From an uncultured delta proteobacterium (GTDB lineage Bacteria > Myxococcota_A > Polyangia > Fen-1088): DNA of 64,000 bases. The position numbers and the translations under genes were made by a program. The stretch lies in assembly GCA_963767925.1 (NCBI GenBank), contig CAVYGB010000001.1:128001-192000 (forward strand). The letters run 5' to 3'. Each line of letters opens with the position of its first letter. The stretch's first letter is position 1. The notes under the pieces were generated by a model. That model saw nothing but the letters and a program-made list of their open reading frames with translations, ran no database searches and was not told the DNA's origin. Shown here piece by piece: positions 1 through 64,000 of this stretch.

Positions 1-2
1 AC

Positions 3-170
3 GTGCTCTATTGCATCGCCCACCACGGCAGCCACCGCTGGCGCCTGCGCAACCGCTGGTTCCGCAACATGCGCCGCCGCCACCTCATCCACCACGGTCG
101 CCCGGATCGCAACCTGGGGTTCACCACCGCCCTGTGGGACCGGGTGTTCGGGACGTATCACGATCCCTGA
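3..170 (+). CDS. Sterol desaturase/fatty acid hydroxylase family protein, 3' end (partial)
   Basis: Frame 3 reads ...IAHHGSH...RRHLIHHGRPDRNLGFTTALWDRVFGTYHDP*: His box HxxHH plus the family's N-x-G...WDRVFGT tail. Not in the ORF track. Confidence 0.85.
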   Translation: MLYCIAHHGSHRWRLRNRWFRNMRRRHLIHHGRPDRNLGFTTALWDRVFGTYHDP

Positions 171-411
171 GCGATCGTCGATCCCGGAGCGCGATCTCGG
201 CGCGACGCCAACGCCCGCTCACCCGAGAGCGCTCCGCCGTTCCTCGATGCTCCTTCGAGGCCGGGTGGTTCGGCGACGTTACGCAAGGCGCCCCGGCACG
301 CTCGAGACCGGCCTGAGAAGCCTCTCAGGCCCCGGCGATGCGCCGCGTTTCCCGCGGTCTCGAGCCCACATCGGCTCAGGCAACGACCTGAACCTGCCGA
401 TTGGACCGGGC

Positions 412-1350
412 GTGCGGGAGGGCTACCCAGGCGGGCCTACGTGGCTGCCGATGTCTGCGCTGATCGCGCTGACCGCGGCCTGCACCACCCCCAACCCGAG
501 CTACGTCGGCGTCGAAGGCCCGCCGGCGCCCGACGCCGCCGCGCACGACAGCGGGCCCGGGGTGCCGGCGCCCGACGCCGCCGCCCCCGACGGACCGATC
601 GCGCGTGACGGACCCGCCGAGCTGGCGCTGCCCGACGGGCCGCCGCCGCCGAATCCGGACGTCCCCGCCGACGCGCCGACGGACGCGCCCGCCGACTTGC
701 CGCCGGCCGCCGACCTGCTGCCCACCGCCGGCCTGGTGGCGCACTGGCCGCTCGATGAGGGCACCGGCGTCGCGACCGCCGATCGCTCGGGCAACGCCAA
801 CGACGGCAGCTTGATCAACGGCCCCACCTGGCTGGCCGCCGGCGCGCCGCTGGCCGGGGGCGCGATGGCCCTGCGCCTCGACGGCAGCGACGACTACGTC
901 GACCTGGAGGTCCGGACCTTGCCGCGCGCCGAAGCCAGCCAGACCATCGCGGTCTGGTTCCGCAACGCCGCCGACAGCCCGCGGCTGCGCAACCTTGTCT
1001 CGCTCTTCAACGATGACGAGAGCACCGGCGTCCACCTGGGGTTCGACGGGGCCAAGGTGGCGGCCTGGCGCTTCGGCGACGTCGAGCCGGTGGTTGTCTC
1101 GCCCGGAGAGCCCGACGGCGACTGGCACCACCTGGCCTACACCTGGAACGGCACCACCCACCGCCTCTACCTCGACGGCGCCCAGGTCGACAGCGGCTCC
1201 GGCGCCGTCGACCCCGGCCCGGTCGAGACCGCCCGCTTCGGCACCTGGGATCTCCCCGAGGAAGTCTTCGGCGGCGACCTCGACGAGGTCCGCGTCTACG
1301 CCCGCGCCCTCTCCGCCGCCGAGATCACCGCCCTCGCCGGCCGCCCCTGA
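412..1350 (+). CDS. LamG/concanavalin A-like domain lipoprotein
   Basis: Lipobox-like LTAAC, Pro/Asp/Ala linker, LVAHWPLDEG...WHHLAYTW...LYLDG...GDLDEVRVYARALS. Start uncertain (GTG 412 or ATG 451). Confidence 0.85.
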   Translation: MREGYPGGPTWLPMSALIALTAACTTPNPSYVGVEGPPAPDAAAHDSGPGVPAPDAAAPDGPIARDGPAELALPDGPPPPNPDVPADAPTDAPADLPPAADLLPTAGLVAHWPLDEGTGVATADRSGNANDGSLINGPTWLAAGAPLAGGAMALRLDGSDDYVDLEVRTLPRAEASQTIAVWFRNAADSPRLRNLVSLFNDDESTGVHLGFDGAKVAAWRFGDVEPVVVSPGEPDGDWHHLAYTWNGTTHRLYLDGAQVDSGSGAVDPGPVETARFGTWDLPEEVFGGDLDEVRVYARALSAAEITALAGRP

Positions 1351-1679
1351 GTGGCGGCGCTAGTGCACCGCAGTCGAAATATCGTCAAGGCTGCACCGAC
1401 GATCCTGCGCCCCCGCTTCGTTGCTCCTCCTGGGGATATGCCGGATGTTCGTCGTCGTCGCGCCTCGCGGGGCCGCAGGCTTGTCGGCGGATCCTTGACG
1501 CTCTTTCGACTGCGGTGCAGTGTTCCAGGGGACTAGCTGGGCTCGCCACCGCGCGGACACTCGAGTACGCAGAGGGTGCATCATCGTGAATCCAGTCCGG
1601 TCCGCCCTGCGCCCCGCAGGCAATCCTTCGGCAACGGCTTCGAGCCCGGTGGGCTCCTCCGGGCGAAAAAGTGCTCAGG

Positions 1680-2113
1680 CAGCGGTGGGTCACGCAGGCG
1701 CGCTGTCTCCACGATGTCCAAACCCAGGGCCGCGGCCACATCGCAGATCCGCGCCAGGCTCGCTGTGCGGTACTCCGTCGCCGCGTACCGTTTTGTACCT
1801 GCTGCTCGGCGATGCCGAGCGCGTCGTCGAGGCGTCGCTGGCTCCAGCCGCGCGCGATACGCGCCTTGATCAACAAGCTCGCGAGACCAGCGAGGGACGA
1901 TGCTTCGAATGTCGAAACGTTACCCGACAGCAGCGCCTCATACTCGCGGATCTCGGCTCGACGATCTTCGGACTGAGCGCTCACCGCATCGATCTCGAGG
2001 CGCTGAAGCTTGCTCGGTTTGTCCCCGGCCGCGGCTATCAGATTGGCGAGTGCCTCTTCGAACTTTCGCAGATGAGCCTTCGTTGACCGATATTGCAGGT
2101 CGTTGGTGATCAT
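1680..2113 (-). pseudogene. XRE/HTH antitoxin-like regulator, frameshifted
   Basis: MITNDLQYRSTK...LIKARIARGWSQRRL..ALGIAEQQVQ. Removing two extra A (TTTT at 1791-1794 on +) restores RYAATEYRTASLARICDVAAALG, the HTH continuation. 3' end approximate. Confidence 0.75.
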
Positions 2114-2379
2114 GCGCGCCCCCTGAGCTCCAGAAGCACTATGCCCTTGCGAGAGCCGTTCGCTCCTGTCGAAAGAACTCCGCGAACACAAGGCCGCTGC
2201 GTCCCTCGATAGCGTTGGGAAGAAACTCGCAGCCGAGACGCTTCTTCTGCGCGGCCCGCCCCCGGGACAGATCGAGGAAAATCGGATCGATGCGTTCCAG
2301 GTCGACACCTTCGGTGTCCCAGCAGACGTGCACGTCGGCTGGTTCATCCTTCGCGGTGACGAAGCTTCCGTTGATCCAA
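2110..2379 (-). pseudogene. DUF6932-like nucleotidyltransferase toxin, 5'-truncated and frameshifted
   Basis: WINGSFVTAKDEPADVHVCWD...DPIFLDLSRGRAAQKKRLGCEFLP. A 1-nt shift near 2160 restores NGSRKGIVLLELRGRA* whose TGA overlaps the antitoxin ATG. Confidence 0.7.
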
Positions 2380-2550
2380 TGCTTATGCGTCAGAGGAAGG
2401 AACGATTCACCGGGCCAGACGTACTGTCGCGCTCGGTGGAGACGGAGGCCTGATCTTCGCCTTCTCGGCCGACCAGCCGCAGCCCACCCCGGATGTGGGT
2501 GCCGCGGCGCCGGACCGGGGGCGGCATGCCTCCCCCGGGTCGGCGGGGGG

Positions 2551-3285
2551 TCAGTCGTTGCGGGCGCCGGAGCTGGCCCAGGTGCGGATGGTCTGGATCT
2601 GCTCGGCGGTCAGCGGGGGCTTGCGCACCGGCGGGTTGCCGAGGTTCTCGCCCGACTGCGGCGGCATACGCACGGGGTTGTTGCCCTGGGGCGTGACGTA
2701 GTTGAGGAGGGTGTTGACCCGCCCGGGGATGGTCCCCACCCGCGGGATCTCGTTGACCAGCAACATGTACGAGCGGTCCTTCATGCCGGCGTTGAACAGG
2801 AAGTACTGATCGCGGGGCACGCTGTGGCAGGCGTTGTTGGGCGCCGTGCAGCCGGGGGCGAGGATCTCGGTGAAGATGCGGGTGAAGGTCGGCCCGGCCG
2901 GTGCGGCCGGGGCCGCGTCGGTGCTCGGCGCGCCGGTGTCGAGGCGACCGGCATCCACCCGGGGCGCGCCGCCCGCGTCGGCCCGGACCACGCCGCCGCT
3001 GCCGCCGCTCGGCACGCCGCCCGCGCCGCCTGCGCCGCCCCCTGCTCCCCCCGCGCTGCCCGCGACCGGGCCCCCCGTGCCGGCCACGGGCGCGCCGCCT
3101 GTCCCTGCGCTCGCCTGCCCACCGGCGCCACCGGTCCCGGCGGGTGCCGGGGCGGGTGCGCCGGCCACCGGGGCCGGCGGCGTGGGGGGGATGTCGACGT
3201 GGGGAACACAGCCCACCAGCGCGAAGCCGCCGATCAGCAGGAGGGGCCAGGTGGCGGGCAGACGGGGAGAGGGTCGCTTTTGCAT
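2551..3285 (-). CDS. Lipoprotein with C-terminal c-type cytochrome-like domain
   Basis: Lipobox LVGC, Gly/Ala linker, CTAPNNACH, RMPP, LTAEQIQTIRTW..GA. Confidence 0.7.
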   Translation of the reverse strand: MQKRPSPRLPATWPLLLIGGFALVGCVPHVDIPPTPPAPVAGAPAPAPAGTGGAGGQASAGTGGAPVAGTGGPVAGSAGGAGGGAGGAGGVPSGGSGGVVRADAGGAPRVDAGRLDTGAPSTDAAPAAPAGPTFTRIFTEILAPGCTAPNNACHSVPRDQYFLFNAGMKDRSYMLLVNEIPRVGTIPGRVNTLLNYVTPQGNNPVRMPPQSGENLGNPPVRKPPLTAEQIQTIRTWASSGARND

Positions 3286-3376
3286 CCGGTGCTCCTTGAG
3301 GAAGGGGAAGGCCAGGGTCGACCCGGACGCTACGAAAGCGGCCCGCCGGCCGCTTGAGACGTTCCTGAGAGTTCTC

Positions 3377-4774
3377 TCAATCGCGGCGCGCCGTGGGCGC
3401 CGGCGCGAGCGTCGGCAGCTCCAGGGCAAAGCGGGCGCCGCGCTCCGACGGCAGCAGCAGGATGTCCCCGCCGTGCTGGCGCGCCACCTCGCGCGCGATG
3501 GGCAGACCCAGGCCCGTGCCGCCGCCCGCCTTGCGCGTCCGGTAAAACGGCTCGAAGATCTTCGTCCGCTCCTCCGGCGGCACCCCGGGGCCCTCGTCGC
3601 TGACCAGGACGCGCACCCGCCCGGGGGCGGCGCCGTCGCGCTCGAGGGTGAGGCGCACCAGCCCCCCAGCGGGCGAGAACTTTAGGGCGTTGGCCACCAG
3701 GTTGTCGACCGCCCGCCGCAGGGCCGAGCCACTGCCGCGCACGATCACGCCCGGGGCCTCGCCCGCCGGCTCCTGCCGCAGCTCGAGGCCGCGCCGGCCC
3801 GCCTCGGGGCGGAAGGACTCGGCCGACGCGCGCAGCACCGGCAGGAGATCGATCTCCTGCTCGTCCATCATCACCTGCTCGGCCGCCGTCATCTCCAGCA
3901 GGTCGCGGGCCAGGGCCGCCAGCCGATCGATCTCCGCGCGCGCCTCCCGGACCGCCTGGCGCAGCTCGGCCGTGGTGCGCTCCTTGAACAGCGCCAGGTC
4001 CATCAGCGTGCGCATGCAGGCCAGCGGCGTCTGGATCTCGTGGGCCGCGTTGGCGATGAGGCGCTCCTGCCGGTCGCGCGCCCCCTGGAGCTGGCGGGTG
4101 GCCTCCTCGAGGGCGTCGCGCAGCTCGGCCACCTCGTCGCCGGTAGGGTCGGGGGGCAGGCGGCTCTCGAAGTCGCCCTCGCGCAGGCGGGGGAGCTGCT
4201 GGGTGACCGCGCCGATGCGCGCGCTCAGGCGCCGGGCCTGCCAGACCTGGATGGCGAACAGCAGCGCCGCCATGGCCGCGCAGACCGAGAGCGAGGCCTG
4301 GTAAAAGCTCGCCGTGGTGGCGTCCACCTCGCCCAGCGGCCGGGCCACCCAGAGAGGGAAGCGCTTGCCGTCGTGGGCGCTCACGACCACGGTCAGCTCG
4401 CGGGTGGGCTCGCCGTCGAGCGCCAGGCTTGAGAGCGGCTGCCCGGGCACGCGATCGGCGACGCTGGCCGGGACCTGGATGTCGGGCGGCACCTTGATCA
4501 GCGGGCGTCCGTGCAGGCCGTACACCGCCACCGCGCCGGCGGGCAGGGGCAGCTCGTGGGCGTTGGGGTTGGGGACGATGGGGGGCAGGTGGGGATAGCC
4601 GCGGGGGCCGTCGAACAGGGTGACGCTCTCGACCGCCGCCAGCTCGGCCAGGCCGCGGTCCATCGACCGCAGCAGGCTGAAGTGGAACAGCTCCCCGGCG
4701 ACGAGCACGCCACACAGCGTGCCGACCACGGGCAACACGGCGCCGAAGGCGAGCAGGCGGGTGCGGACCTTCAT
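3377..4774 (-). CDS. HAMP-domain sensor histidine kinase
   Basis: Two TM helices, HAMP, H-box AAHEIQTPL, NLVANALKF, DEGPGV, GTGLGL. Confidence 0.95.
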   Translation of the reverse strand: MKVRTRLLAFGAVLPVVGTLCGVLVAGELFHFSLLRSMDRGLAELAAVESVTLFDGPRGYPHLPPIVPNPNAHELPLPAGAVAVYGLHGRPLIKVPPDIQVPASVADRVPGQPLSSLALDGEPTRELTVVVSAHDGKRFPLWVARPLGEVDATTASFYQASLSVCAAMAALLFAIQVWQARRLSARIGAVTQQLPRLREGDFESRLPPDPTGDEVAELRDALEEATRQLQGARDRQERLIANAAHEIQTPLACMRTLMDLALFKERTTAELRQAVREARAEIDRLAALARDLLEMTAAEQVMMDEQEIDLLPVLRASAESFRPEAGRRGLELRQEPAGEAPGVIVRGSGSALRRAVDNLVANALKFSPAGGLVRLTLERDGAAPGRVRVLVSDEGPGVPPEERTKIFEPFYRTRKAGGGTGLGLPIAREVARQHGGDILLLPSERGARFALELPTLAPAPTARRD

Positions 4775-4781
4775 CGGAGCG

Positions 4782-5468
4782 TCACCCGGGCGGCGGGGTG
4801 GCGACGGTGAGGCGGAACCCGACCCCCCGCACCGCCTCGATGGCCACGTCGCTGGCCTGCAGCTTGGCCAGCTTGCCGCGCAGGTAGCCGACGTAGACGT
4901 CGATGACGTTGGGGGTGCCGTCGAACAGGGAGCCCCAGACCTTGGTCAGCAGCTCCGACCGGGTGAGGGTCTCGCCGGCGTGCCCGGCCAGCTCGTGAAA
5001 CAGGGCGAACTCGCGCCCGGTGAGGGTCTCCTCGCGCCCGCCGCGGATCAGCACCCGCCGGTTGCTGTCCACCTTGAGCGACCCGAGCTGGCGCACCAGC
5101 AGGTGCCCGCCGCCCCGCCGGTGCAGGGCCTCGAGGCGGGCCAGCAGCTCGCCGAAGTCGAACGGCTTGGGCAGGTAGTCGTCGGCCCCCGCCCGCAGGC
5201 CCACGATCCGCTCGCCCACCGTGCCGCGCGCGGTGAGCATGAGGACGGGCGTGTTCAGGCCGCGGTCGCGCCAGCGGCGCAGCAGGGTGACCCCGTCGGT
5301 GTCAGGCAGCGACCAGTCGAGCACGATGCCGTCGTAGGCGATCGCCTCCGCCTGCTGCGAGCCGGTCTCCCCGTCGGCGCAGGCGTCGACCTGGTGCCCG
5401 GCCTCGGTCAGCCCGCGCACCAGCAGGCGCGCCAGCTTGGTCTCATCCTCGATGACCAGCAGCTTCAT
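4782..5468 (-). CDS. OmpR-family response regulator
   Basis: MKLLVIEDE...LDWSLP...LTARG...GADDYLPKPF...NVIDVYVGYLRGKL...VRGVGF. Confidence 0.95.
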   Translation of the reverse strand: MKLLVIEDETKLARLLVRGLTEAGHQVDACADGETGSQQAEAIAYDGIVLDWSLPDTDGVTLLRRWRDRGLNTPVLMLTARGTVGERIVGLRAGADDYLPKPFDFGELLARLEALHRRGGGHLLVRQLGSLKVDSNRRVLIRGGREETLTGREFALFHELAGHAGETLTRSELLTKVWGSLFDGTPNVIDVYVGYLRGKLAKLQASDVAIEAVRGVGFRLTVATPPPG

Positions 5469-5832
5469 TCGGGGCATCAGTCTACGATCATCGGGCCCGC
5501 TCCGGCCCCGATGCCACCCTCGGCGCGGCTGACGCCCGACGTCGGGGCAGTCCCTGGGTAGGCTCGAGGTCGCGCAGCGATGTGCCGATTGCAGGAAAAG
5601 ACCCAGGTTGTCAGGGGGAGGTTTCATGAAAATGCACCAGGGGCGGGCGGCGATCGACGACCACGACCAGGGGCACGACAACGTCTTCCGCGACGGCAGC
5701 ACCACCCAGCTCGCCCCCACCACCGGCAGCGTCGCTGAAGGCTACACCAGCACGCTGGTGGTCGGCATCGCGGGGTAGCGGGCGCCGTCCGTCACGTCTT
5801 CCCCCAAGCCGGCGCTCTACCGGGCAGCCCGC

Positions 5833-5883
5833 TTGACATTACCTACGATTGTAGGCAATATGCCGACAGGTGTAGGTAATGTC
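5833..5883 (+). promoter_or_regulatory. Sigma70 promoter with two BlaI/CopY-type operator boxes
   Basis: TTGACA(5833)-17 nt-CAATAT(5856). Boxes CCTACGATTGTAGG (5842-5855) and CCGACAGGTGTAGG (5863-5876) resemble TACA-NN-TGTA. Confidence 0.8.
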
Positions 5884-6406
5884 GATTCTGCGGAGACGGG
5901 CCCACGAAGGCCTGACGTCAGCCCAGATGGAGATCCTGAACGTGGTCTGGGAGATGGGCGAAGCCGGCGTTGCCGACGTATGGAGGGTGCTGGGCAGCCG
6001 CCGAGTCGTTGCCCGGAACACGGTCCAGACTATGTTGAAACGGCTGCATGAGCGCGGCTGGCTGCACGCACGTGAGGCCGGCAACGCCTTCGTCTACAGC
6101 CCGGGCGCGAAACGGGCCTCGGTGCTGGCCCGGGTGGTGGGCAGCCTGGTCGACAATGCTTTCGGTGGATCGGCCACTCTGCTGGTGACGGCCCTGTTGC
6201 AGTCCCGTCGCCTGGAGCCGGATGAGGTGGCACGCATCCGGGAGCTGATTCTGTCCGCGGAGCAGGCTGCCTCACCAGACGGGAATGAGGGTGCTGCAAA
6301 TGGCGACGGGGAAGAAACCGCAAACAATGGCAAACATGTCGCGGTCGGCCGACCGCTGCGCGCGCACCGGCGCAAGCGCGAACGGTTCGATCCCGGCTGG
6401 GGGTAA
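5879..6406 (+). CDS. BlaI/MecI/CopY family transcriptional repressor
   Basis: LTSAQMEILNVVWEMGEA.V...NTVQTMLKRLHERGWL...FVYSP...LVDNAFGGS. Confidence 0.92.
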   Translation: MSILRRRAHEGLTSAQMEILNVVWEMGEAGVADVWRVLGSRRVVARNTVQTMLKRLHERGWLHAREAGNAFVYSPGAKRASVLARVVGSLVDNAFGGSATLLVTALLQSRRLEPDEVARIRELILSAEQAASPDGNEGAANGDGEETANNGKHVAVGRPLRAHRRKRERFDPGWG

Positions 6407-6407
6407 G

Positions 6408-8240
6408 ATGCGATTCCAGGTCCGCACGTTTTACACCATCGCCCTTCTGTCCCTGGTGCCTGCTGGCGCGCCGGCGGCGAGTCGGCCGAGCCTCCAGCAG
6501 ACCGAAGACCCGGCCGCAGCCCCGCAGGGCGCCGTCAAGGAGGCGCCCGCGCCCGCGCCCGACCCCGACGATCCGGCCCGCGACCGCATACTCAGGCTAC
6601 AGGAACAGCTCAGCGGCATCGTGGAGGGACCGATCATGAGCGGTGTGCGGGTCGGCATGCGCGTGACCGATGCGACGAGCGGGCGGACGCTCTTCCGCAG
6701 CGGTGACACCGTCATGATGGATCCAGCCTCCAATCAGAAGGTGCTCGCCACGACGACGGCGCTGATGCGACTGGGGGCGGGGTTCCGCTTCCGCACAGAA
6801 TTGCTGGGGCCCGCACCCGATGGGTCCGGCGTGGTCCGCGGCGACCTGCTCCTGCGGGGCAACGGCGACCCAGCTCTTCGCATGGCCGACCTCGAGCATC
6901 TGGCCACCGCCCTGGCCGCCCGGGGGATCTTGCGCATCGAAGGCGGCATCGCCGCCGATCCCCGCCGGATCGGCTCGCCCGAGAGCCACCCCGAGGAGCG
7001 CACCCCCTTGCGTGTGCACAAGACCTTCATCCACATCCGGGTGCGCCCCAGCCTGAAGGGGTTGCCCCCGCTGGTGACGGTGAAACCGGAGATCGAGGGC
7101 CTCGAGGTCCGCAACCGGGCGCTGACGGCAGGACGCGGGCGCAACCTGCGCCTGAGTCTGACCGCGTCTGCGGACCGGGTCACAATCGATCTGTCTGGCC
7201 GCCTGTCTCCCGAGCATCCGGGTGTTCTCATGCGGCGGATCTCTCCCGACCAGCGCATCTTCACGGCGGCCTTGCTCCGTCAGGTGATCGTCGAGTCCGG
7301 CATCGAGGTGCGGGACCGCGCCCGGCTCCTCGACCTGCGACAGGCCCGGCCGGTGGCCAGCAATCAGGCCATGCTGGCGCTCCACCAGTCCGAGCCGCTG
7401 TCGGTGCTGACCCGGCGGATCAACAAGGACTCGGACAACGAGTGGGCCGACCGCCTGCTCGACGTGGTGGGCGCCGAGTTGTACGGCGGTCCGGCGACGG
7501 TCGACAAGGGCCTGCTGGCGCTGCGCGAGGCGATGGACGCGCTCCACTTACCCCGGGAAAACTACCTGCCCATGAACGGATCGGGCCTGGGCCACGGCAA
7601 CCGGCTGACCGCCGACGCCCTGGCCGAGCTGTTGCACAAGATCTACCTCGACCCGCGCTGGGGGCCCGAGTTCCTGCAGTCACTATCGGTGGGCGGCGTC
7701 GACGGCACGACCCGCAACCGCTTCCGGGGCTCGCCGGCCGCCGAACGGGTTCGCACCAAGACGGGCACCCTGAACGGCAAGTCCTGTATCTCCGGGTACG
7801 TGGGCGACGGGCAAGACGTGCTGGCGTTCTCGATCTTCGTCGACGGCATTCGCAACCGCAGGTTCACCACGGGGGCCGTGCGGGCCGCTCAGGTCAGCGC
7901 GGTGAACGCCATGATGAGGTTCGCCCAGGGCGTCCACACACCCGCCGGCGACGACATCGAGCCCGGCATCGACTACGAGGGCGGGGACGAGCTCATCAGC
8001 GCGGACGTCGAGGAGGGCGTCGTCTCCGCCCAGCCCCGCCAGCTCCCCGAGACCCGCGAGCCGCGAGAGTCGCGCCCGCGCCCGAGCAGCTTGCGGCCGC
8101 TTCCCGTCGAGCCCGAGGTGGAGATCTTGCTGGACGAGCCGGGCAGCGTGGTGGCGCCGGTGCGGCGCGGTTCCTCCTATTCGGGGAGTCGGCGTCCAGG
8201 TGCCGGTATGTCGCTGACCGGAGGCTCGTCGCGCCGCTGA
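6408..8240 (+). CDS. dacB: D-Ala-D-Ala carboxypeptidase/endopeptidase (peptidase S13, PBP4)
   Basis: Signal peptide, SxxK (PASNQK), GNGDP, SxN (DSDN), GSGL, KTG (KTGTL). Confidence 0.92.
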   Translation: MRFQVRTFYTIALLSLVPAGAPAASRPSLQQTEDPAAAPQGAVKEAPAPAPDPDDPARDRILRLQEQLSGIVEGPIMSGVRVGMRVTDATSGRTLFRSGDTVMMDPASNQKVLATTTALMRLGAGFRFRTELLGPAPDGSGVVRGDLLLRGNGDPALRMADLEHLATALAARGILRIEGGIAADPRRIGSPESHPEERTPLRVHKTFIHIRVRPSLKGLPPLVTVKPEIEGLEVRNRALTAGRGRNLRLSLTASADRVTIDLSGRLSPEHPGVLMRRISPDQRIFTAALLRQVIVESGIEVRDRARLLDLRQARPVASNQAMLALHQSEPLSVLTRRINKDSDNEWADRLLDVVGAELYGGPATVDKGLLALREAMDALHLPRENYLPMNGSGLGHGNRLTADALAELLHKIYLDPRWGPEFLQSLSVGGVDGTTRNRFRGSPAAERVRTKTGTLNGKSCISGYVGDGQDVLAFSIFVDGIRNRRFTTGAVRAAQVSAVNAMMRFAQGVHTPAGDDIEPGIDYEGGDELISADVEEGVVSAQPRQLPETREPRESRPRPSSLRPLPVEPEVEILLDEPGSVVAPVRRGSSYSGSRRPGAGMSLTGGSSRR

Positions 8241-8398
8241 CCTGCAGCGGCGGCGCCCCGATGGGGCATTTTGCCCTCTAGGGCGGACCGCTGACTCCGG
8301 CTAGGAAGGGAGCCCGTGGGCCCGCCCTCCCGATCGGCCTCGACCACCGTCCCTTCGCCACCTGAACGCGTGGTGGAGCGCGCGGCGATGGAACAGTG

Positions 8399-9101
8399 AT
8401 GGCAACGACCGCCGTCGGCCTGCGAATGCTCTGCCCCTTGCTGGCCACGTTGCTGTTCGCCGGCCTGTGCGGCAAGCTCATCCGCTGGCCGGTGCGCCGG
8501 CTCCCGGGTTCTCGGCTGCTCCGCTCGCTGGCGCCCTGGCTGTGGCTGGCCCTGCTGTCGCCCCTGCCGGTCGAGTGGTCACATGCGCCTCTGCGCACGC
8601 TGGGGCTCGGCTTGCTCGGCGTGCTGTCCTGGAAGGCGGCCACCGTCGACATCGACCTGGGCCAGGACGACCCGCTCTGGAACGAGCGGCTGTTCCTGAT
8701 CGCGAGCGCCCTGCTGAGCTACTTCAATCCGCTGTTCATGCTGCCCAACCTGTTCGTGCCTCCAGTCCCGCTCGCTGATCCCCTTTCGGCCATGGAGCTG
8801 CGAGCCGCTCGAGCTCTGGCCCGTCGAGCGCAGCTTGCTCCGGCACATCGGCAATAGCCTCGTGTTGATCCGCGCGGACGGCGGCCTCCGGGCGCTGCTG
8901 CGCGCGCTGGCGCGGCTGTTCTCGTTCAGCCCCGAGCTCCTCCGGATCCGGGGCGAGCAACAAGCGCCCGGCGACCCCGCGGCGGCGGCCCGGGACTACC
9001 GCGAGGCGATCCACCTCGCCCGGGCGACGGGCGCCGGCAGCCTGGAGCGCCGGGCCGCCGAGAGCCTCGCCGCGCTCACCGCCAGCGGCCCGACCGCCTG
9101 A
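8399..9101 (+). pseudogene. Fragmented region: membrane-protein N-terminus followed by TPR-like C-terminal remnants
   Basis: Hydrophobic ORF 8399-8857, then ELRAARALARR and PELLRIRGE...YREAIHLARATGAGSLERRAAESLA, resembling the tail of AAA/adenylate-cyclase TPR proteins. Confidence 0.4.
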
Positions 9102-9132
9102 ACAGTCCGCAACGGCCCCCGTGCCGGCGCGG

Positions 9133-10986
9133 TCAGCGCGAGCCGGAGGCGGCGGGGCGGGGGGCCTCGGCGGGGGCGAGCTGCATGAGCTGCTCGGCCT
9201 GGGTGCGGGCCTCGGCCAGGGTGAAGGTCACGGCGCTGGCCCCGTCCTCCACGAGGGTGAGGGCCGCCTCCTGGGCCTCCGCCTTCACCCCCGCCCGCAG
9301 GATCAAGATCCGGGCCCCGTGCCGGCGGCCGCGCAGGCGCTTGCACAGGTAGCGCACGTGGGCCAGCCCGCCAGGCGGGAGCGAGGTGATGCAGACGACG
9401 TCGGGGGCGTCCTGCTCGACCGCGGCGCCGACCTCGGAGGCGAGCGCCTCGGCCCCCAGGCCGTCGAGCTCTACGCGGGCCGGATCGAAGAGCAGGGCCA
9501 GCATCTGCCAGACCAGCGCCTCGGCCTCGTTGCGAGCCGGCACCCCCAGCAGGCGGTACCTCCGCGCGCTCGTCTCGCCGGGGGGGGCAGCGGGCGGGGG
9601 CTCTTCGCCCCGCGCGGTGACGAGCAGGGCGCGCAGGGTGCGCAGGATCTCCTCGTGGTCGGGATCGGCGATCTCGCCCCGCGCGCGGTCTCGCTCGAGC
9701 AGCAACATCGCCGGCACGACCAGCTGGTCGAACACCCGCTCGAGCGAGGAGGTGCGGAGCTGCCGGTTGAGGATGGCCCCCGCCTCGTCCTCGTCGCGCG
9801 CCAGCAACCGCTGGTAAAACGTGAGCTCGGCCTCCAGGGCCGGCTCGTCGCCGAGGAGCACCGCCAGGAACTCCAGCCGGGGCATCTGCCGTCCCAGCAC
9901 CACCAGGCACAGGGTGAGGGGGGTGGAGAGCAGCAGCCCCACCGGGCCCCACAGCCAGACCCAGAACACCGCCGCCACAACCATGGCCACCGAGGAGACG
10001 CCGGTCCCCTTGCCGATGGCCACCGGCTCGACGACGTAGGCCCCCATCACGTCGAGGGCCAGGAACAGCCCCAGGGTGGCCAGAGTGTGCCACCAGTCCG
10101 GGAAGAGGGCGAAGGCCAGCAGGGCGGGCGGCAGCAGGCCGAGGATGCTCCCGAGGAAGGGGACGAAGCGCAACATGGCGGCGAGGAAGCCCCAGAGGGC
10201 GGCGTAGGGGACGCCGATGAGGAGCAGCCCGATGGTCACGGCCACGCCGAAGCCGGCGTTGATCACCGACTGGATCATCAGGAAGCGGCCGATGCGCCGG
10301 CCCGCCTCGTCGAGGGTGCGGGTGGTGAGGGAGACGTTGCGTCGCCCGGCCAGCCGGACGAAGCGGTCGCGCAGGTCCTCGCGCTTGGCGAGCAGGAAGA
10401 TCACGAGGACGAAGACGATCACCACCTTGGCGATCGGTTTGAGGGCCGGCTCGAGGGTGGCCCGGATTCGCTCCCAGGCGGTCGACTCGGCCGGCACGAT
10501 GCGCACCGGGCGCGCCCCGCGCGTCTCGGTCACCTGGGCGTCGAGCTCGCGCGCCACCTGGTCGATGGACTTCGAGAGGGCGCCGATCCCGACCCGGCTG
10601 TCGCCCCGCAGGTCAACCACCTTGCGCCGCATGGACTCCGTGTACTGGACCATCTGGGTCGAGAGGTCGAAGAGCTGGCGCTTGAGGAGGGCCCCGAAGC
10701 CGATCGCGAGGCCCAGCGCCACCAGCACGACCATGGCCACCGACAGCGCCCGCCCCAGCCGGCGCTCCAGGTACACAACGGCGGGGGTCAGGGCGAAGGC
10801 GATGACCACCCCCAGGGCGAGCGGGACCAGGACCTCCTGCCCCCGGGAGAAGATCGTCACCAGCAGGGCCAGGGTGGCCAGCCAGAAGAACAGCGGGTGG
10901 CGATCGAAGGAGCCGGGCGTGGGCACCCGCTGCGGGGGGAGGACCGATCGCGGGCTGGGTTCCATCTGGCTCCGTGCCGCGGGCAT
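9133..10986 (-). CDS. AI-2E family transporter with cytoplasmic C-terminal domain
   Basis: VLVPLALG..IAFALTP, REDLRDRFVRL, IGVPYAALWG..AAMLRFVPFLG, FWVWLWGPVGLLLSTPLT. Confidence 0.92.
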   Translation of the reverse strand: MPAARSQMEPSPRSVLPPQRVPTPGSFDRHPLFFWLATLALLVTIFSRGQEVLVPLALGVVIAFALTPAVVYLERRLGRALSVAMVVLVALGLAIGFGALLKRQLFDLSTQMVQYTESMRRKVVDLRGDSRVGIGALSKSIDQVARELDAQVTETRGARPVRIVPAESTAWERIRATLEPALKPIAKVVIVFVLVIFLLAKREDLRDRFVRLAGRRNVSLTTRTLDEAGRRIGRFLMIQSVINAGFGVAVTIGLLLIGVPYAALWGFLAAMLRFVPFLGSILGLLPPALLAFALFPDWWHTLATLGLFLALDVMGAYVVEPVAIGKGTGVSSVAMVVAAVFWVWLWGPVGLLLSTPLTLCLVVLGRQMPRLEFLAVLLGDEPALEAELTFYQRLLARDEDEAGAILNRQLRTSSLERVFDQLVVPAMLLLERDRARGEIADPDHEEILRTLRALLVTARGEEPPPAAPPGETSARRYRLLGVPARNEAEALVWQMLALLFDPARVELDGLGAEALASEVGAAVEQDAPDVVCITSLPPGGLAHVRYLCKRLRGRRHGARILILRAGVKAEAQEAALTLVEDGASAVTFTLAEARTQAEQLMQLAPAEAPRPAASGSR

Positions 10987-11015
10987 CCTAGCAGCTCGCG
11001 GACCTTCCACGACGC

Positions 11016-11030
11016 TGGCACGACAATTGA
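11016..11030 (+). promoter_or_regulatory. Candidate sigma54 (-24/-12) promoter
   Basis: TGGCAC-GACAA-TTGA, one mismatch to TGGCAC-N5-TTGC, about 30 nt upstream of the ORF at 11060. Confidence 0.5.
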
Positions 11031-11059
11031 GTAGGCGAGGGGCCGGGGGGAACCGACCG

Positions 11060-11365
11060 ATGCATGGCGAAAGCAGACGAGCCTATCTGGAGACGATGTC
11101 CGAGCGCCTGGCCGAGTGGGAGGCGCTGCTGGGCCTCGACCAATCTGGCTCACCGCGCGCGCAGGCGCCCGGGCTGACCGAAGACGGCGCCACCGACGCG
11201 CTGGTGGCCGAGGACGCGGCCTTGCGGAGCATGCTGGCCCAGCTCAGCCGCGCTGGCGACGACGGCTGGGACACGATCCGGGAGGAGCTCGAGGGCGGCT
11301 GGGACCGCTTCAAGGTCCTCGTCGCCCGCCGCCGGCAGCCGGCCGGGGCGGCCGGATTGCCCTGA
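11060..11365 (+). CDS. Small coiled-coil protein (Sll1863-like stress protein)
   Basis: RRAYLETMSERLAEWEA...AGDDGWDTIREELEGGWDRFK pattern. Confidence 0.6.
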   Translation: MHGESRRAYLETMSERLAEWEALLGLDQSGSPRAQAPGLTEDGATDALVAEDAALRSMLAQLSRAGDDGWDTIREELEGGWDRFKVLVARRRQPAGAAGLP

Positions 11366-11504
11366 CGGCCCGGGCAAGCGAGGGCCACCCCGTAACCGGC
11401 GGGGGACGTTCGTCCGCCGGCGGTAACGAGGCGCTCGCCCCGGCGATCTGGCGCGCGCCCGGACCGACGGCGGACGCGTCAGACGCGCCGTCCTCGCGCG
11501 GCGC

Positions 11505-12386
11505 TCAGGGAACCAGCTCGATGTCGTCGAGAAAGTACACGGTCGCGTCGGGCGGGGGCGACCACTCGAAGGCGGAGGCGGCCGTCCGGTCGATCGCGCC
11601 GAGACCGATCTCGTGGGTGGCCATCGTGGTGCCGACCGTGATCGTCGCCAGCAGCGGGGTGGCGGTCGTGTCGCAGGCCTCGGTCGACACCTTGGCGTAG
11701 ATCGCCACCCGCTTGCCGGGGCTGGAGGCGCGCATGCGGAAGCGCAGGGCCCGGTAGGCGGTCACGTCGCGCGGGCAATAGGAGCCGCGCAGGGTCTCGA
11801 TGAAGTCCTGGAAGCCGCCCGCGCCGGTGTGCTGCACGCGCAGCTCGCCGCTGCTGATGGTGACGTTCTGGTTGTCCCAGTCCACGATGCCGCCGAGCGG
11901 GTTGCTCGACCCCAGGGTGACGCCGGTCCGCTCGAAGTCGTCGATGGGCAGCGCCGGGGTGCCGGCGTCGGGCTCGCCCGGGTCGACGTCGGCGGCAGCG
12001 TCGGCGGGAGCGGGCGCGGGGTCGGGCGGCGCCAGATCGGGCGGGGCCGCGTCGGCGGCGGGAGGGAGGGGCGCAGGCGGGGCGCCGTCGGGCGCGGCGT
12101 CCTCCGCGGCGGCGGGCGCGTCCGGCGCTGGCGCGGGATCGGCGGTCGCCCCTTCGGGCGCGCCGGCGTCGGCGGGGGAAGCGGGCGCGGTGTCCTCGAT
12201 CGGGAGGGCGGCGTCGGCGGGGAGAGGGTCGGTCGGGGAGCCGCCGCTGGGGGCGCCGGGGCCGGCCTCGCTGCGCGGCCGCGGGTAGCCGGCGTCCCGC
12301 ATCGCCGTCAGCTCGGACGGGCTGGTCAGATCCACGCAGCCGGCGGTCAGCAGCAGCCACGCGATCGCCGGGCCGGGTGCTCTCAT
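11505..12386 (-). CDS. Lipoprotein with C-terminal carbohydrate-binding (CBM11/CIA30-like) domain
   Basis: Lipobox TAGC, Pro/Asp/Ala linker, IDDFE...DVTAYRALRFRMR...YFLDDIELV. Confidence 0.65.
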   Translation of the reverse strand: MRAPGPAIAWLLLTAGCVDLTSPSELTAMRDAGYPRPRSEAGPGAPSGGSPTDPLPADAALPIEDTAPASPADAGAPEGATADPAPAPDAPAAAEDAAPDGAPPAPLPPAADAAPPDLAPPDPAPAPADAAADVDPGEPDAGTPALPIDDFERTGVTLGSSNPLGGIVDWDNQNVTISSGELRVQHTGAGGFQDFIETLRGSYCPRDVTAYRALRFRMRASSPGKRVAIYAKVSTEACDTTATPLLATITVGTTMATHEIGLGAIDRTAASAFEWSPPPDATVYFLDDIELVP

Positions 12387-12747
12387 CGGGCCATGATGTT
12401 CCATCAGCGGGCCGAGCAGAGCAACTCCTGTGACGGTCCGGCGCGCGCTGATCTCGCGGCCCGCACCCCGGTCAGAGGTACGTCCCGATGGGAGGACCGG
12501 TCCGGCACGGCGCCCGCATGGGGAACGCCGCGTCCGAGGTCGATCGTCAACCTGCTGGCGCGATCGGTGGGTCTTCGGGGCGCCCGCCAGGGAGTCCCCT
12601 TATCGGCCCCCCGAGGCGAACCGTTCGCAAGGTGCGATAGGCACGTAGCCCGTCGCTGCGATCGGCGGGGAGCGCGTTGACCGAGCAGATCCTGACCCTG
12701 ATAATTCAGGGGAGTCGTCCGAGGCGAGGGAGGAGACAGGGGAAGTG

Positions 12748-13971
12748 ATGACGGTCGAGTCGAAGGTGAGCATTCTGATGGTGGACGACGTGCCCGCCAA
12801 CCTGCTGGCCCTCGAGGCGATGCTCGAGAGCCTGGGGCACGAGCTGGTCCGCGCCCGATCGGGAAAGGAGGCGCTCAAGCTCCTGCTCGAGCGCGAGTTC
12901 GCGGTGATCCTCCTCGACGTCGAGATGCCCGAGATGGACGGGTTCGAGACCGCCACCTTCATCCGCGCCCGCCTCGAGACCCGCCACACCCCCATCATCT
13001 TCCTCACCGCCTCGCAGCAGCACCGGGATCAGATCTTCCGGGGCTACGCGGTGGGGGCCATCGACTACATGCTCAAGCCGCTGGTGCCGGAGATCCTCCG
13101 CTGCAAGGTGGCCAGCTTCGCCGAGCTGGCCCTCAAGACCCAGATCGTGGAGCAGCAGGCCCGCCAGCTCGAGAAGGCCCTCGTGGTGCAGCAGCAGCAG
13201 GCCGCCGAGCTGGAAGCCAAGAACCTCGAGCTCGAGGAGGAGCGGCGCCGGGTGGAGCTGCAGAGCCGGGCCAAGTCGGACTTCCTGGCCGGGATGTCCC
13301 ACGAGCTGCGCACCCCCCTCAACGCCATCATCGGGTTCTCCGAGCTGCTGGTGCAGGGGTTGCCCGGCCCCCTCAACGACAAGCAGAACGAGTTCGTGGG
13401 GCACGTGCTGGCCAGCGGCCGCCACCTGCTGACCCTGGTCAACGACGTGCTCGACCTGTCGAAGGTGGAGGCCGGCCGCCTCTCGCTCGAGCGGGAGATG
13501 GTGGCCCTCGACGGGGTGGTGCAGGCGGTCAAGGGGGTGGTCGGCGGCCTGGTGGTCAAGCAGGGGGTCGAGCTCGACGTGGCGGTGCCCGAGGACCTGC
13601 CCCTGGTCTCTTGCGATCCGGTCCGCATCAAGCAGGTGCTCTACAACCTGATGTCCAACGCCATCAAGTTCACCCCCCGGGGGGGCAAGGTCACGCTGGT
13701 GGCCAGCCGCACCGGACCCTGGATCGACATCGCGGTCAGCGACACCGGCATCGGCATCGCCGAGAAGGACCTGCCCCGCCTGTTCCGGGAGTTCGAGCAG
13801 ATCAAACCCTCGGCCGGTCACAAGCCGGAGGGGACCGGGCTGGGGCTGGCCCTCACCCGGCGCCTGCTGGCCATGCACGGCGGGTCGGTCTCGGCCCAGA
13901 GCCGCCTCGGCGAAGGCTCGACCTTCACCGTGCGCCTGCCCATCGAGGCGGAGGTGGTGCCCCAGTCATGA
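12748..13971 (+). CDS. Hybrid response regulator-histidine kinase
   Basis: N-terminal REC (VDD, LLDVEMP, KP), coiled coil, SHELRTPL, NAIKFT, DTGIGI, GTGLGL. Confidence 0.95.
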   Translation: MTVESKVSILMVDDVPANLLALEAMLESLGHELVRARSGKEALKLLLEREFAVILLDVEMPEMDGFETATFIRARLETRHTPIIFLTASQQHRDQIFRGYAVGAIDYMLKPLVPEILRCKVASFAELALKTQIVEQQARQLEKALVVQQQQAAELEAKNLELEEERRRVELQSRAKSDFLAGMSHELRTPLNAIIGFSELLVQGLPGPLNDKQNEFVGHVLASGRHLLTLVNDVLDLSKVEAGRLSLEREMVALDGVVQAVKGVVGGLVVKQGVELDVAVPEDLPLVSCDPVRIKQVLYNLMSNAIKFTPRGGKVTLVASRTGPWIDIAVSDTGIGIAEKDLPRLFREFEQIKPSAGHKPEGTGLGLALTRRLLAMHGGSVSAQSRLGEGSTFTVRLPIEAEVVPQS

Positions 13972-14336
13972 CGATTCTCCTCGTCGAGGACAACGCCCTC
14001 AACCGCCGCCTGGCCGAGGTGACCCTGCTGGCGCGGGGCCACCAGGTCCTGCAGGCCGACACCACCGACGCCGCCCGGGCCATCCTGACGGTCGAGCGGC
14101 CCGACCTCGTGCTGATGGACATCGAGCTGCCGGGGGCCGGCGGCGAGTCGCTGCTGCGCGAGATCCGGGGCCAGGCCGACCGGGCCCACCTGACGGTCAT
14201 CGCCGTCACCGCCCGGGCCATGAACGGCGACCGCGAGCGCCTGCTGAGCTCGGGCTTCGACGGGTACATCAGCAAGCCCATCGACGTCGGCACCTTCGGC
14301 GCGGAGATCGAGTCGCTTGCCGCCCGAGGCGCGTGA
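13968..14336 (+). CDS. Single-domain response regulator (DivK-like)
   Basis: MTILLVEDN...VLMDIELP...AVTARAM...GFDGYISKPID. ATGA overlap with upstream gene. Confidence 0.92.
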   Translation: MTILLVEDNALNRRLAEVTLLARGHQVLQADTTDAARAILTVERPDLVLMDIELPGAGGESLLREIRGQADRAHLTVIAVTARAMNGDRERLLSSGFDGYISKPIDVGTFGAEIESLAARGA

Positions 14337-15153
14337 GCCGGCAATCGCGGATGTCAGACGTTTCGTCGAGCTGATCGAGCGCCGCTTCGGCTACGACTTC
14401 CAGGGATACGCCCTGGGCTCGCTGGCCCGCCGGCTGGCGTGGCTCAAGGACCGCACCGGCCTGACCGGGCCGGGGGACCTCGAGCGGCGGCTCGACCAGG
14501 ACCCCCACTTCGTCGACCAGGTGATCGACGCCCTCACCGTCGACGTCAGCGCGATGTTCCGGGACCCGGAGTTCTTCCTGACCTTCCGGCGCAAGGTGGT
14601 CCCCTTCCTGCGCACCTATCCCCGGCTGCGGCTCTGGGTGGCGGGCTGCGGGCGGGGCGAGGAGGTCTATTCGCTGGCCATCATCCTGCGCGAGGAGGGG
14701 CTGGAGGAGCGTTCTCTGATTTACGCCACCGACCTGAACCCCGCCGCCCTGACCCGGGCCCGGGAGGGGATCTACCCGGCCGACTCGCTGCGGAGCTACG
14801 CCGAGAGCTTCCTCCGGGCGGGGGGCCGCTCCTCCTTCGCCGGGTACTTCACGGTGGCCCACGGCTACGCCGCCATCGACCCCACCTTGCGGCGCCGGCT
14901 CTGCTTCGCCCAGCACAACCTGGTGGCCGACCGGGTGTTCGGGCAGATGCAGGTGGTGTGCTGCCGCAACGTCTTGATCTACTTCGCGCCCCCCCTGCAG
15001 GAGAGCGCGGTGGGGCTGCTCGACGCCAGCCTAGAGCCGGGGGGCTTTCTCGGGCTCGGCAGCCACGAGAGCGTGACGGTCTTCGGGGTGGCCCGCCGCT
15101 ACCAGGAGCTGGTCCCGGGCAGCCGGGTCTACCGCAAGCGTCCCTCGGAGTGA
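14317..15153 (+). CDS. cheR: Protein-glutamate O-methyltransferase CheR
   Basis: GYDF, MFRDP, WVAGC..GEEVYSLAI, YATDL, CRNVLIYF, GFLGLGSHES. Confidence 0.93.
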   Translation: MPPEAREPAIADVRRFVELIERRFGYDFQGYALGSLARRLAWLKDRTGLTGPGDLERRLDQDPHFVDQVIDALTVDVSAMFRDPEFFLTFRRKVVPFLRTYPRLRLWVAGCGRGEEVYSLAIILREEGLEERSLIYATDLNPAALTRAREGIYPADSLRSYAESFLRAGGRSSFAGYFTVAHGYAAIDPTLRRRLCFAQHNLVADRVFGQMQVVCCRNVLIYFAPPLQESAVGLLDASLEPGGFLGLGSHESVTVFGVARRYQELVPGSRVYRKRPSE

Positions 15154-18100
15154 GCGGCCTCCGCGCTGAGCCACACCCGCAGGGTCGACAGGAACTGCTG
15201 CACCTCGACCGGCTTGGTGACGTAGTCGCTGGCCCCGGCGTCGAGGCACTTCTGCCGATCGCCGGGCATCGCCTTGGCGGTGAGGGCGATGATCGGCAGC
15301 TTGCCGCCCCCGGGCTGGGCGCGGATGCGGCGGATGGCCTCGTAACCGTCCATGCCCGGCATCATGATGTCCATCAGCACCAGCTCGATCCCGCTCTCCC
15401 CGCTCAGCTTGTCGAGGGCGCCCTGGCCGTCGGCGGCCACCTCGACCTGCAGCCCCTTGTCGCGCAGGACGGCGGACAGCGAGTAGACGTTGCGCATGTC
15501 ATCGTCGACGATGAGCACGCGCTTGCCCTCCAGGGCGGGCTCCTTGTTGTGCACGACCTCGGTGAGGCGCTGCCGCTGCTCGGGCAGCTTGCGCCGCACC
15601 CGGTGGACGAACAGCCGCACCTCCTCCATCAGCCGCTGCGGTGAGCGCTCCCCCTTGAGCACCACCACCGTCTGGGGCTGCTTCTCGAGCTCGGACACCT
15701 CCTCGGCGGTCAAGGGGAAGCCGGTGTGGACGATGGTCGCCAGCTCGGAGGTGCGGGGGTGGGCCCGCAGGCGGGCCAGCAAATCCATCCCCGTTCGCTT
15801 GTCGGGCAGCCCCAGGTCGAGCACCAGGCAGCCGAAGGGCTCGTCGCAGAGCTGCTGGAAGGCCTCCTCGCCGGTGCCGACCGCCACCACCTCGATGTCC
15901 TTGCTGGCGATGAGGGTCGTGAGCGCCGCTCGCAGGTCGGCGTCGTCCTCCACCATGAGCACCTTGCGGACCTGCACCCCCGAGGTCTGCTCGAGGTTGC
16001 GGATGGCGCTGCGGAGCTGGTCGGCGTCGTGGGGCTTGCTGAGGAAGCCCACCGCCCCCAGCGAGCGGGCCCGATCCGCCCCCTCGGCCGCGCTGATGAA
16101 GTGCACGGGGATGCCCCGGGTGATGGGATCCATCCGCAGCCGCTCCATCACCGACCAGCCGTCCATGTCGGGCAGCCCCACGTCGAGGATGATGCCGCTC
16201 GGGCGGTGGCGGCGGGCCATGGCCAGGCCGCTTTCGCCCCGGTCGGCCACCAGGCACTTGAAGCCGGCCTGCCGGCACAGCGCGAGGGCGATGTCGATGA
16301 AGGTCTTGTCGTCGTCGATGACCAGCAGGCAGGGCTCCCCCGGGCGCAGGGCCGACTCGTCGTCGCGCACCGGCTCCGGTGGCGAGGCCGGAGCGGGCGG
16401 CCGGGTCTCCTCGGCGGGGGCGGCGTCCAGCGGGAGGTAGAGGGTGAAGGTGCTCCCCTTCTTGCCGTCGCTGGAGACCCGCAGATCGCCGCCCAGGGCC
16501 ACCGCCAGCTTGCGGGCGATGGCCAGCCCCAGGCCGGTCCCCCCGAACTTGCGGCTGGTGGTGCCGTCGGCCTGGGCGAAGGCCTCGAAGATCCACTCCT
16601 GCTTGTCGGGGGGGACGCCCACCCCGGAGTCGGTCACCGCGATGGCCAGGAAGGCGCTGGCCCCGCTCTCGGCGGCGGGGACCTCGCGGGCGGGCGCCCG
16701 GCGCAGCCGCACCGCCACCTGGCCCTTCTCGGTGAACTTGAGGGCGTTCGACAGCAGGTTCTTGAGGATCTGCTCGACCCGCATGCGATCGGTGTGCAGG
16801 TGCTCGGGCAGGTCGGCCTCTGCCTCGACCGAGAAGAGCAGCCCCTTGCGGGCGGCCAGCGGGCTCCACATCCCTCGCAGGTAGGTGGCCAGCTCCTCGG
16901 GGCCGACCTCCTCGCGCACGAGCTGCTGGCGCCCGGCCTCCACCTTCGACAGGTCGAGCACCTCGTTGATGAGGGTCAGCAGCTCCTGGCCCGACCGGTG
17001 GATCACGGTGGCGAACTCGACCTGCTTGGCGCTGAGGTTGGACGCCGAGTTCTCGGACAGCATCTGCGACAGCACGAGGATGCCGTTCAGGGGCGTGCGC
17101 AGCTCGTGGGACATGTTGGCCAGGAACTCGGACTTGTAGCGGCTGGCCCGGGCGACCTCGTCGGCCTTGTCCTGCACCATCTGGCGGGCGTCCTCCAGGG
17201 CGGCGTTCTTGTCGAGGACGGAGGCCCGCTCCACCTCCAGGGCCTCGCTCTGGCGGGCCAGCTCGTCGTTGATCTGGCGCAGCTCCTCCTGCTGGGCCTG
17301 CAGCTCCTCGGCCTGCCGCTGGCTCCGCTCGAGCAGCTCGCTCTGGCGCCGGCGGGAGCGGGCCACCGCGAAGGCCACCGCCAGCACGTCGCGGGCCCCC
17401 CTGGCCCCCTCGAGCTGCTGCTCGCTCCAGGGGGTGAGGCGGCCGAGCTCGACCACGCCGAGCACCCGGTGCTCGTGGGCGAAGGGGGCCACCACGATCT
17501 GACGGGCGGCCGCCTCGACCAGCGCCGAGCGGACCAGCAGGTGCCCGCCGGGCGGCTGGTCGAGCACCCGGAGCTGCCCGTCTTGCAGGGCCTCGCCGAG
17601 GAGGCCCTCTCCGGGCTTGAAGGTCGCCGGCAGCCCCTCCGGCTGAACGAAGGCGTGGCTGGCGCACAGGTGCAGGGCCCCGTCGTCCTCCACCAGGTAC
17701 AGCGCCGCCACCGGGGCCTCGAGGTAGCGGGCCAGGTAAACGAGGGAGCGGCGAGCCAGCTCGGCCTCCGACTGCTCGCCGGCCAGCTCGGTGGTCAGCC
17801 CGATGAGGCCGGTCTTCAGCCAGTCCTCGCGCGCCCCCTTCTCCCGGTATTCGCGCAGGCGCAGGGCGGTCTCGTTGCCCTGGCGGGCCAGGTCCCCGAA
17901 CTCGTCGAGGCTGGCCACCCGGATCTCCTGGCCGAAGTCACCCCGGGCCAGCCGCTCGACCCCCTCCTGCACGGCCTGCAGCGAGCGCACCGTGCCCCCG
18001 ATGATGCGGAAGGAGAGCAGCCCGGCCACTGCCAGGGCCAGGCCGGCCACCAGCAGGTCCAGCACCAGCGTCTGGTTGTAGGACTGGCGGGCGGCGGCGA

Positions 18101-18611
18101 AGGCGCCGGCCATGCGGGTCCGGTCGGGGGTGGCGGTGCTCTCGAGCCGGGTGGTGAGGCGGGCGTGCCGCTCCTGCATCCGCTCCATGCGATCGACCAG
18201 GGCCTCGCCCGCCTGCCCCCCGAGCAGGCGCACCGTCACGTCGCGCGCGGTCCGGTAGTAGTCCTCCATGTCGCGGCGGAGGGCGTTGGCGTCCTGGCCG
18301 TTGGCCGCCACCGCCGCCCGGGCGGCGTCCAGCGCGTGCAGGAACCGGCGCTGCAGGTCGTCGGCCTCGGCCAGCCCGTCGTGGTCCTGGGCGGCCGCCG
18401 CCCCCTCGAGCTTGCGCTGGATGTCGCTGAAGATCCGCTTGAGGTCGCGATCGAGCTCGAGCAGGGGCAGATAGGTGTCCTGCACCCGGGCGACCTGGGC
18501 CTCCGCCCGCCGGTTGAGCACCAGGGCGATGGCCGTCACGAGCAGCAGGCCCAGCAGGGCCGGCCCGACCAGCAGCAGGATCTTGTAACGGAACCGCAGC
18601 CGTTCGAGCAT
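15129..18611 (-). CDS. Membrane hybrid histidine kinase (periplasmic sensor-HAMP-GAF-coiled coil-HisKA-HATPase-3xREC)
   Basis: Two TMs, HAMP, GAF (GEGLLGE), EELQAQQEELRQ coil, SHELRTPL, three REC domains. SD GGAG precedes ATG 18611. Confidence 0.93.
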   Translation of the reverse strand: MLERLRFRYKILLLVGPALLGLLLVTAIALVLNRRAEAQVARVQDTYLPLLELDRDLKRIFSDIQRKLEGAAAAQDHDGLAEADDLQRRFLHALDAARAAVAANGQDANALRRDMEDYYRTARDVTVRLLGGQAGEALVDRMERMQERHARLTTRLESTATPDRTRMAGAFAAARQSYNQTLVLDLLVAGLALAVAGLLSFRIIGGTVRSLQAVQEGVERLARGDFGQEIRVASLDEFGDLARQGNETALRLREYREKGAREDWLKTGLIGLTTELAGEQSEAELARRSLVYLARYLEAPVAALYLVEDDGALHLCASHAFVQPEGLPATFKPGEGLLGEALQDGQLRVLDQPPGGHLLVRSALVEAAARQIVVAPFAHEHRVLGVVELGRLTPWSEQQLEGARGARDVLAVAFAVARSRRRQSELLERSQRQAEELQAQQEELRQINDELARQSEALEVERASVLDKNAALEDARQMVQDKADEVARASRYKSEFLANMSHELRTPLNGILVLSQMLSENSASNLSAKQVEFATVIHRSGQELLTLINEVLDLSKVEAGRQQLVREEVGPEELATYLRGMWSPLAARKGLLFSVEAEADLPEHLHTDRMRVEQILKNLLSNALKFTEKGQVAVRLRRAPAREVPAAESGASAFLAIAVTDSGVGVPPDKQEWIFEAFAQADGTTSRKFGGTGLGLAIARKLAVALGGDLRVSSDGKKGSTFTLYLPLDAAPAEETRPPAPASPPEPVRDDESALRPGEPCLLVIDDDKTFIDIALALCRQAGFKCLVADRGESGLAMARRHRPSGIILDVGLPDMDGWSVMERLRMDPITRGIPVHFISAAEGADRARSLGAVGFLSKPHDADQLRSAIRNLEQTSGVQVRKVLMVEDDADLRAALTTLIASKDIEVVAVGTGEEAFQQLCDEPFGCLVLDLGLPDKRTGMDLLARLRAHPRTSELATIVHTGFPLTAEEVSELEKQPQTVVVLKGERSPQRLMEEVRLFVHRVRRKLPEQRQRLTEVVHNKEPALEGKRVLIVDDDMRNVYSLSAVLRDKGLQVEVAADGQGALDKLSGESGIELVLMDIMMPGMDGYEAIRRIRAQPGGGKLPIIALTAKAMPGDRQKCLDAGASDYVTKPVEVQQFLSTLRVWLSAEAAHSEGRLR

Positions 18612-18616
18612 CACTC

Positions 18617-19060
18617 CTACTTGACCGCGACCGCCCGCACCCGCTGGGCGTCCGCCGACGTGGGAAGGTATCCGATCGCGCCCGCGTGCTTGAGCACGTA
18701 GTCGATCACCTCGATCTCCGAGGGCAGCTCGGGCGGGGGGACGTTTTTGCCCGAGAAGATCTGCTGCTGCCAGTAGCGCTTGATCTCGGAGACCCCCCGG
18801 CCCAGCACGTCCCGGGTGAAGGTCGTCCGGGCCGGCGCCGCCGGGGTGAGGTCGACCGGGCGGATGGGGGGACCGTGGGGCCAGTCGGCGTTGCGCTTGA
18901 GGAAGGCGTCGCGCACGAAGGTCCGGGAGACCTCCCGGATCGGGCTGTCGGGGTGCACGACGACGACGTAGCCGCCGTCTTTTCCCGCGACGGGCGAGGT
19001 CCCTGCCGCCAGCAGGATCGTCAGGGCCAGGACGCGCCCGAGGTTCTTCCAGGTGGACAC
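18617..19060 (-). CDS. Small secreted substrate-binding-protein-like protein (PstS-like annotation family)
   Basis: Signal peptide, VVVVHP, YWQQQIFSGK..PP, VIDYV...GAIGYL. Confidence 0.8.
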   Translation of the reverse strand: MSTWKNLGRVLALTILLAAGTSPVAGKDGGYVVVVHPDSPIREVSRTFVRDAFLKRNADWPHGPPIRPVDLTPAAPARTTFTRDVLGRGVSEIKRYWQQQIFSGKNVPPPELPSEIEVIDYVLKHAGAIGYLPTSADAQRVRAVAVK

Positions 19061-19072
19061 CGGGTCGTCCTC

Positions 19073-20299
19073 CTAGAACGTGACCGTGGTCTTGAAGAGG
19101 AAGAGGCCCCACTCGCGGGCCAGCTTGGCGATGCCGCCCGTGTTGGCGATGTCGGCGCTTTGCAGCGAGGCGGTGCCAACCAGGTAATGCGCCTCCAGCT
19201 TGAACAGCCAGTGATCGTTGACGTCGAAGCGAACCGAAAGGGCGAGATCGCGCTGATAACCTCGGTGGTGCTCGGCCGCGTAGCTGGGGTTGGAGTCGCC
19301 GTTGCGGTCGCCAGCGTCGAGGTGGATGATCGAATAGTAGGCGCCTGCCTCCAGCCAACCGGTGAAGCGATAGGTGAGCAGCCCGTAAAAGCGCTCCTCG
19401 TTGACCTTGCCGGGTGGCTGGCCCTGGTCCGGCTCGAGCACGAGCCGGCCGAAGTAGCGGCCGTATTCGGCGGCCAGCAGGAAGCCGTGCGATTCGAACT
19501 CCAGGGAGGCCACGTACATGCGGAAGTCCTGGAAGTCGAAGTGGATCTTTCCGTCGAAGTCGGGCGGGACCCGCATGGCCATGCGGAGCGCCTCGGCCGT
19601 GGCCGCGGGTAAGGTGTAGTCGAGGCTCAGCCGGAGGGCCTGGGCCGAGCCGCCGATGCGCAGGCCGGGCAGGGGCGTGCGCCAGAAAACCTGGCCGGCG
19701 GCGACGTAGGGGGTGTCGAGGTTATCTACGGCGGGGTTCTCCTTGGCGTCGACGAAGATGGTGCCAAAGCCGAGCTGGTACTCGAGCAGCCCCAGGTCGA
19801 ACGGCCGGAAGGCCCCGTAGAGCGAGAAGCCGGTCTGGGCCAGGGTGAAGTCGCGGCCCCGGGTGGGGTACAGGCTCTGGGGCAGCAGGATCGACAGGCG
19901 GGCCGAGTCGATGTCCGAGTATTCGTTGTAAAGGCCGAAGGGCAGCTTGATCCGCCCGGCCCGCAGGCCGAGCCAGGGCCGCCAGCGGTAGTCGAGGTAG
20001 GCCCAGTCGGCCTTGAGCGAGTAGTCGCCGAGCGGTCCCAGGTCGCGAGCGAAGATCTGCACCCCCACCCGCAGCCGATCCACCACCTCGGTGGAGAAGT
20101 TGAGCCCCGCATCGAAGAACTCGACGCTGCCCCGTCTGGTGTGGGCCAGGTAGTCGTTCCCGGTGGACAGCATGGCACCCTGGCTGACGAAGCCGTGCAC
20201 CTGCACCCCTTCGGCGCGCGCCGGTCCCGTGGCGATGACGACCGCGGCGAGGCCCACGGCGAGCCCCGCCCCACCAACCCCACCATCCCGTATGCGCAT
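19073..20299 (-). CDS. Outer-membrane beta-barrel (porin-like) protein
   Basis: Signal peptide ARA, VHGFVSQG, DWAYLDY, LRAGRIKLPFGLYNE, terminal Phe (TTVTF). Confidence 0.82.
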   Translation of the reverse strand: MRIRDGGVGGAGLAVGLAAVVIATGPARAEGVQVHGFVSQGAMLSTGNDYLAHTRRGSVEFFDAGLNFSTEVVDRLRVGVQIFARDLGPLGDYSLKADWAYLDYRWRPWLGLRAGRIKLPFGLYNEYSDIDSARLSILLPQSLYPTRGRDFTLAQTGFSLYGAFRPFDLGLLEYQLGFGTIFVDAKENPAVDNLDTPYVAAGQVFWRTPLPGLRIGGSAQALRLSLDYTLPAATAEALRMAMRVPPDFDGKIHFDFQDFRMYVASLEFESHGFLLAAEYGRYFGRLVLEPDQGQPPGKVNEERFYGLLTYRFTGWLEAGAYYSIIHLDAGDRNGDSNPSYAAEHHRGYQRDLALSVRFDVNDHWLFKLEAHYLVGTASLQSADIANTGGIAKLAREWGLFLFKTTVTF

Positions 20300-20671
20300 G
20301 GATACCCCCCGGTTACTTTCTACGCGCGTACAACCAGTGTCAATGAAATCGACCCCGGCTTCAGGGAGCGCACCGACGGAGACCCGAGGTGGGCGTTGCG
20401 CGCTCACGCCGACGGAACGAGCGCGAGGTGCGCGCGCCTGCCTCGGCGGCCCACCTTGCCGGAGGCGGGGCCGGGGCGCTCGCGGGGTCGGAGGCAGCGG
20501 CGGCTCGACGTCGTCGGGACGCGGTCTGGACCGGCCACGCACCTCGAGACGAACATCAAAGTGAGTTACACGCTGCAGGCCCGGTCCCTCACTTGCGCGG
20601 CCCGGGTCCCCTCCGCAAAATAAAGAGTCCAATATCCCTCGTGGGGTAGGGCACATCGAGTTCGGGGGGGA

Positions 20672-21841
<1,170 letters not shown>

Positions 21842-21948
21842 TCGTCGGCGCGACGCGGACGCGACGCCGGCGTCATACCGGCGCGCGCATCCCGATGTCC
21901 GGCGCCCGAAAGAGGGCCACTTTCCGTCGCTGGCGCGACCGGGGAGCG

Positions 21949-21964
21949 TGGCATGTCGGTTGCT
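21949..21964 (+). promoter_or_regulatory. Sigma54 (-24/-12) promoter
   Basis: TGGCAT-GTCGG-TTGCT, near-consensus with exact spacing, about 70 nt upstream of ATG 22034. Confidence 0.7.
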
Positions 21965-22033
21965 GAGTTCCCCTGACTGCGTGGGAAATTGCAGCCGTTC
22001 CAGCCGCAATCTGGTTCCGGGGGTCAGCGGCAA

Positions 22034-23110
22034 ATGACCCGCAAGCCGCCGATGTATTTCGTCAACGCGGGGGTCGACTTTGCCCTGATTGGCGGGGTGT
22101 CCATCGTGGCCTACGTCCTCCTGGCGGTGTTCAGCGATGGGTCGCGCACGCCGTTTGGCTGGACCCTCGCCGCGGCGCTGGCCTGGATCGTGAACTGGCC
22201 GCACTTCTCGGCCACCAGCTACCGCCTGTATCAGTCGAAGGCCAACGTCCAGCAATACCCCATCGTGGCCCTCGTGGTGCCGCTGCTGGTGACGGCGGCG
22301 GCGGTGGGGTCATTCTCCTCGCCCGAGGGGGTGGCGCCCTGGCTGGTGAAGCTGTTCCTCACCTGGTCGCCCTACCACTTCAGCGGGCAGACCCTCGGCA
22401 TCACCCTCATCTACGCCCGCCGGGCGGGGTTCGACATCGGGCGCGGCCAGCGGGTGGCGATCTCCGGGTTCATCTTCGCCACCTTCCTCGTGCAGATGGC
22501 CAGCGTCGAGGCGGGGCAGGGGATGTCCGAGTATTACGGCGTCCCGGTGCCCATGCTGGGGCTGCCGATCTGGGTGGCGCAGGTCCTGCGGGTCTGGATG
22601 TACCTGTGCGGGGCCGCCTTCCTGTTCTTCGTCGTGCGCTGGAGCGTGCGGGAAAAGCGTCTGCTGCCGCCCATCGTGCTGCTGCCGGCGGTGACCCAGT
22701 TCGTCTGGTTCGTGGCCGGGTCCAAGGTGGGCAGCTTCAACGAGTTCGTGCCCTTCTTCCACTCGGTGCAATACCTGCTCATCGCCTGGTTGATGCAACT
22801 CAAGGAGAAGCTCGACAGCCGCAGCCTCGAGCCGTCGCGCCGGTACGTGCTGTCGGAGAGCGCGCGCTGGGGCCTGGTCAACTTCGCCGGGGGGGTGTTC
22901 CTGTTCTGGCTGCTCCCCCGCATCAGCGCCTCGGCCGGGTTCACCTTGCCCTTCGCCAGCGCGGTGGTCCTGTCGGCGGTGCAGATCCACCACTTCTTCG
23001 TCGACGGCGTGATCTGGAAGCTCAAGAACCCGCGGGTCGCCTCGCCCCTGCTGGCCAACCTCGGCGACGTGACGGCGCGGCCCGAGCCGCGCGTCTTGCA
23101 CGCGGCTTGA
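22034..23110 (+). CDS. Polytopic membrane protein with four His motifs
   Basis: Many TM helices with WPHFSAT, PYHFSGQ, FFHSVQY, IHHFFVDGVIWK. Confidence 0.75.
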   Translation: MTRKPPMYFVNAGVDFALIGGVSIVAYVLLAVFSDGSRTPFGWTLAAALAWIVNWPHFSATSYRLYQSKANVQQYPIVALVVPLLVTAAAVGSFSSPEGVAPWLVKLFLTWSPYHFSGQTLGITLIYARRAGFDIGRGQRVAISGFIFATFLVQMASVEAGQGMSEYYGVPVPMLGLPIWVAQVLRVWMYLCGAAFLFFVVRWSVREKRLLPPIVLLPAVTQFVWFVAGSKVGSFNEFVPFFHSVQYLLIAWLMQLKEKLDSRSLEPSRRYVLSESARWGLVNFAGGVFLFWLLPRISASAGFTLPFASAVVLSAVQIHHFFVDGVIWKLKNPRVASPLLANLGDVTARPEPRVLHAA

Positions 23111-23112
23111 CC

Positions 23113-24162
23113 ATGCGCACCCTCGCCGCCTTGGTCGTGCTCGCCTTCGTGGTGCTCGCCTTTGCGGGCGGGAGCCGGCCGGCCGCCGCCGGCGAGGACA
23201 CCTCCGCCGGGGCGGCCCCGAGCGCGCCCCGCCTGGGCGACGAGCGGATCCTGCTGCGCACCAACCGGGGCGACCTGGTCATCGCGCTCTACCCCGACGT
23301 GGCCCCCCAGCACGTCGCCCAGCTCCTGAAGCTGGTGCGGCTGGGGGTCTACGACTCGACCTGGTTCTTCCGGATCGATCCCCGCTTCGTGGTCCAGACC
23401 GCGTCGGCCCAGAGCCGGCGCTTCCCGCTGTCACCCGAGCAGAGCGCCGCCATCCGAAAGCTGCCAGGCGAGTTCTCCCGCCTGCAACACCGGCCGGGGG
23501 TGCTGTCCATGGCCCGCGCGGACGGGGATCCCGACAGCGCCGAGACCTCGTTCTCGTTCCTGCTGGTGCGGTCGCCCCACCTCGACGGCAAATACACGAT
23601 CTTCGGCGAGCTCGAGTGGGGCAGCGCGGTCCTCGTCGCCATCGCGATGAGCCCCCGCGACGCCCAGAACCGGCCGCTCAGGGAGGTGATCGTCGAGAAG
23701 GCGGTGGTCAAGACCGGGGCGGAGATCGCCCGCATGCGGGTGGCGGGCGAGCTGGTGCAGGCGGTTCCCCTGCCGCTCGCCGGCGCCCTGGGCGCGCCGG
23801 CCACCGCTGGCACCGACCTCATCGTGGCGGCGGGCATCGCGGTCATGATGGGGCTGAGCCTGCTGGGCTTCTTGCTCACCGGGCGCATCGCGCCCCACCG
23901 GGCCAGCGCCTTCGGGCTGCTCTCCATCCTCACGGGGGCCTTCTTCCTCATCCGGGAGGTGGTGCCGCGGGCGCCCGGCGACGGGCTGCTCGCCACGGGC
24001 CTGTTCTTCGGGATGTTCGGGCTGTTCAAGCTGATGAACCGCTTCGAGGGCGCCCGCCCCCCGGCGCCGCCCGGAACGCCCGCCGCCGCCGCGGATCGCG
24101 CGGGGGCCGCCGGCCGGCCACCCCCGCAGCCCGCGGCCGCGGGCGAGCGGCTCACGCCTTGA
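23113..24162 (+). CDS. Cyclophilin-type peptidyl-prolyl isomerase with C-terminal TM helices
   Basis: Signal peptide, [36 protein letters not shown], three C-terminal hydrophobic segments. Confidence 0.88.
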
Positions 24163-24727
24163 GCACGCCGGAGGCCTTCGCCGTGAAGGTGGCGATGTAG
24201 TCCATCAGCCCCGGCGACAGGCAGTCGTGGGGCGGCAGGCCGAGCTCCTGCAGGCGCGCCCGCACCGCGCCCATCCCGTCGGGGTTGGCGCCCGCCTCGA
24301 TGATCGAGGACACGAAGGCGGCGAAGGTCGGCGGCGCCCAGCCGGCCTCCTTCGACAGCTCGGTGTGGATGAACACCAGCCCGCTGAAGGGGTGCTTGTC
24401 CCGCTCGACCGGGGCCTGCATGTGGGTCCCGCATTCGCGGCAGGCGTGGCGCACGATGAGGGCGCTGGCGTCGACGATCTTGAGCTTGTCGGCGTTCTTG
24501 CTCACCCGGGCCTTGTCCCGCGGCACCACCGCCACCTGCGAGAACAGGGCCCCCTTCGGCTTCCAGCACCTGGTACAGCCGCAGACGTGGTTGTGCGCGC
24601 ACTGGGCGCTGATCACCACCTCCACCGGGTCGCTCGCGCACAGACAGCGCAAGGTCCCGCCCGCGAACTCCTTTGCCCCTGGCTTCACACCGCCATCGAC
24701 GGCCGGATGAATCGCAACCTGTCCCAT
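24152..24727 (-). CDS. gfa: S-(hydroxymethyl)glutathione synthase (glutathione-dependent formaldehyde-activating enzyme)
   Basis: [60 protein letters not shown]. Confidence 0.95.
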
Positions 24728-24959
24728 GGTCGCCTCCTTGTGGTTGGAGCCGTCGAGCACGCTCGGCGGCTGCTCACGCGGTTGTCTCCGGGACCCCCAG
24801 GGGGCCCCCACCCCGAGCGAGCATGCGCCCGTCCAGCCAGGGTGTGGTGAAAAATGGGGTGGGGTGAAAAACGGTAGGTGCGGAAGGCGCGTCGACGTCA
24901 CTTCTGTCAGGGCGGACCCCCGAGCGTCCGCCAAGTGCCCGCAAACCCGAGGTAAGCCC

Positions 24960-25667
24960 ATGAACAGCCGTTTTGCCCCCCTGTCGCTCGCGTCCGCCCT
25001 GGTCGTCGCCGTAGTCGCCTTGGCAGGCGGCGGCGCCGCCTGCCGCGACGCCGGCCCGCCGCCCCCCTGTCCGAAGTGCCAGCGGATCTTCGATGGCAAG
25101 AGCTTCGCCGGCTGGGAGGCCGGCGGGGAGTCGTGGACCATCGTCGACGGGGCCATGCGCGGGTTCGGCGGCAAGTCGCGGGCCGCCTACACCAAGGCCG
25201 ACTACGGCAACGTCCGCCTCATCGTCACCTCCCGGCTCACCCCGGTCAACGGCGACCACCTCGGCATCCTGTTCTGGGGCGACCGCCCGGCCGATCCCGA
25301 CAAGCCCAAGATCGACCTCGCCGGCTGGCTGCAGTGGATGCCCCCCTTCGGCGGGATGTGGAGCTACCACCCGCCCAAGCACCACGGGGTCAAGGGCACC
25401 AAGCTCGCGCCCAGCCCCAGCAAGAACACCGACTGGCACACCTCGGAGCTGCTGCTCAACCTCGACAAGGGCACCTTGCGCGTGGCGGTCAACGGCATCG
25501 AGACCACGCGCTACACCCATCCCTGGCCCAGCGAGCGCACCGACCCCACCACCCGCATCGTGAAGGGCCCGCTGGCGATGATGAAACACGGCCGCGGCGG
25601 CTCCGAATACAAGGACATCTGGGTGGAGGTCGACCCCGCGGAGGACCGGCTGTACACGGTGAAGTGA
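24960..25667 (+). CDS. DUF1080 (3-keto-disaccharide hydrolase-like) secreted protein
   Basis: Signal/lipoprotein, [33 protein letters not shown]...H....EYKDIWV. Confidence 0.8.
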
Positions 25668-25822
25668 TCGCGCGATCGGCGCGCTCCCGCGCTGCCGTTC
25701 GCGGAGGACCGGCCGTACACGGTGAAGTGATCGCGCGATCGGCGCGCTCCCGCGCTGCCGTTCGCGGAGGACCGGCTGTACACGGTGAAGTGATCGCGCG
25801 ATCGGCGCGCTCCCGCGCTGCC
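25637..25822. repeat. 63-bp tandem repeat x3 spanning the DUF1080 stop codon
   Basis: CGCGGAGGACCGGCYGTACACGGTGAAGTGATCGCGCGATCGGCGCGCTCCCGCGCTGCCGTT units start at 25637, 25700, 25763. Confidence 0.95.
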
Positions 25823-25867
25823 CGTTCGCCCTCGCCCCGCGCAGCGGGGAGAGGGAGGGGTGAGGGG
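25822..25867 (-). repeat. REP-like palindromic element
   Basis: Reverse complement of CCCCTCACCCCTCCCTCTCCCCGC-N-GCGGGGCGAGGGCGAAC; related copies elsewhere in the window. Confidence 0.85.
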
Positions 25868-26042
25868 TCTGGTCGGGGTTTCCCCCGGGAAATCCGGGGG
25901 CCGTGGGAAGAGATCCGGACCAGCGCAGCGGCCCATCCGTCCGCTCGCCGTAACGTCGGCGGTCGCTGCGACATCCAGCGCAGAATGCAAGGGGCCCGGC
26001 GGTGCATGGGCCCGCCGGGCCGCTACACTTTCGCTCCGCCAG

Positions 26043-26954
26043 ATGAACACGTCCCCCTGCTCGCCCCCCCGGTCTTCCTCCCGTCGCTTCGCCGCCTCCT
26101 GTCTCGCCTTCGCGGTGGCCGCCTCCGGCTTCGCGCTCTCGCCCGGGCTCGCCCGGGCGGCCGGCGCGGCCGACGTCTGGGCGCTGGTCCCCGATCCGGC
26201 CCCCGGTCCCGCCCGGGTGATCGGCGGATCCGGCGGCGCCTGCGTTGTCGGCGCCGTCCCGCTGCCGCTCGAGGGGCCCGGCTACCTCGCGGTCGACGTC
26301 ACCCGCCGCCGCCACTTCGGCCATCCCGCGCTCGTCGGCTTCATCGGCGACCTGGGGCAGACGGTGGCAGAGCGGGCCCTCGGCCGCATGCTGGTCGGGG
26401 ACATGGCCCAGCCGCGCGGCGGACCCATGTCGTCCGGGCACGTGAGCCACCAGGGCGGGCTCGACGTCGACGTCTGGTTCCGCCTCGACCAGCCCGACCT
26501 GCCCCGCGCCCAGCGCGAGGGGATCCCGCAGCCCCCGGTTGTCGACGCGAAGACCGGGCGGCCGGACCCCGCCCGCTGGTCGGATCGCCACGCCGAGCTG
26601 ATCCGCGCCGCCGCCAGCGACCCCCGCGTCTCGCGCGTGTTCGTCGGCGCGGCCATCAAGCGCGATCTGTGCGAGCGGGCCTGGCCCGACCGCACCTGGC
26701 TGCGGATCGTGCGCCCCTGGCCGGGCCACGACGACCACCTGCACATTCGCCTGCGCTGCCCGGTGGAGTCGCCCGCTTGCGTCGAGCAGAAGGACCTGCC
26801 GGTCTCCGAGGGCTGCAACGCCACCGAGCTGGCTCCCGCCTTCGCCTACCAGCGCGCCTGGCAGGAGCGGCCAGCGCCCCGTCCCGGACGCACCTTGCCC
26901 GCGGCCTGTGGCGCGCTCCTCGGCACCAGCAGCGGCGAACCGCGCCGGCGCTGA
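26043..26954 (+). CDS. mepA: Penicillin-insensitive murein endopeptidase
   Basis: R.FGHP, GDMAQPRGGPMSSGHVSHQGGLDVDVWF, RPWPGHDDHLHIRL.CP. Confidence 0.93.
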   Translation: MNTSPCSPPRSSSRRFAASCLAFAVAASGFALSPGLARAAGAADVWALVPDPAPGPARVIGGSGGACVVGAVPLPLEGPGYLAVDVTRRRHFGHPALVGFIGDLGQTVAERALGRMLVGDMAQPRGGPMSSGHVSHQGGLDVDVWFRLDQPDLPRAQREGIPQPPVVDAKTGRPDPARWSDRHAELIRAAASDPRVSRVFVGAAIKRDLCERAWPDRTWLRIVRPWPGHDDHLHIRLRCPVESPACVEQKDLPVSEGCNATELAPAFAYQRAWQERPAPRPGRTLPAACGALLGTSSGEPRRR

Positions 26955-27019
26955 GGGCCGCCCTGCAATTGTCGCCTGTAGGCGGCTGACCGACCTGGCC
27001 GTCACCATCGTAAGGGGTG

Positions 27020-28081
27020 ATGACCAAGGGAAGGTGGATCCGGGTGATGCTGGTGCTGCTGGCGGTCTGCGCGAGCGCGGCCGGCGATCGGATGGCGCGC
27101 GCCCGCGACGAGATCAAGCTCGTGCCGCACACGAGCGCCAGCCGCTACGAGCGCAAATACGAGAACCGCGACCTCAAGGCCTGGCGGGCCCGGGTGCCGC
27201 AGATCAAGGTCGTCGACATCGCGTCCTCGGTCGACGGCAAGGAGCAGCGGACCATCTGGTACGACTCCGGCTCGAAGGCCCCAAAGCCCCTGCTCGTCGC
27301 CCTCCATAGCTGGAGCGCCGACTACGAGCAGAACCTGAACATCCCCTTCGCCGAGTTCGCCATCGAGAACGACTGGGCCTTCCTGCACCCCGACTTCCGG
27401 GGGCCCAACCTGCGCCCCGAGGCCACCGCCTCCGACCTGGCGGTCAGCGACGTCATCGACGCCGTCTCCTACGCCCGCAAGCGCGCCGAGATCGACCCGA
27501 GCCGCATCTACCTGGTCGGCTACTCGGGCGGGGCCATGAAGGCGCTGGTGCTGGCCGGGCGCTTCCCCGAGCTCTGGGCCGGGGTGGCGGCCTTCGGGAG
27601 CATCTACGACATCGCCGACTGGTACCGCTACAACCGGGGCAAGAACGTGCGCTACCGCAAGGAGATCGCCGCCTCCTGCGGCGGCGCCCCCCGCCCCGGC
27701 AGCGCCGCCGAGACCGACTGCCGCGAGCGCAGCCCGCAGGCCGTGCTGTCCGAGGCCTCCGGCAAGCTGCCCGTCCTCATCGCCCACGGCATCAGCGACG
27801 AGACCGTCCCCCCCGGCCACGCCCTGCGCGCCTACAACGAGCTCGCCGCCCGCGACGACCGCTTCAGCGAGTCCGAGCAGACCCTCATCGAGTCACGGGG
27901 CGTGATCCCCGCCGAGCTGCGCAGCAAGGGCGGCAGCGACATCGGCCCCCTGTTCGCCCAGGCCGGCCTGCCCGTCCGCCTCGAGCGCCACTCGCGCAAG
28001 GTCACCCTCGTCCTCTACGGCGGCGGCCACGACATGGTCTACAACGTGGCCCTGCGCTGGCTCGGCGACAAGCACCGCTGA
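27020..28081 (+). CDS. Secreted alpha/beta hydrolase (prolyl oligopeptidase-like)
   Basis: LLVALHSWS, PDFRG, GYSGG nucleophile motif, HG..D..V, GGHD. Confidence 0.85.
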   Translation: MTKGRWIRVMLVLLAVCASAAGDRMARARDEIKLVPHTSASRYERKYENRDLKAWRARVPQIKVVDIASSVDGKEQRTIWYDSGSKAPKPLLVALHSWSADYEQNLNIPFAEFAIENDWAFLHPDFRGPNLRPEATASDLAVSDVIDAVSYARKRAEIDPSRIYLVGYSGGAMKALVLAGRFPELWAGVAAFGSIYDIADWYRYNRGKNVRYRKEIAASCGGAPRPGSAAETDCRERSPQAVLSEASGKLPVLIAHGISDETVPPGHALRAYNELAARDDRFSESEQTLIESRGVIPAELRSKGGSDIGPLFAQAGLPVRLERHSRKVTLVLYGGGHDMVYNVALRWLGDKHR

Positions 28082-28085
28082 AGGC

Positions 28086-28691
28086 GTGGTAAGAAGCGCC
28101 ATCCGCCTCTACAGCAGCCCCACCACCCCCTTCGGCCGCAAGGTCCTGCTCGTCGCCCACGAGCTGGGCCTGGCCGACCGCCTCGAGGTAGAGGCCGTCG
28201 AGACCGCCTCCGACGAGCTCGCGCGGGTCAACCCGCTCAGCAAGATCCCCGCGCTGATCCTCGACGACGGCAGCAGCCTGTACGACAGCCGGGTCATCTG
28301 CGAATACCTCGACCACCTCGCCGGCGGCAACCGCCTGCACCCGGCGCCCGGCCCCGCCCGCTGGGACGCCCTCCGCCTGCAGGCCCTCGCCGACGGCGTC
28401 AGCGAAGCCGCCGTCCTCCGCCTGCTCGAGTCGCGCCGCCCCCCCGCCATCCAGTGGCCCGACTGGCACACCCGCCAGCAGCGCAAGATCACCCAGAGCC
28501 TCGACCTCCTCGAGCGCACCCCACCCCCCACCACCGCCGACATCGGCACCCTCTCCCTCCTCGCCGCCCTCGGCTACCTCGACTTCCGCTTCGCCCCCGA
28601 CCCCTGGCGCACGCCCCGCCCCCGCCTCGCCGCCTGGTTCGCATCTTTCAGCGCCCGCGCGAGCTACCGGGCGACCGCCCCACAGGGTTGA
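28086..28691 (+). CDS. Glutathione S-transferase family protein
   Basis: PFGRKV, NPLSKIPAL, LYDSRVICEYLD, ALGYLDFRF. Confidence 0.92.
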   Translation: MVRSAIRLYSSPTTPFGRKVLLVAHELGLADRLEVEAVETASDELARVNPLSKIPALILDDGSSLYDSRVICEYLDHLAGGNRLHPAPGPARWDALRLQALADGVSEAAVLRLLESRRPPAIQWPDWHTRQQRKITQSLDLLERTPPPTTADIGTLSLLAALGYLDFRFAPDPWRTPRPRLAAWFASFSARASYRATAPQG

Positions 28692-28728
28692 GGGTTGTTG
28701 CTGCGCCGCCCAGGCGGACCGGTGAGCC

Positions 28729-29505
28729 TTAGTTGCAGGTGGTGCCGAAGAGCCAACCAACGGTGACGCTCGCGCTGCTCGAGAGCTGCATGACGACATG
28801 ATCGAAGGCGTCGACCGGGGCTGCGTTGGCAGTGTCCGAACACGTCGCAGTGGCTCCTGCGGACACGCTCGCCACGCAGGTCAAGTCGGTAGCTACGCCA
28901 TTTCGAAGCAAGACGAACGTAACCGTCCCGGCGCCGCTTCCGGCCGTCGCTCGCACCTCGGCGTGCAGGGATTTGAAAGTGCACGAGGTCGGCATGAGCA
29001 ACTCTATGCTCGCTGGCGATCCACCGGTGAAGTCGGTGTTGTTGAGGGCGGAGTAGAATGGGCTCCCGGCCGGCAATGTCCAGTTGATGTTGTTTCGTCC
29101 GAGGAAAACCGTCCCGGGGCCAGTGGCGCCTGTTGCCCCAGTGCCGCCAGTCGCCCCGGTGGGGCCCATCGGACCGGAGGGACCCATGGGACCCGAGGGA
29201 CCCGTCGGGCCGGCCGGGCCCGCGGCCCCTATGCCCATGGGCCCAGTCAGTCCCGTGGGACCTGCTATCCCCGTCGGTCCGACCGGCCCCATCGCTCCGG
29301 TTGTCCCTGGGGCGCCGGTGGCACCGATTGTTCCTTGGGCACCGGTGGGACCGATGGGGCCGGCTGGTCCTTGGGCGCCGGTGGGACCGGCGGTGCCCAG
29401 GGGCCCTGGTGGTCCTCGATCGCCATCGGAGCAGCCGACGGCACATAGAATCAAGAGCCAGCTGAGGCGTTGTGCGGAACCAAGAGCTTGCAGCGTCCAA
29501 CCCAT
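28729..29505 (-). CDS. Collagen-like lipoprotein
   Basis: Lipobox AVGC, about 33 Gly-X-Y triplets (GPT/GAT/GPM-rich, one interruption), beta-rich C-terminal domain. Many A/T-ending codons. Confidence 0.88.
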
Positions 29506-29538
29506 CTTGCACCATCCCCCTTCGTTTGCGGGCCAACT

Positions 29539-30360
29539 TCAAGACTCAGCCTCGGAGCGGCCTCCCGCGGTCCTCTTCGTCTCTTCGCGCGAGTAATCAT
29601 CCGCGCTGACGAACACGCCTGCGCCCAGCGCGGCCAGCCACTGCTCGGAGAGCGAGCGGCCGAACGAGGGGTCGTCCACGAGGACGCCGACCTCGATGTT
29701 GCGGTCCTGGCCGCGGGCGGTGAAGTTGGCGGAGGTGACGAGGGACAGGCGCTCGTCCACCACCATGCACTTGGCGTGCAGGCTCGAGTAGGAGCCGTGG
29801 ACGACGGCCCGCGGGTCGAAGTAGAGGGTGGGGCGCAGGGGGAAGCGCCAGTTTTCCAGGAAGAAGCGTTCGGCCCAGCGGGCGACATGGGCAGGTGCCT
29901 TGTCGCTATCACCCTGGCGGGGGATGTCCACGAAGAGGCGGGTTTCGACCTGGTGGCGCTGCATGGCCGCGTGCAGCGGTTCGAAGATCTCGGCGCCGTT
30001 GTCGAAGGCGTAGCCCGCTATCAGGACCGAGCGGCGGGCCCGGCTGAAGAGCTCGCGGACGACGGTGGCGGTGTCGCGGGCGGTGCCGCTGACCGCTTCG
30101 GGACCGGTCCACACCAGCTGGACCTGGGGGCCGGCGCGCCGCGCGCGCTCGGCGACCACCGCCGTGCTCAGATCGCGGGCGACCGCCGGAGGCAGGCCGC
30201 GTAGGGGGCCCAGGCGGCGCGCCAGGTGGGCCAGGCCCGAGGACGCCAGCGTCTCTTCATCGAGAGGCTCGCGCACCAGCTTGCGGTCGATGGCCCGGGC
30301 CAGCTCTTCCAGCTCCTGGGTCGACAGCGCGATCGGGGTGCCTGGAACGTCGCGGGGCAC
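29539..30360 (-). CDS. drmC: DISARM phospholipase D-like nuclease
   Basis: LVWTGPE...RDT, HKD motif LHAKCMVVD, TSANFT..G..RNIEVG. Directly downstream of drmB. Confidence 0.9.
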   Translation of the reverse strand: MPRDVPGTPIALSTQELEELARAIDRKLVREPLDEETLASSGLAHLARRLGPLRGLPPAVARDLSTAVVAERARRAGPQVQLVWTGPEAVSGTARDTATVVRELFSRARRSVLIAGYAFDNGAEIFEPLHAAMQRHQVETRLFVDIPRQGDSDKAPAHVARWAERFFLENWRFPLRPTLYFDPRAVVHGSYSSLHAKCMVVDERLSLVTSANFTARGQDRNIEVGVLVDDPSFGRSLSEQWLAALGAGVFVSADDYSREETKRTAGGRSEAES

Positions 30361-30369
30361 GGCCGCGCC

Positions 30370-32349
30370 TCATCGCGGGGACGGGAGAAAGGCCAGGTCC
30401 TCGGCGCCCAGTGTCGGTACCACCAGGGCACGGTCGAGGTACTGATTGAACCGCTCGCAAGAGCACTCTGCGACGAACAGACAGCCGTGGCAGGCGGCGC
30501 CTTCCAGGTAACGCTCGCCCAGGTCCGAGGCGGGGGAGTGTCCGGCGCAAACGGGGTCGTGTGAGCACAGGCTGCCCAGGTCGACGGCGCGTCGCAAGTG
30601 GCGTTCGAGATGGCGGCCTTGCTCCACCAGGCCGCCCAGGGTCCCCTCCGCCCCGGGAGTGCCGGTTGAGATGAGCAGCCCGGACATGGGGTGGTCGGTG
30701 TCGCCGGGCTCGGAGCAGTAGAGGCGCTCGACGAGCGAGCTGGCGCTGTAGCCGCACTCCAGCGAGAGGGCGTTCATCAGCAGGTGGGACAAGGAGTGCA
30801 GCATGTAGAAGCGCGCGCCGGGGAAGCGGATGTCTGGCAGCTCGTCCAGGCGGACGCCCATCGATTCGGCCTGGTGGCGCCGCCAGGCCTCGAAGCCCTT
30901 GCGCAGCTCGGTCTCGCGCTTGCGGACCGTGGGGCGCTGCTCCCAGCGGGCGACGGAAGTGGCGGACAGTTGCAGAAAGAGGCCCTCACCGTTGATCTCG
31001 GCAGCCGGGAGCCAGTCCGTGTGCAATCCCAGGCGCGCGGAGGTGACCCGCAGGTCGAACTCCCCCTGCAGGTCAGCGGCGGGCGCTTCGAGCCGGGTGA
31101 ACCCGAGCTGGACGCGCACCTCGCGCAGGCGGGGAACCAGCACGACCTTCTCCACGAGCGGCGGCAGGTCGGGATCGCGGGGCAGGGTGGCGGCGTGGAA
31201 GGCGGCGCCGGGCGGGGGCATGTCGCCGCCGCGCTCGAGGGACCGCGTCGTGAGGCAGCGCCACTCGGCGGAGCGCAGGGGTTCCAGGGTCGGGCGGCGG
31301 TCCTCGCGAATGGCCTGGATGGTGTCGAAGATCTCCTGGTCCGCATAGTCGGCGAGCTTGCGGCCCGTCTGCTTGCGAACGAAGGGAAGGTCCGTCATGG
31401 CCTCGACCGGCGCCAGGAAGGTCCAGCAGGCGGAGACGGCGTCGTGGAGGGCGCGGCTGGGATCGGGAATGCTCAGACCGCTCACCACCTGGGCGAAATA
31501 GGCGTTGCTGGCCGCGCGGGAGAGCAGGCGGAGCTGCTCCTTGCATTCCTGGTCGGATTCACGACCCAGCCAGGGGCGCTGGCCCGAGCAGGGGCCGTTC
31601 GCGTTCGGGGCGTAGGCCCGGACCAGGGGCTGCGGCGGGGCGTCGCAGGAGGTGCACTCGACGAGGATCTCCGAGACGTCGCCGGAGGCGCCTTCCCGCA
31701 GCCGGACGATGGGGCTCGGGCAGATGGGCTGATCGCCGGCTCGGTGCGCGAATCGGGCCCAGCGAAACTCCTCGATGTGCCCGTGGCGGCAGGCAAGCAC
31801 GAAGCGGGCCGGGAGGCAGCGCCCCTTGCCGCCGCGGTCGCAGGCGTGCTCGTAGGGGGCCCGCCGCTGGTCCTGCAGATCGTTGCCCGGCACCAGCAAC
31901 CGGCAGCGCTGGCAGAAGAAGGAGGCCGGGAACTGCAGGACCTGGACCCCCTGGCTGGGCAGGTGCTGGCGGTCATCGGAGACCGGCGGTATCCGGAAGG
32001 CGTGGTCCTCGGACAGCACGCCCCGCTCGGCCTCTTTCATGCGAGCGGCGATGATCTGCCGGAGTCGGGGCTCCTCGATGAACGTCGTCGAGCTGGCGTC
32101 GCGGTAGCGCCAGAAATCCAGGCCCCCGACCAGCACCGCCTCGTTCAGCAGGTCCATCAGCGCGCCGGGGCCGTAGGTCGACACGGTCTGGCTGGCGCGC
32201 GCCGTGCCGACGAAGTTTTGCGTGGTCGCGCCACCGCTCGCGCGCCCGGCGCCCTTGAACCACGGCTTGCGTCTGGGCGGCAGGCGTCCCGCCGGCGCGC
32301 CCGCGTCCTTCGTGCGCGGCGCGGGCGTCTTACTCTTCGGCTGCGCCAT
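30370..32349 (-). CDS. drmB: DISARM DUF1998 protein
   Basis: R.SQ.VSTYGPGALMDL, RFVLAC.HGHIEEF, HSLSHLLM, GTLGGLV, CSHDPVC...GAACHGC. Own SD (AAGGAGG) and ATG at 32349. Confidence 0.92.
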   Translation of the reverse strand: MAQPKSKTPAPRTKDAGAPAGRLPPRRKPWFKGAGRASGGATTQNFVGTARASQTVSTYGPGALMDLLNEAVLVGGLDFWRYRDASSTTFIEEPRLRQIIAARMKEAERGVLSEDHAFRIPPVSDDRQHLPSQGVQVLQFPASFFCQRCRLLVPGNDLQDQRRAPYEHACDRGGKGRCLPARFVLACRHGHIEEFRWARFAHRAGDQPICPSPIVRLREGASGDVSEILVECTSCDAPPQPLVRAYAPNANGPCSGQRPWLGRESDQECKEQLRLLSRAASNAYFAQVVSGLSIPDPSRALHDAVSACWTFLAPVEAMTDLPFVRKQTGRKLADYADQEIFDTIQAIREDRRPTLEPLRSAEWRCLTTRSLERGGDMPPPGAAFHAATLPRDPDLPPLVEKVVLVPRLREVRVQLGFTRLEAPAADLQGEFDLRVTSARLGLHTDWLPAAEINGEGLFLQLSATSVARWEQRPTVRKRETELRKGFEAWRRHQAESMGVRLDELPDIRFPGARFYMLHSLSHLLMNALSLECGYSASSLVERLYCSEPGDTDHPMSGLLISTGTPGAEGTLGGLVEQGRHLERHLRRAVDLGSLCSHDPVCAGHSPASDLGERYLEGAACHGCLFVAECSCERFNQYLDRALVVPTLGAEDLAFLPSPR

Positions 32350-32417
32350 CAGGCATCTCCTCCTTCGACCTGGCCCCGATCCCGCACGATCGGCAGCAGG
32401 CGGCACGGCCGGCGCGC

Positions 32418-35400
32418 CTACTTCTGCTCGCCTGCATCTCGTTGCTCCGCGTTGCCGAGGCTTCGCCGGGCGAGCCACAGGGACACGGGCGCCTCCACGT
32501 CCCGCATCGAGGTCGGCGCCTGGAAGCGGGCGGCATCCGCATCGAGGGCGACACCGCTGTCCTCCAGCCGCGTGCGCAGCAGAGCCTGGCGCTTGCTGCA
32601 GCCCTGATCGAAACGCGAGTACACCCGCGGCTGCTCGCCCTTGCTGGCGCCCTGGACGATGCGATCCCAGGAATCGAACAGAACTCCCGCACGCATGCGG
32701 ACGTCGCGGGCGATCTTCTCCGCAACCTCGGGGGTCCCATCGACGGCTGCGCAGGTCGCGGCGCGCTCGGCGATCTGGTCGATGACCCGGTCGCGCTGGG
32801 CGAGGTTGTCGCGGATCGAGCCGGCAGCGCCCGGGGTGATCAGCGCTGGCAGCCCCAGGCGGGTCATCGCCACTAGGGCGCCGGCCAGGCCCCGTTCGAG
32901 GGCGGGGATGGAGAACGGGGTCACGCTGGTGGCCTCCACGTTGGCGTAGAAGGCCTCGTGGTAGGCCTGGAAATGCTCGTAGTGCGAGCGGTCGCGCGGA
33001 CGGTAGGCGTTGAACGCGACCACGACAAGGCCGGGACGGTTGCGGTCGCGGCCGACGCGGCTGGTGGCCTGGATGTATTCGCTGGTTGTCTTGGGCTGGC
33101 CGGCCACCACCATCAGGCCCAGGCGGGGGACGTCCACTCCGACCGAGATCATGTTGCTGGCCAGGGTCACGTCGACGGTCTGGTTGCCGCCATGGGCCTG
33201 CTCCAGCCGGCGCTTGGCCTCCGTGATCCGCTGGGTGCTCTCCCGGCTGGTCAGCTCGAGCGGCTCGCTGTGCAGGTGCCGGACCTGGAACCAGGGGCTG
33301 GGGCCGTCGTGATCCTCGGGCACACGCTTGTCGGCCTGCGCGCAGCGGGTGCGCACCTCGTCCTCGACAAGGCGGCGCATGCCGCCCAGCTCGCGCAGGC
33401 TGTTGAAGTACCCCACCAGGGTCATGTACGTGTCGGCCAGCTCGGGGCCGTCCGGGAGCTGCTCGTACGCCCGCTGCGCGGCAGTGAGCAGGGCGCTGTA
33501 GATCCGAAGGAGGACGGCCTTCACCGCCCGCCCCGGAGCGGCGACGCCCAGGTAGAGGCGGCCGTGTCCGCCCCTGCTCGTGGGCCCCGAAGAAGGAGTC
33601 CGAGGCGTCGATCCCGGCCGGGGGAAATACGGCGGACGGCCGGGCGAACAGCGCGCGGATCTGCTGGCGGGCGCGGCGGACGGTGGCCGTCGAGGCGATG
33701 ACCTTGGGTCGCAGCGGGCGCCCGTCGGGGCGCTCCCGGGCGCACAGGCCATCGACCGCCATCTCGTAGAGGCCAACCATGGTGCCCAGCGGGCCGGAGA
33801 TCAGGTGCAGCTCGTCCTGGATGATGAGCTCAGGCGGGCGCAGGCCGTCGGGCAAGGCCTGCCCGCGGGCGGCGTCGGCCGGTCGGTCCATGTGACCGAC
33901 GAAGGCGCGGCCGTCACGGGCCAGCACCCGCCCGAACAGCGCCGCCGTCTCGCCGCGGAAGGGCAACATGGCCAGCTTGTCGACGGTGGCGATCACGAAG
34001 CCGGGTAGCTCGCGGTAGAGCAGCTCGTCGATGAACAGCACCGGGATGCCGTCGCCGCTCGCCAGCGTGAACGGGCAGGTGCCGTCGGTGGACACGCAGC
34101 CGACCCGCACCTCCGGGAAGCGCACCCCCTCCTCGCGCACGTCGAGGCTGGCCCGCGACAGCGGCCGCTGGCACCACGGGCAGCTCGTCAGCGGGCAGGG
34201 GATGGCGTCGCCGGGTTGCTCCCGGTAGGCCTCGAGAAGCTCCTTCATCCCCTTGACGTCGTTGGCGGTGGCCGCCTTGCCGACCCAGAGGCCGAGCGAG
34301 AAGCGCACGCTGCCCAGCCGCCCCGGATCGGCTTGCCGCAGCAGCTCCAGGGCGCAGACGAGGGTGGCGGCTCGCCCGAGCTGGTCGAGGGTCAGCAGGC
34401 GCAGGGTGTAGCGCAGCAACACCGCCACCCCGAGCCCCCCGTCCGGGCGGGCGGCCCCGCGCAGCCGGCGCAGGATCAGGATGAAGGCCGCCAGCCCCAG
34501 GTAGGCCTCGGTCTTGCCGCCGCCGGTGGGAAAGAAGATCAGCTCCACCAGCTCGCGGTCGTCGTGCCCGTCGTCGGCCACACCGGGGAGGCTGAGCAGG
34601 AGGAAGGCGAGCTGGAACGGGCGCCAGGCCGGCACGACGTTGGTCCGGGAGCGGTCGCGCTGCTTCGCCTGGTCCGCCATGGCCCGGTTGGCGAGCCGGA
34701 AGGCCTCCCGGACCTGGTCGTCGCTGGCCAGCAGGTCGATCCCCTCGCGGATGCGGTCGCGCGCGCGCCGGGCCTTGTCCGCGAGCTGCCGGGCAAAACT
34801 CGCGCGCCGGCCGGTCAGGGCGGCGCCCTTGCCCGCCTCGCGCTCGATCCAGGCGGCGTAGCCGTCGACCAGGCCGGTCAGCGCCGCCCGCACCGCCGCG
34901 CCGTCGGCCAGCCCCGCGAGCGCCTCCATGCCCAGGGTGACCCCCGCCCCCAGGTTCTCCCGGGTCTCGACGAGGGGCACCACCGCCCGGGGCATCCACA
35001 CCGTGCGCGCGCCGATCACGCGCCCGGTGGCGGGATCGGGGTCGGCGATCGGCTCGGCGGAGATGCCGTGCCCCACCGCCCACTCGCGTTGCCCCCGGTA
35101 CTGCAGGTCCGCCGTGCGATCGTCCTCGTCGTCGAGCCGCTCGCCCCGCTGCTTGGGCCAGGCGACGAGGGCATGTGACGAGTCGATGGTGACTGCCAGC
35201 TCGACCTGGAACACGAGCGCCTGATCGGCCTCGCGCCCATCGAGGGGGCGGCGGCAGTTCACGATGAAGACCGAGAGCGCCCGGGTGCCCTCGGGGAGGC
35301 CGGGGGCGGGGAGGAGCTGGTATTCCACCTCGAGGCTGTCCGGCTGCCCGTCGCCGGCGTCGGCGCCGTCCCCGGTGGAGCCGCCCGGCGGGCCGGCGCT

Positions 35401-36033
35401 GCCCGGAACTCGAAGGCGCCCGGTCGTGCCGGTGAGGGCGATGGGAATGGACACGGGGGCGTGCGGGATCCGGCGCCATAGCAGGCGCGCGGGGGACGGC
35501 CCGCCGCCGGCGGCGTTCTCGGCGGCGTCGCCGGAGGCCGGCCCGGGCCGTTGCCCGTCTCGATCGCCGACCTGGCCCCTGCCGCGCCCCACCCCGGCTC
35601 CATGCTCCCCGTCACCAGCGTTTCCGCGGAAATCTTCCTCGGATTCGGGGAGGTAGTCGGCCCAGCCGAGGGTGGCGGTGACCCTGTCCACCCCGGGCGG
35701 TAGCAGCAACGACAGCCCCATCGACGCGGGCCACAACATTCGCCGCTTCGGTTTCTGCTCCTCCGGCTCGGAGGTGGCATCGTCAGTCCCGGCGGCCATC
35801 TCCTCGTCGGGCTCCTTGTCCTCAACGGGAGACTCGTCGTCCTCGTTGAGAACCGCCACCCGCCGCGCCTCCGGCGCTAGGAAGCCGGTCAGGTACCAGC
35901 GGGAGGGTGCCCGGGGCAGCAGTTCGTCGGTGTGGGCGGGTTCGAAGGGGCCGATCAGGTCGGCATGCAGCGCCGAGACGAACTGCTCGCGGATGGCGGC
36001 ACTGCGTGCGGCCCGGGTCGCGGGGTCGCTCAC
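32418..36033 (-). pseudogene. drmA: DISARM SF2 helicase, split by a single frameshift near 33570-33590
   Basis: Frame A: DLIGP, PSRWYLTGFL, FPTGGGKTEAY, IIQDELHLI, ASTAT. Frame B: RLYLGV, GYFNSLRELGG, ELTSR, NMISVGVD, EYIQATSRVGR. GTG start overlaps the drmMI stop. Confidence 0.9.
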
Positions 36034-37496
36034 GAGGCTTTCCTCTTGCCGGGCTTCGCGCGGCTGGCGTTCTTGGCCGTCGCAACCGGCTTCCGCGGCG
36101 CCCGTCTTGGGCTGCGGCGGGGGCCGCTGGTTTCGGACACCGCGGCGGCGGCGTCGGTGGTGGCCGGATCGTCCGCGGTGGCGTCTTCGGCCGCGGCGCG
36201 CTCGGCGTTCAGGGCGAACAGGCGATCGATGACCGCATCGCTGAAGCGCTCGAAGGCGGTCCGCTGTTCCGCCGTGGTCGGGGTCTCGAAGAGTGGGACG
36301 TCGATCTCGGACCATCCGTAGGCGGCCAGGACGGCCCGATCCATCTCCTCGTGCAGGTGCCGAAGCTCGACGATGGCGGGGTCGCGGTTGGCGGCGTCCT
36401 TGAGCTGATTGTAGGTGGTGGTGAGGCCCTGATCGCGCCCGACCATCAGTTTGGCACGAGCGTCATAGAGTCGCTTGCCAATGTCGTTGAGCTGGCCGGA
36501 GTTGGCGAATCGGTTCGAGTCGGGAAAGGGGAAGGTATCGAAGCAGTCGCTTGCGGCGTAGCGAAGGTCGGTCTTCATCGAGGAGGATAGGAGGCGCGCC
36601 CAGAGCTCATGAATGCGCGATTGGAGAGTCCCGAAGTCGGCGGCACGTTTGAGAATAAAGACGTACATACTTTCGGCGAATACGCGATCAGTATCCTGGA
36701 GTGAAAAACATAGGTGCTTCGTGACCCTCGATGTTACGAGGCATCGATCGTTCATTCCTAGAGCCGCGGTTAAAGCCGGTCGTTTGTCTGCGTAGTGCCA
36801 CCAGTACTTTCGGTGCGCGGCTCGGTTCACGCGATCGCGTTCCGGCTTAACTTTCTCACGAACGATATGAAGTAGATCGGGCCAGCGCTCCGCCTCTTGG
36901 AGGCTCATGTCTCCAAAATTGATCACGAAACGATCGAAGTCCTGCGTCGGGCTTGTGTTGACCTCCTCGCCCCCGAGATAAGGAAAAATGAGTTTTTCGT
37001 TGGCCGCATTCTGGCGGATCAGCGCCTTCCGTTCCTCGGGCGTCAACACGAAGCCCATCCCTAGGACATACGAACCCACGTAGCAAAGGCCCTTGTTTGC
37101 CCGGAGCGGTCTCGGGTCGGGACGCTCTTCTGCGTTCAGAAGCCGCGAATTGATATTGGTGACCTCGCGGCCATCGAGACGTTTCAGGAGCGCCGGCAGG
37201 TCACATAGATGGCCCTTCGCAATGTGCACCAGTGAAATCGAGACCGCAGCCTCACCTGGCCAAGGCATGTTTCGGACCGCATCATAAATTGCGCCGCTTT
37301 CGCTCAATATTCGTTGTAGCCCAGATTGTCGAGTATCGCCCTGAGCTATCGTCTTCGTCGCGACCACCTCGCGCGCCTGCGGCGTCAGGGGAGGAAAGCC
37401 GCGCGAGCCGGTCTGGACCCGGGTATCGTCCTGCTCGGCCAGCGTCTCGTCGTCGATATCCTCGCCGTCCTCGGTAACGTCCGCCGAGGTGGACAC
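36030..37496 (-). pseudogene. drmMI: DISARM class 1 adenine methyltransferase, C-terminal/TRD half only
   Basis: AT.TIAQGDTR, PWPGEAAV, GS.VLGMGF, YLGGEEVN, KVKPER, WWHYAD, SRIHELWA, RYAASDCFDTFPFP, GLTTTYN, DRAVLAAYGW. No SAM-binding or NPPY/F motif in the ORF. Confidence 0.82.
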
Positions 37497-37724
37497 AGGT
37501 CGGGCTCGTTTCTCAATACAACCTTAGCAACTTGGGCGCACCGGGGCTTCTGACAGCCCCATGCCAACTTGGGCTGTCCAGGGGGTCGAGTCCAATTGGG
37601 AAATCCGCGTGCAATGGACGAGCGAATTTCGCGGGCCTGATAACCGCCCGTTTCCCGGTTTCCGAGATAGAAGAACTGACCGCATTTGGATCACAGAGCG
37701 ATACGGGCTCAGAAAGGCACACAC

Positions 37725-37985
37725 ATGTTCAATCGAAAATGGGTCTTCGGCTCCATCCTGGGAGGCATTCTCGCAGCCGCGCTGTCTTTCGTCGCGACCG
37801 AGAAAACCGCTGTCGCTTGCGGCGTGAGCATATACGACGCGATCGGGGCGTGCCCGCAGGGGTATTGTGACTATAGCCAGGACGTAGGAAGGTGCCTATG
37901 TGCGCCTGAGTTCATCGGGTTCCCGTGCTTTACTACATACTGCAATTGCACCGAGGGCCGACGCTGCCGAAATCAAAGCTGCTGA
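37725..37985 (+). CDS. Secreted 10-Cys EGF-like peptide
   Basis: SD AGAAAGG, signal peptide ending AVA, 55-aa mature region with 10 Cys including CLCAPEFIGFPC. Confidence 0.8.
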   Translation: MFNRKWVFGSILGGILAAALSFVATEKTAVACGVSIYDAIGACPQGYCDYSQDVGRCLCAPEFIGFPCFTTYCNCTEGRRCRNQSC

Positions 37986-38294
37986 TTTGACGTTTAGCCC
38001 AAGCGAGGATGCGAGGCTTGTAAAGCGAGCACGCTTCCTCGCATACGGGCCACTCCCGAAGTTCGTCTCTTGGTCTTGGGAGCGAACCGCGTGTGGTAGC
38101 CTCGCTGGTCTAGCGAAAGGTAATTCTGCGACGCGTCACGCAGGGCGACCTCTGCCGTCGGTGCCATCTGGCGAGCAGAATCGGCCTGCGGCTAACTGCG
38201 TGTCTCCAGGCGCGGAATAACGCGCCCACAGGTCTTTTTCCATTTTCCTGGTTACAACCCTGGGCTCGTCGAACTGCAGAAAGGAACGTCCATC

Positions 38295-39056
38295 ATGAAA
38301 CCGAGTTCGAGTCTTCCGAAATGGCTCATCCGTATCGGCCTGACCTGTTTGCTTGTGATGGTCGGGGCCGCCGGCGGGTTGGCCATCCGGTCTGTGAAGT
38401 CCAAAGTGCCAATCGAAGGTTTAGTTTCGGCCCTCCTGGACCCGCCGTTGAGGAGGGGAACCGCCTCGGCAGACAAGCAGGACGACCTGAAGACATCTTG
38501 CAATGTCCCGCTTCTTACCGTTTCCAATGACGTAGAGAAGGATCCGCGAAGCCCGCGCTACGATCCTGCCGCGCTCGCTTACCTCGGAGTCGAGCCCCGA
38601 GAGATTTTCGCAAAAGAGCCCCGCAATGGGCGCTGGGCAACCACGCTGGAATCGACCATCGGTCGGCAGATGCTCGCTGATGCCACGGTCATGGTTCCCC
38701 AGATCAAGGGCGGTGTCGTAGAATGTCGGACCAGAGCCTGCAAGGTCACCTGGACGCCCGGGACCCTCGAAGATGATAAGCGATTCGAGCGCGCGCTGGG
38801 CTTGGCCGGGCCCGCGTCGACGTATCGTCAGGTCCGTGAACCGGACGGGCGAAACGGCATCATATACCTCTTCCGGCCGGTCGAATACCTGCGAACCCAA
38901 TATGGTGATCGCGCCTCAGATTTCGACGCGAGCGACGCTGACGCTTACGCGAGAACATACCTCGCTCGCAGAGCAATGCTTCTGTCCGACTTTCGCGCCG
39001 GGAAGCGCAAGTTGCCACCTCTGATAGCTGACGCCCGGTTGCCGGAGGTGAAATGA
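38295..39056 (+). CDS. Membrane-anchored hypothetical protein (E-x-R-x3-WA...CX4C motif)
   Basis: SD AAAGGA, N-terminal TM helix, KEPRNGRWA...VECRTRACKV. Confidence 0.75.
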   Translation: MKPSSSLPKWLIRIGLTCLLVMVGAAGGLAIRSVKSKVPIEGLVSALLDPPLRRGTASADKQDDLKTSCNVPLLTVSNDVEKDPRSPRYDPAALAYLGVEPREIFAKEPRNGRWATTLESTIGRQMLADATVMVPQIKGGVVECRTRACKVTWTPGTLEDDKRFERALGLAGPASTYRQVREPDGRNGIIYLFRPVEYLRTQYGDRASDFDASDADAYARTYLARRAMLLSDFRAGKRKLPPLIADARLPEVK

Positions 39057-39643
39057 TTCGGCGAATTGTATATGTCGTAGCGCCGATTTTTCTGGGTCTA
39101 TTTGCCGTTCTCGCCTGGCCGTTTAAAACGCAGACATCGCCGGTGATGTCAGAAGAAGTTTCCAGCGAAGCTCAGAGCAGGCCCGGGAGCGTTTCGAAGA
39201 GTCGAGTGCAAGCGACTAATACAGTGTCACTCGCTTTGAAGGCCGTTGAACTTGCCCGTCGGGAACCTCAAGCGGAGATCCAGCGACCATTGTCGGACTT
39301 CGACAGGATTGCGATAAGGGATCGTCGTGCGACAAATCTTAAGGGCGGGATCATGGACGCCATGGACGAGCGAGACGCTGTAGTCGAAGAGACCTGCCCG
39401 GGATTTTCAAACCTGGAAAACACGACCCTGGAAGTCGTATTCCAAGTGGAGGCGAGCCAGGGTAAGGCGGCCGTTCGGAACCCCTCGTTACGTGTCCTGA
39501 GCGGCGCCCCGATAGAGCCGAGCCTCGAGCGTTGCTACCTGGGCGTGATCTCCTCGTTCGAACTGACGGCGCGGCCCTCGAGAGACTTCCTCGACTACGA
39601 AGGGTCTGTCGACATCCAATCCGTGTTTGGAGCAAAACCCTGA
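39053..39643 (+). CDS. Membrane-anchored protein with possible TonB-C/AgmX-like C-terminal domain
   Basis: N-terminal TM, ATGA coupling to upstream gene, TCPG...LEVVFQV...LERCYLGVISSFEL. Confidence 0.65.
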   Translation: MIRRIVYVVAPIFLGLFAVLAWPFKTQTSPVMSEEVSSEAQSRPGSVSKSRVQATNTVSLALKAVELARREPQAEIQRPLSDFDRIAIRDRRATNLKGGIMDAMDERDAVVEETCPGFSNLENTTLEVVFQVEASQGKAAVRNPSLRVLSGAPIEPSLERCYLGVISSFELTARPSRDFLDYEGSVDIQSVFGAKP

Positions 39644-39756
39644 GAATTCCGGCAGAGAATGCCTTCTGTTCGGTCGTCAGGTGGCATTGGCAGTAACAAG
39701 ACCGCTCTGTCGGCTGGTCCTGGTAGTTCTCGGGCCGGCCGCGTCGCCACTAATCC

Positions 39757-40683
39757 CTAGAGCTGCGCCAGCCACCAGGGGAGCGAGCGGTGGTACCAGG
39801 CGAGCATGTCGGCGTCGAGCTGGGCGGTTTCGGCGGCGCGGCTGGCCCAGCAGGTGGTGAGGGCGATGCGGTAGCGGACGAAGGCTTCCAGGTGGGTGGG
39901 CCAGGGGGCGGGGAGGGGGTGGCGGGCGAAGTAGTGGGTGAGGAAGGTGGCTTCGCTGGCGGGGGCGTCGACCTGGCCGGGGTTCTCCCAGGCGGCCTTG
40001 CGGATCGAGGTCACCGCCACCGCGACGTCGTGCAGGTACCAGTGGTGGCAGGCGTCGTCGAAGTCGAAGGCGGTGACCTGATCGTCGTCGACGCTGAGGT
40101 TGCCGAGGTGCAGGTCGGCGTGGGTCAGGCCGAAGACGTCGCGGCCGGTGGCGAGGCCCTGCATCCAGGTGACGAGGGTGCGCAGGGCCTTCTGGGCGGG
40201 GGCGGTGGCGGGGTCGTGGGCCTGCAGGGCGATCTGGAAGACGCGGTCCTCGTCCCAGTTGCCGCGGCCGCTGGGGCCGGTGCGCCGGCTGGCGTGCATG
40301 TGCAGGTCGGCCAGCAGGGTGGCCCAGCTGGCGATCACCTCGGGGCGGTAGTCGGCGGGCTTCTCGGCGGGGCGGCCGGGGGCCTCTTGCAGGCAGGTCA
40401 GGAAGACCGGGTCGCCGGCGACGCGGCCTTGCTCGCACAGGCGGCCGGCGGTCGAGCGGATCGGGCGGGCCACCCGCAGGCCGGCGCCGGCGAGGTCGTG
40501 CATCCAGTCGATCTCCCCCTGCACCTCGCGGGCGGTGCGGTAGCTGGCGGGGGTGACCCGCAGGTACACCGTGCGTCCGTCGCGGCGGGCGCGGAACACC
40601 TCGTTCGACGAGCGGCGCACCAGCTCGGGCGGCGCGCCGGGGTCGATCTGCCAGGGGGCGAACAGGTCCTCGGGGGACGCCAC
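39757..40683 (-). CDS. APH-family phosphotransferase (homoserine kinase type II-like)
   Basis: N.VF, YLRVT, EIDWM, HADLHLGN, FDFDD. GTG start inferred. Confidence 0.88.
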   Translation of the reverse strand: MASPEDLFAPWQIDPGAPPELVRRSSNEVFRARRDGRTVYLRVTPASYRTAREVQGEIDWMHDLAGAGLRVARPIRSTAGRLCEQGRVAGDPVFLTCLQEAPGRPAEKPADYRPEVIASWATLLADLHMHASRRTGPSGRGNWDEDRVFQIALQAHDPATAPAQKALRTLVTWMQGLATGRDVFGLTHADLHLGNLSVDDDQVTAFDFDDACHHWYLHDVAVAVTSIRKAAWENPGQVDAPASEATFLTHYFARHPLPAPWPTHLEAFVRYRIALTTCWASRAAETAQLDADMLAWYHRSLPWWLAQL

Positions 40684-40706
40684 GGGTGGCTCGCCGCTCC
40701 CGGGGC

Positions 40707-41837
40707 TCAGCGGGGCATCAGGCCGACGAAGGTCGGCTTGGTCTGGACGGCGGTCTTGCCCTGCAGGGCCAGGCTGCCGTCGCCGTTGATGCGGAAGACG
40801 AGCACCTCGCCCGAGCCCTGGTTGGCGACCAGCAGCCACTTGCCGGCGGGGTCGAGGGTGAAGTCCCGCGGCGTCTTGATCAGGCCGCCCGCGGTCTCGT
40901 GGCCCTTCGGCTCGAGGCGGCCGGCGGCGTTCACCTCGTAGATCGACAGGCTGTGCGACAGCCGGTTCGAGCCGTAGACGAAGCGGCCGCTGGGGTGGAC
41001 CTCGACGTGGGCGGCGGCGGTCTCGGTGGTGCCGGCCGGCACGTTGCTGACCGTCTGGGGATCCGACAGCCGGCCCTCGATCGGATCGAAGGCGAAGCTG
41101 GTCATGGTGCCGTTGGTCTCGTTGATCACGTAGGCGAAGCCGCGCGAGGGGTGAAAGGCGATGTGGCGCGGGCCGGTGCCGGTGGGCACCGTGACCTGGG
41201 CGGCGGGGGTCAGCTTGCCGGTGGCGGCGTCCATGCTGAACTGGGTGATGGCGTTGCCGTCGCGGCAGGGGACCAGCACGAACTTGCCGTCGCCGGCGGT
41301 CATGGCGTGGTGGGCCTGGGGGGCGGTGGCCTGCAGGTCGGTGGGGCCGCCCACGCCGCCGTCTTCCCGGATGAGGTGGGTCGAGATGTGGCCGCTGGCG
41401 AAGTGGGCCACCACCACCCACTTGCCGCTGGGGTGGACCGACAGATGGGTGGCGCCGGCGGCGCCCTCCACGGTCACCTCGTTGATGCGGGTCAGGTTGC
41501 CGTCGGCGGGGTTGATGGCGTAGGCCACGACCTTGGCGGGGGTGCGGTTGATGCCGTAGAGGAACTTCTTGTTCGGGTGCCAGGCCAGGTAGCCGGAGCC
41601 GGGGCCCGCCTCCACGGTGGCGACGGGCGTGAGCGCGCCGCTGCCGAGATCGAAGCGCAGCACGCGGATCTCGGGGCTGTCCGAGCCGCTCGTGTAGACG
41701 AAGGCCTCGGGGCCGGCGGCGGCGGAGGCGCCGGGCGCGCCGTTGCCGTTCTTGCCCGCGCAGGCCAGGGCCAGGGGCAGGGCGCCGAGGAGCCAGGTGG
41801 CGAGGAGGAGGGACCGTCGCGGGCGCTGGGAAGGCAT
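40707..41837 (-). CDS. 6-phosphogluconolactonase-like beta-propeller lactonase
   Basis: GTGPRHIAFHP, AYVINE, FVYGSNR, TPRDF, LLVANQ. Lipoprotein signal. Confidence 0.9.
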   Translation of the reverse strand: MPSQRPRRSLLLATWLLGALPLALACAGKNGNGAPGASAAAGPEAFVYTSGSDSPEIRVLRFDLGSGALTPVATVEAGPGSGYLAWHPNKKFLYGINRTPAKVVAYAINPADGNLTRINEVTVEGAAGATHLSVHPSGKWVVVAHFASGHISTHLIREDGGVGGPTDLQATAPQAHHAMTAGDGKFVLVPCRDGNAITQFSMDAATGKLTPAAQVTVPTGTGPRHIAFHPSRGFAYVINETNGTMTSFAFDPIEGRLSDPQTVSNVPAGTTETAAAHVEVHPSGRFVYGSNRLSHSLSIYEVNAAGRLEPKGHETAGGLIKTPRDFTLDPAGKWLLVANQGSGEVLVFRINGDGSLALQGKTAVQTKPTFVGLMPR

Positions 41838-41849
41838 GGGGCGCCGATG

Positions 41850-42860
41850 CTACCCCAACCCCCTTGCGCGCCCCATGGCGATCCGCGCGGAGGTTGTCTC
41901 GTTGATGGCGCGCAGCAGGGAGCTGCCGTCGGCGGTGTCCTGGGTGATCTCCCAGATCATGACGCCGCTGCCCCGATCGAGGGCCAGGGCCGTCTTGCGC
42001 CGGATGGTCGAGAGGCCGTTGTAGTGCACGCCGCCGACCTCGTCCTTCTGGGGGGCGGCGGGGTCCTGGCTCACGAGCTGGCGGTAGGTCCGCTGCGGCA
42101 GCTTGCCGTAAAAGGGGAGGCCGAGGACCAGCTTGTCGCGGGGGAGGCCGCGCTGGCTCCAGTAGTCCAGGCAGGTGACGGCGTAGTCGTAGGTCGAGTG
42201 GGGACGCTGGCCCTGGTCGTCGTTGTCGTAGGCCATGATGTTGATGAAGTCGCTGCAGGCGAAGACCTCGGGCAGGACGCCGGCGCCCTGCGCGCCGTCG
42301 CCGACGACCGCCGCGGTCAGCAGCCGCTGCGGTCCCAGGCGGGCGCGCAGCTCTTTCATCAAGGTGACGTTGTGGCGGGCCGACTCGCCCGCGTCGGGGT
42401 ACTCCCAGTCCATGTCCACGCCGTCGATGCCGTGTTGCTCGACAAGGGCGCCGAGCGCCTCCACGAACACCGCCCGGGCGGCGGGGTTGGCGGCCAGGAC
42501 CTCGAAGGCGCTGTCGTCGCCGCCGTGCCAGCCGCCCACCGAGAGGGCCACCTTGACCCCGTGGGCCCGGGCCCCGCGCACGATGGCCGCCAGGCGATCG
42601 GGGTGGGGGAGGGGGCGCAGCCGCCCGTCGGGCTCGGGGAAGGCGAAGGCGTAGTTGATGTGGGTCAGCTCGCGGTAGCGCACCCCCTCGGGCGCGACCC
42701 ACGACGGGAAGTAGCCGATCACCCGGAACGCCCGCTCCGCCGCCGGCAGCGGCGCGGGCCCGGCCGGCGCCCCGGCACCGCCGCCCCGGCCGGCGCAAGC
42801 GGCGCCCAGGGGGAGCAGCCCCAACCCACCGATCACCTTGCGCCGATCTGGTCCGCTCAT
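41850..42860 (-). CDS. Glycoside hydrolase family 18 (chitinase-like) lipoprotein
   Basis: RR signal, THINYAF, SVGGW, DGVDMDWEYP, IMAYD, GLPFYG, GVMIWE. Confidence 0.92.
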   Translation of the reverse strand: MSGPDRRKVIGGLGLLPLGAACAGRGGGAGAPAGPAPLPAAERAFRVIGYFPSWVAPEGVRYRELTHINYAFAFPEPDGRLRPLPHPDRLAAIVRGARAHGVKVALSVGGWHGGDDSAFEVLAANPAARAVFVEALGALVEQHGIDGVDMDWEYPDAGESARHNVTLMKELRARLGPQRLLTAAVVGDGAQGAGVLPEVFACSDFINIMAYDNDDQGQRPHSTYDYAVTCLDYWSQRGLPRDKLVLGLPFYGKLPQRTYRQLVSQDPAAPQKDEVGGVHYNGLSTIRRKTALALDRGSGVMIWEITQDTADGSSLLRAINETTSARIAMGRARGLG

Positions 42861-42871
42861 GTGCGCTCCGC

Positions 42872-44110
42872 TCAGCTCGGGAAGCCCGGCACGTTGAGCT
42901 CGATCCGGTACAGGGCCGAGGCGGTGGTGATGAACAGCGTCTTGCGGTCCGGTCCCCCGAAGGCGGCGTTGCTGACCGTGCTGCCGCCGAGCCCCATGAT
43001 CGAGCCGATCACGCGCCCGTCGGGGGCCAGCACGCGCACCGTGCCCCCGGTGGTGATGTACACGTTGCCCGCGCAGTCGATGGCCATGCCGTCGCTGCCG
43101 GCGTTCGTGAACACGGTCGGCGTGCCGACCACGCCGCCGTCCTCGTCGAGCACGAAGCGCCGCACCGGATCCCCCTCGCTGCTCGAGACGTAGAGGACGC
43201 GGCCGTCGGGGGCCAGGGCGATGCCGTTGGGCTGCGGGCCGGCGCCCAGCCGGGTGATCTGCCCGGCGGGGGAGTAGCGGTAATAGGCGGTGGTCTCCTG
43301 GCCGGGGCGGCCGTCCTGGCGGTAGTTGGTGTCGGTGAAGTAGATGTTCCCGTCGCTGCGGACCACGAGGTCGTTGGTCTGGTTGAAGGGCTTGCCGTTG
43401 TAGACGTTCGTCCCGGGGATGCTGCTGCGGGCGGCGGTGCCCGGATTGAACTGGGTCAGGTTGCGGCTGTCGAACGAGGCGGCCACGATGGCCCCCATCG
43501 GGCTGAGCGCCAGCCCGGCCACGTCGACGCCCATGGCGAAGGTGCTGAAGGTGCTGGTGGCGGGCACATATTTGTCGATGCGGCCCATGCCGGGGACGCC
43601 CGAGACCACGCAGAAGACCAGCGCGTCCTGCTCGGCCAGCCACAGGGGGCCCTCGAGCGAGCCGGCGTTGGCCTTGATCAGCGTGGCGGTGCGGTTGGCC
43701 GGCAGCGGATCGCCGAACGGCCCCGCCGGGCAGGAGTAGCCGGTGGGCGGGATGGCCCGGGCGGGCGCACCCACGTCGGCCGCCGCGGGCCGGTCGGCTC
43801 CTCGCCCCGCGTCTGCGGGCCGCGCGCCGGCGTCGGGTGCGCGCCCGTCGCGCCGGCCGGCGTCGACCCGCGGCGCCCCGCCGCTGCCGCCCGCGCCCGG
43901 TGCCCCCGCGCTGCCGCCCGTGCCACCGGGAGGCTGGGGTGCGGCGGGTCCGCCGGCCGCGCCGCCGGTGCCTGCCGGGGCGGGCGCGGCGCCGCTGTTA
44001 CCGCCGGTCGGCGCCGGCGGTCGACCGTTGTCGACCTGCTTGGGCTCGAAGCCGCAGGAGACGAGCAGGCTCGCGCCCGCGAGCAACAAACCGATCCGGG
44101 ATCCGCACAT
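42872..44110 (-). CDS. SMP-30/gluconolactonase family lipoprotein
   Basis: EGPLW, NDLVVRSDGNIYFTD, PNGIALAPDG, DGMAIDCAGNVY, NAAFGGPDRKTLFIT. Confidence 0.92.
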   Translation of the reverse strand: MCGSRIGLLLAGASLLVSCGFEPKQVDNGRPPAPTGGNSGAAPAPAGTGGAAGGPAAPQPPGGTGGSAGAPGAGGSGGAPRVDAGRRDGRAPDAGARPADAGRGADRPAAADVGAPARAIPPTGYSCPAGPFGDPLPANRTATLIKANAGSLEGPLWLAEQDALVFCVVSGVPGMGRIDKYVPATSTFSTFAMGVDVAGLALSPMGAIVAASFDSRNLTQFNPGTAARSSIPGTNVYNGKPFNQTNDLVVRSDGNIYFTDTNYRQDGRPGQETTAYYRYSPAGQITRLGAGPQPNGIALAPDGRVLYVSSSEGDPVRRFVLDEDGGVVGTPTVFTNAGSDGMAIDCAGNVYITTGGTVRVLAPDGRVIGSIMGLGGSTVSNAAFGGPDRKTLFITTASALYRIELNVPGFPS

Positions 44111-44171
44111 GACGGCCGACTCTAGCCGACCCGCGCCGAGCGTTTTCCGGCGAATCCGCCGTCAATCTCGC

Positions 44172-44915
44172 TCACGCCGCCGCGACGGGCCGGGGGCGAG
44201 GGGCGGGCGGGGGCACCAGGAAGGGGGTGAGGAAGACCTCCGCCTCGGCGAGGGTATGCGGCAAGGTGGCGGTGAGATCGTGCACGTCGGGCAGCTCGAG
44301 CAGGCGCACGTGGCGGCGGGGCTCGGCGAAGGCGCGCGAGAGGGCGACGTCGACGGTGGCGTCGTAGACGCCGTGGACGACGAGGGTGGGGACCCGGACG
44401 TCGGGCCAGCCGCCGTCGCCGGCGTCGTGGGCCGCGAGGTCCTCGAGGAAGCCGTGGTCGACGCGGCCCTTGCCGCGGGTGACGTAGTCGTCGACCTCCA
44501 GCCAGCCGCTGTCGCGCCAGGCGGCGATCGCGGCCTCGCCCATGCGCGCGCGCCAGCGCTCGGCGGCGCAGAAGGCGGGGGCCAGCAGCACCAGCGCGCA
44601 CACGCGCGCGTCCAGCGCGGCGACGCGGGCGGCGGTGAGGCCGCCGAGGCTCGAGCCCAGCAGCACCGCGCGATCGCGTTCGCCCCCGATGGCCCGCCGC
44701 GTGGCCGCGATGCCCGCCGAGAGCCGCAGGTGCTCGAGCGACGGCAGGCGCAGGTCGAGCCGGTCGATCGCGAGCCCCAGCCGCGCGAAGTGCGCCGCGA
44801 AGGCGAGGCCCTTTGTCGATCCCGGGCCGGAGGCGAAGCCGTGCAGGTACAGGAAGCGCGGCGCCGTCGGTCGGGCCGGTGCGACAGGCGCGGCGTGCGG
44901 ATCGTCGGGTGCCAC
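44172..44915 (-). CDS. YqiA/YcfP-family esterase
   Basis: YLHGFASGPGSTK, GSSLGG, LAPA, HG..D..V, HDL. Confidence 0.88.
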   Translation of the reverse strand: MAPDDPHAAPVAPARPTAPRFLYLHGFASGPGSTKGLAFAAHFARLGLAIDRLDLRLPSLEHLRLSAGIAATRRAIGGERDRAVLLGSSLGGLTAARVAALDARVCALVLLAPAFCAAERWRARMGEAAIAAWRDSGWLEVDDYVTRGKGRVDHGFLEDLAAHDAGDGGWPDVRVPTLVVHGVYDATVDVALSRAFAEPRRHVRLLELPDVHDLTATLPHTLAEAEVFLTPFLVPPPAPRPRPVAAA

Positions 44916-44969
44916 GGAGCATCGATCATGGCCCGGAAAACCGCGGGTGGTTTGGTTAAACTCGCGGCC

Positions 44970-45614
44970 ATGGGGACCGGGTCGTGCGGAGCCGTGACGC
45001 TGGGCGCGCTGAGCCTGCTCGCCACGCTGGGGCCGGCCGGGTGCGGGAACAGCCCCCCGCCGGTCTTCGCCGACGAGGCGCGCGCCATCGCCCGGGACTA
45101 CCAGGCCTGGGGCCGGGTCGACGACGAGGTCCGCTGGGCCCCCTGGCTGTGCCGGATGCCCCTGCCGGGCATCGCCCGCCTCAGCGATTCGGCCGACACC
45201 GACACCCACGGCAAGAAGCTGTATTCGCTGTTCGCGAAGAACCGGGCCGACTATCCGAGGGGGCCCAACGTCGGACAGGTGATCGTGAAGCAGGCCTTCA
45301 CCGCCGTGCGCGCCGACGGGGTCACCTTCGATCCGGCCGCCGCCGATCGGGCTGGCACCGATCACTTCTACCCCTACGCCGAAGACGGCGGCGTCGTGTA
45401 CCGCACCGGCGACCCCGCGGGCCTGTACATCATGTTCAAGGTCGACCCCGCCACGCCCGACACCGACGCGGGCTGGGTGTACGCCACCCTCTCGGCGCGC
45501 GGCGATCTCACCGCCAGCGGCCGCATCGCTTCCTGCATCGGCTGCCACGAAAAAGCCCCCCACGATCGCCTGTTCGGGATCGACGTCGTCGCCTACGCGC
45601 CGGCGACCAAGTAG
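44970..45614 (+). CDS. Cytochrome P460/c'-beta-like lipoprotein
   Basis: Lipobox PAGC, GQVIVKQ, LYIMFK, GWVYA, C-terminal CIGCH...D.LFG. Confidence 0.72.
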   Translation: MGTGSCGAVTLGALSLLATLGPAGCGNSPPPVFADEARAIARDYQAWGRVDDEVRWAPWLCRMPLPGIARLSDSADTDTHGKKLYSLFAKNRADYPRGPNVGQVIVKQAFTAVRADGVTFDPAAADRAGTDHFYPYAEDGGVVYRTGDPAGLYIMFKVDPATPDTDAGWVYATLSARGDLTASGRIASCIGCHEKAPHDRLFGIDVVAYAPATK

Positions 45615-45665
45615 AAGCGGATCGGGCAACTGTCAGGCGGGATCCGTCTGCTACGAATTGTTGTA

Positions 45666-47726
45666 ATGAGAGTCCGCGCGACAAACGGAGATGGACGCTG
45701 GTTTGGACATGTCCAACTAGACAGTCGCGTGCTGAGCCTGGCGGGGCTTTCGAGACCCGTCGACGGTCCTGGAGCCAGGCGCAGCCGGGTTGCCGCCGGC
45801 GTGCTCGCGTTCGGTCTCGCGCTCGGCGCCGCCGCCTGCGCGGGTGGGTTCACCGAGCCGAGCGGGACGCGGCCGGCTCCGACGCCAGGCGCGCCCGGCG
45901 GCCCGTCGCCCAGCCCGACCGTTCCCGGCCAGCCGGTGCAGCCCGGGCAGCCCGCGCCGCCGATGCAGCCTGGTCAGCCCGCCCAGCCGGGTCAGCCCGC
46001 GCCGCCGCCACCCGCGCCCGGCACCCCGCCCCCCGACGGGACTCCGACGCCGCCCCCGCCGCCGATGGGCTCGCCGCCCGCGCCCGGCACGATGGAGCCG
46101 CCGCCGCCCGCGCCGGGGGTCGCCAATCCCTACACGCTGCCGCCCGCGCCGCCCTTCCCGCTGCCGCTGCCGGCCTATCTACCCACGCCCGGGCCCGCCC
46201 CCGCCGCGCCCAACGCGGTGGTCTTCGATCCTTCGCCGGGTAGCTTCGTCGGCACCCAGTCGGTGCGGCTGTCGGCCGGCGCCGGCAACGCCGTCATCCG
46301 CTTCACCGTCGACGGATCGCTGCCCACCGCCGCCTCGCCGGTCTACAGCGCGGCCATCGCCGTGCGCGACACGACGATCATCCGCGCGCTCGTCGACAGC
46401 TCCAGCGCGGGCAAGGGCCCCGTCCGGGCGGCAGTCTACCTGCGCGCCGAGAGCGACGTGGCCAGCTTCGAGTCGCGCTTGCCGATCGTCGTGCTCCACA
46501 GCCACGACGCGGGCGCCATCAACCCGGCCATCGGGACCAGCTTCGTGCAGGGCTCGGTCAGCGTGATCGAGCCCGGCGCCGACGGGCGGGCCCGCCTGGT
46601 CGGGCCGGCCACCTTCGGCAAGCGGGCCGGCCTGCGCGTCCGGGGCAACAGCTCGCGCAGCTTCGCCCAGAAGAGTTACGCCTTCGAGCTGCGCCAGGAG
46701 GGCTCCGACGACGACGACGACCGCACCGTGGGCGGTCTCCCCTCCGACTCGGACTGGAACCTCATCGCCCCCAGCCGGGCCGACCGCAGCCTGATCCGCA
46801 CCGCCCTCGGCTTCACCCTCAGCAACGAGATCCAGCGCTACGCCCCCCGCGTGCGCCTGGTCGAGGTGTTCACCGTCGAGACCGGCAAGACCGGCACCGT
46901 CGGCCAGGCCGCCTACAAGGGCGTCTACACGCTGACCGAGAAGATCAAGATCAACAAGAACCGCCTGGCGATCGCCGACGTCGACGTCAACGCGCGCACC
47001 GAACCCGGGATCACCGGCGGCTACGTCGTGCGCACCGACCACGGCGTCCCCCACTTCATCTCCGGCCAGACCCCCTTCCAGCTCGTCGAGCCCGACTGGG
47101 ACCGCCTGGCGCCCGCCGCCCAGGTCGCCCTCGGCGGCTACATCAGCGGCTACATGCAGGGCTTCTTCGACGCCGTCCGGGGCCCGGAGTTCAAGGACCC
47201 CGCCACCGGCAAGCACTACTCCGACTACATCGACGTGTTCGCCTTCATCGACCACAACCTCCTCACGGCCGTGTTCAAGAACGTCGACGCCCTGCGGTTC
47301 TCGGCCTACTACCACAAGAACCGGAGCGGCCTGCTGGCGGCAGGCCCGATCTGGGACATGGACCGCTCCTCCGGCACCCCCTTCGACGACGACTTCGGCG
47401 GCCGCGCCGCCGAGCCGCGCGAGTGGGCCCGCGCCGACGGCACCCACCCCCTGCGCCAGGGCTACTGGTCACGCCTGTTCGCCGACCCCGCCTTCCGCGA
47501 CGCCTACAACCGCCGCTTCACCGTGCTGAGCAGCGGCGCCTTCTCCCTGGCCCACATCCAGGCGCTCATCGACCACTTCGCCGCCGAAGTGCGCGAAGCC
47601 CAGGCCCGCCACTTCGCCAAGTGGACCCAATACCCCCCCACCGGCGGCGCCCACGCCAACGAGATCCAGCTCCTGAAAGACTGGTTCGCCGCCCGCCTCC
47701 CCTGGCTGACCGACCAGCTCCGGTAG
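45666..47726 (+). CDS. CotH kinase family lipoprotein with Fn3/chitobiase-like domain
   Basis: Lipobox AAAC, IRFTVDGSLP, RGNSS..F.QKSY, DRSLIR, YKGVY.LTEKIK, NVD, GPIWDMD. True start may be downstream. Confidence 0.88.
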   Translation: MRVRATNGDGRWFGHVQLDSRVLSLAGLSRPVDGPGARRSRVAAGVLAFGLALGAAACAGGFTEPSGTRPAPTPGAPGGPSPSPTVPGQPVQPGQPAPPMQPGQPAQPGQPAPPPPAPGTPPPDGTPTPPPPPMGSPPAPGTMEPPPPAPGVANPYTLPPAPPFPLPLPAYLPTPGPAPAAPNAVVFDPSPGSFVGTQSVRLSAGAGNAVIRFTVDGSLPTAASPVYSAAIAVRDTTIIRALVDSSSAGKGPVRAAVYLRAESDVASFESRLPIVVLHSHDAGAINPAIGTSFVQGSVSVIEPGADGRARLVGPATFGKRAGLRVRGNSSRSFAQKSYAFELRQEGSDDDDDRTVGGLPSDSDWNLIAPSRADRSLIRTALGFTLSNEIQRYAPRVRLVEVFTVETGKTGTVGQAAYKGVYTLTEKIKINKNRLAIADVDVNARTEPGITGGYVVRTDHGVPHFISGQTPFQLVEPDWDRLAPAAQVALGGYISGYMQGFFDAVRGPEFKDPATGKHYSDYIDVFAFIDHNLLTAVFKNVDALRFSAYYHKNRSGLLAAGPIWDMDRSSGTPFDDDFGGRAAEPREWARADGTHPLRQGYWSRLFADPAFRDAYNRRFTVLSSGAFSLAHIQALIDHFAAEVREAQARHFAKWTQYPPTGGAHANEIQLLKDWFAARLPWLTDQLR

Positions 47727-48329
47727 GCGCCGCCCCCCCCTCCCTCACCTCTCCCCTACCCAGGCGCCGCCCCCCCCCTCCCTCACCTCTCCCCTACCCA
47801 GGCGCCGCCCCCCCCCTCCCTCACCTCTCCCCTACCCGGGCGCCGCCCCCCCCTCCCTCACCTCTCCCCGCGGTCTGCCGTGGGGAGAGGTCGGCGCGTC
47901 TGCGCGCCGGGTGAGGGGCCTCCGGCGAGGCAACCGCCCCTCACCCTTCCCTCTCCCCCCGTCCGCAGACGGCCGCGGGGAGAGGGCAAACATTCAGCGG
48001 GACCTCTCCCCTACCCAGGCGCCGCCCCCCCCTCCCTCACCTCTCCCCTACCCAGGCGCCCCCCCCCTCCCTCACCTCTCCCCTACCCAGGCGCCGCCCC
48101 CCCCTCTCTCACCTCTCCCCTACCCAGGCGCCCCCCCCTCCCTCACCTCTCCCCTACCCAGGCGCCGCCCCCCCCCCTCCCTCACCTCTCCCCGCGGTCT
48201 GCCGTGGGGAGAGGTCGGCGCGTCTGCGCGCCGGGTGAGGGGCCTCCGGCGAGGCAACCGCCCCTCACCCTTCCCTCTCCCCCCGTCCGCAGACGGCCGC
48301 GGGGAGAGGGCAAACATTCAGCGGGGGGG
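47726..48329. repeat. Composite REP/minisatellite array (BIME-like)
   Basis: About nine ~35-38 bp units GGCGCCG-C(n)-TCCCTCACCTCTCCCCTACCCA plus a duplicated ~150-bp palindromic cassette (47851-48001 and 48175-48325). Confidence 0.92.
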
Positions 48330-48359
48330 CCTGACTGAACAGCCTTTCCGACGGCTACG

Positions 48360-49700
48360 TCAGGGCGCCGGGGGTAGCGCGACGATCAGGGTGTTCAGAC
48401 ACATCTCGTTCTGCGTCCCCCATCCGGGAACCGTGGGGGTCTGATCCCGCGAAGTGTCGTACGTGCAGGTGAGCTGGATCTCCGTATCCGGCGTCAGCCG
48501 CGGCCGGGTCCCCTCGTAGAAATAGAACTTCTGCCAGTGGAAGTTCCAGTTCTCCACCCGGGCCACGCAGTCGTCGCGGCCGCCGCTGCCGATGAAGCGC
48601 AGCTCGCTCTTGCGACCGCGCTCGTGCATGTGGGGCATCACGCCGATAACCTCGAGCGGCGGGGCCATGCCGAGGCCCAGCTCGGCCATCGACTTCTTCC
48701 AGGTGTAAGCGACCGAGGCGCGTCCGGGGGGCAACACGTCGGGCTGGGGCTTCGTGTACAGCGTCTCGAGCAGGCCGTCGGGCAGGAGGAAGACCGCCGG
48801 CCGCTCCACCTTCTCGACGTAGCGGAGGCGGACGGTGGTGCTGTCCGCCTGGCCGCGGAGCTGCGGGTTCTCCAGGTTGTAGTGGACCTGGATGACCAGG
48901 CGGTCGGTGGGGCGCTGCTGGATGCCGATGTTGCCCGGGAAGGTGACGGCGCCCTGGCCGGGCGCCCACACCACCGGAGCGGCGTTGTCCTCGATGCCGT
49001 CGCCGGCGCCGCCGAAGCAGCTCCAGCCCACCCGGTCGTCGGCCGCCTCGAGCCCGGCGATGATCTCGCCGTTGCTCTTCCCGCTGCGGGTCATGCGCGC
49101 GGGATCGACGACGAAGGCGAGCACGTGGTGCACGATGGCCGCGTTGCCGGGCAGGACCTCGTAGCCGGTGATGAAGCGATCCCCGGCCAGGGCGGTGTCG
49201 ACCTGGAAGCAGCGGTAGTCGTCGTTCTGGGCGAGCGCGTTGCCTGCGGCCACCGGGACGATGGACGGCGTCTTGTAGTCGGTGCCGTCGGTCAGGTGCT
49301 GGACCGCGGGGACCGACAGGGATGCCCTGGTGCCCTCGACCTTGTTGCCGGCCGCCCAGGCCTGCAGCTTGTCGATCTCGGCCTGGGTGAGGGCGGCCGA
49401 GTCCTCGAACTCGCCGCACGAGCCATCGTGGGTCACGAGGTAGGGGGGCATCATCTTGGCCCGGGTCATGGCGGCGATGCTCGCCGCCTTCGGCAACACC
49501 TCGCTGTAGTCGACCAGAGAGAAGGGGCCGATGCCGCCGGGCTGGTGGCAGCCCACGCATTTTTCATGGAGCAGCGGGGCCACGTCGCCCCAGTAGGTCA
49601 GGGGCGCGGTGGCGACCTCGGTCGCGGTTGAGTCGCCACAGCCGGCAGCCAGGACGAGCCCGACCAGACCGGAGGCGACGCGGGGGAAGCGCGTTTTCAT
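48360..49700 (-). CDS. Lipoprotein: c-type heme domain plus copper type II (PHM/DBH-like) monooxygenase fold
   Basis: AAGC, CVGCH..GGIGPFSL, MPP, IVHH, QVHY, MPHMH, WNFHWQ, EMC. Confidence 0.82.
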   Translation of the reverse strand: MKTRFPRVASGLVGLVLAAGCGDSTATEVATAPLTYWGDVAPLLHEKCVGCHQPGGIGPFSLVDYSEVLPKAASIAAMTRAKMMPPYLVTHDGSCGEFEDSAALTQAEIDKLQAWAAGNKVEGTRASLSVPAVQHLTDGTDYKTPSIVPVAAGNALAQNDDYRCFQVDTALAGDRFITGYEVLPGNAAIVHHVLAFVVDPARMTRSGKSNGEIIAGLEAADDRVGWSCFGGAGDGIEDNAAPVVWAPGQGAVTFPGNIGIQQRPTDRLVIQVHYNLENPQLRGQADSTTVRLRYVEKVERPAVFLLPDGLLETLYTKPQPDVLPPGRASVAYTWKKSMAELGLGMAPPLEVIGVMPHMHERGRKSELRFIGSGGRDDCVARVENWNFHWQKFYFYEGTRPRLTPDTEIQLTCTYDTSRDQTPTVPGWGTQNEMCLNTLIVALPPAP

Positions 49701-49769
49701 GCGCGGGAGCATATTTCCCGGGTCGGGCCGGGGCGACCCGAAACGGCGATCGCTCCCGCAGCGTGGTCG

Positions 49770-50321
49770 CTAACCTGTGGCCCGCACCACCTGGGTGCCG
49801 CCCGCGAGCCGATCGTGCATACCCTGGCGCGAGGGGCTCGTCTCGATGGTCCGCACGATCCAGACCCAGGCGGCCACCGCGAGCAGCGGCCCCGCGAACG
49901 GGATGGCCCCGAGCACGGTGAACGCCTCGCGCGCCAGGGCCCGCCCGATGCTGGGGTTGCCCCCGTCAGGACCGAGCACGCGCAGCCCGAGGATCCGCTT
50001 GCCGGCGGTCGTCCCGAAGATCGAATCGAGCGCGGCGAAGTAGACCAGCACCACCAGCGCCCCGAGCAACAGCCAGTCGAAGCCGAAGCCGATCAGCTTG
50101 CCGAGCGCCAGGTCGAGGACCGCCAGCACGGCGCCGTCGATGGCCCGCGCCGCGAGGCGGATCGGGATCCCGGCCGGCACCTCCGCCACCCCATCGCCGG
50201 TAGTCTCGTCCTCGCTGTCATCGTAGAGCGCCGCCTTGCGGGGCGAGGTGGCGGGAGCAGCGGAGGTGGTGGAAGCGGCGGCCGCGGGGCCGTCGGGGGG
50301 CGGGGGCGCTGGGGTGACCAT
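49770..50321 (-). CDS. RDD family membrane protein
   Basis: RLAARAID, GTTAGKRILGLRV, RQGMHDRLAGGTQVV. Confidence 0.9.
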   Translation of the reverse strand: MVTPAPPPPDGPAAAASTTSAAPATSPRKAALYDDSEDETTGDGVAEVPAGIPIRLAARAIDGAVLAVLDLALGKLIGFGFDWLLLGALVVLVYFAALDSIFGTTAGKRILGLRVLGPDGGNPSIGRALAREAFTVLGAIPFAGPLLAVAAWVWIVRTIETSPSRQGMHDRLAGGTQVVRATG

Positions 50322-50969
50322 GGGGCTCCTCCTGCGCGGCCGGGCAGAGCGCGCTGGTCGAATCATCATCCCGGACAACGGCATCGGGAGGGCGCCCGAA
50401 TCGACCGGGCGAACGACTTTTGCGGATGTTCCGAGTCCTCCGGGTGCGTCGCCCGTGCTCGCTATGGCACGGCACGCCCAGCGGAGTGACCCTGGGGGAG
50501 CGCCAACGCCTCACATTCGATGCTCACCTGCGACACCTGTCGCGAGTTCCTCGTGACTCGACGAAGCGGAAGGCGCTCCACCGGGCCTTCGGTGTGCACT
50601 CCCGCGCCGGGTGGCTGGCCGGTCAGGCCCGGCCGGCGCGGCAGCGCACGCACCTGCTCTCCGAGACGGCCTGACGCTAAATGCTGGAGCGAGTCAGCCC
50701 GGCCCGGCCCGCGACCAGGCGGCAACGAGGGCGCGTGCTGGGTCGAATGCGATGCACCAGGTGTGCTGGTCTGCTGCACGAAGCTGGGCCGTCGCGACGA
50801 GTAACGCGGACGGGCTTGGTTGCCCCGCGTTTTTTGCGTCTCGGGGTTGTTGCTCGGTCATTGCGGCGACGACTAGACTGCGTTCCGCCATGCTCGGCCG
50901 CCGGGCAGGGAGTTTCGGAGAGCACGGATGTCGCGTGCGGCAACGCCGGCGCAGTTGGAAGTAACCGGT

Positions 50970-53720
50970 ATGAACGGAATCCCCGAACGCTTGCCCTGCC
51001 TGCGGCGGGCTCCGAGCGCCCTTCTGCTCCTGCTGCTGGCGCTCGGCTGCGCCAGCGCCCAGGAGTCGGCCCGCGATCAGATGCAGGAGCTGCAGCAGCG
51101 GGCCCTGGCGGACCTGCGGCAGGGCCAGTCGGCGGCCGCGCGCCGGCGGCTGCTGGCGGCGGCGCGGGTCGGGACCGAGGCGGGGCTGGCCACCGATCCC
51201 GCCATGGCGCGAACCCAGCTCGCGCTCGGCGCGCTCTACGCGAAGGTGTTCCGGGACGACCGGCGGGCGGTGGCCTACATGAGTCGGGCGCTCGCCACCA
51301 GCCCCGACCTGCGCGTGCCGCCGGTGCTGGCGGGGCCGCGGGTGAATCAGGTGCTCAACCTGGCCCGCCTGCGCAACGCCAACCTGGCGCCGGCCGCGCA
51401 GCAGCCCTTCCGGCGGCAGCGCCAGGTGCCGCCGGTCGTCGTGCCGCCGGTGGCGGTCGCCCGCGCCGCGCCGGTGCCGCCGCCCCCCGCCCCGGGCGGC
51501 CGCAACAACCGCCGGATGCGCCCGGGCCGATCGACGGCCTTCGCCCAGCGGGCGCTCGCGGCCGAGCCGGTGGTGGAGTTCGTCCCCGAAGCGGCGCGCG
51601 GCGCGCCTGCCGCCGGCCAGGCGCGCGGGCGCGGACGTGGTCGGGTGGCCGCCGGTCCCGCCGGACGCCGGCGTCGCGGCCGGGCACCGGCCATCGCCCT
51701 CGTGGCGCCGCCCCCGGCGCGCCCGGCGTTCGTCGCCCCGCCCGTCGCGGTGGTGGCGCTTCCGGTGCCGATGCGTCCGCTGCTGCTGGCCGCCCCGGCC
51801 CCGCCTGTCTCCGTGGCGGTGGCGCCGCGGGCGCCGATGCGTCCGCTGCTGCTGGCCGCCCCGGCCCCGCCTGTCTCCGTGGCGGTGGCGCCGCGGGTGC
51901 CGATGCGTCCGCTGCTGCTGGCTGCCCCGGTCGAGGTGGTCTCCCTGAACGTGCCGCCGGATCTGTTCCGCGACCCCACCGCCGGCCTGGTGCCGCGCGC
52001 CTTCTCCGAGCGGGAGGCCGAGCTGGCCCGGACGCGGGTCGTCCCCGGTCGCGGGCGGACGGTCCCCATGGCCGGTGGGGCGGTGGCCACGGTGCCCGCC
52101 GCCGCGCCGCCGCCGGTGGGTTACGCCCCGGTCGCCGCGCCCGTGCCCCAGATGGCCCCGGGCGCTCCCGCCGCGGTGGTGGCCCAGGCGCCCGCCGCCG
52201 CGCGATCCGGAGCGTACGCGTACGCGCCCGTGCCGGTGGCACCGGTGGTGGTGGCCCAGGCGCCCGCGCCTGCCGCCGCTGATCCGCGCGCGGGGCAGGG
52301 CGCTCCCGCCCCCGCGATGGCCCAGGTGCCTGCCGCCGCTGCCGGGAGCGCCGGGCAGGGTGCTCCCGTTCCGGCGGTGGTGGCCCAGGCTCCCGCGGTG
52401 GCGTCTCCGCCCGGTTCCCGCGCAGGGCAGGGCGCCCTTGCCGGGGGAGCGGCCCCCGCCGTCGGTCAGGCGCCCGCGACCCCGGCCACCCCTCCGCCCG
52501 CCGTCGCCGAGGCGCCGCCCGCCGCCGAGCCCGAGCCGGAGATGCCGCCCACCGGCCAGCCCGCCTCTCCCGCGACGCCGGCCCCCGACGTGGCCGCGCG
52601 TCCGGGCGCCGAGCCCGCCCCCGGCACCACCGTCGCGTTGGCCTCCGGGCCCGCCGCCCTGCCGCCGGAGGAGCCGCCCCCGCCGCCACCCGAGCTGGCC
52701 TTCCCCGAAGGCCGCTCCGACCCGGTGTTCTGCCCGGTGCCGCTCGAGGCGCCGCCGTCGCAGGAGGTCCTGCTTCGCTGCGCCGTGCGGCCCGAGCTGA
52801 AGGCCGCCAACCTGATGTTGCACTACCGGCCGTCCGGGACCGAGACGTTCAGCGCGGTCTCGATGAGCTCCGCCGGCAACGGCGTCTTCCAGGGCGTCTT
52901 GCCGGCCGCCGCCACCTCGGGCAACTCGCTGCAGTTCTTCGTTCAGGCCGGCGGCCCGACAAAGGTCAACGTCGGCACCGCCGAGAGCCCCAACGTGGTG
53001 ATGGTGCGCGCCGGCGCCCTCCCGGTCGGCCTCGACGGCCCCGAAGCCGTCGCCGCCGACAGGGCCGCCGAGGAAGCCGCCGAAGCCGAGCGCATCCGCC
53101 GCGAGGACGACGACCCCCTCGCCGCCTCCGAGCTCCGGCGCGAGCTGGCCCTCATCCGCCGCCGCCCCGCCGGCAAGCTGTGGGTCGCCGCCGGCCTGGG
53201 CTCCGGCTACGGCTGGCAGCCCGGCTCGCCCCTCGAGTTTCGCCCCAACCGCCGCGTCGACTCCGGCCCCCTCGCCGCCGGCCTGGCCCACGCCCTGCCC
53301 GAAGTCGGCTACCAGCTCACCGATCGCCTGTCCCTGTCGCTGCAAGGCCGCCTGCAGTACCTCCCCGTCAAAGGCTCCGGCGACCCGCTGCCCGGAAAAC
53401 CCCGCCAGACCGCCCTCGCCGTCCTGGCCCGCGGCGCCTTCGCCTTCGGCGAGGGCCCCCTGCACGCCATCGCCACCGCCGCCCTGGGCGCCGGCCCCAA
53501 AAACGGCGGCTTCCGCCTGACCGTCCCGGACAACGCCAAGAGCGGCATGCCCCGCAGCGACACCGTCCGCGGCGGCCCCTTCCTCGCCGGTATCGGCGGC
53601 GGCGTCGTCTACCACTTCAGCCGCCGCATCTCCTTGCCCCTGGAGCTGCGCCTCCTGGCCGGCTTCCCGAGCTTCGCCGGCATCCTGGAAGCCGCCACCG
53701 GCCTCGCCATCGCGTTCTAG
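50970..53720 (+). CDS. Large TPR lipoprotein with Pro/Ala-rich linker and C-terminal beta-barrel-like domain
   Basis: LALGC, helical TPR-like N-terminus, low-complexity linker, Ig-like LHYRP.G...F, alternating beta strands, terminal Phe. Confidence 0.65.
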   Translation: MNGIPERLPCLRRAPSALLLLLLALGCASAQESARDQMQELQQRALADLRQGQSAAARRRLLAAARVGTEAGLATDPAMARTQLALGALYAKVFRDDRRAVAYMSRALATSPDLRVPPVLAGPRVNQVLNLARLRNANLAPAAQQPFRRQRQVPPVVVPPVAVARAAPVPPPPAPGGRNNRRMRPGRSTAFAQRALAAEPVVEFVPEAARGAPAAGQARGRGRGRVAAGPAGRRRRGRAPAIALVAPPPARPAFVAPPVAVVALPVPMRPLLLAAPAPPVSVAVAPRAPMRPLLLAAPAPPVSVAVAPRVPMRPLLLAAPVEVVSLNVPPDLFRDPTAGLVPRAFSEREAELARTRVVPGRGRTVPMAGGAVATVPAAAPPPVGYAPVAAPVPQMAPGAPAAVVAQAPAAARSGAYAYAPVPVAPVVVAQAPAPAAADPRAGQGAPAPAMAQVPAAAAGSAGQGAPVPAVVAQAPAVASPPGSRAGQGALAGGAAPAVGQAPATPATPPPAVAEAPPAAEPEPEMPPTGQPASPATPAPDVAARPGAEPAPGTTVALASGPAALPPEEPPPPPPELAFPEGRSDPVFCPVPLEAPPSQEVLLRCAVRPELKAANLMLHYRPSGTETFSAVSMSSAGNGVFQGVLPAAATSGNSLQFFVQAGGPTKVNVGTAESPNVVMVRAGALPVGLDGPEAVAADRAAEEAAEAERIRREDDDPLAASELRRELALIRRRPAGKLWVAAGLGSGYGWQPGSPLEFRPNRRVDSGPLAAGLAHALPEVGYQLTDRLSLSLQGRLQYLPVKGSGDPLPGKPRQTALAVLARGAFAFGEGPLHAIATAALGAGPKNGGFRLTVPDNAKSGMPRSDTVRGGPFLAGIGGGVVYHFSRRISLPLELRLLAGFPSFAGILEAATGLAIAF
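51767..51930 (+). repeat. 66-bp in-frame tandem repeat (2.5 copies)
   Basis: Units at 51767, 51833, 51899 encoding PMRPLLLAAPAPPVSVAVAPRA/V. Confidence 0.9.
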
Positions 53721-53945
53721 TCCCACTCGTCGCCCACCCGCCGACCAGCCACGATTCCGCCCGGCCGCGGCCGGTCTTCCCACGAGCATTCGTGAAGACG
53801 CGGGCGGAGCGCACCCCACGGCGGACGGCGGGGAGAGGTGAAGGTCGCCCCGAGCTTCGGGCGTGAAGACGCGGTCGGGGTGCGGGCGAGCGGGTCTACC
53901 GCGTAGCCGGACGAGCCGGTGACGAGGTGGTGATGTGCTGTGGCT

Positions 53946-54962
53946 TCATGGGGTGAAGATGCAGGCGGGGGTGCCGCTGCATTCGGGGACCTTGGCGAGG
54001 AGGTCCTTGGCTTCGCCGGTGGACGAGGCGAGGAAGAAGGCGCAGGGGTCGCGCTTGATCTGTTCGAGGAAGGCGGGCATGCACTTGCGGGTCTGGTCGA
54101 CCGTCACGGCGCAGCCGCTCTTCGGGCGGCCGCCGCCGATGGCGCAGCGGCTGGGCCACTCGAAGGGGATCTTCTGGCCGTCGCAGTCGACGTCGGTGCC
54201 CTGGGCGGGCAGGCGGGTGCGGGCCAGGGCGGTGGTCCAGGCGCAGGCGGCCTCGAATTCGGGGGGCGCCAGCTCGGTGAGCTTCTTGCTGCCGGCCAGG
54301 TCCTCGAAGCGCGCGCTCCCGGCGCTGCCGGCGGCCGGCTTGCCGGCGGGGACGAAGCGGACCACGGGGGCCAGGGCGGCCTCGTTCTTGAGGTAGCTCT
54401 CGCGGAAGGCGAGGACGTCCTCGCGGCTGTAGCTGCTCTTGCCAGCCTGGAACTTCACGGTCGCCTGGACGGTTGTGTCGGGCTCCTTCTGGTAGGCGAT
54501 GGAGAACTGGGCCGGGCCGATCTTCATCTCCTCTCCGTCGGGCAAGGTGTCGGGCACGAAGCCCTCGGGGGCGTGGATGCGGTAGGCGAGCTCGAAGGCG
54601 TGGGGCGGCTCGAGCGCGAGCGTGTCGCCGATGGTCGGGGCGGTCGCCTCGGCCGACTGCGGGCGGAGCACCTCGGGCAACCCGCGAAACGGCAACCAGA
54701 CGTCGAGGCTGACCTCGACCGCGCCGTCGGTGAACTGGGCCACCTCCTCGGCCTCCCCCACCGCCGGGGTGGTCGCCGGATCCTGCACCACCCGGATCGA
54801 AGCGTCCGGCGCCAGCCAGAGCTCGCGCGCGAGCCGCACGGAATCGGGGGCCTTGCCCCCGGGCCACTGCTGCGTCCGAGCGCAGGGCGCTTGCGCGAGC
54901 GCGAGAAAGAGAAGCCCGATCAGACTTGCCGAACGCCCGTGGGTACCTGTCGCTGAAAACAC
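53946..54962 (-). CDS. Secreted hypothetical protein with Cys-rich C-terminal domain
   Basis: Hydrophobic N-terminus, GC3-rich codon usage, Cys-rich tail. Confidence 0.6.
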   Translation of the reverse strand: MFSATGTHGRSASLIGLLFLALAQAPCARTQQWPGGKAPDSVRLARELWLAPDASIRVVQDPATTPAVGEAEEVAQFTDGAVEVSLDVWLPFRGLPEVLRPQSAEATAPTIGDTLALEPPHAFELAYRIHAPEGFVPDTLPDGEEMKIGPAQFSIAYQKEPDTTVQATVKFQAGKSSYSREDVLAFRESYLKNEAALAPVVRFVPAGKPAAGSAGSARFEDLAGSKKLTELAPPEFEAACAWTTALARTRLPAQGTDVDCDGQKIPFEWPSRCAIGGGRPKSGCAVTVDQTRKCMPAFLEQIKRDPCAFFLASSTGEAKDLLAKVPECSGTPACIFTP

Positions 54963-55063
54963 GGACGCATCGTACCCGTTTCCGTCGCGGATGGTGCGGC
55001 GTAACGGCGATTCACACCAAAGTCGAGCCGGCGGGCGGTGCGACCGGTCTGCCGTCCCGCGTT

Positions 55064-55219
55064 TCAGCCCGCCCGTGGCGGAAAAGGTTGCCAGCGCATG
55101 GCCCGAAACAGTCTGAGCCCGGGCGCGACCGTGGCGTTCTCGCCGTCTTCTGGCGCGTGGCGGAGGACCACCGCCGCGAGCGCCTTCAGGGTGTCCCGCG
55201 TGTCACCGTCGAGCTTCAT
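55064..55219 (-). pseudogene. AraC_N-type regulator N-terminal remnant
   Basis: MKLDGDTRDTLKALAAVVLRHAPEDGENATVAPGLRLFRA then stop after 51 aa. Not in the ORF track. Confidence 0.55.
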
Positions 55220-55311
55220 GGCTCGCGGTCGTCACGATGTCTCTCCTCGTACCGCTGCCCGACTGGGGGGTGCAGCAGGATTCGGCGTCAAGTCACCGAA
55301 CCTTTTGTCGG

Positions 55312-55360
55312 AGACCCCTCACCCCACCCTCTCCCCGCTCCGCGGGGCGAGGGCGAACGG
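55312..55360 (+). repeat. REP-like palindromic element
   Basis: AGACCCCTCACCCCACCCTCTCCCCGCTCCGCGGGGCGAGGGCGAACGG. Confidence 0.85.
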
Positions 55361-55395
55361 ACAGCGGGGCGGGGAAATCTGTGGCGAATTCGCCG

Positions 55396-56295
55396 TCAGG
55401 CGGAGGCGCGCGCCAGGCGGGTGCGGAGGTGGGCGAGGGCGAGGTCGGCGAAGGCGCTGGCGGCGGGGACCTGGGCGCCGGGGAGCTGGACGATGTGGAT
55501 GGGGACGGGGGGCGGTTCGTGGGACTCGAGCAGGAGGCGCAGGCGCTTGCGCGCGACCAGGGCAGCGACCTGGTACGACAGGACGCGCACGAGACCCAGG
55601 CTGGCCAGCGCGGCGTCGACCGCGGCCTGGCCGGTGTTGACCACCAGGCGCGGGTGGACGGCGACGCTGCGCTCGCGGCGGCCGCCCTGGAAGAACGACC
55701 AGCGATCGGGGGTGGGGTTGGCGCCGGTGAAGGCGATGCAGGCATGTCCCGCGAGGTCGGCCGGCGCGCGCGGCGTCCCCCGGCGCCGCAGGTAGGCCGG
55801 GCTGGCGCACACGACCCAGCGGACGTGGCCGACCAGGCGGCTGCGCAGGGCCGAGTCGGGCAGCCCGCCGATGCGCACGGCGAGGTCCATCCCCTCCTCG
55901 GCGAGCGCGACGACCCGGTCGAGCAGCAGGAGGCGGACGTCGACCGCCGGGAACCGCTCGAGGAACGCGCGCACGAGCGGCAACACGTGGAGCTGTCCGA
56001 ACAGCACCGGCGCCGTCACCGCCAGCACCCCCCGCGGCTCGCTGGCCCCGCCCGCCTCGAGCGCCGCGAAGTCGGCCAGCACCCGGCGCCCGCGCTCGAG
56101 CAGGCGCGCTCCCGCGTCGGTCAGCGAGACCGCGCGCGTGGTGCGGTGGAGCAGGCGCGCCCCGACCCGCGCCTCGAGGGCGGCGACCGCCCGGGTCACC
56201 GCCTGGGGAGAGCGCCGATCCGCCCGGGCCGCCTCCCGGAAGCTCCGCCGCTCCGCCACCGCCGCGAACAGCCGCCACTCGTCGATGCGGTCCAT
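55396..56295 (-). CDS. LysR family transcriptional regulator
   Basis: F.AVAERRSF..AA, LEARVGARLLHRTTRAVSLTDAG, EEGMDLAVRIG, CASPAYL. Confidence 0.95.
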   Translation of the reverse strand: MDRIDEWRLFAAVAERRSFREAARADRRSPQAVTRAVAALEARVGARLLHRTTRAVSLTDAGARLLERGRRVLADFAALEAGGASEPRGVLAVTAPVLFGQLHVLPLVRAFLERFPAVDVRLLLLDRVVALAEEGMDLAVRIGGLPDSALRSRLVGHVRWVVCASPAYLRRRGTPRAPADLAGHACIAFTGANPTPDRWSFFQGGRRERSVAVHPRLVVNTGQAAVDAALASLGLVRVLSYQVAALVARKRLRLLLESHEPPPVPIHIVQLPGAQVPAASAFADLALAHLRTRLARASA

Positions 56296-56297
56296 TG

Positions 56298-56312
56298 TTC
56301 CTCTGAACGGAA
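56298..56312. promoter_or_regulatory. LysR-type operator (T-N11-A palindrome)
   Basis: TTCC-TCTGAAC-GGAA between divergent lysR and target gene. Confidence 0.65.
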
Positions 56313-56370
56313 TACTCTAGCATAGGACGCGCCATTGTTCCGGAGGCTCGCCCGGCCCACCCTTTCCACC

Positions 56371-56991
56371 ATGGGCCATCACGCAATCGCCTCCGACGTC
56401 GCCTTCTCCCCCGCCGTCAAGCGCGTCCAGGAAGAGCGGGGCTCCCGCGCCGCCTACGCCCGCCAGGAGGCGCGCGGCGGCTTCGAGTCCGAGGTCACCC
56501 CCGAGCTCGCCGCCTTCCTCGCCGAGATCGACACCGCCTTTCTGGCCACCGCCAGCGCCGACGGCCAGCCCTACGTGCAGCACCGGGGCGGCCCCCCCGG
56601 CTTCATCCGCCCCCTCGACCCCCATACCCTCGGCTTCCTCGACCTGCCCGGCAACCGGCAATACGTCACCACCGGCAACCTGCGCGAAAACGACCGCGTC
56701 TGCCTCTTCCTGATGGACTATGCGCGCCGCGCCCGCGTGAAGGTCTGGGGCCACGCCCGCGTGGTCCCCGCCAGCGAGCCCGCCGCCGCCGCCCTCACCG
56801 GCACCGCTACCGCGCCCGGCGTCCGGGTCGAGCAGGCCGTCCTCATCACCGTGACCGCCTGGGACGCCAACTGCTCCAAACACATCCCCCAGAAAGTCGA
56901 CGCCACCGCCGCCGCCCAGCGCGTGCAGGCGCTAGAGCGGCGTATCGCCGCCCTAGAAAAGGAGATCCGCGCTCTCAACTCCCAGCGCTGA
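56371..56991 (+). CDS. Pyridoxamine 5'-phosphate oxidase family (FMN-binding) protein
   Basis: AFSPAVK.VQ...GSR, LATASADGQPYVQHRGGPPGF, GNRQY.T.GNL, WDANC.KHIP. Confidence 0.92.
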   Translation: MGHHAIASDVAFSPAVKRVQEERGSRAAYARQEARGGFESEVTPELAAFLAEIDTAFLATASADGQPYVQHRGGPPGFIRPLDPHTLGFLDLPGNRQYVTTGNLRENDRVCLFLMDYARRARVKVWGHARVVPASEPAAAALTGTATAPGVRVEQAVLITVTAWDANCSKHIPQKVDATAAAQRVQALERRIAALEKEIRALNSQR

Positions 56992-57036
56992 ACCCCGGTC
57001 GTCCCTGCGCGCTCGTCGATACCTGGAGCACCGGAG

Positions 57037-57271
57037 CCCCTCACCCCTCCCTGTCCCCCCACTGCCGCGGGGCGAGGGCGAACAATCAGGCAGGGCAGCG
57101 GTCGTCTTCCGAGTGGTGCTCAGCGCGGAGTTGCCGGAGATGTTCGCTCTCCGTTGGCCGTTGGCCGTTGGCCGTTGGCCGTTGGCCGTTGGCCGTTGGC
57201 CGTTGGCCGTTGGCCGTTGGCCGTTCGCCCCTCGCCCCGCGGCAGCGGGGAGAGGGAGGGGTGAGGGGTCT
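57037..57271. repeat. Inverted pair of REP-like elements enclosing a (CCGTTGG)10 microsatellite
   Basis: REP + at 57037-57083, ten perfect heptamers at 57151-57220, REP - at 57221-57271. Confidence 0.92.
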
Positions 57272-57374
57272 TCCGGCGTTCGAGGTTCAAGGCGCGGCCG
57301 TCCCTGGGGGGGCGGCGACCGCGCGCGGGGCGCGCCTCCTCGAATTAAGCTACCGCATCGGCGGCGAACGCCGG

Positions 57375-58442
57375 CTACTGCGCCGCGGGGCAGGGGATCG
57401 GTTTGTCGCCCCAGGCGAGGTCGTCGATGTACATCTCGATGGCGGTGTTGTTGCCGAAGTGGACGTGGCCAACCTTGAGCTGGCCGAAGGTGGGGGCGCG
57501 CCAGTCGCGGTTGCGGGCGCCGCCGGCGACGCAGACGCCCTGGTTGCCGGTCTGCTCGCCGTTCTGCACGGTCTGGCCGTCTAGCATCATCTTGTGCAGA
57601 TGGGTGCCGTCGGCGGCGCCCTTGAACTGCCACTGCACGCAGGCCCACTTGCCCTGGGGGAAGGGGGTGTCGGAGTCGACCGAGCAGTCGCCGGGGTGGT
57701 AGACCGACATGAACTTGCCGTACATCCCGCCGAGGATGTAGGTCGGGTTGCCGCCGCCGGCGTTCGAGGCGATGACGGTGTCGAAGTGGGCCTGACCGGG
57801 CAGGGTCTTGTGGAAGATCATCGCCCGGCCGTGCAGGTCGTTGCCGGGGAGCTGGCTCTGGATGTTGTTGAACACCAGGAAGGTCCCGGGGTAGGTGCCG
57901 CGCGACTTGATGACCACGGACTTGCTGCCGCTGAAGGCCTGGGTGCCGTCGACGGTCACGGTGCCGCCGCCCGAGCTCTGGATGCTGAACGTGCCCCGCG
58001 GCGACTGGCCCATCGCCTGCGCCTCGAAGTCGTCGCAGAAGCGCGCGCCCGCGCAGCGATCGCCGGGCGCGGCCGCCGGCGGTCCATCGCCGCCGCTGCG
58101 GTCCCCGCCGCCACCGTCGCGCGCGGCCGCCCTGTCGCCACCGCCCGCGTCTCGCGCCACCGGAGCGCCGCCGGTGCCGGCGCCGCCGCCACTTCCCGCG
58201 CTGCCGCCGCTCCCCCCGCCCGCACCGCTGCTGCCCGCCGCTCCGGCGCTCCCGGCGCTCCCGCTCGCGCCGCCGCTGCCGGCTGCACCCGCGTTGCCGC
58301 CGCCCGTTCCTGCCGCCGGGCTGGCGCTACCACCGCCGCCAGCGCTGCCCGCCGAGCCACCCGGCGCCGGTGAGCCGTTGTCACTGTCGCAAGATGCGAC
58401 ACCGAGGAGAAAGAGACCGCCAAGCAGCAAACGTTTGCGCAT
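57375..58442 (-). CDS. Lipoprotein with Cip1/polysaccharide-lyase-like beta-sandwich domain
   Basis: Lipobox VASC, Gly/Ser/Ala linker, FCDDFE, AFSGSKSV, GKWACVQWQF, MYIDDLA....I.CP. Confidence 0.7.
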   Translation of the reverse strand: MRKRLLLGGLFLLGVASCDSDNGSPAPGGSAGSAGGGGSASPAAGTGGGNAGAAGSGGASGSAGSAGAAGSSGAGGGSGGSAGSGGGAGTGGAPVARDAGGGDRAAARDGGGGDRSGGDGPPAAAPGDRCAGARFCDDFEAQAMGQSPRGTFSIQSSGGGTVTVDGTQAFSGSKSVVIKSRGTYPGTFLVFNNIQSQLPGNDLHGRAMIFHKTLPGQAHFDTVIASNAGGGNPTYILGGMYGKFMSVYHPGDCSVDSDTPFPQGKWACVQWQFKGAADGTHLHKMMLDGQTVQNGEQTGNQGVCVAGGARNRDWRAPTFGQLKVGHVHFGNNTAIEMYIDDLAWGDKPIPCPAAQ

Positions 58443-58604
58443 GGCCACGCACGATATACACACCCGGACCTGGATCACAGCATGGAACGATCCATGTGCC
58501 GCTTCGGCGCACCCAGAGGCGCTCCGGCGTCGCCGGGAACGCCGGGAACGCCTCGTGATCGCGCCCTTTCACGCGATCAGCCCCCGTACCCCCGACCGAC
58601 CCCC

Positions 58605-60110
58605 TCAATCTATGGTGCGGGTGGCGCAGCCGAAGAGGAGGTCGACGCGGGCGGTGGGGTCGGTGCGGAGGCGGGCGCAGCTCGCGGGGCAGATCACCAG
58701 GCGGGCGGGGGGCGCGCCGGGCGCGGGGGTTTCGTAGTACCAGCCGCCGCGGTCGGGGAGGCAGCGATCGGCGGCGGGGACCTGGGCGAGCTCCTCGACC
58801 GTTCTGGCGCTGGTGGTGCGCACGTTGACCCGGGCCAGATCGAGGGCGCCGGTGGCCGGGCGGGGGATGGCGTATTCGCAGGCCACCGCCTGGCCGCGGA
58901 TGGTCTGCAGCGCCTCGAGCAAGCGCTGGCTGAGGTCGTCGCCGGTGGTCAGGATGAACGGCGCGCCGGTGCCGCCCGCGCTGGCGAAGCGCTCGAGCGC
59001 GGGCCGGGCCTCGGCCAGCCCATTCGCCCCGAACACCCCCACCACGTAGCTGGGGATCGACGGGGCGCCGCTGCGGCCCTGCTCGAGCCGGCTGACAACC
59101 GCCTCCACCGGCTGCGCCTCCCCGCATCCGGGGGACGGAAGCCCGTCGGTGGCGAGCACCAGCGCCGCGCGCCGCCCGGGCTGGCTGCTGGCGCGCGCGC
59201 GGAGGAAGGCGAGCGCCGCCTGCGCCGCCACCGGCAGCGGCGTCGACCCGTCGGGCGCGCGCGCGGCCAGGGCGGCGGTCAGCGGGCCCGCCTGCGCCGG
59301 GAGCTCGCCGACCTCAACGTCGAGGCGCTGGTAGGGCGCCCGATCGCAGCCCCCGCCCTGGATCAGGCAGACGCCGGGGTCGATCCGGCAGGTGTCGCCG
59401 GCGGCGCCCGAGCAGGGCGCGCCCTCCACGCAGGGCCCGCCGCCGAGCGGGCAGCGCCCCTGCGGCAGGCACATCATTCCCGCCGGGCAGTTGAAAGGGC
59501 TCATGTAGTTCGGCGCGCAGGCCCGGTTGGTGATGACCGGCAGCCCGGGCGCGAAGCAGAAGCCCTGTTTACGACAGGCCCGCTCGACCGCCGGTGAGAC
59601 CGCCGCGCAGTCGCCGTCCTGCTGGCAGGCGGTCGTCGCGGGTGGCGTCGTGCTGGGGAAGAACAGCAACCCAACGCCCAGCCCGGCCGAGGCGGGATCC
59701 CCCACGAACGCCTGCAGCGCCTGCCGGGTCAGCTCCCACTTCGATCGGGCGCCGCTGAGCTGGTTCATCGAGTCCGACGTGTCGACGAGCAGCAGCAGGT
59801 CCACCGGCGCGCGCTCGGCGGTGTGCACCTCGCTGGCGCAGGTCCCGACCGCCGGCGGCGCACCCGCGCCCGGCCCCGGCTCGGGCAACACAAGCCCCGG
59901 CCCGCTCGCCGGAGCGCCCCCGCCCGCCGCGCCCCCACCCGGCCCGGGCGGCCCCGGCGCGAGCGCCGGCTCCAGCCCCCCCTCGACGGACGCGGCCCGG
60001 CACCCGCCCAGCGCGCCGCATGCGGCCACGACCAGCGCCACCGCCAGGGTCGCCCGGTGCCCCCGCGGGGCCACCCGCTCGACGGGCCCGATCCCGGATC
60101 TGCCAGCCAT
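58605..60110 (-). CDS. vWA-domain Cys-rich lipoprotein
   Basis: LGGC, MIDAS DTSDS, STP, LVLATDGLP, Cys-rich insert, GWYY...ICPASC...LFGCAT. Confidence 0.85.
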   Translation of the reverse strand: MAGRSGIGPVERVAPRGHRATLAVALVVAACGALGGCRAASVEGGLEPALAPGPPGPGGGAAGGGAPASGPGLVLPEPGPGAGAPPAVGTCASEVHTAERAPVDLLLLVDTSDSMNQLSGARSKWELTRQALQAFVGDPASAGLGVGLLFFPSTTPPATTACQQDGDCAAVSPAVERACRKQGFCFAPGLPVITNRACAPNYMSPFNCPAGMMCLPQGRCPLGGGPCVEGAPCSGAAGDTCRIDPGVCLIQGGGCDRAPYQRLDVEVGELPAQAGPLTAALAARAPDGSTPLPVAAQAALAFLRARASSQPGRRAALVLATDGLPSPGCGEAQPVEAVVSRLEQGRSGAPSIPSYVVGVFGANGLAEARPALERFASAGGTGAPFILTTGDDLSQRLLEALQTIRGQAVACEYAIPRPATGALDLARVNVRTTSARTVEELAQVPAADRCLPDRGGWYYETPAPGAPPARLVICPASCARLRTDPTARVDLLFGCATRTID

Positions 60111-60319
60111 GCCGGCACGATACCCCGTGCGCTGCCGCCCGGGCGCGCCCCTTCCGCTCGGATGCGGTTACCGCCCGTGAACCCTCCCGACGCCACCTGG
60201 AAACCGCGCTTGCCCCGCCGGCAGCGGCCGGCCGGCAACCGGTTCGAAATCGTTTTCATACGGCGGTTTGCCTGCACGGCAACCCACGCGAAAAACCTCC
60301 GGCCTTACGCTTTCGGCCC

Positions 60320-61060
60320 ATGAAGTCTCGCATCTGCCTCCCTCACCTCGGTCTCGTGTGCGTCTCTGTGCTCGCGCTCGGCCCCGCGCCCGGCTGCTCG
60401 TCGATGGCCGGCACCCGCTCCCAGGAGGGCCTGCCCCGGATCGGGCTTCAGCGGGGCGCCCGCACCTCGTCGCTCACCGTGCAGCCGCCCTATCTTTGGG
60501 GCCCACACTTCGGGCTCATGCTGAAGAACCGCGCCCTGACCGGCTGGGTGTCCGGCGAGCTGGCCCGCCCGGGCACCATGCGCGTGCAGATCGACGAGGA
60601 GGGCGCCGCCGGCTTCGGCCCCCTCGGACCGGTCTCGCTCGACTTCGAGACCGTCGACGGCAGCAGCCGGGTCGAGGGGCTGTGGAACGGGAGCTGGGCC
60701 CGCCTGCAGGTCGAGCGGGACGCCCTGCACGCCTCCTTCGCGGTCAACACCGCCGCCCACAGCCAGGCCGGGCGCGCCGACCTCGACGTCATGGCGCCGC
60801 CCGCCGAGGACGCCTCCTGCCAGTACGTCCTCGACGAGGCCTGCGCCGAGAGCTGCCTGGCGGGCATCTCGATCTGCACCGGGATCCCCCAGCAGACCCG
60901 CCTGGCGATCTCGCCCGGCGCCTTCACCCGCCTCAGCACGCCGGAGCTGCTCACCGTACTTGTGGCGGTCCTGGCCGCCCCCCCGCTGGCCCAGGCCGAG
61001 GCCCACCCCTTCCCCCTCGACGTCATCGAGGCCGACCGCGACCGCGACCTGTTTCGCTAG
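60320..61060 (+). CDS. Hypothetical lipoprotein
   Basis: Signal ending APGC, GC3-rich codon usage. Confidence 0.65.
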   Translation: MKSRICLPHLGLVCVSVLALGPAPGCSSMAGTRSQEGLPRIGLQRGARTSSLTVQPPYLWGPHFGLMLKNRALTGWVSGELARPGTMRVQIDEEGAAGFGPLGPVSLDFETVDGSSRVEGLWNGSWARLQVERDALHASFAVNTAAHSQAGRADLDVMAPPAEDASCQYVLDEACAESCLAGISICTGIPQQTRLAISPGAFTRLSTPELLTVLVAVLAAPPLAQAEAHPFPLDVIEADRDRDLFR

Positions 61061-61106
61061 CCGGGCCCGCGCGGGGCGAACGACCTCCGGCAGGCGACCG
61101 CCGGAG

Positions 61107-61151
61107 CCCCTCACCCCACCCTCTCCCCGCTGCCGCGGGGCGAGGGCGAAC
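61107..61151 (+). repeat. REP-like palindromic element
   Basis: CCCCTCACCCCACCCTCTCCCCGCTGCCGCGGGGCGAGGGCGAAC. Confidence 0.85.
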
Positions 61152-61336
61152 AAGCTGCCAGGTGCCGCGATCAGCCTCGAGCGAACGGCTCTCTGCGGGC
61201 GCCACGAGGCCCGGGAATCCGACTCCCTCCCCCTAAGTGGCAGAACCGATCGCCTGACGCCAGGCGCAGCCCGGGACGCGCGGCTGCTTCCGTCGGGGAG
61301 GCGGTCGTGTAGGATGAAGGCGGCGGCGCCCCTGAC

Positions 61337-63280
61337 ATGGATGAGGCTTCGGTCTTCGAGAGGATGGTCGACTCGGTCGCCTGCTTCGAGCGCGACGGGA
61401 CCATCGCGTACCTCAACCCGGTGGCGGGGCGCCTGCTGGGCCGCACGCCGGCCGAGGTCATCGGGCAGAACGTCTGGACCCTCCTCCCCGCCGCGCGCGC
61501 CGGCCCCTTCGGCGTGGCCTTCGACCGGGTGGTCTGCTCGGGCGAGACCGAATGCTTCGAGAGCTCGGATCCGGCCAGCGGCCTCTGGGTGGTCAACCAC
61601 GTCTACCAGGTGGGCGGGCGCGTCTGGGTCGTCGCCCGCGACATCACCGAGCAGAAGCTGGCCGCCGCCCGGCTGGAGATCCTGGCCGACGCTGCCCAGG
61701 CCTTCTCCGAGGCGGCCAGCGACACCGCGAGCGTGTTCGAGCGGATCGCCCGCCAGGTCTCGGAGGTGCTGCGCGACCTGTGTGTCGTGCGCCTGCTGTC
61801 GCCCGACGGCCAGCACTTCGAGGAGCCGGTGGGCCTGTGGGACGCCGATCCCGGCTGCCGCGAGCTGCTGCAGGGCACCCCCGCGGTGGCCGCCAGCGAG
61901 ACGGTCGGCCCCGAGATCCTCCGCACCGGCCGGCCGGTCGTGATGATTAGCGTCGATCCCGCCGCGGTGGCCGCCCGCATCGCCCCCTCGCCGCGCCGGG
62001 ACCTGGTCGAGCGCCTGAAGATCCACAGCATCATGGTGGTGCCGATGAAGGCCCGCGGGCAGGTCCTCGGCATCCTCAGCGTGGCCCGCCGCCAGACCGG
62101 CACGCCGTTGCCCTACAGCGACGCCGACCTGTCCTTGCTGGAGGCGCTGGCCGACCGGGCCGCCCTGGTCGTCAGCCGCTGGCGCACCTTCGAGCTGGTC
62201 GAGAAGTCGCGCGCCCAGCTCCGGATCATCGGTGACTCGCTGCCCGTGCTGGTCTCGCTAGTCGACCGTCACGAGCGCTACGTGTTCGTGAACGCCACAT
62301 ACCAGAAGTGGTTCGGCCATGCGCCCGAGACCATCGTGGGCCGCACCCTGGCCGAGGTGCTCGGCCCCCCGGCCTACGAGGCGGTGGCCACCCACGTGCG
62401 CAACGTCCTGGCCGGCCAGCCGGTGAGCTTCCAGACCCGGGTCCCCTACGCCCACGGCGTCGCCCGCGACGTCGAGGCGTCTTACACCCCTTACGTGATC
62501 GACGGCCAGGTGGAGGGCTTCGTCGCCCTCGTCGCCGACGTGACCGACCGGGTCGAGATGGAGCAGTCGTTGAAGACGGCGGTCGCCGTGCGCGACGAGT
62601 TCCTCTCGATCGCCTCGCACGAGCTGCGCACCCCGCTGGCCGCCCTGCAGCTCCAGATCGACGGCACCCAGCGCTCGATGGCTCGCGGGTGGCAGGAGCC
62701 CGACCTCGAGCGGGCCCGGGCCCGCATCGGCAAGGCCAGCCGGCAGATCCAGCGGCTCAGCAGCCTCGTCGATGGCCTGCTCAACGTCTCCCGCATCTCG
62801 GGCGGGCGCTTCCGCCTCGAGCCCGAGGAGTTCGACCTGTCCACCCTGGTGGCGGAGGTGGTCGAGCGCTTCGAGGAAGAGGCGGCGCGCGTGGGAGCGC
62901 CGATCCGACTGCAGGCTCCGGCGGCGCTCAGCGGGAGCTGGGACCGAAACCGGGTCGACCAGGTGCTGACCAACCTGCTGTCCAACGCCCTCAAATACGG
63001 GGAGGGCAAGCCGGTGCTGGTGGCGCTGGACGGCGACCCCCAGCAGGTGCGGCTGTCGGTCCGCGACGAGGGGATGGGCATCGAGGAGGCCAACCTCGAT
63101 CGCATCTTCGGCCGCTTCGAGCGCGCCGTCTCCTCCCGCAACTACGGTGGCCTGGGCCTGGGCCTGTACATCGCCCGCCAGATCGTCGGCGCCCACGGGG
63201 GCACCATCCAGGTCGGCAGCACGCTCGGCCAGGGCGCCACCTTCACCGTCACCCTGCCCCGCACCGAAGCGCCCGCCTGA
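61337..63280 (+). CDS. PAS-GAF-PAS sensor histidine kinase
   Basis: Two PAS, GAF, ASHELRTPL, NLLSNALKY, DEGMGI, GGLGLGL. Confidence 0.95.
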   Translation: MDEASVFERMVDSVACFERDGTIAYLNPVAGRLLGRTPAEVIGQNVWTLLPAARAGPFGVAFDRVVCSGETECFESSDPASGLWVVNHVYQVGGRVWVVARDITEQKLAAARLEILADAAQAFSEAASDTASVFERIARQVSEVLRDLCVVRLLSPDGQHFEEPVGLWDADPGCRELLQGTPAVAASETVGPEILRTGRPVVMISVDPAAVAARIAPSPRRDLVERLKIHSIMVVPMKARGQVLGILSVARRQTGTPLPYSDADLSLLEALADRAALVVSRWRTFELVEKSRAQLRIIGDSLPVLVSLVDRHERYVFVNATYQKWFGHAPETIVGRTLAEVLGPPAYEAVATHVRNVLAGQPVSFQTRVPYAHGVARDVEASYTPYVIDGQVEGFVALVADVTDRVEMEQSLKTAVAVRDEFLSIASHELRTPLAALQLQIDGTQRSMARGWQEPDLERARARIGKASRQIQRLSSLVDGLLNVSRISGGRFRLEPEEFDLSTLVAEVVERFEEEAARVGAPIRLQAPAALSGSWDRNRVDQVLTNLLSNALKYGEGKPVLVALDGDPQQVRLSVRDEGMGIEEANLDRIFGRFERAVSSRNYGGLGLGLYIARQIVGAHGGTIQVGSTLGQGATFTVTLPRTEAPA

Positions 63281-63371
63281 AGCTGGCCCGGGCCGGCGGC
63301 CACGGCCGACCAGGTGCTGGGCGGGTGCGGTCGGGTGTGAGACCCTCGATGTGAGGTCACGAGGAGGCAAG

Positions 63372-63698
63372 ATGGAGGGCAACTTGGAGGGCAAGATGCA
63401 CGGCAAGATGCATGGATTGATCGGGAAGATGATCGCCAGGGAAGGCCAGCGGGAGGCGCTGGTGGCCCTCATGCTCGAGGGGAGCGCGAAGATGCCGGGC
63501 TGTCTGGTCTACGTCGTGGCCCGCGATCCGGCCGACGCCGTCTCGATCTGGGTGACGGAGGTGTGGGACAGCAAGGAGAGCCACCAGGCCTCCCTGGAGC
63601 TGCCCGCGGTCAAGGCCGCCATCGACCGCGCCCGTCCCCTCATCGCCGGCTTCGGCGACTACGTCGTCACCGAGCCGATCGGCGGCCTGGGCCTCTGA
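63372..63698 (+). CDS. ABM-family (putative quinol) monooxygenase
   Basis: GLIGKM.A..GQR..L, PGCLVYVV..D, IWVTEVWDS.E.HQASL. Alternative starts at 63396 and 63408. Confidence 0.9.
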   Translation: MEGNLEGKMHGKMHGLIGKMIAREGQREALVALMLEGSAKMPGCLVYVVARDPADAVSIWVTEVWDSKESHQASLELPAVKAAIDRARPLIAGFGDYVVTEPIGGLGL

Positions 63699-63825
63699 GG
63701 GCAGGGCCCGCGGGCGCGAGGCGGGGGCCGGCGCGCGCTTGCCGTGGATCCATGACAGGGCCGTGGCTGCGGGCGACTTATCTTGTTCTCAGGTTGGTGG
63801 GAATGCCGGCCAGGGGGAGGTCGCG

Positions 63826-64000
63826 ATGGACCAGGGTGTTCGTTCGATGGGTCAAGATGCGCCGGCGTCCGAGCTGGTCGTGGACATCTTCAGGAAGGCC
63901 TGGTGGGCGCTGGCCTTTCGCGGCCTGGTGGCCATCGCCCTCGGGATTGTCGCGCTGGGCTGGCCAGGGGTGACCCTGTTCGTCCTGATGGCCATCATCG
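63826..64000 (+). CDS. HdeD/DUF308 membrane protein, 5' part (partial)
   Basis: SD GGGAGG, ...RKAWWALAFRGLVAIALGIVALGWPGVTL... Confidence 0.8.
   Translation, partial: MDQGVRSMGQDAPASELVVDIFRKAWWALAFRGLVAIALGIVALGWPGVTLFVLMAII

Follow-up and report, generated by a model that had tools for sequence, protein, structure and literature searches.

The region at positions 37725–39643 of the window, as the whole 64,000-nucleotide stretch of DNA analysed is called here, is a real three-gene cassette on the + strand, and its conserved core consists of two membrane-anchored proteins, A (253 aa) and B (196 aa), which follow the 86-aa precursor of a cysteine-rich peptide. The peptide is probably a small, Sec-exported accessory, encoded at a subset of the loci that carry A. 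Peptide, A and B together look like a genuine gene module without earlier description, with a different peptide each time; the A and B families themselves have no earlier description, and no paper on this cassette or on the A family was found in open-access literature text. The explanation that we prefer, at a probability put a little below even, is that A and B act in the periplasm as a module for handling disulfide-rich peptides that evolve fast, be it by oxidative folding, holding, export or immunity.

The three ORFs were confirmed with the coordinates and lengths first given for them. The peptide gene (37725–37985, + strand) begins at an ATG within a longest frame of 37686–37985, which from a TTG start would encode 99 aa rather than 86, and the good Shine-Dalgarno site ascribed to it corresponds to an AAAGG (37713–37717, + strand) located 7 nt ahead of the ATG. 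The gene of protein A (38295–39056, + strand) is separated from the peptide gene by a spacer of 309 nt (37986–38294, + strand), and the gene of protein B (39053–39643, + strand) overlaps that of A by an ATGA, in keeping with the translational coupling proposed for the pair. After the peptide gene the cassette contains only A and B, with no match to an enzyme family in Pfam or NCBIfam, and the preliminary description was correct in reporting no modifying enzyme. The spacer is strongly structured as RNA, with a hairpin just past the stop codon, and the minimum free energy over 37980–38300 was −138.8 kcal/mol, compared with −115.6 ± 5.2 kcal/mol in shuffled sequences (z = −4.44; none of 100 shuffles reached so low a value). 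Over 36000–40500, spacer included, Rfam gave no family, and a promoter and terminator scan around the cassette returned nothing on the + strand.

The cassette shares a low-GC island (36300–39700; 58.5% GC, about 53–61% in 400-nt windows) with a fragment of DrmMI. The GC content of 37725–39643 is 58.6%, against 71.6% at 1–36000, 73.7% at 39800–64000 and 71.2% in the genome, with 31 G+C in the 60 nt of 39061–39120, and the GC3 of the three genes is 62–69% (68% for the peptide gene) versus 89–98% in native neighbours. The block is atypical for its genome in both GC and GC3, as had been claimed from its low GC content and foreign appearance. Searches for terminal direct or inverted repeats flanking the island gave only short matches at chance level. 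All peptide-bearing cassettes have a lowered GC3 (60–82%), whereas a peptide-less copy kept across genera has a native one (93%); transposase or integrase genes were found near three cassettes. A decayed DISARM locus with DrmC, DrmB, DrmA and the DrmMI fragment adjoins the cassette in the window, and in a comparison with 5027 PADLOC models these neighbouring genes matched DrmMI, DrmA, DrmB and DrmC, while A and B matched none. The position beside a defence locus, emphasised earlier, is real here but not recurrent: the 44 neighbours scanned at six other loci include one UvrD-like helicase and otherwise no defence-type Pfam domain. The idea that the cassette had simply inserted into drmMI was also considered and was rejected, as the far side of the cassette has no N-terminal DrmMI part; the one long ORF that begins there (39757–42798) matched no defence model, and Pfam gave only APH and lactonase domains for it.

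The precursor starts with a signal-like N-terminus (residues 1–31, 37725–37817, + strand) composed of MFNRK, a 20-residue uncharged stretch and EKTAVA. Judging from the sequence, cleavage probably occurs after AVA, although the uncharged stretch might also act as an uncleaved membrane anchor because it is 20 residues long. The part that follows TAVA is a 55-aa domain (residues 32–86, 37818–37982, + strand) with ten Cys in the spacing originally reported, C-x10-C-x4-C-x8-C-x-C-x8-C-x4-C-x-C-x5-C-x4-C. The EGF_1-type pattern is C-x-C-x5-G-x2-C, and the three-disulfide EGF fold has the pairing 1–3, 2–4 and 5–6. The segment CLCAPEFIGFPC of the window peptide fits this PROSITE-type pattern and its first six Cys (10,4,8,1,8) resemble the EGF spacing, but four further Cys follow them, the pattern occurs in one of the ten cassette peptides (the window's own), and the 86-aa sequence gave no Pfam family at E ≤ 1, EGF included, and no NCBIfam family. 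The EGF-like character proposed for the peptide is consequently reduced to the fit of one short pattern. A kinship with defensins was not borne out, with the bacterial cis-defensin pattern CX(2,18)CX(3)CX(2,12)CX(4,17)CXC matching 0 of the 10 cassette peptides, and membership of the window peptide in either group is not supported. No homologue of the window peptide was found in its own genome, five relatives, a 5.8-billion-protein index or a protein atlas (best score 0.78), and its ORF is absent from the called proteins of the source collection. The cassette peptides have almost no sequence in common between loci, and in the collection of about 15 billion proteins each one that is present forms a cluster of 1–2 members. 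The framework C-x2-C-x4-C-x9/10-C-x7-C-x5-C is nevertheless shared by two peptides from different taxonomic families. Motifs resembling GGAGG, AGGAG or AAGG were read in the sequences ahead of 8 to 9 of the 10 cassette peptide genes.

The gene linkage was evaluated with a six-frame heuristic scan of the 9.34-Mb genome for small ORFs that encode at least 6 Cys behind a signal-like N-terminus. Ten were found, and five of them are followed on the same strand by an A-family gene at a distance of up to about 330 nt, against a rough chance expectation of about 0.003. The order peptide-then-A occurs at five loci of this genome, with unrelated peptides of 7–12 Cys, and four of the five continue with B. 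Among 36 A loci from 14 genomes, a same-strand upstream ORF of this signal-plus-Cys-rich kind was found at seven, with none elsewhere in those loci or on the opposite strand. Four more loci have a secreted 6-Cys ORF upstream of A, ending about 350 nt before the A frame with a lipoprotein-like ORF in between (L018) or about 1 kb before the A match (L029, L033 and L044). On independent metagenome contigs, whose A loci were found with a degenerate DNA pattern that samples only family members with those codons, an upstream peptide was present at 2 of 31 loci. These two peptides are homologous (identity at 39 of 69 residues, the 8 shared Cys all in register, and a dN/dS of about 0.55), and their A proteins are 71% identical. 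The linkage of peptide and A is not a matter of chance. An absence of linkage to small secreted peptides, named in the preliminary description as the outcome that would speak against its proposal, was not what was found, because homologues of the 253-aa protein recurrently lie downstream of small secreted Cys-rich ORFs in the window's own genome, in relatives and on metagenome contigs.

These results also make it very improbable that the peptide ORF of the window is a chance open frame and that only A and B are genes here. The missing homologue, the absence from the called proteins, the atlas score and the modest GC3 would suit such a reading; against it, the position, strand, ribosome-binding site, signal-like N-terminus and Cys count fit the pattern seen in this genome at four further loci and also at loci outside it, and ORFs of this kind number only the aforementioned ten in all six frames. 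No upstream Cys-rich ORF was detectable at 25 to 29 of the 36 genome loci and at 29 of the 31 metagenome loci; A–B is therefore the core and the peptide an accessory, and the core job of A–B cannot depend on such a peptide, because most A loci have none detectable. On a quick tree of A, peptide linkage is scattered and forms no clade (7 changes for 9 rows, with 66 of 500 shuffles doing as well).

Both larger proteins had been described as having an N-terminal transmembrane segment, and AlphaFold2 places membrane helices at residues 9–34 of A and 2–20 of B. In A the helix is followed by a low-confidence linker and, at residues about 80–250, by a predicted periplasmic alpha/beta domain with the motifs YDP, EPRNxxWA and ECRTxxC. 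In B it is followed by a disordered linker (residues 22–53), helices and a C-terminal domain (residues about 80–192); the two Cys reported for this protein are C115 and C161, exactly two in number and both invariant. Alignments revealed one invariant Cys pair in the A family and another in the B family. According to these models, A and B would be anchored in the inner membrane and face the periplasm. Protein A gave no Pfam match, and comparison of its model with the PDB by Foldseek and with VIA-align gave no clear fold match; its alpha/beta domain is accordingly predicted to be new, with a confident modelled fold and no match to a solved structure. When profiles of A and B were run against PDB sequences, nothing came out below E 0.1. 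The sole Pfam match of B was DUF2275 at E 0.14, below its cut-off, and NCBIfam at E ≤ 1 gave no family for the window B or for one paralogous B scanned. The TonB-C/AgmX-like tail attributed to B was not recovered by profile, either as TonB_C in Pfam or as the AgmX/PglI C-terminal domain in NCBIfam. A structure search with the B model placed TolA/TonB-type chains in 11 of the top 17 rows, such chains also took many Foldseek ranks, and the top-scoring solved chains were, by their titles, TolA domains complexed with phage or colicin-pathway ligands. The model may point to a TolA/TonB C-terminal-like domain in B, whose build of membrane helix, long linker and C-terminal alpha/beta domain is like that of the proteins contributing the TolA/TonB C-terminal domains of PDB entries 6s3w, 4g7x, 1tol, 2x9a, 5lw8 and 2grx.

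Clustered at 50% identity, the A family numbers at least 1104 clusters; a protein-atlas search with A returned unnamed clusters only, mostly from Myxococcota. B adjoins A in all six copies in the window genome, is found on the same contigs as A in relatives and was never found away from A, and the two are fused in the proteins P0098, P0093 and P0157. Complex prediction with A 78–253, B 70–196 and the mature peptide scored 0.02 against a mark of 0.32, with the partner's own fold being uncertain, and speaks neither for nor against an association. TolA/TonB proteins work with an ExbB–ExbD or TolQ–TolR motor, usually encoded nearby, and TolA/TonB-type domains bind partner proteins. ExbB, ExbD, TolQ or TonB-dependent receptor domains were found neither beside the window cassette nor among the 44 neighbours at six paralogous loci.

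Two further explanations can be considered. In the first, which is rather unlikely, the three proteins would make up an envelope complex, in which the peptide stays anchored with its Cys-rich ectodomain in a structural or adhesive role, A and B tether or span the periplasm as TolA does, and no diffusible peptide is released. All three proteins indeed start with a single hydrophobic helix, the uncharged stretch of the peptide is long for a cleaved signal, B has an anchor, a long linker and a C-terminal domain in the arrangement of TolA/TonB, and GT-C-type glycosyltransferase-like membrane proteins surround one of the paralogous cassettes. However, AxA-type motifs were read 0–2 residues from the first Cys in 7 cassette peptides, it is rare for structural subunits to become unrecognisable from one paralogous locus to the next, and accessory, mobile functions are suggested by the low GC3 and the transposases nearby. 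In the second, a strict toxin-immunity pair of distinctly low probability, the peptide would be a bacteriocin that enters its targets via Tol/Ton systems, and B, as a TolA/TonB look-alike, would sequester it together with A in the periplasm of the producer. The predicted fold of B and the phage or colicin-pathway ligands of its top-scoring solved chains are in line with this idea, as are the hypervariable peptides, the island-like composition and the location in a defence island, but A–B pairs without a peptide are common, the A and B paralogues do not seem obviously to have diversified along with their peptides, and a periplasmic decoy gives no account of how the peptide leaves the producer.

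A link with disulfide chemistry is supported by the invariant Cys pairs of A and B and by DsbA fusions and neighbours at other loci; in the window cassette itself, the ORFs and Pfam show no gene for a DsbA, a protease, a transporter or an outer-membrane protein. At one paralogous cassette the position of B is occupied by a membrane-anchored DsbA-like protein; a second one continues past B, on the same strand, with a double-DsbA gene and an HTTM-domain gene. Proteins built from an ECF sigma factor, one membrane helix and between one and three DsbA domains likewise end in the A domain, and these constitute a single clade in the quick A tree (support 99). Sigma/membrane-helix proteins ending in A, alone or with B, are P0093, P0157, a protein on contig 2 of the window genome and one at a same-genus locus (L066). 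Six records from Myxococcus and Corallococcus carry a distant A-like gene that shares an overlap with the start of an FHA/sigma-54 activator gene. The fusions of A and of A–B to ECF sigma factors and the FHA/sigma-54 overlap point to signalling rather than peptide maturation. An unlikely alternative is that A–B is an extracytoplasmic sensor or co-receptor in envelope signalling, with the peptide as a secreted ligand or modulator (a self or kin signal) and the output passing through separate or fused regulators such as membrane-tethered ECF sigma factors. Besides the periplasmic position of the A domain in these fusions, response regulators and kinases near two paralogous cassettes, a LuxR-type gene divergent from one cassette and the partner binding of TolA/TonB-type domains would agree with it. 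On the other hand, A and B cannot signal alone, because only few cytoplasmic residues precede their membrane helices, no regulator is kept next to the cassettes, no common promoter motif was found upstream of the 10 peptide genes, and a specific ligand–receptor pair would be unusual in showing near-total divergence on the peptide side but only a moderate one in A.

For the preferred periplasmic handling module, the following course may be proposed. The precursor would be exported by Sec, as its N-terminus suggests, and the Cys-rich domain would be received in the periplasm by the membrane-tethered A–B pair, a step suggested by the strict gene linkage, the A–B fusions and the translational coupling. 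A–B would then hold or present the peptide for disulfide formation by DsbA-type oxidoreductases of the host or the cassette, and might afterwards pass it towards the outer membrane and the exterior, or shield the producer from it; the DsbA fusions and neighbours and the partner binding of TolA/TonB-type domains are consistent with these steps. What results would be a peptide knotted by disulfides, extracellular or on the surface, which serves as an antagonistic toxin or a signal and changes rapidly, while the proteins that handle it remain recognisable. If true, this would provide a new source of ribosomal multi-disulfide bacterial peptides made without RiPP enzymes and missed by current genome-mining rules, as well as the first functional handle on a large orphan family with a confident predicted fold and no solved match. 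It would also tie the A family to periplasmic thiol-disulfide chemistry and membrane-tethered ECF sigma factors, and would suggest that bacteria can handle or sense Cys-rich proteins of the envelope in a manner not seen before. A wider proposal, which we advance only tentatively, is that Myxococcota and some other soil and sediment bacteria carry a class of cassettes, not described before, for hypervariable multi-disulfide secreted peptides, a bacterial counterpart of cone-snail-type cysteine frameworks, that would be folded, escorted or neutralised by a two-protein periplasmic apparatus of a new-fold A domain and a TolA-like domain, with the A domain recruited as the sensing end of DsbA-bearing membrane-tethered ECF sigma factors.

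Several known systems can be compared with the cassette. PilO-, GspL- and GspM-type bitopic proteins, which were also considered, are characterised by a ferredoxin-like periplasmic domain behind a single membrane helix. In a class II bacteriocin operon the peptide is accompanied by an ABC transporter of its own and by a small immunity protein. The present peptide has a Sec-like N-terminus and not a double-glycine leader, and no ABC transporter was found in the cassette or among the 44 neighbours at six paralogous loci; likewise, the arrangement that marks a RiPP locus, a precursor beside a modifying enzyme, is not seen in the window cassette. ECF sigma factors with transmembrane and extracytoplasmic C-terminal extensions are known, for example ECF52 SCO4117 (PMC5826349), and are resembled by those A domains that end ECF sigma/membrane-helix/extracytoplasmic proteins, whereas the A protein of the window has no sigma part; in a narrow search of the open-access literature on ECF extensions, DsbA-plus-A and A-plus-B extracytoplasmic parts were not found. 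The bacterial cis-defensins, represented in Myxococcus xanthus by xanthusin-1 (ACS Omega 2024, PMC11561630), are similarly small, signal-peptide-bearing and disulfide-rich peptides of myxobacteria. The Cys pattern that none of the ten cassette peptides fits is taken from there, and no partner genes appear to be described, as the terms 'operon', 'gene cluster' and 'neighbo' are absent from its main text. The TMcins (Nur, Antwi and Dickey, mBio 2026, PMC13712780) are Gram-positive bacteriocin clusters with a helix-bearing peptide and a membrane 'escort', TmcE. The TMcin peptide has one disulfide, keeps its helix in the mature toxin and needs a protease and an ABC transporter, whereas the window cassette has neither of these genes, a 10-Cys peptide and a diderm host, and A and B have no family in common with the Tmc proteins by Pfam matches. 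Both systems nevertheless combine a ribosomal peptide bearing a hydrophobic helix with small membrane proteins of no known family at the membrane, and the disulfides of TMcins come from a cluster-encoded DsbA-like protein, just as DsbA-like genes accompany two of the paralogous cassettes described here.

The three genes of the cassette (37725-39643) were found on one strand. The peptide gene (37725-37985, + strand) encodes 86 aa from an ATG with AAAGG 7 nt upstream, or 99 aa from a TTG further upstream, and is followed by the genes for protein A (38295-39056, + strand, 253 aa) and protein B (39053-39643, + strand, 196 aa), the latter with its own ATG overlapping the TGA of A. GAAAGGAA lies ahead of A and GGAGGTG ahead of B. 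The peptide begins with MFNRK, a 20-residue uncharged stretch and EKTAVA, after which follow 55 residues with 10 Cys, spaced 10, 4, 8, 1, 8, 4, 1, 5 and 4. The GC content of the block was 58.6%, against 71.6% and 73.7% in the flanks and 71.2% in the genome (exactly 31/60 G+C at 39061-39120), with GC3 values of 62–69% compared with 89–98% in native neighbouring genes. As the reading frames, the 10-Cys peptide, the A–B overlap and the low GC were all recovered from the ORF table and the sequence, the observation made in the preliminary description was confirmed. Between the peptide gene and A lies a spacer of 309 nt (37986-38294), where other cassettes have only 0–200 nt. It folded far better than shuffled sequences (z = −4.44), with a strong hairpin directly 3' of the peptide stop codon and no matching Rfam family; it might set the expression ratio of the peptide to its partners. 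Within the 228-nt region 5' of the peptide gene, CAACTTGGGC... occurs in two direct copies (37528-37546 and 37565-37583), 37 nt apart, which could be a regulator site or a product of chance.

To the left of the cassette, genes of the DISARM defence system were found on the minus strand: DrmC (29539-30360), DrmB with the N-terminal half of DrmA in a long frame (30370-36315), the C-terminal half of DrmA in a separate frame (32418-33776) and a DrmMI fragment (36030-37496) covering profile positions 930-1331 of 1347. The position of the DrmA halves in different frames indicates either a frameshift or a misassembly. DrmMI retains its last third and lacks the first two; the fragment abuts the start of the upstream region of the cassette and has the same low GC. 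The locus (29539-37496) looks like a decayed class 1 DISARM. The right side carries, on the minus strand, an APH-type phosphotransferase-like gene and a lactonase, with no remainder of DrmMI, and no terminal repeats bounding the low-GC island were found. The gene breaks, the DrmMI fragment and the lack of its remainder on the right place the cassette in a decayed defence island. The claimed adjacency to a defence locus held in the window and did not recur elsewhere; in Pfam scans at six further A loci of this genome, which covered 44 neighbours, a UvrD-like helicase was the only defence-type domain.

Single-protein searches of the own genome returned eight matches to A and two to B, and profile searches 11 and six, respectively, all six B copies lying directly 3' of an A gene. 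At four of the other A loci, a small same-strand ORF upstream of A encodes 7 to 12 Cys behind a signal-like N-terminus. The cassette goes on with B at three of them; at the remaining one, the place of B is taken by a DsbA-like protein with a membrane anchor. As a control, the 9.34-Mb genome was scanned in all six reading frames for ORFs no longer than 130 aa in which a 12-residue hydrophobic window comes after a basic N-terminus. Six or more Cys, accounting for no less than 10% of the remainder, were also required, as was an Arg content below 12%. The scan returned 10 ORFs in all, five of which were those upstream of A genes. With the identical filter, a set of 36 A loci drawn from 14 genomes gave seven upstream matches (five in this genome and two in G001, a genome of the same genus), and none at other places in the loci or on the opposite strand. 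Looser inspection revealed 6-Cys secreted-type ORFs at four more loci, ending about 350 nt before the A reading frame in L018, with a lipoprotein-like ORF in the gap, and about 1 kb before the A match in L029, L033 and L044. Metagenome contigs yielded 31 loci in a pattern scan, 30 of which matched the A profile. Two of them, L094 and L103, carry a peptide gene upstream of A, separated from A in L103 by a gene for a lipoprotein that has a B-like Cys pair. The expectation that A homologues recurrently lie downstream of small secreted-type Cys-rich ORFs was borne out at 7/36 genome loci and 2/31 metagenome loci. A real, recurrent module is firmly supported, with an A–B core and a predicted-secreted Cys-rich peptide as its variable accessory.

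The peptides themselves are divergent. All-against-all BLAST of the 10 mature parts gave weak matches only (best E ~8e-5 in this tiny database), and no homologue of the window peptide was found in the own genome, five relatives or a large protein index. Its ORF is also absent from the called proteins of the collection by exact look-up and from that index; six of the 10 cassette peptide sequences are present in the collection, each in an unnamed cluster of one or two members. Ribosome-binding motifs were found 5' of 8 to 9 of the 10 peptide genes, with no common promoter motif, and that the window ORF is spurious is very improbable. Where relatives are available, conservation does exist: the L094 and L103 peptides are identical at 39/69 residues, keep all eight common Cys and show a dN/dS of ~0.55, their A proteins being 71% identical. 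The peptides of G001 and G031, genomes of different taxonomic families, have the common framework C-x2-C-x4-C-x9/10-C-x7-C-x5-C. The description of the peptide as EGF-like was not sustained, with the EGF-type pattern confined to the window peptide (1/10) and no Pfam match, and the cis-defensin pattern set out in PMC11561630 was seen in 0/10.

A search of 1.84 billion representative proteins with a profile built from eight A paralogues gave 1104 matches at E ≤ 0.001, of which 505 passed E ≤ 1e-10 and 32 passed E ≤ 1e-30. Ten representatives were looked up, all unnamed or 'hypothetical' except two sigma-factor fusions, and 95 members showed no common Pfam family, with Sigma70_r4 in one. The conserved positions were Y89, D90, E108, R110, W114, A115, E119, C144, C149, R226 and P250. 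The family was present in 13/41 relatives, 8/89 genomes of the same taxonomic family and 7/401 genomes sampled across the phylum (only seven candidates scored per genome), which is taken to be Myxococcota on the strength of the named records and a protein-atlas search. All 12 pattern-scan loci in named records matched the profile, including Myxococcus and Corallococcus, and the matches in Steroidobacteraceae (L064) and Thiohalocapsa MAGs extend the family beyond Myxococcota. The Steroidobacteraceae locus has two divergent A-like genes (2805-3515, minus strand; 3599-4303, plus strand). In a quick tree with 43 rows (out of 50 loci entered, seven dropped out for want of a long enough profile match), peptide linkage was scattered, with seven changes for nine rows (66/500 shuffles were as low), and one peptide-less clade is conserved across five genera with native GC3.

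Fusions and neighbours hint at function. P0098 (329 aa) is an A–B fusion, and in P0093 and P0157 fused A and B are preceded by an ECF sigma factor plus a membrane helix. One large protein of the own genome (L043, 1831-6435; contig 2, about 216.8-221.4 kb) starts with ECF sigma regions 2 and 4 and, beyond a membrane segment, continues with three DsbA/thioredoxin domains, which bear CPFC-type motifs, and an A domain; it would represent a sigma factor tethered to the membrane and equipped with oxidoreductase domains of its own in the periplasm. A same-genus genome carries an L043-type protein (L066, L040) and a DsbA–A form, and the A domains of the sigma/DsbA-fused proteins of both genomes form a single clade (support 99). 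In six Myxococcus/Corallococcus records (L058, L059, L062, L063, L065 and L067), a distant A-like gene runs into the beginning of an FHA/sigma-54 activator gene (2620-3297 and 3294-5201 in L059); the A-like product (225 aa) has a membrane helix, EPRDxxWA and ECRTHLC motifs and E values of ~1e-7 to 1e-11 against the A profile. These sigma-factor and activator links would suit a signalling role for A–B, which was considered unlikely. Around a paralogous cassette (L075, 3086-12459, minus strand, contig 2 of the own genome), a 9.4-kb same-strand cluster opens with genes for a GT-C-like protein of 565 aa and a GT87-like protein. The genes for the peptide, A and B come next, and then those for a protein of 169 aa, one with an HTTM domain, a double DsbA protein and, last, another GT-C-like protein; the two flanking GT-C-like membrane proteins are paralogous (64% identical). 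A protein of ~550 aa that matched neither Pfam nor NCBIfam families, taken from its sequence to be a multi-pass membrane protein, occurs at L077 (9118-10782), directly 3' of A–B at a peptide-less locus, and near this cassette at L075 (1488-3125); full-length identity between the copies is 36%.

Family searches assigned none of the three proteins. Pfam gave no match at E ≤ 1 for the window peptide or A, and only a sub-threshold DUF2275 for B; NCBIfam gave none for the window peptide, A, B, four paralogous peptides or the paralogous B scanned, and a single sub-threshold XopAP match (E 0.023) for one paralogous A. A and B were unmatched by PADLOC, and their profiles found no PDB sequence below E 0.1. 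In 12 aligned B sequences, C115 and C161 were the sole invariant positions. The B model (pLDDT ~95 over residues 80-190, helix 2-20, disordered 22-53) bears a weak though recurring likeness to the TolA/TonB fold. The best-supported putative mechanism, held tentatively and at somewhat less than even probability, is periplasmic reception and disulfide-dependent handling of the peptide: the exported peptide would be received in the periplasm by A–B, which may assist its disulfide-dependent maturation, holding, passage or neutralisation. Support comes from the recurring association with DsbA-type oxidoreductases, from the invariant Cys pairs, from a topology that is periplasmic and tethered to the membrane, and from the partner binding of TolA/TonB-like domains. 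The long hydrophobic N-termini would fit an all-membrane complex, which was judged quite unlikely, and a strict toxin–immunity pair, a narrower form of the handling reading, decidedly so.

No published description of the cassette or the A family was found in searches of open-access literature, and no membership was established in EGF, defensin, TonB_C/AgmX, RiPP, class II bacteriocin or defence-system families; on both grounds the cassette was rated as falling outside known kinds of system, with a putative function. The myxobacterial cis-defensins, in the available portion of their description (PMC11561630), resemble it solely in the idea of small disulfide peptides. The TMcin pathway, as far as the available portion of its account goes (PMC13712780), differs in components, host envelope, protease/transporter needs and Cys content, but is the closest functional analogue found in print: maturation of a helix-bearing peptide at the membrane there involves a DsbA-like enzyme encoded in the cluster and an 'escort' protein that is unclassified.
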